From positions 19,098,001 to 19,162,000 of the forward strand of contig NW_024704743.1 in assembly GCF_018977255.1 (NCBI RefSeq): a stretch of DNA of 64,000 nt. The letters are read 5' to 3'. Positions within the stretch are counted from its first letter, which is position 1, and each line of letters opens with the position of its first letter. Under the pieces are notes generated by a model. It saw nothing but the letters and a program-made list of their open reading frames with translations. It had not been told where the DNA came from and made no database searches. The translations under genes were made by a program, and so were the position numbers. Below, piece after piece: positions 1-64,000 of the stretch. This stretch comes from Callorhinchus milii. Lineage: Eukaryota.

Positions 1-1445
1 TGCAGAAAGACAGCTTTTGAAGAGAATAGCTTCAATAAAAACATAACAACAACTTGCATTTATATAATGTCCTTCATGTGGGGTAGTGTATCGGAGAGCT
101 TATCCTACAGGATAAAGAATTAAACCTGAACACTGTTGTACAGCGGCTTTGGATTTTGGTTTTCAAACACTGAAACTAACCTGTTGCATTAATGGGTATT
201 TTGTAAGGTAATAGCATCTGCTTTCACTTTATAGTTGAGAAGTGTGCATATTACATAATATTCCAATATTCAAAATCACTTCCAAATTATTAAATGCGGG
301 CAATTGGTTTCTGAGAGACTCTCTACGTGTATCAAGTATCCTTTAATATGTCAGCTAAGTACTTTGGTCAATCCAGCAATTAATCATTCATAAAAGCTCC
401 CTTTCATAGCTAAAGGCATAGGTCACAAAACCCACAGCAAACTATTTAGGGAAACTTATTTTATGAAGTTGCTGAGTTCAAGGTTGTTTCAACATACAAA
501 TCAACTGAATGATCAACTGTCAACTTGAATAATAACAATTTCCCAGTCATTAAATCGTACATAATATATGCACAGCACATGATTTGCAAAATGTGAAAAA
601 AATGATTTTGTGTGTTCAGTATGAAGGAACTATTTTACAACCACTACTTTCAAAACTATGAAATCATAGATGCTAGGATGGACTGGGCAAAGGCTATCAC
701 CCACAGCTGTCAAGTCTCAATAGTTATGTTTTCTAAATGCATAGTGTTTATTCCAAATTGTAGCTTTTCTGACATCATCTATGGAGCCTTTACGTAAGGA
801 TGCTCATGAAGGCGTTTTGGATCAAGTAAAACATTTGTTTGAATGACCGATTGCAGCTGGATAGTTGGTAGCAGTCAGTAAAGAATTCAATAACCACTTA
901 ACCAGGTATTTTCATGAACATAATATGATCAGCATAACGATCACACAGAAACTCAGGTCATGGACTCCTGTTCTATTTGGGTAGAGCTATTGTTGTGGGA
1001 CTTTTAGTGTCAGTTTAAATTGAAACTGAATTACAGTGTCAGTTTTGATCAGCCGGCCAACAATTCTAATAATGGAAACCTCACGTAGTCTTTGGAGCTA
1101 TTTACAGCAATATCATGTTGTTGTCTAGAATATCCAATCTTATTAATAAAGGATTTCAGAGCACTTTACGAATGCCAACAATTTAAAAATAAAAATCTTA
1201 AAAGTCTACACAAGAAATGAGAGCAGAATTAGTGAAATAGTAATCTTTTATTCTGTTGGTAAGAGTAACAGATTCCTTTATTTTTCTCCTCAGCTCATAC
1301 ATTATGACCTGTTGATATGAGAACAGGCCAAGGAGACATGGCTCTAGGCTTCTACCAATTCCATACTGACATGGCTACGAGGAAGCAGCTGGGGGACAAT
1401 CTACCCTCACATAGAGTAGCCTCACTTCTGCTCCGATTCAGTGGG

Positions 1446-1670
1446 ATAATAATAATAATAATAATAATAATCCTTGCATTTGATATAGCGCTTTTCACGT
1501 CGGGAGGACATCCCAAAGCGCTTCACAGAACACACTGTAAAGTGAATTGACTGTATATTTGTGGGCGAACACGGCAGCCAATTTCGCACAGCAATGTCCC
1601 ACAAACAGTCATGGATTGAAAATGACCAATTTATTATTGTTGTTTTTTTGGAGGGATTATTATTAGGGAT
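1446..1670 (-). mobile_element. 5'-truncated SINE
   Basis: Tail and core match the family. Confidence 0.85.
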
Positions 1671-3039
1671 CAATGGAATGGGGGTTGAACAATATCCTGG
1701 CAAACAACTGCCTTCTACTCTGCTGTGCCACATTATATTGTTTGTTACGCTACATGATAGTAGAGTATCATATATGGCGTATCATATATATCTTAGTATC
1801 ACATTCATGGTTACGCGTTTCACACACAAAATACAGTCAATCCACTTTACCATCTATTGGTGAAGCGTTTTGAGACGTCTCAACGGTGTGATAAGGCACT
1901 ATATCAAATGCAAGGATTATTATTATGATGATGATGCAACAAAATATTACATACCTTTGTCAAAGAAATCACCTGCCAAGCATTGCTGGGGTTGCAGTCA
2001 GGGTTCGTTTATGTTCTAGTCGGGAAAAAAAATGTTCAACTCCACTCTTTATACGTTATACTTTGGTGGACACTAGCCAGGAATGGTATAATATATGCAT
2101 GCACATATCAGAGTATTTGCTAGTTCTGCACGGTGATCCCAAACAATAATCAGTCTAGGCATTTACCATAAGGATATTTTGCATCTTCAAAAAAGCTACA
2201 AGGTAGGTAACTCTTCCTAGTTTGCCACACTGCACAGCACAAACCCCTGGGGATCAGGATCTGAAGATGGAGGTTTTGTTGGCAGGGGGAAGGGGAGGTG
2301 GGGTGAAGGAAGGGAGGAGGAAAGGAAGAGTTAGTACAAAGGTTGTCATCCAAGCAGCTGTCACCATGACTCTCAGATCTAAATAGTAACATTTTGCAAA
2401 TGTAAGATTACTCCAAATAGAAGCCAAGCAGATGTTGTTTGCTCTAAATACTATACCTGAGGGTTCCCATGTAGAATGGGATGAATGACGCTTGGCAGAA
2501 CTAGGAATGCATGTATAGACACAGCTCCCCAAACTGAAATTCATCCACCATCTATAGTCTTGAAGTGGAAACAAAGGAATTAATGATTATCTTAACAGAT
2601 TCAATGTATTAATGCGTGTGGAAAATTGCAATTTCCAGTCAATTACTAAACTGGCTATGGCTATGAACTTGGATTGGTGATGATATGAGTGACAGACACT
2701 GGCAATGGGCACGGAACTTTTTAGAAAAACAGTGCTACAATTAATATATTTTTTTAAAAAATGACAATTAGTTTCATATTTTAATTTTTTTAACAAAATC
2801 ATTCTTGAAGTGAGAAGAAACATTTTTTTCCAAAAAAAAGGCTGACACAAAGCACATTTCAATGCCAAAAGCACAAAGAATTTGAAGATCCTCAACAATA
2901 TTAACCTTAACACTAAACTAACAATACTGACTTCAATAATGATCACAATAAAAGAATGGAAAAGAACGTAAAAATGAGACCATAATAAATGCCAAGAATA
3001 TTATTATTGCCTTGGGGAAAAATAACATCTCCACCAAGG

Positions 3040-4260
3040 AACTTAGGAAACATAGGAATAGGAGTAGGCCATTCAGCCCTTCGAGCCTGTTCCGTCATTC
3101 AATTAAATCATGTTCTGTACCTCAACTAATCCTTTCAATTCCAATTTCCCGCTTTTCCCACATATCCCTTGACACCCTGAGCTACCAAAAATCTATCAAC
3201 CTCACTCTTGAATCCAATATCCACCACCTTTTGGGAGAGAGAGTTCCAGATTTCTATTACCCTCAGTGAAAAAATGCTTCCTGATTTCACCCTTAAATGG
3301 TCTGGTTCTAATTTTAAGACTATGCTTCCTTGCTTTGGATTTCCCCACCAGAGGAAATAGCTTCTCTATCAAATCCCTTTATCATCTTAAACACCTCAAT
3401 CAAATCACCCTCAACCTCTAAATTCAAGGGAATACAATCGAAGTTTATGCAGCCTTTCCTCGTAACTTAACCCTGGTAACATTCTGGTGAACCTGCCCTA
3501 CACCCCCTCCAGGGCTAATATATCTTTTGTGAGATGCCTAAAATTAAACGCAGTATCCAAGTGGTGTCTGACCAATGGTCTGTACAGCTGAAGCATCCTT
3601 TCTTCCCCTTTGTATTCTAGGCCCTTTGAGATAAAGGACAACATAACATTTGCCTTTTTGATTACACTTGGAACTAGTTTTTAATGATTTATGGATATAG
3701 ACACCCTTCCATAGTTAAATTTCTCCCCATTAAAAAAATATTTTGTTTATCTTTTTTCAATCCATAGTGGATGACCTCACACTTCCCTACATTGAACTTC
3801 ATCTGCCACAGGTTTGCCCACTCACTTAATCTGTCTAAGTCCCTTGTAACTTCCTACTCCCAGCTACACAATTTACTGAGCGTAGTGTTGTCTACAAACT
3901 TGGATATAAAACTTTCTATTCATACAAATCATTTATTTCTATAACGAAAAGCTGAGGTCCCAGTGCAGACCACTGGGGGACACCATTTGTCATGTCCCAC
4001 CAATCAGAGAATGTTCCTTTTATCCCTACTCTCTGTTTCCTGCCTCCCAACCAATTACTAAACCATGTCACAATGTTACTTCCAACTCCATGCGCTTCCA
4101 TTTTCACTGATAATCTTTTGTGTAGAACCTTATCAAATGCCCTCTGAAAGTCCATATAAACAACATCCATAGACAGTCTCTTATCTACCATTTTAGTGGG
4201 CCTCAAATAATTCAACTGGATTAGTCAGACACAACCTACCCTTCACAAACAATTGCTGAC
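3040..4260 (-). mobile_element. CR1-clade LINE, decayed 3' part of ORF2 plus tail
   Basis: RT peptide DVVYMDFQRAFDKVLHKRL...GVPQWSALGPQLF (ORF 3916-4215); CR1-type tail at ~3040-3110. Confidence 0.88.
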
Positions 4261-5094
4261 CATCTTTGACAACCTCATACCTGTCTACGTGTTTAGTTCA
4301 GTGTTCAAGTTTTTATACCATGGAGAATCAGGACAGTATGTGGGTGAGCAACAGAAAAATCTGACAATTTTGGATTGTGTCTCTCATCGATGGCAAAAGG
4401 TCATATCACGTGCTACCTACCCTCTGGTTTCTTTTAACAACAACAACAACAACAAGATTCCATTTATTGAGCGCCTTTCACGTCGGGAGGACCTCCCAAG
4501 GCGCTGTACAGTTGGGTCAGGACCCGAGCAAGGGGGACCGCTATTGTATGCATAAATAAATCTACTCTTTGACAAATTGGGCAACAACCACCCGTTGGGA
4601 CCACCAAGCTGGACAATAGAACTAAACTGTATTTTCATTGGATCACAGAGATGTCTCTCTGCTCACTTAAATCAGGTTTCATTGAGGTGAAAGGGCAAAT
4701 ATACACACCCATTAAAGTCAAGACAAATTGCAATTTATTAACGTACAATTAAATAAGTATTAGAATTGACACATTTAACTAAAAACCAACAGGAATGACT
4801 GAAAAGGATAAAGGTGCCTGAGATTATGTTCAGGAATGAATTATACAAGGATAGGTCGGGAGGTGCGATGGAATGAAGTTATTGAAAAATGAGTGAGAGG
4901 ATATTGAAATCCCAGCACTTGTAGACCACCCATTGGATATGTGGAAGCAGTACCCTGTCAAGCATTGGCTAACCGATTAGTGGGAACCATCATACCTAGA
5001 TATGGTCTGTTGACTATCATTGAATCTTACAAAGGTTCACATTTCCCAAGAACAGTGAACCAGGAAGTTCGGCAGCAATTTGGAATTAAGCATA

Positions 5095-6770
5095 ATTAAG
5101 TCCCTTCATCCCCTCAATCATTTTGGTTGCCCTCCTCTGTATCCTCTCAATCGCTGCAATATCTTTTTATGTTGCAGCGATCAGAACTGCACACAGTATT
5201 CCAAGGGCAGTCACACCAATGATTTATCAAGTGGCAGGATTACCTCACTATTTCAGCTCAATATTGCCCTTTTAATACAACCCAACATCTGGTTTGCCTT
5301 ACTCACTGCTACCAAGTACTGTTGCGAAAGCTTTAATTTATTGTTAATCAGGCCACCACAGGTCCTTTTCATTTTCCGTACAGATTCTTTTCTTTCCATT
5401 TAAATAATTGTCCCTTCCTGGATTTTTTAACCCCACGTGAAGCACTTTGCATTTCTCTACATCAAATTTCATCTGCCATTGATGTGCCCAATACCCAACT
5501 ATTTTCAAGTCCTCCTGTAATCTATCCTGTTAATCTTTGCAGTCTACCACCTTCATTAGCTTTGTGTCAACTGCAAATTTAGCCACTAGTGCTTGTGATT
5601 TCCAGCTCCAGGTCATTTCTGAAGATGTTAAATAATCAGGGTTTATCAAAACAGACCACTGTGGAAGTCCACTGATGATATTCTCCCAGCCTGATGACAT
5701 TCCTTCTACCACCGCCCTCTGGGTTCTATCGGTCAGCCAATTAAGTATCCATTGCAAGATACGTCCTGATTCCCTTTTTTTTATTTTCAGTGTACCAGCC
5801 TTTCATGAGGAACTGTATCAAAGGCCTCAGTGAAATCCAGATGTACAACATCCACTGGCTTACCATTATCAACCTCTTTTGTCACATAGTCAAAGAAAAC
5901 CAGTCAGTTAGTTTGGCAGTATCTCCACTTCATGAACCCATATTGGCTTTTATCATGTTATTACTGTTCAGATGTTCCATGATCTTATTTTTAATAAGAG
6001 TCTCCATAACTTTAGCCACAATAGATGTCAAACTCACTAGTCTGTAGTTTCCTGGGTTACTTTTGCTACCTTTTAAAATTAGGAGTAACATCTGCCATTC
6101 TCCAGTCCCCAGGCACCTCTCCAGTGTTTGGTGATTTCAGAAAGATTTGTGCCAGAATTCCTGCAATTGCCTCCCTTGGTTCCTTAAGGATCTTTGGATA
6201 CAATTTATTTTGGCCCTTCGGATTTGTTTATCTTAAGCTTCCACAGTAGTTCGACAACCCTGGTGGTAGTGTTACGCATAGTGTCACAACTTGCCTTTGC
6301 CATTGAGTTTTCTTTCTAGATCCAATAAATTTCCTGACTCCTGCTTACTAAAAACTGAGGCAAAAAACTTATTTAATACTTCTGCATCTTGTGTAGCATC
6401 ATTTGTCATATCCTCACCTGATCCCACCTTCAATGGCCCAATTCCATCCAACATTTTTCTTTTTCTCTTAATGTAACTAAAAATCTTTTTATCGTTATCC
6501 TTCATATCTCTTGCCATGGTCAGTTTGAAAACATTCTTTGCCATTCTGATACCTTTCTTACAATCCTGACATGCCTTCTGGTAATATCGATCTTTCCCCA
6601 TGCCATTTTCCTTCATGGCCTTAAATGCCTTTTATTCCTTCTTTATGAGTGGCTTTATGGCCCTGTCCACCAGGCAGCCCTTAAGCTTGGTACCTTTGCT
6701 TTCCATTGGTCCATTGCATTCAAAATCAGCTCCTTGAATGAAGTCCATAATGCCACAGCTCCCTTAACCA
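5095..6770 (-). mobile_element. CR1-clade LINE, decayed ORF2 fragment
   Basis: Peptides WILNWLTDRTQRAVVEG..SGLPQWSVL, KFAVDTKL, KKIFSYIKRK and AEVLNKFFASVF. Confidence 0.85.
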
Positions 6771-6859
6771 TGTTTAAACCATAAACAGACTGTGGTCACA
6801 GTCGTTCTGGATCAACTCAAGAGACTACCCTGTTGATTCCAGTCTGAGAAGGATGAGCA

Positions 6860-8080
6860 TGAGATAGTGGACAGCAGGCTGAGCAGAGGGAGCGGACAGG
6901 TTGATAAGGGGTTAGCAGATTACGGAGATAGAAAGGGGCAAGACTGGGGAAGGCCTTGAAGGCAAGGATGAGGATTTTGAACTCTATCCTGAGGGATGGG
7001 GTGTCAGTGGAGCCGGGCGAGGGTGGGTGTGATGGGGTCACGGAGCCCAGTGCGGGAGAGGATGCGAGCTACAGTGTTCTGGATGATCTGCAGCTTGTGG
7101 AGGGAAGAACGGGAAGCAGGGAGTTGGTGTAGTTGAGCCTAGATGTGATGAACATTAAATTTGGTGGCCTGAGGGATGAGGCAATGGCGGAGCTGAGGGA
7201 TGTTGTTGAGGTGGGGAAGGCAGAGTGGGTCATGGCAGAGATGTGAGGGAGAAAGAACAGTTGAGGGTCAAACAAGATGCTAAGATTCCTGAGTGGCTTA
7301 GTAAGGTGGCGTGTGCATCCATGGATGGTGATGCTGCCAGTGCCTGAGGTGCGGAGCTACTGACTGGAGCCAATCAGGAGAGCCTCGATCTTATTGACCT
7401 TCAACTGTAAAAAGTTAGCTCTCATCCAGGACTTAATGTCTAACAGACATTCTATCAGGACAGAGGTGGTCCTGGAGTTGAGGGTGGAGGCAGAGAGAGT
7501 TGGGTGCCATCTGCATACATGTGGAGGTTGACCCCATGTCTGCAGATGAAGTCACCAAGAGAGAGCATGTTGAAGAGGAGGGGACCAAGGACAGGGCCCT
7601 GAGGATCACTGCAGAGGACTGGAAGAGAAGCTGTTTGTAGAGACAAAGTGGAGATGGTGTGAGAGGTAGGTTCTGAACCATTCAAGGACAGAACCATGAA
7701 GGTTAAGGTGAGAGAGGCGGTGGAGGATAGAGTGGTAAACTATCAAAGGAAACAGAGAGGTCAAAGAGGACGAGGTGACAGAGGGAGCCCTAGTCACAGA
7801 TGATCAGTGACGTTGCAAAGGAGAAGGACTGCTGACACAAGCCAGGAATATCGGAACAGGCAAATAGTGCCATCGAACAGTTCAGAAGAGGGAGTGGACA
7901 GGCTTATAAGGGGTTACAGAGGTAGGAAGGGGCAAGGCTGTAGAAGGCCTTGAAGGAGAGGATTTTGAACTCTCCTGAGGGATGGGGAGCCAGTGGAGCC
8001 GGGCGAGGGTGGGAGTAATGGGATCAACCGAGCCCAGTGCGGAAGAGGTCACGAGCTGCAGTGGGACGTTTTGGTCATCC
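6860..8080 (-). mobile_element. L2-clade LINE, decayed ORF2 fragments
   Basis: [11 protein letters not shown]...[27 protein letters not shown]. Confidence 0.85.
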
Positions 8081-10097
8081 TGTACTTGTCCTCCCCAAAT
8101 ACCTATTGGAAGAATGGCTAAGAATTACAGAAAGGTATTACGTTCCTACATAATGCAACCTGTGATTAGAACACTGCTACAAAATAAAATGGAGGAAGAC
8201 AAACAAAACCAGCTAATAGAAGGAGTGGTGCGTGACGTAGAAGCAGCTCTGAATGAAATTCTGCTAATTAATCATATTTAATTTGACGAAGCTTTTGGAA
8301 ATATGATAGGATTAAATATGGCTTTGATGAAGAGATTAACTACCATCATCCCATACAAGAATAGGAATGATCCTTTGGATCAGGATGAAAAAGATTTTAG
8401 GAACTATTGGATTCTGACATCTTGGATGAAGTTGGTGGAATACCCTGCTGTGGTTACCTACCAATAATTAGAGAAAATGACAGATGCCGAGGCATTTGAG
8501 CAGTTGATACTGGTCAGGTACATATGTCCATTACAGCACAATCTTTAGTCAAAACACAAACGCCTTACACTTCTGTAGTTTGGAATAGGTGAGATGATTG
8601 GCAGTTCTTGGATCTTAGCCAAGGTAAACATGGTGGTATCATACATCGCAGGAAGCTCCCAAATACAAAAAAACGTTAACTTGATGCGGATGAGTAGGGG
8701 GAATGATATAAGGTGACAGCACAAAGTGTTCAGTACCCGTATTTGAATGTAAGAGTTTTCATAACAAAACTTAGCTCATCATCAGGAATGATTATGAAGG
8801 TTACCTTTACTCCTCAGGAACTCAGAGACAGTGTGGTAACTACACATTGTACCCGCGTATTGCTGAGTTTCATTCGAAAAGACCTAGAGCTAGGCACGTC
8901 CAAAATAGAAACAGAGACAATGTGGTTAGTAAGGGAATAATGGAAGAATTTGTCAGCTTTATTAGCCCAGTCCTGCCTAAGCCCCCACAGGCAGCAGTTT
9001 TCAAACAGATGCTTAAAGAATTTTGTATTGTGCCTTATCACGTCTTCAGGATTTCTCAAAGCGCCTCACAGAATATAGAGTGAATTGACTGTATATTTTG
9101 TGGGCGAAACGTGACAGCCAATTGCACACAGCAGTGTCCCACGGACAGTTGTGGATTGAGTGACCAAATTATTATTTTTTTTTGAAGGGGTTATTACCCC
9201 CGGAAAAGTGATCCTCCAATCGACTAACAACCGGGTTCCTACTTACTGTTAGGTAAACAGAGGGGTGTGGAGTAAGGAAACTTGACCAACATTTCACCTT
9301 GCTGGCCAGGACCCCGGAGAAACTCCCTTCTCATTTTGAACAGTGTCACTGGATCTTTATCAAGCAGAAGGCCTTGTGGTTTCATGCCCATTCAAACGAT
9401 GACATGTCAAACACAGCGCTGGAGGCTGAATCATCAAGTACAAATCATTAATTGGGGGAACAATGGAGCGAGCTTTTATCTAACTTTGAAGGTGTTTTGA
9501 GTGAAGAAAACCTTTCTCCCTTTTGGTACAGATACAGGATGACCAAAAAGTCTCATTCTTTAGCTACCCTATTATCAAAGAATCATAAAGCACAGAAGGA
9601 GGCCATTCAGTCCTTCGTACTCGTGCCGGCTCCTTGAAAGAGCTATCCAAATTAATCCCACTCCCCTGCGCTCTCCCCATGGCCTTGCAAATTTGTCGTC
9701 CACAAATACCTATCCACTTCTCACTTGAAAGTTATCAAATCTGCTTCCACCACCATTTCAGGCAGTGCATTCCAGATACAAACTCATCTAAAAAAACATT
9801 TATTTAAAACTTATTAGACATTGTAATGGTATCATGACTTTTTGGTCACCTGTAAATTGTGTAATGGACAAGTATTTAATCCATTGATATCCCTGATAGA
9901 ATTAACACTCTTGTCCATTCCTACTTCCTTTCCCAATCTTTAACAGCCACCCTTGAGCTGAGTGATGATAAGGAAACGATGGAATAGTCTTAAGTACTGT
10001 TCTTATCTCACCTACAATTAGAGTCAAGCACAGTGGAATACATTTCTTTCCAAGTCTCAGTTACTTGTATTTAATTTTTAATTTTGCAAGTTTGCAC

Positions 10098-10331
10098 TCA
10101 AACATGCTTCCTCAGGGATATTTGATGCCTCAAGCTTTGATTGAGACTTTTTTGTTTTGCTTTTAAGGCGTTCTGCACTTCATTCTCTGCTTTAGGCTTA
10201 ATTCTCTTTAAAGGCTTCTGCTTGTGTGCATACCGAGTCTTGGGTTGCCCTCTTCGTTTCATCTTGGTCATTTTCACTTTTGTGTATCGCTTGCGAGATT
10301 GACTACATTTGCCTCGATATCTCGTCTTCAT
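10098..10331 (-). CDS. Spermatid-specific nuclear basic protein S2-like (transition/protamine-like), copy A, 77 aa, intronless
   Basis: True ATG at 10331 (GAGTCATGA context); 27/77 residues K+R; C-terminus NEVQNALKAKQKSLNQSLRHQISLRKHV resembles dogfish S2 as I recall it; TATA upstream, ATTAAA downstream. Confidence 0.8.
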   Translation of the reverse strand: MKTRYRGKCSQSRKRYTKVKMTKMKRRGQPKTRYAHKQKPLKRIKPKAENEVQNALKAKQKSLNQSLRHQISLRKHV

Positions 10332-10401
10332 GACTCGTCTTTCTTTCACCAAACTTTTGTGGACGAACTGCACTTCTGTAAATGTTTGGTCATTTTTCAC
10401 C

Positions 10402-10408
10402 TTTTATA
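10402..10408 (-). promoter_or_regulatory. TATA box of S2-like copy A
   Basis: TATAAAAG on the minus strand, same spacing to ATG as copy B. Confidence 0.8.
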
Positions 10409-11218
10409 GTTCATGATGCTTCATGAAACATGTATGATGCTTTATGACACTGGGTAGCTACACCTTTGGTCTATGCCACAATATTGCCTTTTAAGGTACT
10501 GCTGCTCATATTACATGCACGTAATAAACCTTGTGTGCGTTCCTTATAAGGTATTGTTTTACACAGTTTGCAACAGTTGTAAATTTTGCCAGTTTACAGA
10601 AACTACCCTTGCAATGTATATTTTAAATAAACATTCAGTTCCAAAGTCCAGATCTCAGAGATTTAGGGCAAAGTCTGTTTTGAGTTTCTGACCCTCATTA
10701 CATTTGCTGACCTTGTCGCGAGAGTGCGTCCATTTTATCATCAGTCGTGAAATCTAGAGACCATGGCAGTGTGAGGTTAAAATGAGATTTTCCCATTACA
10801 ACCGCACATTGGCAAGATCCATAGATTTACCGACTGATGATAGAATCGGGCATGCTCACCCATAGGCACTAAATTCAACAACTCCACTATTATACTTTTC
10901 CTTCCCAGTCCCACCCAACTCAAAAGTTACAAACGTCCATAATATATAGGGCTTTAATTAAGACTTCATCATTACTGTGTAATTTTTACAATATCCTATG
11001 GAAATATTAGAAAAAGTTCATGGTGAACTTCTGTTGATAGCAACTCAAGTATAGTATCCAGCTAAATGCATGTTTAATTCAGAGTATGAATAGAATAAAA
11101 GACTTGCCCGCTACACCCAATATATTGACCCTAATCCCACTTAATATACTTCAAGTGGTGCTCAAATCATTTCAACAACAACAAAATTACATTTGTATAG
11201 TGTCAAATATATATATTT

Positions 11219-11532
11219 AATAATAAATAATAATAATAATCCTTGTATTTGATATTGCGTTTTTCAGTCGGGAGGACTTTCCAAAGCGCTTCACAGAACA
11301 CACTGTAAAGTGAATTGACTGTATATTTGTGGGCGAACGCGGCAGCCAATTGCGCACAGCAATGTCCCACAAACAGTTGTAGATTGAAAATGACCAATTT
11401 ATTATTGTTTTGGAGGGATTATTATTAGGCGTGCGGAGTAAGGAAACTTGCCCAAGGTTTCGCCCTGCCTGGAATTGAACTCAGGTCTCTCGCTTGCAAA
11501 GCGAGTGCTCTAACCACTGAGCTACAGGACTC
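11219..11532 (-). mobile_element. Full-length SINE in the spacer between the two S2-like genes
   Basis: Same family. Confidence 0.92.
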
Positions 11533-12169
11533 CATTTGTATACCCAAGGCAGTTCAAGTTAAGAAATGAAGTAACACAACCAAAATATAATAGTTTACTG
11601 TAACCTTTGTGACTCATGTCATCTGGTTAACACAACTGGATCAGCATTGATATCACTCATGTACAGACACCAACCACCTTGTGGTAAATTGTTATGTTCA
11701 TTAAAGTAACCTTTATTAAACATAGGGGTGAGCATGCCAGGTTCTCTCATCATTCAGTAAATCTATGGACCTTGACAATGTGAGGCTGCAATGGGAAAAT
11801 CCCATCTTAACCTCACAACACTATAGTCTCTGATTTACCGACCGATAAAATGGACATACTCTCGTGCCAAGGTCAGCAAATGTAATGAGGGTCAGAAAAT
11901 CAAGTACCTTTGCACCAAATCTCTGAGATCTGGACTTTGGAACTGAATGTTTATTTAAAATATCCACTGCATTGTAGTTTCTGCAAATCCGCTAGATTTA
12001 CCACTGATGCAAACTGTAAAACAATACCTTATAAGGAATGCACACAAGATTTATCACGTGCCGGTAATATGAGCAACAGCACCTTACAAGGTAATGTTGT
12101 AGCATAGACCAAACGTATAGCTACCCAGTGTCATAAAGCATCTTACACGTGTCATGATGCATCATGAAC

Positions 12170-12176
12170 TATAAAA
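12170..12176 (+). promoter_or_regulatory. TATA box of S2-like copy B
   Basis: TATAAAAG 77 nt upstream of the ATG; identical in the paralog. Confidence 0.8.
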
Positions 12177-12246
12177 GGTGAAAAATTACCAAAAATATTT
12201 ACATTTGCAGTTCGCCCACAAAAGATTGGTGAAAGAAAAACGAGTC

Positions 12247-12489
12247 ATGAAGATAAGATATCGTGGCAAGCGTAATCAATCTCGCAAGCGACACACGAAA
12301 GTGAGGAGAATGAGAAAGACCAAGTTGAAACGAAGAGGGCAACGTAAGACTCGGTATACATACAAGCAGAAGCCTTTAAAGAGAATGAAGCCTAAAGCAC
12401 AAAATGAAGTGCAGAACGCCTTAAAAGCAAAGCAAAAAAGTCTCAATGAAAGTTTGAGGCATCGAATATCCCTGAGGAAGCATGTTTGA
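12247..12489 (+). CDS. Spermatid-specific nuclear basic protein S2-like (transition/protamine-like), copy B, 80 aa, intronless
   Basis: True ATG at 12247; 33/80 residues K+R; C-terminus NEVQNALKAKQKSLNESLRHRISLRKHV; TATAAAA at 12170; AATAAA at 12504. Confidence 0.85.
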   Translation: MKIRYRGKRNQSRKRHTKVRRMRKTKLKRRGQRKTRYTYKQKPLKRMKPKAQNEVQNALKAKQKSLNESLRHRISLRKHV

Positions 12490-12503
12490 GTGCAAACTTA
12501 CAA

Positions 12504-12509
12504 AATAAA
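12504..12509 (+). terminator. Candidate poly(A) signal of S2-like copy B
   Basis: AATAAA followed by ATTAAA (12512); the paralog has two ATTAAA at 10070-10082. Confidence 0.5.
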
Positions 12510-12990
12510 AAATTAAATACAAGTATCTGAGACTTTGAAAGAAATGTATTCCATTGCGCTTTACTGTAATTGTAGGTGAGATAAGTACAGTACTTAAAAA
12601 GACTATTCCATTGTTTCCTTATCTTCACTCACCTCAATGGTGGGTGTTAAAGATTGGGAATGGAAGTAGGAATGGACAAGAGTGTTAATACTATCAAGCA
12701 TATCAACACGGATTAAATATTTGTCCATTACGCAATCTACAAAGGTGACTAAAAAGTCGTGAAATGTCTAATATGGCTTAAAAGAATTGTTTTTTACATA
12801 ATTAGGATAACTGAAAAATAAGACTTTTTGGTCACCTTGTATTTGTACCAAAAGGAGGAGAAAGCTTTTCTTCACTCAAAACACCCTCAAAGTTAGATAA
12901 AAGCTTGCTCCACCATTTCCCCGATTGATGATTTGGACTTATTGCATTTTATACCTGCGGATAATCACGGTCTGTACCCAGTGCTTGTTG

Positions 12991-13754
12991 TGTCACAGGT
13001 TCTGCACACTACTGCCAACGGATTTCATTCGTCCTGAAAAAACTGCACTATGAAATCATTTTTACAAGCATCGAAATGACATACCAATTGAGTGATCCCT
13101 CCGCGACAGTGGGGCCCCGGGTGGTCTGATGCAGTTCCTCCAACTTGCACTCTCTGCTGGTGGTGAATGTGCTCTTGTGAAAGCCAGGCTCAGGTGGCGT
13201 CAAGGCAGGCCATTCGTCCTCTCTCTCTCTTTCGTTGCATAGCCTTGACGCCTTTTCTCCCGTGAGGTTGAAAAGTCTCCAACGGCGTGGCCGCCTGCAC
13301 ACCTAAGTTAGGCCACCGCTCTCACAGGTCTATAACGTTAAGAATGGGGCCACATTTGGAAACTTTTACCACATTGTCTTGCCGAATGGCACCCCACTGT
13401 CTCAACTGATCACATGCTTTGTGAGCGTCCAGAGGAAAACATACTGAGTGCTCGTGACAGGCAGGTGCAGCTGTACTCTGGAGACTTCTGATACAAAGTG
13501 AGGCATCTTGTCCCCCCGGCTCAACCCGGAAGTGCATTGTTTTGCCTTTATGAATTATGACTCTTGACTTAATGTAATGCTTTGAGGTGTTGCCAAGTGA
13601 ATGCTTGTGGCCAATAAATAGCTCGATTAAACTCTTTTGAGTCGTCTGTATTCACTCGTTAATACAAACGGGATCCTGGATTTGTCCTCCTAACTTGAAA
13701 CCGTCCTCAACTCTAGTCACCGGGAGATTCGGTTGCAATACCAGCACAGTGACA
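12991..13754 (+). mobile_element. Candidate solo LTR
   Basis: TGTCAC...GTGACA termini; more GC-rich than flanks; AATAAA at ~13614; target-site duplication imperfect (GTTG/ATCG). Confidence 0.4.
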
Positions 13755-14294
13755 ATCGTTCAATGCAGTTATAAAAAAGACAAAGTCAGTATTTAGCACC
13801 AATCTTCATTTACTTCTCAATGCACACCATAATGCACTTGTTTCCATTAGGCTGAAAAAAGCTTGTTCTATACAATGCTTGATACTGGAGGTTGGTTAGA
13901 AAGAGGGAACAGAAGCAGGATTATATATCAGCAAATTCCCCTGAGTGCATGATCTCAAGTTTTAAAATAAGATATTGCATCTGAAAATACAAATTGCATC
14001 AAATTAAGAATTCATGAACCAATTCAATTTCAGTCACTTCAGTTTGCTCCTCAAAGAAAGCAAATGTGTTCTATTGGAAACATGGCTTCTTTAGTTATCT
14101 AGTGAAATCGTAAATGTAGAGCCCTAATTTCTTTTTACCCCATATCCATTCTTACTTATTAATAAATAGCTGTACCCATTGCAGCTTTGCTTGTAACTAA
14201 GGCATCCAATAGATTGACACAGACAGACACACACTTTAGTCTTTATCTATACTCAGGTGAGAGGACTCCTGTGGAAGGACTCCTGTTATATATT

Positions 14295-14455
14295 TTCTCT
14301 TGCAGTCTCTCTGTCTCTCTCTCAGCATCTCTCCCAGTCTTCCGCCCTCTCTTTCTACCTCTCTCAATTTCTCTCCCATTCTCTCTCTTGCAGTCTCTCT
14401 ATCTCGCAGGCTCTCTCTGTATGTCTCTTACTATCACTGTCTCTCTGTCTGTCCC
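14295..14455. repeat. Degenerate (CT)n low-complexity tract
   Basis: Direct reading of the sequence. Confidence 0.8.
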
Positions 14456-15423
14456 ACATGGGAGGAGTCCAGCTCCCATGACTACCAGAAAAAAGTACCA
14501 TACATTTGTTACAGAATATAGATGTATCGATCTGAATAGTGTGCTTTCCTCTGTCACTACGTAGATGCAGAATAGAATGCATACCTCATATTTTGGGGAT
14601 TAATTATAGCATTTTTTTAATACAGTTCATCAAAAATATGCCCAAGACACTGCCAGATGCAAAACCTTTCCAATGAGTTATAAATCATGACACTACATCA
14701 ACTGGTTATTGTGTGATTGTCGGATTCACTGACACACAGACAGACATTTTGTCTTTATTAGTATAGTAGATGCTGCGTTAGAAACCAAGCCTGCCTTAAT
14801 GTACAGTATTCAGTTTACAGTAGACTATCCATAATAATACTTTGGAATATGATTTTGTGCTTGCCACTATTGTTCTCAGCACAGACTCTCTTTACTAACA
14901 TCTTTTTGATTGTTAAAGTTGTCATCAATCATATAAATACATGTCCAATGTATGGGATGTTTCAAGGTATTCTATTCAGAACATTTTTTAATATAAAAAT
15001 AACGTCTGCAAAAATCATTTGATCAACAGTTCCCTTTTGAAACTGTTTAAACAGAATAGTATTAAGATGCTCTATAGAGAAATCTTGCTGTTTAAATGGA
15101 TAAAAAATAGTACTATTGCAAAGATTATGGCAAAGAGTAAGAGAATAGGATTATAGTAGATAGCTCCAGTGGGAAATCTAACACTAGATGAGCTGAAGTT
15201 TCCTTCTGTGCTGTAAACATTTTACAATTTTATGACCATAAAATTTATCCCAAACAATCTCAGAAAATAGAAGACAGCACCTGTTTAATTTAGAAACGTT
15301 CAGCTTTTAGAAACCCCGTTTTGCCTTGTAAAATACCGACTTTTCTGACTTCAGTATGCTTTTAACCTAATTTTACCGTATTTTAAGTACTCTTCAACTT
15401 TAAATCTCAAACATATTATTTGT

Positions 15424-15429
15424 TTTATT
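15424..15429 (-). terminator. Candidate NSUN6 polyadenylation signal (AATAAA)
   Basis: TTTATT on + strand, ~600 nt downstream of the stop codon. Confidence 0.35.
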
Positions 15430-16033
15430 CAGCTTAAAAATCATAATTATTATTGCTATAAACTATGAATCAAACAACGCTCTTGCAATGGCTGAATCCT
15501 GTGCTGCTAAACACAGCACATTATTATACTTCGCCAATGTTTTAATCAAAATGCACTTTGATAGAATAATGAATAATTCACCCAAAAGTTACATAAAAAA
15601 TATTTTGGCACAACTAACCAATACCGTTGAAAAACTGATAAAAAAAATGTATTTGTTGCATGTCTTTTTCATTGATAACTGTCACTATAATTAAAAATTA
15701 TAGAAAAATGGAAAGTGATGGATCTCCAATATTATTTACATTTAATGTAATTGCACAGATTTGTTTCCATGGCCAAACACATTAGAAACATATCAGATTG
15801 AAGCAGCAACCTAAACCAAATGTTATAATCCGGGCTCTAAATGAAATGCAAAAACCTCTGGTGACCTACTTCAACATGTGGTTCACGATCCCATCGAACA
15901 GCTGGCAAAACACACTATTGCCATAGCAATATTGTCGTCAGCTTGCTGTCATAGCAACATCACAGCACAGCAGTGCTTTACAGTAGAGTGTCAAGTGTTA
16001 ACTAGATTGCAGTGAATACATAAAACGAATGTG

Positions 16034-16252
16034 CTATACACCATCCACCTTCAGAAATTTAGCAATAAAGAAACCTATGGTGTCTTCATTTGCAGAGTTG
16101 ATTAAATGCACTTGCTGACTGAGATCCAGCTCTGAAGAATATACATCAAAGTCTCTTGAAATGACGCTGGCTGGATCAAACCGCTGCAGCAATTTCAGTT
16201 GATCACGTGACAGGCCAGCACCCATCATGCCTTCGCCACCAAGGTGAGGCTC
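16034..16252 (-). CDS. NSUN6: NSUN6 last coding exon (EPHLGGEGMMGAGLS...DTIGFFIAKFLKVDGV*)
   Basis: 219 nt including TAG; GFFIAKF motif; summed CDS 1428 nt = 475 aa. Confidence 0.95.
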   Translation of the reverse strand, partial: EPHLGGEGMMGAGLSRDQLKLLQRFDPASVISRDFDVYSSELDLSQQVHLINSANEDTIGFFIAKFLKVDGV

Positions 16253-16815
16253 CTTTGGGGAAAAGAAATATTAAGTGCAGTTTTAACCCTTTACAATCCC
16301 ACCAGAAAATACATTAATGAACATAAGAGCTTTTTGTGAAAAGCAACGGAACCCACAGAAAGGAAAACATCACTAGACAGCTATCATAGCTTTACAAAAT
16401 ACAGATGCAAGACCAATGTGGTGGCAGTCTAAAGAATAAGAGGAATGGCCTTCAGGAGAAGTACAAGCACATTTTAAAAGAAAAAGAAAAAGTGGGCTGG
16501 GTGGGAGGAGGAGATAATGAAGAAACAGCACAAGGGTCAATGATAAGGTTGTATTTCTGACCTAGGTGAATGAATTAGAATTCAAGTATTAATATAATTC
16601 TATGAATTTAGTGAATAATATACTCAGCTAGTACAAAATAATTACATAATTTGAAATTTACATTTAATTTATCAGCGAGTGTTCTTCTTTAACAATAGAA
16701 AAAAGCGCTCAACACACAGTTTTGGGGTAAAACAGTCCAAACAAGTTGCTTACAAAAACTGTAGTCATTAACTAGATATGACATTTCATCTATAGTGTGC
16801 AGAAGAGGTACCCAC

Positions 16816-16941
16816 CTGTTGTTGCAGCTGTAAACATGGAAAAGAAGCCAATGCCCAAGCAACTTGTTCTTCATTTTCTGCCAGTGTTATTGTGCATGTG
16901 CTGTACACCAAAATGCCTCCGGGTTTAAGTAAATGAACTGC
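16816..16941 (-). CDS. NSUN6: NSUN6 coding exon 10, motif VI (AVHLLKPGGILVYSTCTITLAENEEQVAWAL...)
   Basis: 126 nt; LVYSTCT catalytic Cys motif; AG/GT flanks. Confidence 0.97.
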
Positions 16942-17329
16942 CTAAGAAAACAATTCCAGCCTTTAGAAATAAGATACAAGTATAAAATATATAACTTATA
17001 AAACTAGTTTCCTGAGTAGGCAAACACTGATATCTTCTTAGTTGAATATTTTCTTTAACAATTTGGTTTTCATAGCTTTCAGTTCCCCTAGGACATAAAT
17101 TGGGTGGGATGAAGGGGTAGACATTGCACGACCAATGGAGGAAACAGGCTTGAAGGATTAAATGGCTTTTTCTCATTCCATGCTTCCTGTCTTACATTCT
17201 TAAATTAAAAAAACTTTTTAAGTGGAGGAGGCAAATCAGCTGTGTGAAGGCACACCATACAAGTGCTATGATATTCCTTTAGCCAGAAACAAAGGGACAA
17301 AAAGACTAGGTCTTTAAACAACTCAAAGA

Positions 17330-19203
17330 CACTGTTTTCCACAGTCCATCACCTCATCCGTGCACCTCCTCAAGCTCCCTCTATCTTCACATCAAATGCC
17401 AAGTGCGACGAGGTCCTAAACTTTTTCGCCTCAAAGATTGAAAACATTTGCTTGGCTGCATCGTCCTCTCCTCCACCCCCGCTGACCCTTCCAGCCCACC
17501 CAGACATCTACACCGCCTTCTCACTCGGCTACAGCTCCTGCCACTCCCTCCTCCTTACATTCCTTTGCTCCCATTTTCCCGTCCTCCCTCTCAACCAAAA
17601 TCACCCGATTGAAGTTTACCACCTGCTGCCTCGACCCCCTCCCCACCCAGCTGCTGGTCCCTCAACTCCCCCTCCTCTCCCCCTGCTGGCCAACCAGTCT
17701 CTCTCCTCAGGCTCTGTTCCATTCCCCCTGAAAACTGCTCTTATCACACCCCTCCTCAAAAACCCACCCTTGATCCCTCGAATCTCTCATATTAGCGTCC
17801 CATTTGCAACCTACGCTTCCTTACCAAAGTCCTGGAACGCATTGTTGCAGGTCAACTTCAGTCACACCTCTCCCTCCACAAGCCCCTGCAGTCCGGTTTT
17901 CGCCCTAACGACAACACTTGTCAAAGTCACAAACAACGTCCTCTCTATCTGTGACCAGGGCCCCTTCTGCCTCCTCGTTCTCCTGGATCTCTCTGCCATG
18001 TTCAACAGTCGACCACGCCATCCTCCTCCACCGACTGTTGTCCCTCATCCAAATTAGTGGGACCGCACTCGCATGGTTCGAGTCCTGCTTAACCAACCGC
18101 CTCCACTTCATCTTGGCAAATGGTTTCTCCTCCTGCCCCCACCCAGCCACCTACTGGGGTACCAGGGCTCCATCCTTGGCCCTCTTCTTTTCCTCATCTA
18201 TATGCTCCCTCTTGGAGATGTTACCCGCAGACATGGGGGTAAACTTCCACATCTATGCGGATGACACACAAATCTATTTTGCCTCCTCCAGTATCGAGTC
18301 CAGGTCCGCTGCTATCAGCTTGTCTGGCAGACATCAGGACTTGGATGAGTGCAAACTTCCTGCAGCCGAATGTGGACAAGACAAAAGCCATACTCCTTGG
18401 CTCCCATCAACATCTTCACTATTGCTGATTTGAACTCCTCAGCCTCCCTGGGCTCTCCCTCAGACTCACCGAACCAGTGTGCAAGCTAAGCGTCCGGTTC
18501 AACCCCCAGTTTTCCTTCCTCCCCCACATCAGTCCCTGACCAGGACTACCTTCCTCCACCTCCGCCACAATGCCCGCCTCCGACCGTACATTACCCCAAA
18601 TGCAGCTGAAACCCTCGGGCATGCGCTTGTCACCTCCCGCCTGGATTACTCAAACGTACTCCTCACCAGTCTCCCCAGCTCCATTATTCAAAAAATCCAG
18701 CTCATTCAGAACTCTGCCACCCACATACTGACCCGGACCAAACTCCATACTCACATCTCACCAGTTCTGGCCAGAATCCACTGGCTCCCCAACACCAAAC
18801 GGATTGACTTCAAGATCCTCACACTTGCGTTCAAATCCATTCACGCCCTGGCACCTCACTGCCTCTCTGACCTCCTCACTCCCCAATCCACCACCCGGCA
18901 TCTCCCCTTGACTGGCACCGGCCTCCTGTTTGTCCCTAGCACCCTCTACCCCACCAGCGTTTTCAGCCACTACGCCCCAAAACTGGACCACTCTCCCTCA
19001 ATCCCTCCACCTTGCTCCCTCTCTCCCCTTTTTCAAATACCACCTGAAAATCTTCCTCTTCGACTGTACTTACTGTCAGCCCCTCCTCTCCGTGCCCCAC
19101 CGCCCCCACCCGGGTTCAGAGACAGGTACCGCCACGGTTAAGAACTCTGAGACGCTATCTTGCATGGAGGACGCGCTATAAGTGCAACTTGTTGTTGTTG
19201 TTG
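17330..19203 (+). mobile_element. L2-clade LINE, 5'-truncated, frameshifted ORF2 with (TTG)n tail
   Basis: [39 protein letters not shown]...RIDFKIL; TTGTTG tail. Confidence 0.92.
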
Positions 19204-20822
19204 GTTTCATGTATTGCTGCTGATAATGGTAATATTATCCATTAGAATGGAAAATTATTCGGGGAGAGGGAAATTATGTACTCGACTCCTACAAAGAAAC
19301 ATTCCAAACGATCTTTGCCTATCTGAAATAATACACTTTGATTAGTCCAGGTCTACAAACAGAATTTAAACATCAGTAATCCTCAATATCAATCAGGCTT
19401 TAGTCAAAACTTGTAGATAGTCTTTGATTTAAGTTCAAACAGCAGCATCCAATTAGAAAACTGGGATAAGAAGAATGCTGGTTCTGTCGCAGTTGACTAA
19501 CAGCAGCATTTTTGGCTCTTCGTGACAGCTGCTTCCACAGATACAGGTAGCGATGATATGAAACAATGTATCTGCCTTTCTGGATACTGAACCACCAATT
19601 TGCTCATAAATAATGTAAAATGCTGTATTGCTTTAATTGCAATAACATAAAACATTATTCTCTTGTTGCCACCCAATAAACTTTTTAAACACTTCAGAAC
19701 CTTAACTTTAGCTAAGATTTCTTCATTGAAAGTAATTCCTATATCATGTTTTAAAAATATTTTTCCTCCAGTTTTCTAAATGCACTGAATCGTACTGTGG
19801 TCGTTCAATATCTGCCAAATTGTCACAATGACAATTCCAAGTGAGTTCCAAACACCTTATCTAAACATGCTAATAACGGAGTTCCTTGGTATATTTATTT
19901 GCTCTCTCTCCCCCCAACATATGTTAATATTGGTTCACTCGCTCCTCAACATGGTGGGTATTAAAGATCCCATAACATTCTTCAAAAGAGAAAGTGGTTT
20001 TTCCCGGTATTCTAGCCAACAATCTCCCAAATAAAATTGGTCATTCATTCCATGGCTGTTTGTGAGACATTACTGTGTGCAACTCGATGTTACTCACCCA
20101 CAAAATGCAATCAATCCAATTAACAATATATCTTGTGAAACCCTTTGTGACAGCTTCACAATGTAATAAGGCACTATATCAAACACCAGGATTATTGTAA
20201 AATTATTACATCTCACATTCAATGTCACATCAGCACTTCCTCCCACCACATAACACTTTACCTTCTGACTGTACAGTAATGATAAAACAATTTTAGCTCA
20301 CGTATCTATTCTAAAGAAAGTTTTCTTCACCCGTTCCTTCCTCTTACTTTAAATGTGGTTAGTTGTGCAAGTAATAATTTCTGTGCATCAGCCTAGACAG
20401 CAAATTTTAACAGTTCATGAGGCTGTAGCTCTTTTCAGCTCAGTTAGATCTTGTCCTCACTTGGTAATCACTCAACAATACTTTCCAAAGGAAGCTAATG
20501 GATAGAAATTAGGAATCAATGAATTTGACTAACTGCCCTGCAGCCCGGAGTCTAGTTGTAGAGCCTTATTGCCTTAGGTTAGTTAATTCACCACAAACCA
20601 AGAATCACACCACAGGTTTGACTGGTGTGTTTGGCTCAGAACCACACAAACATACTTCCACTCAAATAACTACAAATTGATATTATTACAATGATTAAGA
20701 GAATAGTTATGATTGAAAGTAGCAGTATTTCATATTATTGGAATTTTAGGATGATAAATTCAAAAATGGAGTCTTACTTTATTATGTTTCTGTCAGTAAT
20801 TACATCCTGGGCTAAAACTTAC

Positions 20823-20971
20823 TGTTCTAAAAAGCTTGCGTTGTAAAGGTTGATAACAAGTGATTTCCTTTAAGCTGCAAGCGCAGGCCATATTTGGCCT
20901 CTGACCCAACCCACTGCAAGGTGCATCTAGAAGTACACGGTCAAAAGATTCTGGTGGGTATGGAGGACCTT
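20823..20971 (-). CDS. NSUN6: NSUN6 coding exon 9, motif IV (PPESFDRVLLDAPCSGLGQRPN...YQPLQRKLF)
   Basis: 149 nt; DAPCSG motif of RNA m5C methyltransferases. Confidence 0.97.
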
Positions 20972-22641
20972 CTGAAAGATATAAAACAAAAGATAATTTT
21001 GTCTTTACTTTATCCTCACAATCATCTTAGTTACTGTAAAGCATTTAGACACAAGAATTGTGATTTAAACGATTTCCTACTGGTTTTCACTATAACTACT
21101 CTTTCCTGCGATAAGATACTATTACTTTAATTACTACACGCTGGTATGAGAATATTTCATTAAAACGTAATTATCCTATTTCAAGAGTTTACCCATCTAC
21201 ACAATCATCTATCAAGTGTTTGTAGTCAATTGCCCCCTTCCTTGCCTCCTTCAAGACCCATCTCAAGATCCTCCTCTTCGACTAGGCTTTCAATCATCCT
21301 GCTTCCCCACATTGCCCTCCACTCTCCCCAATCCCGAACCCCAGCTCGGGTCCGAAACACTGACTGTCCAGCACCTCGGGAAGGCCTATCAGCGTGAAAG
21401 GCGCTATACAAATGTAATTTTGTTGTCGTTTGTGTTTTAGAAATATTGGCTTTTTCAACAATAGAATAGTTCCATCGTTTTCCATTCATGTCATGTGTCG
21501 GGCAACATGCTGAATCTGTGTACTCGTTGCATTTTTCTGCAGTCACATAAATAAACTAACCTTTGGCAGACTAATGATAGACATATTCTGAATATTACGA
21601 TTTTTTTCATTTTCTCTTTTTGCCTAATATCAGCTTCCGTCAAACGGGGTGACCTGATTTTCTGAAACAGGTCGGGTGATTCAGTTCACTGATATAATGT
21701 TAAGGGCATTGATAATGGGAAGGGTGATGAACATTCAACAACCATACTTTGCAATCTCATTAAAATAAAGGCATTGTCACATTTAAAACAAAAGCTGTCA
21801 TGTATTCAGCCTTCCTTTTGAGAATATCCAACTTGTGTTCTGCCAATGCCATAGATCACAGCTGATTGAAGTGAAAATTTGGCAAATAACTTTTGGGTAC
21901 ATTTTTCTTAATACTATCATAACTATTTGAAGTGCCTTGGGATGTCCTCCCGACGTGAAAGGCACTAGACAAATCCAATTTTGTTGTTGTTGTTATAACT
22001 GTCTATGACTTTTGCCCTTACTGTTTTTAATTAAGTCCATTCCCTCGCATAAGGACAATTCCTTCCGTGGTGGCATGTTTACAACACTTGTCAACAGTCA
22101 CTGAATCAAACCAAACAATGTACACACAAACCATGAATACAGCACTTACCGAGAATTGGCCGCAGGAGCTTAGGTTAGTCCCCGGCCCCAGGCGAAGTCG
22201 ATTTTCCGCTCGAGCCGCTTCCGCGATCCCAACACTCCCTGCGCCGTGCATGCACAGTCGGAGCCCATTCCACCCACAGTGGCAGCATTGAGCAAACAGC
22301 GCAAGAAGCCCGAGGATTAGCACACAGATTAGTAGTGGTGGAGGGTATCTATACCGCGTTTAAAGCGGAGGAGGGCTTGGTAGCAGCTGCAATCAATGAC
22401 CACTGTCCTGAACAGTCAAGTGCCCGGTTTATTGAAGCAGATGACCTATCTTTTAACACTGTTAATGAAAGAGATTGTGAAAATGTGTCCACAATTGTGA
22501 AGCTGCTGGATTACCAAAATGACCGGATTACCAAATTGACCAGGTTTCTACTGTATATTGTATAATATGTGGAGGGTGCCCCTTTTTTAAAATCATGGTT
22601 TTTAGTACTGTATTTCAAAACTTGCACTTAATATTTTTTAC

Positions 22642-22786
22642 CTTGTCCATCTCGATTTCCTTCAGTATCAAGAGCCTTGGTACCATCATAGCAAAACGCT
22701 TTGATACATTGCAGCTGTAAGTTCTTAGCATTCTGTTTAATCTTCTCCAATTTGTTTGCAATTTTGTCCATTGCCAAAACTTCACC
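22642..22786 (-). CDS. NSUN6: NSUN6 coding exon 8 (GEVLAMDKIANKLEKIKQNAKNLQLQCIKAFCYDGTKAL...)
   Basis: 145 nt, AG/GT flanks, frame-consistent. Confidence 0.95.
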
Positions 22787-24344
22787 CTGTTGGCAAAGTC
22801 ATTTTAAACACATTTTCAAATAAAATGATAAATTGTCAAACTGCTTCACTGGTTATTGTTGAAAAAAATTCAACAATCGACAAATTCAATTCTGGTTTGC
22901 TACCAATGTTAAGAATAGCAACTTTACAAATATTTTGTATGCTTAAAGATGGATATTTTCATTGGTTGTTCACCCCAAAAGAGAAATGTACAAAGAAAGT
23001 CAAAAGTTTGAAAACTTTGAAAGAATTGTAAAACACATAATGGAACTCTACAAATTGCAACAAGCTCTTCCAGAGACCCTAACTAGTACCTTCCAAGAAG
23101 TGAAAATTTGGCGAATACCTCTTGGGTACATTTTTCTTAATACTGTCTTAACTATTTGAAATTTGTTCTCATCTTTATTCCTGCTCTAAACATAGTGCTG
23201 TAGTGCACACAAAAGTACCATAGAGGGAACCAAAGTTACACTTGCAATCAAAGCAATAGTGCATACAAAAAAATTTCACTAAGTTGTTATATTTGTTTAA
23301 AAAGACAACAGCAATTATGGGGTGGGGGAGTCAAGGAGAAAGAGTCTTTGTGTGGTAGGCTATCCCCATCAACAATATAATATTCAAATTATAGCCTATC
23401 TGCTTCTCCTCCAACCCGAGTGGGTTTTTTTTAATTCAGATATATTGCCATATTGTGTTATTCAGCTACATTCCTTTATGTCTTTAGCTAGGTTCAGTAC
23501 GACCCAATAACATATTTATGACACTAAATTAATTTTCAAAGTATTCCTGTTTGGTTCTCGCTATTGCACTTGCATTTTCATTGCTTCAATGATTGCATTA
23601 AAAAAACTAAACTTTTCATAAACAGCTTAAAAAATTTAAAAGACCTCTTAAACCAGGTCGTTTGTTTTGGAGTAGCTTGTGTACCTTTACAGAAATATTA
23701 TATTAAGGTACGTTTCATTTGGAAAAGTTGGCCACCTATTAAAGGTAGAAGTGTGAGATACCATATTTTCCCTAAACGATAATCTCTGTCCAAACAAGCA
23801 AGTGATATTTTCTTTCAACAAAAGAAACATCTGATGGCAGATAAAGATTTTAGCATTTTACATTAAATATTAACATTTTATTATCAGGATGAGACGTTAA
23901 ACCAAGGTCTGTCTGCCTGTTCGTGTGGACGTTAAAGATCCCATGACACTATCCAAAAAGAGAAAGGAGTTCATCCCGGTCGTCTGACCAATAATCCCCA
24001 GGTAAAACTGATCATTCACTTCCCAGCTGTCTGAGGGACATTGCTGTATGCAAATTGACTACTGTTTTTGCCTACAAATATACAGTTACTAGATTTCACA
24101 GGACAACCTGTGTAGTCTTTTGAGAAGTTCTGACGATGTGATAAGATGCTATTTGAAATGCAAGCATTATTTTAAAATTATCTAGTAACAGTGAAAGCTG
24201 ACATCTTGTTGGAAGCAACTGACAAAAGATCTACTTTTCTTATGACTAGCTTATAAAGTCAAGCTGGTAATATCTTATGGTTTAGACTTCCTGTTATATT
24301 CAAAACATGTTAAAGTTAAATGAATGAGCATTTTTTGTATATCA

Positions 24345-24632
<288 letters not shown>

Positions 24633-24722
24633 TCAGTTTTAAATTTGTTATACATATTTTTGGATTATACATATTCAAAGTTACGCAACTACTTCAACAC
24701 CTCTTTAACGCAATACACTATG

Positions 24723-24915
24723 TAATAATAATAATAAACCTTGCATTTGATATAGCGCTTTTCAAGTCTTCTAGACGTCTCAACGCACTTCACAGAATAT
24801 ACTGTAAAGTGAATTGGCTGTATATTTGTGAGAAAAACGCAGCAGCCAATTGCGCACAGCAGTGTCCCACAAACAGATGTGGATTGAAGTGACTAATTTT
24901 ATTATTGTTTATTTT
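24723..24915 (-). mobile_element. Truncated SINE
   Basis: Tail and core match the family. Confidence 0.8.
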
Positions 24916-25255
24916 CTTGACATGTCTGAATGTCAAACGTAATAATACAAAATAACCTTGTTCAAGGTCCATCTCAAGACTGCACTTTCAGTCATCTTTC
25001 TCCTTGGCTCCCACCACCAGCTCAGATTCCCAGCTAGCAGTGTCGAGCATTTTGGGACCTGAAGTGTGCTATACAAATGCAAATTGTATTGTATTGTTCT
25101 GGCTTCCAGTATCGACTATCTGACTACCTATGCAAAAACTTGACTAGCTTCCATGTTGTCAGGTTGCCATTCATGTCTGTCGCCAGGGATCCCTCTGCCT
25201 CCTCATCTCCTGGACCTCTTGGCTGCGTTCGACAGTCGACCTCCTCCACTACCTC

Positions 25256-25664
25256 ATGTCAAGAATTCATCAAATGTTAATGGCATTTGTACAGGTCTTC
25301 CAGTCAGACATAGATTTTTGAAAAACAAGCATGACCAGAGCATTATGAGCATTATGAGCATTATTACTCCAGGTATCAATCTTGTGACTGTTCACAATGT
25401 TTATTCTTAGCTAACAACAACAACTTGCATTTATATAGCTCGGAAATGAAATGCTCGGAGACGCTACTCCGCATGAAGGGTGCTATATAAATGCAAATTG
25501 TTGTTGTTAGCTAAGCTTATTAATAAACATTGTGAACAGTCACAAGATTGATATCTGGAGTAATACGCTGGTCATAATGCTCTGGTCATGCTTGTTTTTC
25601 AAAAATCTATGTCTGACTGGAAGACCTGTACAAATGCCATTAACATTTGATGAATACTTGACAT
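25256..25664. repeat. Near-perfect palindrome (arms 25256-25439 and 25482-25664)
   Basis: Arms are reverse complements with few mismatches and small indels; 42-nt spacer. Confidence 0.95.
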
Positions 25665-25777
25665 CTGTGGAAGGTTGAGGACAAGTCTTTACCTCAACCA
25701 AGGTTAACCAAGATAAACAATGATTGAATAAAAGGACGCTGTATCTGTTGCTTGAAAGATTAGAAATCCAGACTTAC

Positions 25778-25859
25778 CTGTAAAAACACAAAACCAGGCA
25801 GGAGATTATCAAAGGATGGACTCATGTAGACAGCTTCTGTCATTCTAATTCCAATACCT
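25778..25859 (-). CDS. NSUN6: NSUN6 coding exon 6 (GIGIRMTEAVYMSPSFDNLLPGFVFLQ)
   Basis: 82 nt, AG/GT flanks, frame-consistent. Confidence 0.95.
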
Positions 25860-27552
25860 CTGAGAATAAATAAAAAAAAAGAAAAATATACTCTATATCT
25901 TTAATATCATAAAAATAATTTTTAAAAAATCCTATATTAAGACGGCCTATAAGAAATTTCGACAATTCGCCTCAATCTTAAATTTTAAGATAAAATGGTC
26001 TTATAGACTAAGACTAGGCAGATCGCCAGGCCTTTTAATTTCTAGAATTGCAAACTTCCCTACCCTCCACCCCTCTTGATTCCAACTCCCAGCTCGCGCT
26101 TCGCCCACAAAATATAGTCCATTCACTTTACAATATATTCTGTGAAGCGTTTTGAGATGTCTCAGCAGCATGATAAGGCGCTATGTCAAATGTAAGGATT
26201 ATTATTATGTTATAATTATATATTATTATTATACATTATATAACTGTCCGGTGCCTTGGGACATCCTTCCGACATGAAAAGAGCTATATATGCAAATTGT
26301 TACTGTATGTTAGGACCATTTAATTGAATAAATGTAACCAATCTAAACTATTACCAAACTACAAAGTCAATTGTATTTCTATCTGTACATAAGAGATACA
26401 GCACTGCTTTTTCGGTGAGCAGTCGGCCAGCTTTCTGCAGTGACATTACCAGTCATGTGATCAATGTCACAACCTGGCATAAACCGGAGCATATTCTCAG
26501 CGCACTCTGTTAAAGCTGATATTTTCTGGATTCCAATTGTCACATTATAATGGGGTTCTCCTGGATATTCTACTCCATGCTTGTACATTAACCAACAGGC
26601 AAATTATATGAGATTACCATGGGACATTTAATAACAATAATCCTTCCATTTGATATAGCGCTTTATCACACTGTGTACTTTGTGGTGAAACGTGGCAGCC
26701 AGTTTGCATACAGCAATGTCCCACCAACAGCTATGGAATGAGTGACCAATTTTATTTGGGGGATTGTTGGCCAGGACACCAGGAGAAATTCCCTTCTCTT
26801 TTTGTATAGTGTTAGGATCTTTAATATTTATCTGAACAGGCAGACGTTCAACATCTCAGGCAAAACAGTTTAACGCCTCCGAGGGATGCCATCTCTGACA
26901 ATTCAAATGCATCCCAACACTGCATTGGACTGTCAGCTTAGACTACGTTCACGTCCTGACGTAGGGCTTGATCCCACATTCTTCTGATTTGGAGATGAAA
27001 TTAATACCACTGAGTCAAAGACTTGTAATTTTACATCAATGGAATCCTTTGCACATATTGTATTGTACATATTATTCTGCAAATTTCCTTCCTTGTGCTA
27101 TCAAGTCTTGCAAGAGGCTTATTAATTGTATACATATGTCCTTTAGTGCTATGCTTCCAGTTCAAAAGAGATATTCTGCTTCATCTACAATCCAGCTTTT
27201 CAAATATTTTTTCTCCAGAGCAAACAAGTGGTAGAGCAAAGCTCCCTCTACACCCAACAATCGTCACATTTATATTCAAGGGGATTGCAAAACCAGTTCA
27301 AATAGACATCAATCTTCAGTGCTCAGAAGGGACCTCCACTGGAGCTAACTACTCTAATGCCAATTCTTTGATGCTTTTCCACATCATTTAATATTTCTCT
27401 TCTTCATTTTTCCGGTTCCCTTTTAAACATTACTATGGTTAACCCATAATACCCAAACATTGTTCCATGATTTTAATCCTGTGCATAACGGGGGGAGTTC
27501 ATTTGGAATAGATACAAAACCACAACTGCCCACTTCCTTGCAGACTATTTAC

Positions 27553-27706
27553 CTTAAAGTGACACCAGAACAGAATACTTGATCGCGGCTTAGTTCGGCA
27601 ATTCCATTCCCCACAAACACTTTAGGTCCCGTAAATTCTTTCGCTCCTCTTTTGCATTTCCCATCAATGTCTGAATAAACAGAAACCACAGCACCAACTT
27701 TCATAA
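27553..27706 (-). CDS. NSUN6: NSUN6 coding exon 5 (MKVGAVVSVYSDIDGKCKRGAKEFTGPKVFVGNGIAELSR...)
   Basis: 154 nt, AG/GT flanks, frame-consistent with neighbours. Confidence 0.96.
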
Positions 27707-27961
27707 CTGAAACAAAAATAAAAAGTTAATATTGTAATATCAACAACAACAAGAATCCATTTATAGAGCGCCTTTCACATCGGGAGGACGTCCCAAGGCA
27801 CTGGTCTGTGGACAAATAAATATCACATTAAGAAAGACATTTTATGATTTTTGAGTGAACTATCACATCATGTTTAAGTTAAATATGGTATCACCCGATG
27901 ACATTAGGTCATCTCCAGGCTTTAATTTACATTCTGAAATGTTTCTTATACAACCATCGTA

Positions 27962-29470
27962 GAGTCCTGTATCTCAGTGGTTAGAGCACTCGCCTTGCAA
28001 GCAAGACATCCGGGTTCAATTCCAGGCAGGGTGAAACCTTGGGCAAGTTTCCTTACTCCACACGCCTAATAATAATTCCACCAAAACAAAAAAATAATAA
28101 ATTGGTCATTTTCAATCCACGCCTGTTTGTGGGACACTGCTGTGCGCAATTGGCTGCCACGTTTCACCCACAAATATAGTCAATTTACTTTACAGTCTTC
28201 ACTTTACTGCGCTTGTGAAAGTCACAAACGACATCCTCTCTATCTGTGACCAGGGCTCCCTCTGCCTCCTTGTCCTCGTGGACCTTTCCGTCCCGTTCGA
28301 CAGTCGATCACGCCATCCTCCTCCACCGCCTTTCCTCCGTCATCCACTTCAGTGGGACCGCACTCGCCTGGTTCGAGTCCAACCTCATGAACTGTCAGCA
28401 GGACATCTGCATAAACGGCTTCTCCTCCCGCTCTCACCCGTTTACCTGTGGGGTACCCCAAGGATCCATCCTTGGTCCCCTCCTCTTTCTGATCTACATG
28501 CTCCCTCTTGGGGATGTCATCCGCAGACATGAGGTACATTTCCACATGTATGTGGATGACACCCAACTCTATTTTTCCACCTCTCGTTGCGACCCCCAGT
28601 CCTCTGATGTTCTGTCAGACCTCAGGGTCTAGATGAGCGCAAATTTCCTTCAGCTGAACGCTGACAAGATGGAAGTCATACTCTCTGGCTCTTGTCAATG
28701 TCTAAAATCTCACGATTCTCACCTCCTCCACCTACCCGACCTCCCACTAAAACTCTCCAAACCCGTACGCAACCTAGGCATTAAGTTCGACCCCCAATTA
28801 TCGTCCCTCACCAGCACCGCTATCTTCCATCTCCGAAAGCCGCTGAAACCCTGATCCATGCCTGTCACCTCGCAGCTGGACTATTCTAACGCCCTCCTCG
28901 CTGGTCTCCCCTCCACTACCATCCATAAAATCCAGATTATTCAAAACTCTGACGCCCACATTCTCACCCGCACAAAACTCCACTCCCCGATTACTCGTCC
29001 TTGCCAGACTGCACTGGCTGCCTGTCCCAGAGAGGATGGACTTCAAGATCCTCAGCCTTGTCTTCAAATCCCTCCACTCCTCTGCACCCCCCTACCTCTC
29101 TGACCTCCTCTGTCCTCAAAACAGTGCCCGTTGCATTCGTCCTCCGGGTCTGGCCTCCTCGTCCTCCGTGCCTTCAGCCACTATGCCCCGAGGCTCAGGA
29201 ACTCCCTTCCTCACTCCCTTCGCCTCGCCCCCTCTCTTCCTATGTTCAGGTCATTGCTGAAGACCTTTCTTTTCGACCGCGCCTTTGGTCACCATCCTCC
29301 CCCTTCTCCTGGCTCAGCCCCGGGATCCGTTACTGTGAAGCGCTGAGACGCCGTCCGGCGTGGAGGGCGCTATACAAATCCAACTTGTTGTTGTTGTTAT
29401 GCTGTGAAGCGCTTTGAGACGTCGAGAAGACGTGAAAAGCACTATATCAAATGCAAGGATTATTATTATA
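27962..29470 (+). mobile_element. SINE split into 27962-28196 and 29399-29470 by an L2 insertion
   Basis: The two parts are collinear with the SINE consensus. Confidence 0.85.
28200..29398 (+). mobile_element. L2-clade LINE fragment nested inside a SINE
   Basis: [17 protein letters not shown]...FHMYVDDTQLY; (TTG)n tail. Confidence 0.92.
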
Positions 29471-30108
29471 ACCATTGACATAAATGAACAATCTGCAACC
29501 TTCTATTATGTAACTGGCTAGGTGGTTAGATGTGCAAATAGATCCAATGGTGACTTCTCAAATATTGTGGTGGAATAATAACTTATATCCATCAGAGTCT
29601 GACTGAAATAAGAAATTTGCCATAGCAGGAAGAGAAATCCAACAGTATACCCCCATTATGTCCAATTGCCATAAACCATTTCACTTAAAAGGGAACTGGA
29701 TTTATTTGCAGAAAAACTATAACTATATAAGGGATCAAGGAAATAACAGGAAATTGGGAATAGTGTATATAGCTCCAGTGGAGTAGCTTCAAATATACTG
29801 CTTGCATTTATACTTCAGTGAAATAAATCCATTTCCTCCCAAATCATCTTTACTGGCTGTCAAAAAACAGATCACTTTGCAAACATGTGCCATAACCCTG
29901 AGGTAATAACAACAACAAAATTACATTTGTAAATACTGCATCTTTAGCATTGGTTTGACACTAAATTGTGTGTTGAATCAATAATGTTCAGGCCAAGTAA
30001 TTGGATATTGGAATGATCACTTGGATTTAACCATAAATTTAAGCTTTTATTTTCAACAAAGGAGGGTTTAAGAAAAAGGTGGAAGTTAACTAGCAAATTG
30101 CTACTTAC

Positions 30109-30218
30109 ATTTTGGTGCTGACAGAATGCCAGGAGCAAAAACATGGGCTCCGCGAAGCACAGCATTTCCACACTGAGCTCCCACAATCACTTCAGAGGAG
30201 TGCCTATGTAGATTTATT
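30109..30218 (-). CDS. NSUN6: NSUN6 coding exon 4, PUA domain (EVIVGAQCGNAVLRGAHVFAPGI)
   Basis: 110 nt, AG/GT flanks; PUA signature. Confidence 0.96.
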
Positions 30219-30424
30219 CTGAAAATAGTGATAACACACATTTGCAAATAAAGTTGCCGAGGTTGCCTGAGGATTTCATTCATGGCCTTCAATTCTTACT
30301 CGTTGCAAAATAACTTTCTATTTTACCCACAAAATACTGTATAAGAATAATAATCATTGCATTTTATGTAATGTCTTATCATGTTGTGGAAATGTCTCAA
30401 AGGGCATCTCAGGACATACTGTAA

Positions 30425-31010
30425 ACAACAACAAATTACATTTGTATAGTGCCTTTCCCGTCAGGAGACACTGGACAATCACTGATTTGGACCTGAGCAG
30501 GGGGTTGGCATCAGAGGGTTGGAGGACAGGGAGGATTGGGCCAATGCTCAGTCAAAGAGAAGGATTTTGAGACGTTCTTTGAAGGAGGCAAGGGAGGGAG
30601 CAAGATCAAGGTTCCAAAGCCTTGAAGTTCATGTATTTTGAACTCTATCCTCTGGGGCATCATCGTCCAACAGTTAGCCAGACCTGGCCTGGTGGGTGGT
30701 GGTGGGGGGAGGGATGGAGGGAGGGGGGGGGAAAGAGAGTGGGGGAGGGGGTGCGGAGAGGGAGGGGGTGAGAGGGAGGAGGGTGGAGAGGGAGGGGGGG
30801 ACGTCAATGAGTCTCTACAAGGAGATGGCAAGGAGGTGGAGCTGGGAGGTAAGGAGGAGGGTAGGGATAAGGTCAAGGAAGCAGGTGGTGGTTTAAATTT
30901 GGTTTATGATGATGGTCAGAGGGGGAGACAGGTTCGAAAGTGTGGTGGGAGGGATGGGAAGGTCAGTGTGAGGTGGAGATGGGGATGGGGTAGCAGTTGG
31001 AAGGCCAGAG
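30425..31010 (-). mobile_element. L2 decayed fragments
   Basis: L2 tail (CAA)n; PQRIEFKI peptide. Confidence 0.65.
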
Positions 31011-31181
31011 GTGGTTATTTTCATTTAATATGTTATATTTTTCCCACATATCAAGCAAGAAATAATTGGGATTTTTGTACTTCAATACCAAATCGCCCTC
31101 CATCAAAACTATCTGATTTTTAATTTTCAAATGCTAAATAGTTAACAATTTTCCATGCAAAATATCACCACACCAACATAC

Positions 31182-31270
31182 CTGGGCCCAATAACAGGAA
31201 TTAGTAAAACATCTGGAAGTTTTGGATGCTCTAATACTGGAATGCTGTTCGTGGTCCATTCCTTAAATTG
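31182..31270 (-). CDS. NSUN6: NSUN6 coding exon 3 (QFKEWTTNSIPVLEHPKLPDVLLIPVIGPR)
   Basis: 89 nt, AG/GT flanks; HP.L.DVLLIPVIGPR motif. Confidence 0.93.
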
Positions 31271-31929
31271 CTGTGTAAATAAACACGATTAATATGTAAA
31301 ACTTTTTTTAAAAATAATAAATAATACACTTGCACCTGATAACATAACATCTTATGTTGAAATGTTTCAAGTGAAAAATTAACCAGGAGATGCAAGTTGT
31401 AGGCTAACAATGTTTTCAACATTACTCACTTTTAGCTGGAAGTTGCAAATTCCAAATTAAATGGAAATATTATACTTTAGAGCAATGATTGTACGTTAAA
31501 TACTATAATATAATGGTAACTGTTCGAAAAGACAATGTTCTTCTGAAAGGCATGCATTTAAGTCAGTTTTAAGTCAGCTGCCATTTCATGTAGGTAATAA
31601 GTATGTAAATTATGAGCTACAGATGATAATCATATTGGGGTTGGAAAGTGGTAGCAAGACTTCCATCTTGGCAGCAGAAAAAGCACCTGCGCGAATAACC
31701 CACGTCTTTGCCAGTGAAACCCCTGTGTACACACTGACTTGTGAAACCTTAACGCTGACCAAGATAACCTTGAGGACTTGGCAGTTACGGTGATGTACCA
31801 AATGTTCTCTACAATAGACAGTTCATGTCACAAAGAGCCTTGTTTAGCAGTTGGTTATCTGGGCCAATAGAAAAGTGAGGCTGCACTTTTCCCATGGAAT
31901 CCGCTACAAACACCCTCCTCTGCTCCAAA

Positions 31930-32395
31930 CCCGTGTGCCTGGCGCTCTGTCTGTGCCCGTACGTGTGTCTGTCGCTCTATCTGTGCTCGTGTCTGTAGCC
32001 CTGTCTGTCCGTGTGTCTGTCGCTCTGCTGTGCGTACGTGTGTGCCTGGCGCTCTGTCTGTGCCCATGTGTGTCTGTCGCTCTGCCTGTGCGCGTGCCTG
32101 GCGTTCTGTCTGTGTCCGTGCGTGTGTCTGTTGCTCTGTCTGTGTCGCTCTGTCTGTACCTGGTGCCGTCTGTGCATGTGCGTGTGTCTGTCGCTTTGTC
32201 TGTGCGCATATGTGTGTCTGGCGCGGTCTGTGCCCGTGAGTGTGACTGTCGCTCTGTCTATGCGTATGCCTGTCGCTCTGTCTGTGCGCCTGCGCGTGCC
32301 TGGCGCTCTGTCTGTGGCCGTGCGTGTGTCTGGCGCTCTGTCTGTGCGCGTGTGTGTGCACGTGCGTGTGCCTGGCGCTGTCTGTGCACGTGCAT
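31930..32395. repeat. Degenerate GT/CT-rich minisatellite (~26-28 bp unit, GTGCCTGGCGCTCTGTCTGTGC-like)
   Basis: Direct reading of the sequence. Confidence 0.9.
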
Positions 32396-32601
32396 TGGCA
32401 GTAGAATGTACATCAATAGCACCAACCTTCTCCCGCAATTTCCCGCACAATGAACAAATCTCCCTGCAATTTTTGGCAAATATTTCTGTACATTTCTATT
32501 GGCCCAGGTCATCAGCAACTATTCGTTTCTTGAGCAATTTTTTTTCAACTGTATTATGAAATAAAATCCTTGAGTATGAACCAACTTGAAAGGAGACAAA
32601 C

Positions 32602-32757
32602 CTTTTGGATCTCTTCAATCAACAGCTTTTTAACATGGCCAATTGTGGCCAGGCAGGTATTGACTCTGACACTTGTGAAAGCCGGAGGATGTGACAAACG
32701 ACTTAACAGGGCTTCAAACTTAATCTCAGTCTCCTCAGATCCCAAAGTTGCCAGAAG
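32602..32757 (-). CDS. NSUN6: NSUN6 coding exon 2 (LLATLGSEETEIKFEALLSRLSHPPAFTSVRVNT...EEIQK)
   Basis: 156 nt, AG/GT flanks, phase 0-0; LSHPP...VRVNT motif. Confidence 0.95.
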
Positions 32758-33057
32758 CTAAATAAAAATGAACATCTACAAATTAATAAAATAGTGATTC
32801 AAAGCAGGATCCTCTAACAATTGCAATAAGGTTTGATACGATGTCTACTTGGATTTATATACCTTCTTAATTTTTAAATTAGTCCACCATATCTTCAGTA
32901 AATTCAAACAATAATCTAAAGAAAAACACCAACTTCCTGTGGAGTAGACACAATTCTTGAACCCCACAGCAAAACTGTATTTTTAAACTGTTACTTTAGG
33001 TTTTTTTTCAACAAATACAGTAGTGTCAAAGGGTTCTCTAAATAACCTCTTGAAATA

Positions 33058-33358
33058 AATAATAATCCTTACATTTGATATCGAGCCTTGTCACATCTTC
33101 GAGGCTTCTCAAAGCGCTTCACAGAATATACTATAAAGTGAATGGGCTGTATATTTTGTGTGTGAAACGCTACAGCCAAGTGACCACATTTTTTTAAAAA
33201 AGGATTTGCCGATTGACTAAAAAGCGTGTTCCTATTTCCTGCTAGGTAAACAGACTTGTGGAGTAAGGAAACTTTCCCCATGTTTTACCCTACATGGAAA
33301 CTGAACCCAGATTCTCTTGCTTGCGAGGTGAGTGCTCTAACCACAGAGCTACAGGATG
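33058..33358 (-). mobile_element. Diverged SINE
   Basis: tRNA-like head and tail recognisable. Confidence 0.75.
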
Positions 33359-34046
33359 CCACAATTGGCAAACCCTCACCTTTGGGTCACAACGTTGTGA
33401 GGGTAAGGCCACGTCGGGACTCTGAGGTAACACTCTCGGCTGATACAGTAGTGCAGTACAGACGAAGTGTTCCATTGTTGGGTTGATCATTCAGCTGGGG
33501 GGAGGGGAAGAGAGGTAAATGGGATCTTCTTTGAACTGTAACTGAGTTGGCTCCAAGGTGATGTGCTTGGCAACGGAATGTCAGAATTGAGTTAACTAAC
33601 TGCAGCAGTCTCAACAATCCAGTTCCTAAGTCGTGTAGGTTTGCTGTACTCCAGGGCAATGCTGATGACAGACCAGCCAGCCAGACTCATAGGCAGGACT
33701 TGGGAGGGATAGACCAGTCACTTGGAGCGGGGATGTTTCCCATTTGGAGAGAGAAAACATTCCATTCCAGTCACAGGGAAATCTCCACGTATGGCTGGCA
33801 TATATATGTGAAACTCTGGTTTGAGTTTTCTTAAACAAGATTCCACATGTGTCAGCCATCAGGTGAACCAAAAAAATTACATTGTTGGAATGTCATTCTC
33901 CAGATGAGATGTTAAGTAGAGGTCCCATCTGCTGTTTATGTGCATGTTAAAGATTGCAATTCGAAAAGAGAAAGCAGTCTTTCCCCGGCTGACAATCCTC
34001 CAGATAAAATTGGACATTCATTTTACAGCTGTTTATGGGGCATTGC

Positions 34047-34145
34047 TATAAGGACAGGTAACTGGGGTTGAGGTAGATCACCCATGATCTTATAGAATGG
34101 CGGAACAGGCTCGAGGGGCTGAATGGCCTATTCCTGTTTCTATGA
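34047..34145 (+). mobile_element. CR1 3' tail fragment
   Basis: Reverse complement of the CR1 tail at 3040-3110 (GGCTCGAGGGGCTGAATGGCCTA.TCCT). Confidence 0.75.
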
Positions 34146-34665
34146 ACTTCAAGCTATGGAACAATTCATCAGATAGATGAAAAACAATAGGGCATCCTAA
34201 TATACAATAGGACATCCTAACTATACAATATAGAGTCGGACGATATACGTCATGTGATTGCCAGGATGGTGGCAGGCGACTGGATAGACCTTGGTCTTCC
34301 TTTGACTAGCAAATTCTTATGTTCTTATCCAAACTCAGTGAGTGGCCAACATACAAAAAAATATTAATAATGTCAAAGGATGAAAAATTTAATTTATAAT
34401 ATGCTTAACAATATTTTGCAACCAATTCTAATTTATTCCTTAGGTTTCTGAAGAGTTTGCGCGATGTTCAAATAGGCCAAAGGGCCTTCTTCACCATTCT
34501 GTACCTCTCTTGTAATAAGTACTGTATGATTTTGTAATATTCATTTTGCGTAATTTGTGTTATTAATTTAAAAACTGCAAGTTAACTTGTAGATTAACAG
34601 GGCACAAATTTTTAAAGTTTTCTAACAATTTCCAAAAAGCACTAATAATTGCAATAAGACCTTAC

Positions 34666-34743
34666 CTCTCGATTTGTAAACACATTTCGGAGATATTCTT
34701 CAACCTCAGACTTCAGAGAAATTTTGGGAAATACAGGAACCAT
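34666..34743 (-). CDS. NSUN6: NSUN6 coding exon 1 (start codon; MVPVFPKISLKSEVEEYLRNVFTNRE)
   Basis: ATG at 34743; matches recalled human N-terminus (MSIFPKISLRPEVENYL); GTAAG donor after 34666; the exon's acceptor lies upstream at 34785. Confidence 0.93.
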
Positions 34744-36839
34744 TTCTACTTATTCATTCACCTCACAACAGCCAAAGGTTCATCACTGAAATAAAATGAC
34801 GATAAATTAATATAATTAACGTATATAGTATTAAACACTATGCAGAAATGAGCTTCATTACTGACTTATTATTTCATAAATTCAATGTGCTACAAATCTT
34901 GATCAGCGGCAACAATGAAAACTACTTGCAGTGATTTATTTTTCATGAAATTCTGCCCCCCATTTACATAGAACTATGAAAGCATATATCTGAAAAAACT
35001 ACGTCACAATTGAATTCTTGATCAAATAACTAATTTCTTCTAAAATTTTCTGACATAATTTGCTGTAGGCTGTCTGTAGGATGTATATTCCCTACGCTAC
35101 CATGAACTGTCCATCTTCCTTCTTCTGAGTCTGAAGTTGTGTATTTTGTTTCACAGTCCAGTGTTCCAGATTGTTTTCATGATTACACAAATTTTCAGTT
35201 ATGTTTAGTCATGCCCTTTAAGATCTAAATAGCTTAAGAGGTTCTTCCCTGAGCTTTCTATTTCGTGTCAACCTTTCCAACTTACATAGCATTGCTGTAT
35301 GCCCTCCAATATCAAGATGTCCTTACTGTAATAAAGCAACTAGTATTCAGGATTATTCAGGACTCCATGTGGAGGTAGACCAACACCTATACCACTTCAT
35401 TAATAACTGCCTGTGACATATTCTCTGACTTTAGCTATCTTTAAGTTGTCTTGCTTCTTTTAAGTGCTGTGAATTCAGTGATTCAATCTCAGCTGGAGTA
35501 TTGCACCAATTTATGCAACACATACAAACAGTAATTTTCAAGAGATTACCCTGCAACTTTACTTTTTTTGTTATCGAGGTGTGCAGCTTGAAATATGTAT
35601 TCAGGTTCAGAATTTGCAAGTCTGTCTGTATACTATTTCAGTGCAGGAATCCCAGTCAAACACAATTTCAAAAATGAATTACACATGAAAGCAATTTAAC
35701 TCTAGCAGTGTTGAAAACAGATGCTCCAACCAAGAGAATATAACACTTTTAAAATATAATTAAAATATGAGGGTTTTTGTTAAAATCAAGTTTACTTCAA
35801 CTCAGTACTGTATCAGAAAACAGTCAGTTTGAAGGGTTTGAAGTATTTCAACTCGAATCTTCTAAAGCTCACATACATTTGGAACAAATTTAACAACCTT
35901 CTCTGCAAGTCAATTTACTCTTTGAGGGACAACCCGCTTGTGCATTTTTCAACTTGCACATTGCAATACTACTTTATGAATGATTAGGGTTGATAAATCG
36001 TAAGAATATTTGGTTATCTTAATCTTTTAGATTTTTCAGACTTGGGGTAAAGACACAACACAGCTTTAAGGAAAACAAAAAAAATTCAACAAACTAAATA
36101 TGCCATAAATCTTTCATTCGATAAAGCACATCGAAACGTCTCAAAGGACTTCATATTAGTTTTGCTGCAAAAGTGTAGTGACTGTGTACTTGTAGGCGAA
36201 CAAAACACGGCAACCAATTTGCACCAGCAAAATCCCACAAACAGCCAGGGAATGAGTGCCCGATTTTACTCATTCCAACGGGGGGGTATCGTTGGCCGGG
36301 ATACCGGGAGAAACTCAGACTGAACCCTCTCAAAGTCCCGACTCGGGGCTGGAACCCCAAAACCTCGTGGCTCCGGGACGCAACCCTGCGTGAAGGGGGC
36401 TATAATATAATATAAATGCAAGTTGTTGCTGTTGACTCAAGAGTACCATTTGACACATTATTACACGGACTGCCCCTCCTCTTCGGCCGTGCTTTCCATC
36501 TCCCCGCCCTCCCTCCCCCCCTCCCCGCCCCTCAGCTCAGGTCCGAAACACAAGTCTGTCCGGCACCTTGGGACGCCCTCCCGATGTGAAAGGCGCTTTG
36601 CGCAAATGTACTGTTGTTGTTGTGGTTGCAGCAGCTCTGGAGGGTTGATGAACACTTACGACATCGTTTGCACCAGCAACAAAAAAAAAACACCTCAATC
36701 GAGCGTCAAGCGGCTTAAACACACAGCGCGGGGATCCCGATTCCACATGTGCTCCACGCTGACACCGAGAACGTTTTTTTTCCCCCTCATGAAAAGAAAC
36801 TGCTGCCCCAACCCTGTCAGCAAGCAAACCAAATTGGCC

Positions 36840-37190
36840 GCGGAGGGAGGGAAGGAGGGAGGGGAGGGAGTCACTCAAACCGTCACCTCCCCGTTCAAAT
36901 CTACCGACTCTCAACCGCCACCATCGCTCGCTCGCGCTCACTTCGCCTCTAACCGGGAGACCCGCGCATGCGCCGTGCCGAGCCACTCGCGAGCGAGGCC
37001 CGCGCGCATGCGCCGCCACGCTCGGCGGCTCCGGCACACATGCCTTCAACGGACATCAAAAGCCGTAAGCCCCGCCTCCTCTCGGACTCTCCGGCTCCCT
37101 GAATGGTTCGCTCGACTGTCAATCAAACGACGCTGCTTCGAGCGCCGTCCAATCAGAAACACGCAGAGAGGAAGCCCCGCCCCATGAATT
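36840..37190 (-). promoter_or_regulatory. NSUN6: NSUN6 CpG-island promoter and probable non-coding first exon (candidate donor GAG|gtgac after 36887)
   Basis: CpG-rich; two NRF1-type GCGCATGCGC motifs (~36964, ~37004); CTCGCGAG palindrome; CCAATC (~37149); GC box (~37175). Confidence 0.7.
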
Positions 37191-37249
37191 GGCAAGTTGC
37201 AGCTCATCATCCATAAATGTTGTCAATGAGACCAGACCATCACCAGCCC

Positions 37250-37385
37250 TGTTCTGATGAAGGGTCGTGGGCTCAAAACATTAACTCACTTTCCTTTCTC
37301 CATGGATGCTGGCTCTCCTGCTGAATGTTCCCAGCGACTTCTGTTTTCCTTTCAGATTTCCAGCATCTGCAGTATTTGGTGTTTT
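37250..37385 (+). mobile_element. Penelope-like terminal-repeat relic with decayed hammerhead core
   Basis: CTGATGA-AGGGTCGTGGGCTC-AAAACATT followed by TTTCAGATTTCCAGCATCTGCAG, resembling a common shark repeat as I recall it. Confidence 0.55.
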
Positions 37386-37387
37386 GT

Positions 37388-37790
37388 TGACAACAACAAA
37401 TTATACTTGTATAGCACCCTTCACATCGGAAAGATGTCCTGGGGCGCTGGACAATTAAAGGTTTTGAACCCGAGCTGAGAGTTGGGATCAGAAGGGGAGA
37501 AGGGCAGGGGTGGGAGGGTGGCTGAAGGCATGATCGATGAGGAGGGTTCTTCAGATGGGACTTGGTGGAGGCAAGAGATGGGGTGAGTTGGGGGGATTGT
37601 GGTAGAGTTCCAGAGTGTGGGGGCAGAGGTGCTGAATGCCCGACTGCCAATGGTGGAGCGGGAAGTGCGGGAGACCTGAAGCAGGCCGGGGTCTGCCAAG
37701 TGGACAGGCTGATATGGGGTTATGAAGTTGGAGAGGTAGGGTGTAGCAAGCCTGTGGAGGTCCTTGAAGGTCAGAAGGTTGGAGTCCTAT
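37388..37790 (-). mobile_element. L2 3' fragment
   Basis: TIGSRAFSTSAPTLWNS peptide; L2 tail. Confidence 0.8.
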
Positions 37791-37823
37791 AGCTCAGTAG
37801 TTAGAGCACTCATTACCATGTTG

Positions 37824-38103
37824 ATAATAATAATAATAATCCTTGCGTTTGATACAGTGCTTTTCATGTCTTCTAGATGTCTCAAAGCACTTCACAGAAT
37901 AGACCGTAAAATGAATTGACCATATATTTGTGGGCGAAATGCAGCAACCAATGGCGAAATGCAGCAACCAATTGCGCACAGCAGTGTCCCACAAACAGTC
38001 GTGGATTGAAATGACCAATTTATTATTGTTTGTTTTGAGGGATTATTATCAGGCGGTAAGGAAACTTGCCCAAGGTTTCATCCTGCTGGGAATCGAACCC
38101 GGG
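37824..38103 (-). mobile_element. SINE between the NSUN6 and ARL5B promoters
   Basis: Same family. Confidence 0.85.
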
Positions 38104-38394
38104 CCTCATAAGAGAACAGAGAATCGACTGAAAATGATGGGTTTCCACTCACCATAACAACAACTTGGATTTATATAGTGCCCTCCACGCCGGACAGCGC
38201 CTCAGCTGCGTTTCACAGTAACGGATCCCGGGGCCGAGCCGTAGGGAGGGGGAGGACGGTGACTGAAGGCGCCGTCGAAAAGAAAAGTCCCGGCTGAATG
38301 CAAACGTGATGCGTTAGTATTACAGGATCTATATCAAACGTGATAAGGAGGCGGTGGAGAGCCTGATGGTGTTTGTTTGGTAAGTAGATGGAGG

Positions 38395-39034
38395 AGGAGG
38401 AGGCAGCGTGCGCCGTGACGTTACAACAATAAGGCGGAGGAGGCAGCGTGCGCCGTGACGTTACAACAATAAGGCGGAGGAGGCAGCGTGCGCCGTGACG
38501 TTACGACAATGAGGCGGAGGAGGCAGCGTGCGCCGTGACGTTACGACAATGAGGCGGAGGAGGCAGCGTGCGCCGTGACGTTACGACAATGAGACGGAGG
38601 AGGAGGAGGCGGCGGCGGCGTGCGCGACGACGTCACGACAGTATGGTGGCGTGCGCGTTGACGTCGGCTATGCCAGTGGCGGCTCGCGGCGCCGCTCGCG
38701 GGATAACAGATTCAAACGAGCCGCGGAGAGAAGGGCGGTCGTTAAAGCCGGACGCCGAGCCGTTCGGCTCCGTCGAATGACATGCGGCCCCGGCGCGCCG
38801 CGTCGTTGGCGGCTTTGGGTGTGTGAGTGAGTGAGTGAGAGAGAGAGGAGAGCTCGAGCTCTTCGCGGTGGACGGCGCTCACCCCCTCCCTCCCCTCCCC
38901 CCCCCCCCCCCCCCCCCCCCCGGACAGCCAGGGTTCAACCGGTAAATCGTGGAGCGGGGCCGGGGAAGAGGTGTGGAAGCCGGGAGCCGGCGCTGGCAGC
39001 TGTGGCCGAGGCGCCCGCCCGCGCCCCCCCCGAC
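38395..39034 (+). promoter_or_regulatory. ARL5B: ARL5B CpG-island promoter / 5' UTR
   Basis: CpG-rich region immediately upstream of ATG 39035; multiple TGACG (CRE/ATF half-site) motifs. Confidence 0.75.
38401..38600 (+). repeat. 5 x 40-bp tandem repeat (AGGCAGCGTGCGCCGTGACGTTACRACAATRAGGCGGAGG)
   Basis: Units start at 38401, 38441, 38481, 38521 and 38561. Confidence 0.97.
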
Positions 39035-39080
39035 ATGGGGCTTTTGTTCTCCAGGTTTCGGAGCTTCTTTTGTAACCAAG
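39035..39080 (+). CDS. ARL5B: ARL5B exon 1 (MGLLFSRFRSFFCNQ; Gly2 myristoylation site)
   Basis: GACATGG Kozak context; 46 nt; CAAG|gtagg donor. Confidence 0.95.
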
Positions 39081-39100
39081 GTAGGTTCCAGCTGTCGAGG

Positions 39101-40070
39101 CTCCCTCCCTCCTCCCCCCCTTTCCCCCCTTCCTCCCCCCCCCTTTCCCCCTCTCCTCCCCCCTTTCCCCCTCTCCCCCCCTTTCCCCTCTCCCCCCCCC
39201 TTTCCCCCCTCCCTCCCCCCCTTTCCCCCTCCCCCCCTTTCCCCTCCCCCCCCCTTTCCCCCTCCTCCCCCTTTCCCCCCTCCCTCCCCCCCTTTCCCCT
39301 CTCCTCCCCCTTTCCCCCTCCCTCCCCCCCTTTCCCCTCTCCTCCCCCTTTCCCCCCTCCCTCCCCCCTTTCCCCCCTTCCTCCCTTCCCCCCTTCCCCC
39401 TCTCCTCCCTCCCCCCATCTGTTTGCTCTGAGGTCTGGTCTGTGGTTGCGTTATAACCAGAGCTCTCTTTCCCCCCCTCCCTCCCCCCCCCCAAGTCCCT
39501 CACCCTCTCACCTCCCCAAGTCCCTCACCCTCTCACCTCCCCAGTCCCTCACCCTCTCACCTCCCCAGTCCCTCACCCTCCCCCCCAGTCCCTCACCCTC
39601 CCCCCCAGTCCCTCACCCTCCCCCCCCCAGTCCCTCACCCTCCCCCCAGTCCCTCACCCTCCCCCCCCCAGTCCCTCACCCTCCCCCCAAGTCCCTCACC
39701 CTCTCACCTCCCCCAGTCCCTCACCCTCTCACCTCCCCCAGTCCCTCACCCTCCCCCCCCAGTCCCTCACCCTCCCCCCCCAGTCCCTCACCCTCCCCCC
39801 CCCAGTCCCTCACCCTCCCCCCCCCAGTCCCTCACCCTCCCCCCCCAGTCCCTCACCCTCCCCCCCCCCAAGTCCCTCACCCTCTCACCTCCCCGAGTCC
39901 CTCACCCTCTCACCTCCCCGAGTCCCTCACCCTCTCACCTCCCCAAGTCCCTCACCCTCTCCCCCCCCCCAGTCCCTCACCCTCTCACCTCCCCAAGTCC
40001 CTCACCCTCTCACCTCCCCAAGTCCCTCACCCTCTCACCTCCCCAAGTCCCTCACCCTCTCACCTCCCCC
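39101..40070 (+). repeat. Polypyrimidine C/T tract (39101-39420) and CCCCAGTCCCTCACCCT(CTCACCT) minisatellite (39490-40070)
   Basis: Direct reading of the sequence. Confidence 0.95.
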
Positions 40071-40452
40071 ATGTTATTCCAGTTGAATCTCAGTGAACAC
40101 GAGTGAGTTTGCTGCTGGAGGGTATGGTATGGACTCCCCCCCCCCCCCCCACCACACCCCCCCCTCCCACCTCTCCCAGGACCGAGCTGCAAATGCAAAT
40201 ATTAAACAGGAGCAATTTTGTCAAGGTGGGGAGAGGAGGGAAGGGATGGTGGTGGTGGTGGATGGAGAGCGAAATCTAAATTCCTTGAAATGCTGATTTT
40301 TTTTTTGGCGAAAAGCAAATAAAAGAAAAATGTCAATGGAGAATTCGGTATATAAGAAATTTGGAAAACAATGTGTGTGTGGGGGGGTGGTGTGGGTGTG
40401 TGTGTGTGTGTCTCACTTTGTTTTTGGCCAAGTTTTAGATTGCTTCTCGTTT

Positions 40453-40771
40453 AGTCCTGTAGCTCAGTGGTTAGAGCACTCGCTTTGCAAGTGAGAGACC
40501 TGAGTTCAATTCCAGGCAGAGGGCGAAACCTTGGGCAAGTTTCCTTACTCCACACAGAGCCTAATAATAATCCCTCCAAAACCAAAAACAATAATAAATT
40601 GGTCATTTTCAATCTACGACTGTTTGTGGGACATTGCTGTGCGCAATTGGCTGCCGCGTTCGCCCACAAATATACAGTCAATTCACTTTACAGTGTGTTC
40701 TGTGAAGCGCTTTGAGACGTCCTCCCGACGTGAAAAGCGCTATATCAAATGCAAAGATTATTATTATTATT
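40453..40771 (+). mobile_element. Full-length young tRNA(Ala-TGC-like)-derived SINE with L2-like 3' end and (TAT)n tail
   Basis: A box TAGCTCAGTGG, B box GAGTTCAATTCC; near-identical copies elsewhere in the window. Confidence 0.93.
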
Positions 40772-41161
40772 AGGGATAGGGTTCGCTGCGACTCAGTCGT
40801 GCCTTTTTCGGTGTTTGTGTAAGGAGCGAATGAGAGGTTTCTGACTGGAGTGAGGGGGGGGGAAACAGTTTTCCTTCACCTTGTCTTCCCTGTGGGGGGG
40901 GAATTAATTGTGGAAACTGCTCCAGCACCTGTCGAGATTTGGTGACTTTTGCAACTCCTGAGCCCAAACTCTTGTCGCTGCTGTGATGGCTTTGGAACGA
41001 GCCCCAGGCTGCTGGGGCTCCTGTGAGACTCGGTTATGTGTTAACATGTTTGATGAAATGTTAGTGCTCGGGAATTGGAGAGCTTTGGTCACCCAGTCAG
41101 CATTGGCATCAAAATTATCTCTGTTAATAGAGAACATGCAACAGATGTTGGTACATACGTT

Positions 41162-41484
41162 ATAATAATAATAATAATAATAATCCTCGCATTTGATGTA
41201 GCGCTTTTCACGTCGGGAGGACGTCCCAAAGCGCTGCACAGAACACACTGTAAAGTGAATTGACTGTATATTTGTGGGCGAACGCGGCAGCCAATTGCGC
41301 ACAGCAATGTCCCACAAACAGTCGTAGATTGAAAATGACCAATTTATTATTGTTTTTGGTTTTGGAGGGATTATTATTAGGTGTGTGGAGTAAGGAAACT
41401 TGCCCAAGGTTTCGCCCTCTGCCTGGAATTGAACTCAGGTCTCTCGCTTGCAAAGCGAGTGCTCTAACCACTGAGCTACAGGAC
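41162..41484 (-). mobile_element. Full-length SINE, same family
   Basis: Reverse complement of 40453-40771. Confidence 0.93.
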
Positions 41485-42739
41485 GCCACAAATTGTGTGT
41501 GTTGTAGAACTAATACAATTAGCCGCAATACAATTTATATTTCTATAGGACCTTTCATGTCGAGATGATATCTCAAAGCACTTGACGCCGCTGGGTTGAG
41601 GGTGGGAGCTAAAAGGGATCCAGGAGGGGGAAGATGAACAAAAGTGCGATTGGTTTCAAAGAAGTACATCTTCAGACGAGCCTCGAACGAGGAAGGAGTG
41701 AGGCAGGATTGACTCTGGGATGATGTTCAGAGAGCAGAATGTGGATCTGTAACTCTTGAGCTCCTGACATTATATAATTTGTCTGTTGCTGGGTAGATCT
41801 TGGAGAATCAAATAACTTGATGGCTGGGAGGGTCAGTACGAGCCTGTGCACGAACAAAACCTATCTGGTCAGAGTGAGTCCTCATTTTGCTCACGGTCAG
41901 ATCATGATGGTTCCTGATACTGTACCAGTGTAGCAATAGTGACAGTTTTTGCTGCCAGTGGAGGCGTTGAGAAAATTTCATGCAAGCCTCAGCATCTTTT
42001 GGAGGGTCTCCAAATAGGTATCAGAATCATACTTTCATTGATTAAGTTTTAGAGGTGGAAAAGCACTGTGTTGACAGTCTGCATCACTTAGATGTATTGC
42101 TTATATTTTTACATTTCACTTGGGAGAGTAAGTTTAACCCAACTAAAGAAAATTCTACTGTTATCCTGGTAGCTCAGCTGGGCATACAGCCTGGGAAGTT
42201 CTGGGATTCATCTCAACCACAGTATATTTGGGGTTTTACAATTGGCAACAGATCTCTAATCAGATGGATCAGGAATGGGGCAAAATGGCCAGTTGTTCTA
42301 CTTCTGATTATTAACTGTAACCAGTTACCTTTGTGTGGACCATTGTCATTTATCCATTGCCAAATTGCCTGCCAATAAATACACTGTCAAAGTTTACATG
42401 GGAATAATGGCCAATTGAATGAGAGGATATCTGTCATTCATTGAAATAAGTAATTCCAATACTCGAAAAGCAGCCTCATGGAGATCTGCCACATTAATTG
42501 GCAAAGACTTGCTTGGATGACTTATCTGCCCCGTCTCCCTTGTTCACTATCCAATCCCTCCACTGTACAGCTCTCCGAGGTGCTATCCTGTGTGTGTTTG
42601 ATACCTTTTAGTTCAGCGTCAATCCACTGAGATGCTACCTGAGTGAAAAGTGCTATCTAAATGCAGGTTCTTGTAGATTGCAACTGAGTTGCATTTTCAA
42701 CAATTATTATTTGTGATTGTGCAAAATATTGTTTTACAG

Positions 42740-42800
42740 AACATAAAGTTATAATAGTTGGCCTGGACAATGCAGGAAAGACTACCATCCTTTATCAATT
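42740..42800 (+). CDS. ARL5B: ARL5B exon 2 ([22 protein letters not shown]-loop)
   Basis: 61 nt, AG/GT flanks; GLDNAGKT motif. Confidence 0.97.
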
Positions 42801-45800
42801 GTAAGTAATATCTCTTTTGCATGTTTAACAACAAAGTAATAATAATGATGCTTGCATTTGGTATAGTGTGTCATCAAGACTTCTCAAAGTGCTTTACAGG
42901 ATTTTACTATGAAGTGTAGTGACCATATTTGCAGTCCAACATTCTAGATGTTAACCTTGACCAACATTTGAGATCTTGATTAGATAATTACAGTACAGTA
43001 TATAGTGTTATAAAAATCAAGATCTTGAATATATTTAGTCTCACATATTTTCCTCCTTACAAGGTAGGAGTTTTCGTTGATGAGATTCCTTAAGGTCACC
43101 TTCTCAAGTTTTCTCTGGCCTCATTGTATCTCATTCCAGTCTTTTTTAAAAAAGGGCTGGTGACTTCCATTATATTGTTCTTCACTTGATACCTTCAGTA
43201 GGCGTTCCATGTGTATTGTGCTGCATCCTAAAAGAGTAATATCTTTGATTAGTTGGGGATCTTCATGGTCCGTTATGGAAGATATCACTAGGCTTTGCCC
43301 TAATGTCTCGCTATGTACTTGAAGTTGCTTTTCCAACACTATTGGGGTATGTTGGACATCTTGGAATCTATTCTTTGTTGCTTTCCATCCCATAAAGTTG
43401 TCAGTATTATGGTACTGTTTTTGACGTTTGGCCTTCCCATTCCTTTCTCTCTCTTTGTTCAATTATTAAGGTATATTGCTTATCTTAGAGTGGTGTGTTT
43501 TTACTTTTAATATTGTGATGCTGACTTCATAAAATTATGGTCTCGGAACATCATTTCCTCTCCGTCCCCAATTTTGGATGTTACCCATTAATAAATTGTT
43601 TCTAGGTTGATTTTGAATAATAAAGTTTATTTTTAAAAAGTAAAATGATACCCATAAGAAAGTCCAATGTTAGAGGTTTGGATTTTGCTGACTTGGCTTC
43701 TATTCTTGGATATCAATTTGTGGCTAATGGATATTAATTTCACACTCCATCAGCCTCTAATCATGTAAAAAAAGATGAGAGACTGAGATACAGTTTTTTA
43801 AATTTTAACATTGTGATTGCCACCCCTTCCTCTCCCCTCCCCAGTAAAAAGGGTTGCATACTGAAAATGTTGAAATACAGGGTGCTACAAGCCTAGAGCT
43901 GTTATGTAATATTTTCTTGTCTTTTAATCGATAGCCATGGAAAGAAAGCAAAAACAAAATTCTGTATTTATTTCAGTTCAGTCAAAATGTGATTGTTAGA
44001 ATGGCACTCTGCCCTCTCATCTTGGCTAAGGCTTGACAATATTCTTTCAGCGTGAGTAGGTAGTCGAGATCATGAACAATGTTGGAATTCTGAAATATCA
44101 CTTTGCAGGAAGTTGCAAAACTGTTGGTGCCTAAGCTATTTGTAAGATTGGGCATAAGCTCTACATTCCATTTGTATGCAAAGTTGAATTTCTGTTTCAG
44201 CTTTAGTTGAATAGCAATCAGAATATTGAATCCTAAAGAGCTTTCACATGATCAATTTACTCCTCTACACTGTATTAAGGTATCCCCATTCCAATGTTTA
44301 ATCAAGGACTTAAATGTTATTGATCAAGTTTGCTAACCAGTATTTTACAGAATTCATATTGGTTGATTTAAAATTTCCAAAAGGTTTTTGGTGTTGACTT
44401 TTCAAAAGAGCTCCATAATTCAAAATTGTTTTGTTCTCAATTTTAAATAATGATTGAGATATTAGTTGGTAACAGCAGGTTTTTAAACACCCAAAGAGAA
44501 AAGTTCCATCTTGACTCTACATTTACTGTATTTATGTGACATTCTGGAGCATCTGGAATTCGGCAACTTGTTGAAATCAGTGTTAACTTTTGAACCTGGT
44601 TTCAGCAGCTCTTTGAACTTGTGGAAAAGTATTGTAAGGCTGGATGTAAGAATTTGTCGAATTCTAGATGCTCTAAAATGTTACATAAAAAGAATAAATC
44701 TAGACCAAGTGGAATTTCTTCCCATAATATACAACTCTCAACAGTGTTGTTTCCAGAACTGGCACTTACCTCTTTGCAGTCAGTGTGAATCAGTAATTTG
44801 ACCCAGCAGTAGTTTTACAAGTGCGTGTTTATGTTAGAGGTAATGCATTCAAGAGCTTTATTTCACATTGTTGATGGAAACATTTAAATGTTTGCATGCG
44901 CAGCTACTGTCAACAGTATGAAAGAAAACTGCTAGATTGTGACCTTTTTAAAACTGCCTATTACACAAGTTTAGTTCCGCATGTTTTTTGTGGGTCAGCC
45001 CGGTGTCTGACACATGCGGAAACCCATCACCATGCTTAAGAGTATCCAGACCAAGCTGAGATTTCCACGCTTCCCACTTACACATGGAAATCCCAGAGAT
45101 AGATTGTTGGAACGGAATGTGCACTCTCTCCCTGGAGGGACGGATCCTGCTTACTCTTCTTGTTATTACTCTTAAACCTTAAGTAAGTGATCCATAATAA
45201 TGTACCGCGTAGAAACAATGCAGTTTTTTCACAACACTTATTAATGCTACATTTGTTGAGGGCATATGGCCCAAACAAAAGTAATAACCCTTGCATTTTA
45301 TACACCATCTTTCATATTGCGAGGACATCTCAAAATGCTTCACAGGATATACTGTAACGTGTGGACTGTATTTTGTAGACTAAATGCGGCAGCTAATTTG
45401 CGCACAGCAATGACTTGTATACAGCAATGAAGTGTTTGAGCAACTTTACCTGGGAGATTGTTGGCCAGGACACGAGGAGAAACGCCCTTTTCTTGTTGAA
45501 TAATCCCTTGGGATCCTTACTGACCACCTGAACATGGGGTCCTCAGCATACTGCATAGGAGTGCCAGCCCAGACTATTTGAGTTCGAAGTCCTAACGGGC
45601 CTTGAACCTTCAGACTCTGAGGCATGAGTGCTAATTACAGAGCCAAACTGACACCATGGTTACAAGTTAACATTGGTTAGAATATGGACTAAAGGGATTC
45701 CATCAGTATGAGAGCCTTAAGTCAGCAGTGCATTATCTCTCATCAGTGCTTCCCATTTCCACTGTACCATTCTTTGGCATTGCAGTCCTAACTGTCCCAC

Positions 45801-47209
45801 TCAGCCTCTCTTCACCTTTCAATAGCTTTCCTGGTTCTTTAGTCACCTTTGATGTACTCCATTTCCAACCCGTTCCTGCTTCATCGATACGCCCACAATA
45901 CCAAAGTCCACCTCTCCACTACCATCTGCCGAACTGCCTGTTTGACATCAAGTGCCAAGTCGTAACTATACATTGACGTTGATGAGATTGAAATCATCAT
46001 GCTCAGATCGCACCGACTACTCTTGCTTTAATTCCATTAATCTATCTCTCTCTATGCTCACTCAGGCTGCATCCAGAGCATTTTATTTGACCCTAAACTG
46101 AATTTCAAATCTGACATCCGATCCATCACCAGGATTGACTGCCTTCCTTGTCTGCTTGTACCCTATTTTATCATGATCTCTGCTGAAACCTAAACTGCAT
46201 CTGTCATTCATAAGATTAGATGTCTCCAATAGTTGTTCTTGGACTTCCTAGCTTCAACTGTTATAAACTTTAATTAATTCAGAACTTTGGTCAGAGTCGA
46301 GTCTTGAGCTTTTCTCTTTGTTTCTCTCCCCCCACTTGTACATCCTGACAAAACTCAACTAAGTCGAAATGCCACAGTAGATACATTCCAAATTGTCAAT
46401 CTCAGTTTCTGCAATCTCACCACGGTTTTCAGTCAGATCATGCCCTCCAATTGGAAACTGAGGTTTAAGGTCACCACACAAGTATTATCTGGAGCCATTT
46501 CCCAAAGGCAACTTTCTTTTGTCCTCCTATCTTTCTCCCTGCTTTCAAAATGCTTCTAAATACCCATTCCTGCAACCATAACAACAGATTGCATTTATAT
46601 AGCACCCCTCACGCAGTGTTAGATATATGTTTTACATAAGTGGCACTACATAATACATGGTTTTATTCTCTTGTTCTAGCTAACAGGAGATAACAATATT
46701 GCAGGCATGAAGTTCAATTTTAAATGAAATGTTTCACTTTGTTTTATTGTCATTGTATCATTTCAAAGAAGATTTATGTAGGATATTGTCAGCAATGTGT
46801 TTCAAAATATCTTTTTCTCATTGAGAAAAAAAGTACTTTTTTATGAATGCATGCATTCTGAGATTATTACACTGAGATTTTCAGACAGGTTAAGATTCTG
46901 CAATATCTTAACCAGAAATTCAAGGGTCATCAGTCTTGTCACCAGAATATCATTGAAGCACGATGGTGACTTTTTAAATGAAAGCCCCTGAGTTGAATGA
47001 ATAAAATTCACACCCTGGCACTCAATCCACCACTATTCTGCTAATACTCTTCAACTATTTCCTAGACCTGCTATCCCACAAATTATTTTTTGTTTTGTGA
47101 ATGAATATTGCAAAGAAAAAGCAGCTTTTATACAGTGCTCTGTTCAAAAGAGTGAGGAATTAGCCAAATTATACGAGATTATGCTTTTTTTTACCCTTTT
47201 CTTTTCTAG

Positions 47210-47357
47210 TTTGATGAATGAAGTTGTTCACACGTCGCCTACCATTGGAAGCAATGTAGAGGAGATAGTGGTTAAAAATACACATTTCCTTATGTGGGAC
47301 ATTGGTGGACAGGATTCCCTACGTTCATCATGGAATACTTATTACACCAATACTGAG
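47210..47357 (+). CDS. ARL5B: ARL5B exon 3 ([18 protein letters not shown]...[21 protein letters not shown])
   Basis: 148 nt; switch I/II, WDIGGQ motif. Confidence 0.97.
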
Positions 47358-47949
47358 GTACGTGAACTACTCAAAATAAGTATCAAGTTCATTATTTTAA
47401 ATTGGCTTTTGCGATTTGGAATTTAGGAGTATACATGTCTCGGACCATCAATGGAATCTAAATAAGAATCACTACACTTGTAGGCTTAGTATTTCAAGAA
47501 TATATGAATTACCTTAGAGTTACTAATATTTAGCGCTTGATAAAGTGGGAATGAATGATATTCCATATTTTCAGGAGATGGATATCAACACGAGAGCCAG
47601 TGTGTTGCTTTATGGTTGGCTAAGTAAAACTTTTAAAAGTGATACAAATATAGAAGGCTTTAAATAAACCCAACTGTTCCTTGTTTCACTGTGTTCTGTC
47701 CAGTAGACTATTGTGTGTACTACTGGTGTTCTGGAAATGAAACCAATAATCATTTTAACTCAAAACTGAAAATGTAGGTATCTTGGAATGCCCAGAATCC
47801 CCGTTGGTTGATTATCTTCCATATTTTCTAAGGAAACAGAGTAGACATGGTCTTGGCACAAATTATAATTTCACAATTTTTCACAATTTTTTACTATGTC
47901 CCATATCAAATAAGTCAAACTAATGATTTTAATTGAATTAAAATTTGCT

Positions 47950-48290
47950 AGGTGTCAGTCTGGCACAGTTAATGGTACTCTCACTTCTGAGTCAGAGGGT
48001 GGTGGGTTCAAGACCCACGTCGGGATTTTGAGCTCAAAGTCGAGGCTGATGCTCCATTGTAATGAAATACTTGGCAGACCTGCATTGTCAAGTGATGCCA
48101 TCTTTCAGATTAGGCAGTTAACTGAGGCCCAATCTCCCTGTTCAGGTGAACGTCCCATGGCACTAATCAAAAAGCGAAGGGAGTTTCTCACATTCTCTGG
48201 CTCAACAATCCCTTAGGTACAATTGGTCATTCACTTCATGGCTGTTTGTGTGTGCTGTATGCCAATTGATTGCTAGGTTTGCCTATGATT
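47950..48290 (+). mobile_element. Older SINE subfamily (related relics at ~23885-24175, 26632-27020, 45283-45655, 63665-64000)
   Basis: tRNA-like head (GGGTTCAAG.CC), GATCCCATGGCACTA-type central core, shared 3' core. Confidence 0.6.
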
Positions 48291-48294
48291 GCAC

Positions 48295-49418
48295 ATGGTG
48301 CATATCCGCAGACATGGAGTTAACTTCCACATGTATGCGGATGACACCCAACTCTACCTTTCCTCCTCTACTCTCAACTCCACGCCCACCGATGTCCTGA
48401 CAGCTGCCTGTCCGACATCGAGTCCTGGACGAGAGACCACTTTCTTCAGCTCAACGTGCGAAAAACCGAGGCCCTCCTGATTGGTTCGCGTCAGCGCCTC
48501 CGCACCTCAGGCGCCGACACCATCAGCATCCAAGGCTGCACTCTCCACCTCTCAAAGCCAGTCAGGAACCTCGGGGTTCTGTTCGACCCTGAGCTGTCCT
48601 TTCTCCCTCACATCCGCACCACGACTGGCACCGCCTTCCATCACCTCCGGAACATCGCCAGACTACGGCATTACCTCACCCCTCACGCTGCTGAAACCCT
48701 GGTCCACGCCTTTGTCACCTCAAGGCTGGACTATGGGAACTCTCTCCTCGCCGGCCTTCCCGCCACCTCCCTCCACACGCTGCAGGTCATTCAGAACTCT
48801 GCAGCTCATGTACTGTCCCGCACCAGGCTTCGGGACCACATCACTCCCACCCTCGCTCGCCTCCACTGGCTCCCCATCCCCCAGAGGATTGATTTCAAGA
48901 TCCTCATCCTCACCTACAAGGCCATTCATGGCCTCGCTCCCTCCTACCTCTCCAACCTACTATCCCCCTACCTACCTGCCCGTACCCTCCGTTCCTCTGG
49001 CTCCGGTCTGCTCCACGTCCCCCGCCCCAACTGCCCTACCATCGGTGGTCGGGCCTTCAGCCTCTCAGCCCCGAGGCTCTGGAACTCTATCCCCCAGTGC
49101 CTTCGCCGCCTCCTCCCTTTCCTCCTTCAAGGCCGGTCTCAAAACCTTTCTCTTTGACCGAGCCTTCAGCTCCCCTCTTGACTCTCTTCCCCCTTCTCGC
49201 TCCCTCCCTCCCCTCACCCTGACCATTTCCCCCCTCCTCGCTCCCTCCCTTCCCTCCCCTCACCCTGACCATTTCCCCCTCCTCTCTCCCTCCCTTCCCT
49301 CCCCTCACCCTGACCATTTCCCCCCTGCTCGGGTCATGACCCAACTGTGCAGCGCCTTGGGACGTCCTCCTGACGTGAAAGGCGCTTTATAAATGGAATC
49401 TTGTTGTTGTTGTTGTTG
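48295..49418 (+). mobile_element. Young 5'-truncated L2-clade LINE
   Basis: FHMYADDTQLY; 233-aa open ORF2 C-terminus (48456-49157); many CpGs retained; (TTG)n tail. Confidence 0.95.
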
Positions 49419-52400
49419 GTGTGGGAAACATTTCAATGTGATTGGATGCTATATCAAGAATGCACGAATTATTTATTTCTTGTACACTTAAAATGAAATC
49501 AATTAAAATTCACATTTGCTTGAGGGTGACCATATAAATGCAAGTTGTTGTTGTTGCTTCATGTTGCCCTCCCTATCTTCCCCACAATTGGTAGGTGGTC
49601 TTTCAGGCATTCTGTCCCACTCTGGAATCCATCCAGGAGTCCCTCCAATTTGCTCCCTCTTTCTTTCCCTCTTTAAAGGCACATTTCAAAACGTAGCTCT
49701 TTGGCTATGCTTTCAGTTTCCTTTCTCCCCCCACCCCATCCCTCTTGGCTCCTACTATCACGGAGCTTGATATTTTATGCCCAATGCTTCAGTGATTAGA
49801 GTTGGGGCTTTTCGAGTCGGGAGGACAAAACCATTATCCTCTTTGTATTAACAAATTTGAAATCCGCACTTCTTGAAATAAATTCAAAATATTTAAGGGA
49901 CACCCTAAAGCCTTAAATTAAGTTGGAGTCGTAATACATAAAATGCTAGTGCTTATGGTTTGAGCAGGGGCACAAGCTGACCCACTTGTTGTTACAAATG
50001 CCTCCAAGGTGCAACTCCCTGCCTGCTCAAACACCTAGTGTTTTATCCCCTCGTGCGTGTACTCTCACACTCATGCAGTACACATGATTACAGGCAATGA
50101 GTTCATGTAAATCAGGTTCCCTTTATACAACAAGAACATCCTTTAACTGAGACAGTGGTCAGACAGTTCCTGCTACCTGTGGGGTGTAAATGACCGAAAC
50201 AATACCATACAAACATGAAGGCAACATTCTAACAGACATTAAATCTCCATTCGAATGAGTATTCAATCGAGTTCGCAGGTTGTCAGGTCATGATGTCACC
50301 ACCGCCACACTACCCCCATTCAGCATCATCAAGCAATTTGAATCATCCTATATAATTGTAAATTGAAATGTATATATTAAAGTAATGTGATTCATGATCT
50401 CTTGTGAAAATAGTCAGGTTCGAGATTTACACTCTATATTGATCCCAGTAAGTAAATCTGGGTTACAATGAAGCGCGTTAATGCAGTTTCACTCTATTAT
50501 AGCAAGGTGCACATTATGTAATCTGAAAAAAATCATTGTATCTGCAATATTTATTGCAAGGTTTGATATCCATGTAATAAAGTTGTACCCAAGCTCGCTA
50601 TTCAACTTTATTCCAGATAACTCCTGTAGGTTTTAAAAGTTAATTTCTAAAAAGAAGAATAAGCCATAGGGGTCCGAGAAAATGGCTTCCTCCTGTACCG
50701 TCAGTTTCTATGGTACTAACTAACATCTTGTTTCAACTATTGGTTCAAACATATGGGATGGAAAACTTTTGCCGTCAAAGTTGAAAAACTGAACTTCTTG
50801 AGTGACTTGGCAAATTATGCCCAAGTCTAAATTGTTGGTGTTTCTTTGAGGGGTTGTTATGACCTGTGAACATAACTGTTTCCAGTTTATCACCTCTGAA
50901 GGTACAGCCAACTAAAAATCTCTCATCTGAAACCATTGACGTCAAAACGTTGTGGGGTTCAAGCCGCACATATTCTTGATCAGCTGTGTGTCTGACAATG
51001 GTATACGGGGTTCTACAGAGTAATGAAAATACAATACAAAAGATACTGAGAAATCACTGAAGGCAGATGAGGTGGACAAACAGTACGATACTTTTAACAC
51101 TGAGATAACAAAGTACTAATTTTATTGCAAATGCTCTCTGTATTGCTGTCCACCAGTCTCCTCTGAAGTTTTATAGGGTTAAACAAAATGACCTAAGAAG
51201 AATGATGATCCTGAAAAGAGGGAGAACAATTTATAAATTTCCTTATGATACTAAATTGAGGGATAGGACAGATGGGCATCTTTTACCTAGAGCAGATAGG
51301 TGCTGCTTAATGTTTTACAGAGAAAGTAATGATTCATTGATGTTCAGGATGCCTTAAACGTTACAGGCTTACAAGCTACTGGATTCGATAAAGATGTTCT
51401 TCTCAACACAACTTGCACTTATATAGCGCACTCCATGCAGAGTAGCGTCTCAGAGCTTGTGCTTCACTCCACAATATCACAGCTGTCAATCCTCTACAAA
51501 GTTGTTACTGGAACTGCCAGGGCAAGAGTAGAAATAAGAAGAAAAACATAAAAGAGAAATTGCTGAAATTCCTCAGCAGATCACTTAGCAATTGAAAGAA
51601 AAATCGGTTAATGTTCCAATCTCACTTCAGCACTACTTGCAGTAATTACTGCTGTTTAAGACAGAATGCAACTGAATCTCCTCTGGTGCCTTTAGTATAT
51701 CAATGAACTTTTCTTTCAATTCCTCAGACAGATCTAACCAACTGCTGTCATCCTTTTACTTTTCTGGCTCCACTTTTAATCCTTCTCCATCAATCAATGT
51801 TTTTGGCTCTGCTATCTCTCATCTCTTCCATTGTTAAAGTGGCATACAAGAAGCTTGGTTTCTTTTTCTCTTAATTCTCTTCAATTTCTTTCTTAGGATT
51901 ATGATAAACCAGAGCAAACGAAAGGTAGACAGAGTAGAAAAGGCTGAAGAACTGGCAAATAACAGGGGCAAGTTCAGCGACAAATGTCTTAAGAAGATTT
52001 TGAGACCAGAAGAAGAGATACCATTAACAGGCCATATTTTACTGAACTAATAAGAATTGTAAATGCCCTTTTATTAGGATATTTAATATAATTTTGTGAT
52101 GTGATTTTTGTTACGTGAGGACAAGCATATTTGCTTTGAGTATATTCCAGTGGCTAGAATATACTGTGCAAAGTGGAAATATGGAAGAATAAAGAGCTGA
52201 ATACAATAGAATTACACTTGAGCCTTTTTGCCATTGCTGTGACTCACTGAATCTCCATGTCTCGGGATGCAGTAAAGGGAATTTATTGACTTCTCTTTAA
52301 CTGATGCCCAATTGCAATCTCCAGCTCTGATTTTCTTTGTATCACAAATAACTAAAATGTTAATGGTAGATTTTTTTATTAAAAGAATATTAAATTTAAG

Positions 52401-52599
52401 ATTCTCAAAGCTTGTGGATAGTATTTTTGCCACAAAAAACACGATGGGCAAAAAACATTTCAGCCAAATTGTATATTTGAATATGAGTGAATGAATTAAA
52501 GGGTGTGTCTTCATTCGTGTGAGATAGTTCCACCAGTAAAGTGTCTTGGGTGGGCCAGTAGTTGTGGACTTAGTTTTTTGAATTATACAAGTTGCCAAT

Positions 52600-52921
52600 A
52601 TAATAATAATAATAATCCTGGCATTTGATATAGCGCTTTTCACGTCAGGAGGACGTCCCAAAGCACTTCACAGAATACACTGTAAAGTGAATTAACTGTA
52701 TATTTGTGGGCGAACGCGGCAGCCAATTGCGCACAGCAATGTCCCACAAACAGTCGTAGATTGAAAATGACCAATTTATTATTGTTTTTGGTTTTGGAGG
52801 GATTATTATTAGGCTCTGTGTGGAGTAAGGAAACTTGCCCAAGGTTTCGCCCTGTGCCTGGAAGTGAACTCAGGTCTCTCGCTTGCAAAGCGAGTGCTCT
52901 AACCACTGAGCTACAGGACTC
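52600..52921 (-). mobile_element. Full-length SINE, same family
   Basis: Near-identical to the 40453 copy. Confidence 0.93.
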
Positions 52922-53615
52922 CTATGGATGGTGGCGGCATTGTAACTTCATATAGCAGTGTTAATGCTCCCAAAATATTATGGCTTAACAAATCGTATTT
53001 AGCACTCTTCTGAACATAATAATGGATGTAATAATTTGTACATTTTATATGGCGTGTTTCACATCGGGAGAACATAGTACTTCACAGGTTATACTGTAAA
53101 AAGTGCAGTGACTGTATTTTGTTGGCAGACACAGCGGTCAATTTGCCACATTGGTGTCCCACAAACAGCCATGAAGTGAATGATCAATTTTATCTGGGAG
53201 ATTGTTGGCTCGAGAACGGGAGAAATGTGCTGTAAAATTTGATTCAGTAATGAAAATACAGTGCAGATGTTCTTAATTAAATTTGAAATGTGTTCTTTTC
53301 CTATGTGTTCAAAGTTTTTGTAATGAATTCTTAGACGCATTATATGGAAACACTTAACTTTTCCGTATTTTTTCTTGTGGTCTCTTTAAGTGAAGTTGGT
53401 ATTTCAGTGCTTAGGGTTTTTCTTGCCTCTGGATTTCTATCAACCAAGACACTACTATTTGTTTCTTAACATTAGTCCAGCCTGCATAACTGCATATCCT
53501 CTGCATAACTTTATTCTCATGTTATAGAATGTATCGTACATTCATTCATTTATTGATCTCTGTGAAAATTAGATTTCAATAAAAATGGTTCTTGTAACAT
53601 TCTCTTTTTCCTCAG

Positions 53616-53699
53616 TTTATAATCCTGGTGGTGGATAGCACTGACAGAGAGAGATTGTCAGTCACCAAAGAGGAACTCTACAGAATGCTGGCTCATGAG
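53616..53699 (+). CDS. ARL5B: ARL5B exon 4 ([28 protein letters not shown])
   Basis: 84 nt, AG/GT flanks. Confidence 0.97.
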
Positions 53700-54363
53700 G
53701 TAAACACGTGACTGAGTTATACTCCAAAAAGTTAAGCCACAAATGTCATAAAGGGTAGAGCTGGTGTCGCTGCATGTGTGCAGCTGGTCGGTTTGCATCC
53801 TGTGCACTTTTATTGTTTTAAGAAAAACAACTTCTGGGTTATCAAATCAGCATCACTTTCTGTCTGCATAAAATGCTTCAAAACAGGAAGTGACATTGGT
53901 GACAACCTGGCGGCCCGGATGTTAGCTGTACTTAGCATGCAGGAAGCTAAATTGGATGATTTTTGGATCATCTCTGACCGTATCATTTCCTGTGTGTTGC
54001 TGATGTGCTTTGTGAACAAACTGGCATTGATTGTCACTTAAGTAACAGGAGTATTTGGAAAAGGCAAGTAAATGGGACTGAACAGACTGCTGAATAGACA
54101 ACACAGATACAATGGGTCAAATGGCCACCTTCTGTGCTGTAAATTTCTATGGTTCCAATGACCTGGAAATCATCTAGTTTAGCATGAGAGCAGGCCAGCT
54201 TTGCACATAATGATGTGGATCGCCACCACATTATAACCAAATCAACACTTGTAGAGAAGTATTATAATTGGGCTGCATTGTACTTTAATTTTTAAAAAAT
54301 GAATAGTACAGAAATAGATCATTTTACCAAGTCAGCCTGCTTGTTAGATCATGGCAGATTCTT

Positions 54364-54662
54364 TAATAATAATAATCCTTGAATTTGACTTAGCACTTTT
54401 CACGCCTTCTAGACGTCTCAAAGCGCTTCACGGAATGGACTGTAAAGTGAATTGACTGTATATTTGTGGGCGAAATGTGGCAGCCAATTGCCCACAGCAG
54501 TGTTGCACAAACAGTCGTGGATTGAAATGACCAATTTATTATTTTTTTTTGAGGGATTATTATCAGGCAGGTGGAGTAAGGAAACTTGCCCAAGGTTTCA
54601 CCCTACCAGGAATCAAACCCAGGTCTCTTGCTTGCAAAGCGAGTACTCTAACCACTGAGCTA
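54364..54662 (-). mobile_element. SINE, same family
   Basis: tRNA-like head, core and tail present. Confidence 0.88.
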
Positions 54663-55522
54663 ATCCCTATCTATTCCAGCACCTTGGGACATCCTCCCGA
54701 CGTGAAAGGCGCTATACCAATGTAATTTTGTTGTTCATCCCTCTCTCATTTTCTTTAATTTGTTGGGGAAACGTTTTCTGATGTTGACATTCCTCATAGT
54801 ACATAATCAGCAAATACACTTTCCTTAAAAATATTTGCTCCTTCTGGAGCAGAGGAGAAGACTTACTCTGTAATTTTTGTTCTTTCTATTGTCTGCTATA
54901 AATTTACTACTGTTTCCTGCTCTACTTTCTGGTTATTATTGCTTGTCTGTTGAGTAAGCTTGGTATTGATACCTTTACACACTGTCTTGTTTTGCAATAA
55001 AGTGCTTTCAGCTGAGTTTTTAAGTTCTTTATCTTTTTGAAGATTTCTTTTTATGTAATGACGTCTTACAGTATCTTTGTTTTCCTTTAAGGTTTAGGTT
55101 TAAAACTTCCCATCTGTTAGAATTTGAAAGTTGCATTTTTAATGCTAAACCACTTTGAACTTTCAGTGATCTTTGAACACTAGATGAGTTTACTCAATGT
55201 ACATTCGTTAGCATTATTAGCTAATGTTCTACTGAAACAATCTTTCTCCGCGCACCAGTTCCTTCTCTACTTTCCTATCTTGCAAAGGATGAAGAGTTGA
55301 TCAATGCACTATATAAAATCAACTTAGTGGCTTCAGGGAACCTTCTCTTTGCAGCGCAAACGTTGTGCAATCAGATTGGGATGATTTACGAACAATACAA
55401 AGTTGTAGCAATAAAATAATCAAGGTTGTCTGTGAAATCCGTACCTTATGATATGTGGAGAAAAAGATGCTCCAGGTAGATAACCGTCCTTGAACAGTAA
55501 TTAAATATTCTTTCTGTTCCAG

Positions 55523-55674
55523 GACCTAAGGAATGCAGCTGTGCTGATATTTGCCAACAAACAGGACAAGAAGCGTTGCATGTCAGCAGCTGAAATCTCC
55601 AAATACCTCACTCTAAGTTCTATTAAAGATCATCAATGGCACATTCAAGCTTGCTGTGCACTCACAGGAGAAGG
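55523..55674 (+). CDS. ARL5B: ARL5B exon 5 ([15 protein letters not shown]...[13 protein letters not shown])
   Basis: 152 nt; NKQD G4 motif and CAL G5 motif. Confidence 0.97.
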
Positions 55675-55924
55675 GTGAGTATCTGTGAATGTTGTACATT
55701 TGGATGCACTTAAGCCTGGTGATGGGTTTCAGTATGTGTCAGACAAAAAAAACTGAACAGTTTGTACAGTGAAGATTCCACTCATTTAGGATTGAGCCCA
55801 GTTATAAGGCGGTAGTTACAGTCCATAAAATTCTAAACCAGCACTATGATGGGATGTGATCGCCAGTTAGAGATTTTTCATCATCCGGTGGAGCAGGAAG
55901 TTACATGAGCAGTGAGCTGATAGC

Positions 55925-56103
55925 AATAATAATAATTTGGTCACTCAATCCACGACATGTTTGTGGGACACTGCTGTGCATAATTAGCTGCTGCGTTTCG
56001 CCCACAAATATACAATCAATTCACTTTACAGTCAATTCTGTGAAGCGCTTTGAGATGTCTAGAAGACGTGAAAAGTGCTATATTAAATGCAAGGATTATT
56101 ATA
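55925..56103 (+). mobile_element. Truncated SINE
   Basis: Core and tail match the family. Confidence 0.8.
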
Positions 56104-57489
56104 TAACCTGGAAGTCGTTTTGACCTCTTGAACGTTTCAAAATACTCATGGAGCCAGAGCAGGGGGAACACTAGCGTAGGCCCGTAGGGCTGAATGATCA
56201 GTTTCCAGACTGCACTATGGAAAAGGCCTGGAGACTCGCCAACCACTCACCAGTGTCCTGACTCACCACTTCCTGCCTCTTCGGGCACGCCACCGTACAG
56301 AGACATAGAGAGAGAGAGAGACATACTCACAGACAACGCACACATATAGAGGAAAGAGAGACACAGACAATCAAAATAGCAGGGCCTTAGGGTGAGTGAC
56401 CATCTCCCACTCGCGCCGTAAAACACATGCGTGTCTGGAGCCACTCCACACCAGTAGCTCCGACGAGCAAACATTCAGCAGCAGCGCAGAGGACGGAGGG
56501 GCAGAGTGGCTTTTGTAGCAGATTCCGCAGAAAAACTGCGGCTGCACTTTTCTATTGGCCCAGCTCATCACCATGCATCTCACCTACACATGGAAATTCC
56601 AGACATGTTTGTTGGAATGGATTGTGCATACTCTCCCTGGAAGGATGCATCCTGCTTCCTTAATTCCAGAGTGTATTAGGCACAGGTTGGCAAGAGCGCA
56701 AGCTTTGAGACCTCAGAATGTTGGGGTACTACTCACTTTAACTAAGACTGCCTAGCATGGCATTGAGAGCACTGCAGGCAAGCTTTCCTGCTGCCTTTCC
56801 AGCTACAACTGGTCTGCCTTTCCACGTCAATGAGCCAGCATGGCTGTACTGCCATCATCAGTGCCATACTGGAGTACTGCACATAGAGGGTGGACTCAAT
56901 TCCGACATTCCTTTGGCAAAAGGAGCCAGAGACTCCCCCACCCCCCGAGCATAGTCACCAGTTGGTCATTTGACATCTGACAAGCGTGAATTCGAGCCCT
57001 CGCTAAGTGGATGATAGGTACCTGATCGTAGCTTCCTGGTGGACAACTTAGCTCAGCATGAAATGCATGAGAGCATTGCCACCGTCTTCCTGTCTCAGCT
57101 GAGACACTTGTTGGCTCCCATTGACCGATGGATTTACCAGTTGGAAGTGCAGAGCTGAAGCAGCGTCTGTTTGCCTCTTTGCAAGTCAATCAAGGTGGAA
57201 TCCAGGCGCTGGATGTACAAATGCGTCTTCAGGAACTGAGACTCTAGATAATGTCTTCCAGTAGCTGTCGCTCCAAGCTTCAGAGTTTCCTCATCAGCTA
57301 TCTGGCGGACATCTGCCTTCAGCGAAGTCTTTTACAGGACAGCTTGTGATGTGCTAGCCACTAGTGCCCTGCCATTGAGGTCTAAGCCCAATGCCACATA
57401 CAGGCTTGCTCTACACTAGCTGCTTCATCCTGGGCCTCATGTGAGGGGCTTTGGCAAATAGATGTGCTAGGTGAGTATAAGCCAGAGCT

Positions 57490-57905
57490 CTCCCCTCCGG
57501 CCTTCTGGCTCCTCATTCCCCAGAGATCGAGTTCAAGATTCTCATCCTCACTTTAAACGCTCTCTTTGGTCTTGCCCATCCTACTTTCGTAACCTTCTAA
57601 AACCTTGCCAACCCATATATCCTCTCCGCTAGGCAGCTGGTTGGGTCTTCAGCCTTTCCTCACCCTCTCTCTGGAACTCAATCCTGGAGTCCCTTTGCCT
57701 TTCCCCTTTCCTTGTGTCCTTCAAGGTCCATCTCAAGACTTTCCTCTTTGACTGTATGTACCTTTGGTCATTTTTCCTCCCCCCATACCACTCTCTGCCC
57801 ATGGCCTCCACCTGTCTTGAATCCAACTCCCAGCTCGGATGCAGACCTTCGTCTTGGGAAGTTCTTCCAACGTGAAATGCGCTGTAGAAATGCAAACTTG
57901 TTTGC
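57490..57905 (+). mobile_element. L2 3' fragment
   Basis: WL.IPQRSSSRFS-type segment and L2 tail. Confidence 0.7.
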
Positions 57906-58305
57906 GGCTGTCTATTGTGGGAGTGCTTGTTGCTGGCACTGAGTGCTTAGAAAAAAATTATGTTCCATGTCCGAACACTGACATTCCTCAACCTTGAACA
58001 TGTACTTAGTAGGTCTGTGCTGTTTCTGGCTGTTGGCAACCTTTTTGTTTGCCTACCCTGCAGGGATGTCTGGCTTGTGCTCAGCATCTCCCCACAATTT
58101 CTGCATTTAAAAAATGTATCCTTGATATAGGTTTAACGGGTTTGGCACTTTGCCTTTGACCTAATTGAGAACATTTCTGCTCTATATAAATTTAATATGC
58201 TCATTTTTTTAAAAAAAACTAGATTTGCTATTACTATATTTCTCTTTCTCGTGCACAGAGGAGATTATTATGTAAAAGCAAGTACATTTTAACTTTTCCC
58301 TGCAG

Positions 58306-58354
58306 ATTGTGCCAAGGTCTGGAATGGATGACATCTAGAGTTGGAGTAAGATAA
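58306..58354 (+). CDS. ARL5B: ARL5B exon 6 (LCQGLEWMTSRVGVR*)
   Basis: 49 nt ending in TAA; total CDS 540 nt = 179 aa; C-terminus and adjacency to NSUN6 favour ARL5B over ARL5A. Confidence 0.95.
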
Positions 58355-60070
58355 AAGCTTTCACTCTGAAAATATAAAGCCACCTGTGATTGAATTTTAC
58401 TTGTACAGTTGCAAATGTCCAGCAAAAATGTAATTATGTTAACATGAATTAAAAGCAACACTTGTTTTATATAACACCAATTAAATTAATGTTGTCAGTC
58501 AGGTTTATACACCATAGATTCAGTATTTGGTATTCATTCCACCCAATGTTACCAAGGACCTGCTTACTTAACGCGTCTTAATTGTCCTCTTCTTTGTGTA
58601 CACTTGAATAACAGTTCTGCATTTTGGGTCATATTTCATTATTGCATATTAATAAGTTTAAGCTATAAGTATTGGGACTGTATTTGGCAGTATTTTGGTG
58701 TAAATGTGCTTGTACCACTAAAGACTTCAGAGAAAGGATGTGAAACAAGTATTCTCGTGACTACTCCCAAGTTACACAACTCGGCAGGTAACAAACCAAA
58801 TGTATACTTCATTTTTCAGGCCCTGACCTCTGTAACGTGTTATGATATATGTGAGGGACATTTTTGGTGTGTCACTTACTTTTGCAATCTTAATAAATGG
58901 TTTGTGGCTAGCCGAGCCTTAACCACTTGTTTTCTGAAACAGCTTTAATGTAAAGAAATTACCAACATTGGTATGATGTTTTAGAATTCACACCACCAGC
59001 AGCAGATCAGTATAGTTTAAAAAGAATTGTCCCTTTTTAGGATTAAATGGGCTAGGGACAAAATATTATTTCCATTGAACCAATTATGTACTCAAAAGTA
59101 TTATCAGTTCTGTCAACTGTTAGCGAGCAGTATTGATCATCTATGCACATAAATCTATATGTGCCTGAGAAACTGACATTGCCCCTTTTTCAGCCAGGAA
59201 ACGTTTAACTGCAGGGAAAGAAAACAGAGGATTTCTCTTATTTTGCAAACTGAGGTAATGAAAGCTTCATTAATATCTTTACATAACTGCTCAGCTTTGC
59301 AACAAAATACAGCATTAATTCTTCATGGCTAATTTCTAACAATTTGCAATATCAGTTGGTCTGAACAATTGGTAATTTCCACATTGATGACAGACTGTTT
59401 CAATTACAGTTATCATACTCCATTGGACTTGAAATGATTGGGGCTGAATATATTGTATGTGGATGTCAAGATCATGACATTTCTGTTTGAAGAGCATTAT
59501 GGAAATTTTTGTTTTGCACTTTGGTATGCTTTAAAATAGAAGACTGGGTCTTGATTAACATGTTCTGCACTTCAGTTTGCATTTGTTGTAAAAAGTTCAA
59601 CAGTGTTACCACCATTCTGTACAGTGTAGTATAAATTACCACCAAGATATTTCATCAAAGCTTCTCCTGACATAGGATTCAGGGTCATTGGATGTGACAC
59701 AAAGCTCGTATTCTTTAGCAAGAGTGTGTGTGATCTTTTAGCTATGTTAAGCAAGTTTCTTGAATGTTTGGAATGAGAGTTTTAAAACTTTTGTATATTT
59801 TTATCTGTCAGACTTCTGTTAGATTTTTTTCCTATAAATTATTTTTAAACCATGTATGTTTACAATTTTGTTAGGAGGAACATTTTGCCTTATTAAAAGT
59901 ATTCATTAAAAGAAATGTTGGATGTTGCTCTAGCTGAGCACATTCAGTTTACCTCCTATTAAACCGTGGTGCATTAACATTTGTATTTTATTTGCAAGTC
60001 AAGTTTTTGTGAGCCACTGTTATGTAATGTTTGGTTCAAACAAATAAAACATTCTAAACAAATTCTCATT
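58355..60070 (+). other. ARL5B: Probable ARL5B 3' UTR with AATAAA at 58892 and 60043
   Basis: ~1.7 kb AT-rich stretch with no recognisable repeats, ending near an AATAAA. Confidence 0.55.
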
Positions 60071-60797
60071 TTTTTTTTATTCCGGAGCATGTTTTGATGT
60101 TCTAGAGGGTATTTATGGACAGCAGTGTCCGACAAACAGTAATGGAGTGAATGATCCTTTTGAACTGGGGTATTGTTTGACACTTAGAAAAACTCTTCTC
60201 TTTTCACAGTGCTATGGGATTTCCATCAAAGGACAATACATAGTCAGTGCACTTCTGATATCATAGTGCTCCCCTGCCTTGCTTTGGATTACCCGACAAT
60301 GCCCAATTTGGTACTTAAGCTCACAAATTTCTAACACAGGAACAAAAATGCTACCAACTGAGTCAACTGACACCTACATTCATTCTACACTATTTTCCAG
60401 TAATATTGATTATGTATGTATGTATGTATTCTGTGCTATTACTCCATAAGATATTCCAACACCTTAGGACATCCTCTCGACATGAAAGGCGCTATACAAA
60501 TGTGATTTGTTGTTGTATATAGCCTCTTGGAAACTGTAAGTTTTACAAATTCTAATAACCCCTGCATTTTATATAGTGCTCTATCATGTTGAAATATCTC
60601 AATGCACTTCATAGTTTTTGGTAAAATACAGTGACTTATTTGCAGGGATTGAAGGAAATCTGATTTATTTATGGGAATTAAGCAATTAAATGAAAACAAA
60701 GTAATTAAAGCATATATAACCATAAGCTTGGAAAGCTGTGTCAAATAAATTTGAGAAAAGAAAGTCAAAAAGCTGATTTGAAGTGCAAAATAGTATA

Positions 60798-61102
60798 CCA
60801 ACCTGCCCGATCCCTCCGTTCATCAGGCTCCGGCCTGCTCCATGTCTCCTATCTTACCATCGATGGCCGTGCTTTCAGCCTCTCTGCCCCCACACTCTGG
60901 AACTCCATCCCACGGTCCCTTCGCCTCACTTCCTCCCTTGCATCTTTCAAGGCCAGTCTTGACCGTGCCTTTGGTCTCCCTCCCACCTCTCTGCCTTCCC
61001 TACACCATCCCTCCCCCATGCTCGGGCCCTGACAGCTGACTGTTCAGCGCTTTGGGACGTCCTCCCGACGTGAAAAGCGCTCTGAAAATGTAATTTTGTT
61101 GT
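60798..61102 (+). mobile_element. L2 3' fragment
   Basis: ARSLRSSGSGLLHV...GRAFSLSAPTLWNSIP; tail stem-loop. Confidence 0.85.
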
Positions 61103-62482
61103 ATATATTTCATGCTTTCTCAAATTGTAAAGTGTATTGCTTGCTTACCGAATATGCAATAACTATACTTACAGTTCATCCTGTGCGATGCTTTAAGATG
61201 TTCTGACATGAAAGATGCTATATCAAATTTAGATAAATCTGTGTCACTCATCCTTTCAAATTTCTCAAGAGTGATGTTGGAACCCTGGGAACTTTGACTG
61301 AACATTATTACAGAGCCAGGCACCGACTGAGATCAGAAACTTGGTTTTGAAACATTGATTGGTGGTGCTGTATGTTGGTGATGTGAACCATCACCACGTT
61401 ATGCATTGAATGATTATTACATTTTGGGGGAAAACTGTATCAGCTCTCCATCATTTCAGCTGAGTTTGTCAAAGGTGCTATCCTCCAGAGACGTAAAACT
61501 GAAGTCCCATTTTTTTTAGTCAGATGTTAAAAATCCCATAGCACTATTTGAAAAGAAGGACATTTCTAAAATTCGGATGACCTGACCAACAATACGCCTG
61601 TTAAATTAATTGTTTCTTTGTATACATTGCTGTGTGTAACTTGGCAGCTGTCTTGGTTACAAATGCATAGTCGCTGCACTTGACAGCAACTGCGACTAAA
61701 TACTTTTGAGTCCTTGCACTGTGTGGTTATAAGGAGTTATATCAAATGTGAGAATTAATATATTAAACTTTTTTAAAACTAGGAAATCGTATATGAATAA
61801 ACCAGACAAAAAATAAGTGTAACAATCCTATTGTCTTGTTTTCTCCTCTTTGTCCTACAACTTGAGAGTGAAACAAATGGTGGAGAAATTCCACCTGGGT
61901 TTAGATTTACTATTTATGTAGCATTATAGAGCATTCAGAATTTGCCAAATTGTTGCATTCAGTCTCAACTTTAAAGTCAGCTTTCTGTAAACTCTTGAAA
62001 TAACTTTAAATAAACTGGCTTCAGAATTAAGCTGTGGTTAAGCATTTACCAAATTCCGTGTGCTCGAAAAGGCTACAGAAATAGAGCAAATTTAGATCAC
62101 TGTGGATTTTCTCCCCAATGTTTGGGATGCAGTTATAGATGTCCCCTGCCATCTGGTGGAACAAAATGTGAACTCCAGCCTCTTGTGGCAGTCGGACTGT
62201 GGAAATAACATTTGCATAGTGCCCCTCACGCAGGGTAACTTCCCAGAGAGCTTGACAGTGGTGGAGCAGGATGCTGAGCTGGGGGGAAGGGAAAACAGAT
62301 ACGAATGATGAACACCACAGTCTAATCTGTTCAGGTTGGAGTAGGATTTCTCTGAGGGTCATCCTCCGTCCTTGCCTACCGTCAAGTGGTCCGAAGCATT
62401 ATCTGACATGAAAGGTGTTGTGTGGTTATTCAGCTCACCCTACCTAAGTTAGCCCAATTCAAGGTTTGCTTCTAGAAGCTAA

Positions 62483-63470
62483 ACAACAACACATTACATT
62501 TGCCTAGCGTCTTTCACGTCAGGAGGATGTCCAAAGGTGCCTGACAGTCAGGGATTTGGACCGGAGCTGGGAGCAGGAGGGGTGGATGGCAGGGAGGGTG
62601 GGGATAGAAGGTAGAAGGCGCAGTCAAAGGTAGGGTCTTGAGACGTACCTTGAAGGAGGCAAGGGAAGGAGCGAGGCGAAGGGACTGTGAGATAGGGTCC
62701 CAAATGATGAGGGCAGAGAGGCTGAAGACCCAACCACCAATGATGGGGTGTGCTGGGGATGGGGAGCAGGCTGGAGCCTGCTGAGCCGAGAGGGCGGAAA
62801 GGTCGATGTGGATTTAGCAAGTCACAGAGGCAGGGAGGACAGGAGTAAGGCCGTGGAGAGTCCGGTAGGCGAGGATAAAGATTTTGAACTATCTGGGTGA
62901 AGGAGAACTATTGGAGCTGGGCGAAGGTGGGGGTGATGGGGTCACGGAAGCTGGTGTGGGAGAGGACACAAGCTGCAGAGTTCTGAGTGGTCTGCAATTG
63001 TGGAGGAAAGAGCTGGGAAGGCCGACCAGCAGGGAACGAGCCTAGATACTACTAATAATAATGATGTAATGAATGCGTGGATGAGGGTCTTGCTGGCCTG
63101 AGGGGAGAGGCAGTGGCAGAACCAGGCGATCACGCAGGGATGTGGGGTAAAAGAACAGTTGAGGGTCAAACAAGATACCAAGATTCCGGACTGGCTTGGT
63201 AAGGTGACGTGTGCGTCTATATGATAATGGTGCTGCCAGGGTTCGAGGTGCGGAGACGCTGACGGGAACCAACCAGTTACATTCAACTGGAGGAATGTCC
63301 ACTTAGCACTCATGTCTAACAGACATTCTGTCCTGACAGCAGTGGTCCTGGAGTCGAGGGTGGAGGAAGAGATAGAGTTGGGTGTTACCAGCAAACGTGT
63401 GTTGACCCCATGTTTGCAGATGATGTCAAGAGGCAACGTATTGAAGGATAACAGCTGGAATGGGTAACTA
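62483..63470 (-). mobile_element. L2 decayed fragment
   Basis: KPVRNLGILFDPQL peptide; L2 tail. Confidence 0.82.
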
Positions 63471-64000
63471 ACAACCAGGAAGGGTGGTTGAGGCCAGAAC
63501 ACCAGATTCAATTTATAAACATCTTGATATTAGAATGCGTATTGGAAAGGGATGAGATAAACAACATCAAGAGATCCAATGGATTTAGGAGCTTTCTTGG
63601 CAGGCTACTCGACTGGTGGAGGGGGCAAACATCACAGCTAGCCCCAATTCTATCCTAACACCTGGCTCAATTGGTAGCCACCTCACCTGTAAGTCAAAAG
63701 GTTGTGGGTTCAAGCCTCACATTGGGACTCAGAACTCTCTGCTGACACTCTATTGCAGTCGATGTTAAAGATCCCATGACACTATTGAAAAAGAAAGGAG
63801 TTTCTCCGGGTGTCCTGGGCAACATTCTCTCAAATAAAATTGGTCATTCAGTTCATGGATAGTTGTGGGACATTGTTGTGCACAAAATGGCTATTGTATT
63901 TGCCTAGAAATACAGTTGCTGACCTTTGGAGTATATGCTGTGAAGCGCATTGAGACTTCCTTCTGACATGAAAGATGCTATACCAAATGCTAAGGATTAT

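Follow-up and report, generated by a model that had tools for sequence, protein, structure and literature searches.

Results

Genes A and B, which lie in the 64-kb window analysed here (the whole stretch of 64,000 nucleotides from Callorhinchus milii), are probably functional intronless paralogues encoding chondrichthyan spermatid-specific intermediate proteins. They belong to a clade that is sister to dogfish S1, with the S2 type as the most likely assignment. They are new members of a known family.

Two intronless genes in an inverted duplication

Both open reading frames of the original prediction are intact (Table 1), and their products have the size and charge of S1/S2-type proteins (strongly basic, ~80-90 aa long, with few acidic residues). 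The Lys+Arg content was confirmed at 35-41% (35.1% in A, 41.2% in B), the pI is 11.7-12.0, and each protein contains 2 Asp/Glu residues. A has 10 Arg among 77 residues; the 80 residues of B include 16 Arg and 17 Lys, and the longest basic run is 3. As had been noticed, the two genes share TATAAAAG at the same distance from the ATG, the start context GAGTCATG and a poly(A)-type hexamer after the stop codon (ATTAAA at 15 nt in A, AATAAA at 14 nt in B).

Table 1. Features of the A/B locus; positions refer to the 64-kb window
Feature	Position	Strand	Remarks
Arm A: promoter, gene A, 3' flank	9436..10864	-	~210 extra nt at ~9572-9785
ATTAAA signals and downstream 3' element, gene A	10052..10082	-	element common to S1-like genes
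Gene A, single-exon ORF, 77 aa	10098..10331	-	9-nt in-frame deletion relative to B
TATA box, gene A, TATAAAAG	10401..10408	-	77 nt before ATG
Second CC(A/T)6GG box, A promoter	10487..10496	.	one mismatch in B
13-base promoter motif, gene A, presumed CArG-type core CCTTATAAGG	10542..10554	-	223 nt before ATG
High-copy short repeat (SINE-like), spacer, outside genes	11218..11535	.	3826 candidates; 40 scored, 93-97% identical
Arm B of inverted duplication	11723..12940	+	
13-base promoter motif, gene B, presumed CArG-type core	12024..12036	+	223 nt before ATG
TATA box, gene B, TATAAAAG	12170..12177	+	77 nt before ATG
Gene B, single-exon ORF, 80 aa	12247..12489	+	basic N-terminal part, conserved C-terminal predicted helix (residues 49-79)
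AATAAA/ATTAAA signals and 3' element, gene B	12504..12536	+	element in common with S1-like genes
Frame with last coding exon of NSUN6	16034..16270	-	exon ends at ~16034; tail to tail with gene B, ~3.5 kb away

The pair forms an inverted duplication with arms that are ~85% identical, and the matching signals of A and B therefore represent a single signal that was copied rather than two independent observations. Each gene has its own promoter inside its arm; a shared bidirectional promoter was rejected on this ground, the two ATGs being 1.9 kb apart. The pair sits between a CACNB gene and NSUN6. The identity of the latter neighbour, named in the original prediction, was corroborated by an exon at 30107-30295 that matches NSUN6 in the PDB (E 8e-11).

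The part of the arm that bears the gene or promoter was found at five loci among the 40 matches scored of 156 candidates, and the remaining scored matches corresponded to one ~100-nt 3' segment, a dispersed repeat at 12735-12848. The arms are thus low-copy, and the concern that they might prove to be high-copy transposon sequence was not borne out. An assembly artefact was likewise rejected as the source of the copies, since two other whole-genome-like runs contain B with just 2 and 4 differences in 535 nt, together with A-, C- and D-like contigs.

The five A/B-type loci comprise three intact copies (A, B and C) and two decayed ones. Copy C, an uncharacterised protein (UniRef A0A4W3KE18_CALMI), is a separate locus 88 Mb away (G000:C2:107462648) that carries no name in the database; it is 73% identical to B and colinear with it, with the same promoter and start context. 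In a DNA tree of the five copies only A and B were grouped, weakly (83/81). The suggestion that such genes had been missed by annotation was wrong, because both proteins are already in UniRef. They are uncharacterised elephant-shark proteins there.

A and B form a distant sister clade of S1

A word-seeded protein search, with 12 hits of 2874 candidates, found dogfish S1 (Scyliorhinus canicula, Swiss-Prot SSS1_SCYCA). The closest relatives of S1 in C. milii form a separate family of 13 loci, seven of them intact and six broken, with 56-67 of 87 residues identical to S1 where intact. A genome search with S1 gave 14 matches, all at these or other loci outside A, B and C, which are accordingly not the S1 orthologues. 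The family as a whole is dispersed across chromosome-scale contigs, so the original view of a genomic locus for transition proteins was too narrow.

To relate A, B and C to S1, we used an S1-family protein profile built without them. It scored B at 19.7, C at 17.5 and A at 10.9 bits, and three other basic ORFs at no more than 4.8 bits. Full shuffles reached the real score in 0/1000 cases for B, 1/1000 for A and 0/1000 for C, and local shuffles in 0/1000, 6/1000 and 0/1000, respectively. A profile-profile comparison with hhalign gave E 2.4e-6 (probability 88.9, 72 columns). At the DNA level, a profile of 12 S1-like loci matched the two arms with E 9e-10 and 2e-8, and these were the sole matches below E 1 in the window. 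In a tree, A, B and C stand apart from S1 and the S1-like genes (100/100). The profile scores measured against shuffles, the DNA homology and the common 3' element support A, B and C as a distant sister clade of S1, and the predicted membership in the chondrichthyan spermatid-specific S1/S2-type family is supported by the same profiles. S1 and A/B are similar in size (87 versus 77-80 aa) and share a basic N-terminal part and a related C-terminal segment. The homology lies at the profile level, with 31/87 identical residues between S1 and B in a global alignment, and the compositions differ, with 31 Arg and 8 Lys in S1 against nearly equal numbers of the two in B. No relative in the genome of another shark, ray or chimaera was among the matches.

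It is very improbable that A and B are basic nuclear or antimicrobial peptides whose likeness to S1 is compositional, or that the arms are mobile-element sequence. Pairwise BLASTP to S1 was indeed not significant (E 0.15 for B, 28% over 57 residues; no alignment for A), and low-complexity basic proteins push scores up. However, the composition-preserving shuffles fell short of the real scores, the homology reaches into non-coding promoter and 3' DNA, and the arm occurs at five loci only.

A constrained C-terminal part with a predicted helix

Whole-gene dN/dS values ranged from 0.46 to 0.67. For residues 1-49 they were 0.63-1.45, while for residues 50-80 they were 0.22, 0.13 and 0.21 in three pairs (Fisher p 0.084, 0.008 and 0.043), these tests comprising 3-5 changes per class in pairs that are not independent. 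By these substitution patterns, the C-terminal 31 residues are constrained and the basic N-terminal part is fast-evolving. AlphaFold2 predicted a helix at residues 49-79 (pLDDT 86-96) in a model of two helices and no globular domain, which was built from an alignment of 3 sequences only (pTM 0.32). A Foldseek search with this model returned no fold match.

Constraint on the coding sequence also bears on whether A and B are working genes. One or both could be silent or redundant and decaying, with copy C as the working gene; we regard this as improbable. Broken copies make up two of the five A/B-type loci and six of the 13 S1-like loci, A lacks three codons and has the lowest S1-profile score, and the A-B selection test by itself gives p 0.05-0.08. 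On the other hand, the coding sequence diverges less (9.4%) than the flanks do (10-16%), the lone indel in the ORFs keeps the frame, both genes retain intact promoter and 3' signals, and in a neutral simulation at flank divergence the frame was still open in only 2.5% of 5000 runs.

A and B arose by the inverted duplication, at the DNA level, of a ~1.2-kb cassette (promoter, ORF and 3' end). With A and B taken as functional genes, the following mechanism can be proposed. Each gene would be transcribed post-meiotically from its own CArG/TATA promoter. The Lys/Arg-rich, fast-evolving N-terminal ~48 residues may bind DNA electrostatically and help in displacing histones. In the predicted C-terminal helix, which is constrained, hydrophobic residues recur every 3-4 positions; this helix may mediate association with itself or a partner and in this way condense chromatin until protamines take the protein's place. 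A model for such a mechanism is Drosophila Mst77F, described as having an unstructured basic part that binds DNA and another region responsible for multimerisation and for condensing DNA (PMC4381051). The parallel concerns mechanism only; the order of the domains is opposite to that in A/B and no homology is implied.

As for expression, no RNA-type source was listed as carrying the locus. Of two possibly-RNA runs compared with positions 11550-12730, X8 gave 0 contigs and X5 gave 6 low-depth pieces, 90-95% or less alike; neither has a tissue label, and they are no evidence either way on expression. The X5 pieces look like DNA, given their low depth, their imperfect likeness and their coverage of upstream non-coding DNA. 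The proteomics supplement searched contained no match. Searches of an open-access library, whose scope leaves out the primary dogfish papers, found no paper on these genes.

Relation to dogfish S2

We take dogfish S2 to be a Lys-rich protein of ~80 aa with a C-terminus like that of B; the 28-residue S2 C-terminus that we presume matches B at 21/28 positions by eye. S2 is reportedly known from an elasmobranch, Scyliorhinus, while the A/B genes are holocephalan and multi-copy. The S2 record was absent from the word-seeded search that found S1 and from two further such searches with 3 candidates each, and a HMMER scan of 1.84 billion representatives returned copy C only; the literature searched did not yield S2 either. 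The absence from the protein searches may be due to the word-based selection of candidates and the 50% clustering, though S1 is in the same collection. On these presumed features, A and B are most likely of the S2 type.

Other sperm nuclear protein families

True protamines are Arg-dominated with long Arg runs, a pattern that neither the Arg counts nor the basic runs of A and B follow. In Pfam nothing scored above cut-off for A/B, three unrelated families falling below theirs, and no transition-protein, protamine or linker-histone family matched. A and B do not fit the protamine-like, linker-histone-derived proteins, no winged-helix domain being found by Pfam, the predicted model or the fold search, and the Pfam domains of mammalian TNP1/TNP2 are absent. 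TNP1/TNP2 are described as small basic proteins that come between histones and protamines (PMC8812575, PMC9258737). With a presumed role alike, A/B would be their analogue rather than a demonstrated homologue. The mammalian TNP1/TNP2 genes contain an intron. A PDB sequence search matched histone H2B tails only (E 0.02 or weaker), which we took as compositional. Searches of the ESM Atlas gave scores under 0.8 only; an S1-like protein matched protamine clusters there at 0.76, a lead only.

A different role for the family would be that the S1/S2 relatives are kept in mature chimaera sperm as final packaging proteins instead of acting transiently, which we consider unlikely. Timing cannot be read from sequence, and the family is expanded, with 3 intact A/B-type and 7 intact S1-like genes. 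Against this, Arg makes up just 13-20% of A and B, with short basic runs, unlike what we take to be typical of protamines, and the genome has separate protamine-like ORFs. A transient role is our preferred reading.

Whether unrecognised analogues of mammalian transition proteins exist in other species is a question raised in a recent review (PMC9258737). Naming the uncharacterised elephant-shark proteins gives the S1/S2-type family a holocephalan record together with mapped genes and their promoters, which implies that at least the S1 type is older than the chimaera-shark split. It also yields testable points, namely the constrained part of the protein, the switching factor and the reality of the protamine-like ORFs under the motif.

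A promoter motif and a 3' element common to the family

The 13-base promoter motif, whose core we presume to be of the CArG/SRF type, is possibly a new signature common to these genes. It has 31 matches in the genome; of the 30 examined, 17 lie at A/B-type genes, at S1-family members or at other ORFs of protamine-like type. It might tentatively be proposed, though we hold this to be somewhat doubtful, that the histone-to-protamine exchange of cartilaginous fishes is run by 20 or more dispersed single-exon cassettes, among them S2-like, S1-like and several protamine-like genes, with a common CArG-box promoter and 3' element. If it were so, a post-meiotic programme would be under the control of a MADS-box factor (SRF/MEF2 type), and one ancestral sperm-chromatin cluster would have had its members scattered along with their promoters. 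The A/B pair would then be such a cassette and the motif a handle on unannotated protamine genes. Used as a gene finder, the 3' element gave 11 exact matches, five with no basic ORF and six at known family loci. The promoter motif, taken from the A/B pair, found the S1-like family without any protein sequence input.

A duplicated gene pair beside NSUN6

Both small basic ORFs of the original prediction, A (77 aa, Lys+Arg 35.1%) and B (80 aa, 41.2%), were borne out, and their proteins have a pI near 12. As predicted, a TATA box stands 77 nt 5' of the start codon of each gene, and 14-15 nt separate the stop from a poly(A)-type hexamer. Since the pair sits in an inverted duplication whose arms are about 85% identical, these common signals represent a single promoter that was copied. 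The proposed divergent pair does not represent a bidirectional promoter, each duplicated arm carrying its own. An imperfect hairpin also lies in the distal promoter of A, in a region common to B and to copy D; its arms are 56 nt long and 77% complementary.

B was recovered in two other genome-like runs (535 nt compared; 2 and 4 differences), and both runs also contain A-, C- and D-like contigs. The genes had been thought easily missed by annotation, but both proteins are already in UniRef; A and B are real genes, previously predicted, without a name. Beyond the window proteins, the sole database relative of B is one UniRef protein of the elephant shark Callorhinchus milii, a holocephalan (A0A4W3KE18_CALMI), encoded letter for letter by copy C. 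NSUN6 was confirmed as the neighbour, its stop lying about 3.5 kb from B. The adjoining Arf-family gene is presumably ARL5B, and a calcium-channel beta-subunit gene, which we take to be CACNB2 from human synteny, terminates about 1.5 kb ahead of the window start.

Features of the window and related loci elsewhere in the C. milii genome (G000; C2, contig; L, loci)
Feature	Location	Strand	Remarks
ORF A	window 10331->10098
ORF B	window 12247->12489
Duplication arms	window about 9436-10864 / 11723-12940		inverted
Hairpin	window 10732-10846
SINE-like high-copy repeat	window 11218-11535		spacer between arms
NSUN6	window 16034-37000	(-)
Arf-family gene	window about 39000-47400	(+)	head to head with NSUN6
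Copy C	C2, 107.5 Mb (C2:107462648)		intact
Copy D	C2, 120.6 Mb		coding deletion of 37 nt
Copy E	C2, 115.2 Mb		3' half gone, repeats inserted
S1-type promoter remnant	L003:2690-2795		same orientation as C, 1.2 kb 3' of it
53-aa ORF	L015:3342-3500 (G000:C2:115201342)	(-)	Lys/Arg/His-rich, protamine-like
Second 53-aa ORF	L017 (G000:C2:115722273)		near-identical to that of L015
Remnant of 53-aa ORF type	L027, C2:104.49 Mb		promoter only
94-aa ORF	L031:1042-1323 (G000:C2:117.27 Mb)	(-)	His-rich
51-aa ORF	L013:1342-1494 (G000:C2:120636342)	(+)	basic, single-copy, 0.7 kb 3' of decayed D

A promoter motif leads to dogfish S1

Direct protein-database searches (word-seeded, HMMER and profile) did not return spermatid-specific protein S2 of the dogfish Scyliorhinus canicula, and the link to its S1 was then reached via a promoter motif. 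This 13-base motif, whose core CCTTATAAGG we take to be a CArG box, lies 223 nt 5' of the ATG in both A and B. With 31 exact genome matches against 52 for its reversed control, it is not over-represented genome-wide. Among 30 examined matches, 17 coincide with a small basic ORF or with what is left of its promoter, the other 13 being elsewhere; the 17 include D as well as A and B, eight S1-like ORFs, the S1-type remnant near C, two copies and one promoter remnant of the 53-aa ORF, and the 94-aa ORF. A dispersed gene battery under a common, putative promoter box brings further protamine-like ORFs to light.

A CC(A/T)6GG box was present 118-326 nt 5' of the ATG in 18/18 tabulated loci, against a background of 18 boxes per 154 kb (0.12 per kb), many of these loci having been picked via the motif itself and the paralogues being non-independent. 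Circularity does not arise for the 53-aa ORF near E or the 51-aa ORF beside D, found by composition, nor for three tabulated S1-like loci (L050, L051 and L060), found by protein search only. A similar element directly follows the poly(A) hexamer in the S1-like genes, A/B and these same two ORFs.

A profile of five S1-like proteins and A/B/C retrieved the Swiss-Prot entry 'Spermatid-specific protein S1' at E 2.5e-25. Full-length loci of the S1-like family number 13, spread over six contigs; 7 are intact and 6 broken. The eight database or genome proteins compared share 56-67 of 87 residues with S1. The loci (L049-L061) are single-exon and dispersed over C2, C4, C12, C15, C19, C20 and C21. Several of the proteins stand uncharacterised in UniRef, where A0A4W3K3G7 (P0013) looks like a fusion of the L038 start with the remainder of a broken copy, L037, 5 kb apart.

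Relation to S1 and S2

S1 orthology of A/B/C was ruled out: they are absent among S1's 14 genome matches, BLASTP against S1 gave B at E 0.15 and no match for A, and in a tree rooted only at the midpoint, with bootstrap not fully settled, they split from the S1 group at 100/100. Judged by sequence comparison, A/B/C are homologous to S1. An S1-family profile built without them scored B at 19.7, A at 10.9 and C at 17.5 bits; per 1000 shuffles, the real score was reached by 0, 1 and 0 full shuffles and by 0, 6 and 0 local ones (B, A and C, respectively). Comparison with hhalign gave E 2.4e-6. A DNA profile built from 12 of the S1-like loci (13 supplied, one left out for want of a matched start) matched, below E 1 within the window, the two arms only, at the coding end and 3' flank.

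S2 is a Lys-rich, 80-aa sister of S1. A/B/C are probably its orthologues, judging from size, Lys-richness and the C-terminus, where B matches the S2 ending given in the original prediction at 21 of 28 positions. The family originally predicted was largely right, and its S2 label is probable. The original prediction had also raised high-copy transposon arms; a dispersed segment of ~100 nt aside, they match only 5 loci (40 of 156 candidates scored). A reading as mobile DNA or unrelated basic peptides has next to no probability.

Paralogues and constraint

All five A/B-type copies lie on contig C2 and retain the promoter, which suggests duplication at the DNA level rather than through RNA. At residues 50-80, dN/dS was 0.22 (A-B), 0.13 (B-C) and 0.21 (A-C), with Fisher p of 0.084, 0.008 and 0.043, and at residues 1-49 it was 0.65, 1.45 and 0.63, all from small counts in mutually non-independent pairs. 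The open frame was kept in 2.5% of 5000 crude neutral simulations run at flank divergence. Silent duplicates, the reading to which the decay of D and E would lend itself, are very unlikely for A and B. AlphaFold2, given a three-sequence alignment, predicted a confident helix at 49-79, with a hydrophobic residue every 3-4 positions, and a less certain N-terminal half.

Dogfish S1 and S2 are transient intermediates. A and B are likely to be post-meiotic proteins of similar kind: transcribed after meiosis, they would bind DNA electrostatically through the basic arm and displace histones, might associate via the constrained helix, and would finally give way to protamines. For the association step we liken them to the unrelated fly protein Mst77F, for which association via a separate region is described (PMC4381051). 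Replacement by protamines is described for transition proteins generally (PMC8812575, PMC9258737), and the characterisation of protein transitions in dogfish testis zones is mentioned elsewhere (PMC11607694). That A and B instead persist as final sperm proteins appears unlikely.

Other protamine-like ORFs

Neither of two protamine-like ORFs looked up in the protein collection, the 53-aa (product P0004) and the 51-aa (L013), had an entry (0/2). The 53-aa ORFs are inverted to each other, 520 kb apart, and carry two CArG boxes, a TATA box and a poly(A) signal; the 51-aa ORF has its own CC(A/T)6GG box, a TATA-like site and the common 3' element. The 94-aa ORF, with the 13-base motif and a TATA box upstream, encodes a Cys/basic N-terminus, presumably resembling dogfish keratinous protamine Z1, and then a long His-Ala/His-Pro-Thr repeat. 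Taken with the mixed neighbours elsewhere on C2 (96-121 Mb), the S1-type remnant near C hints at an ancestral cluster that may since have been broken up.
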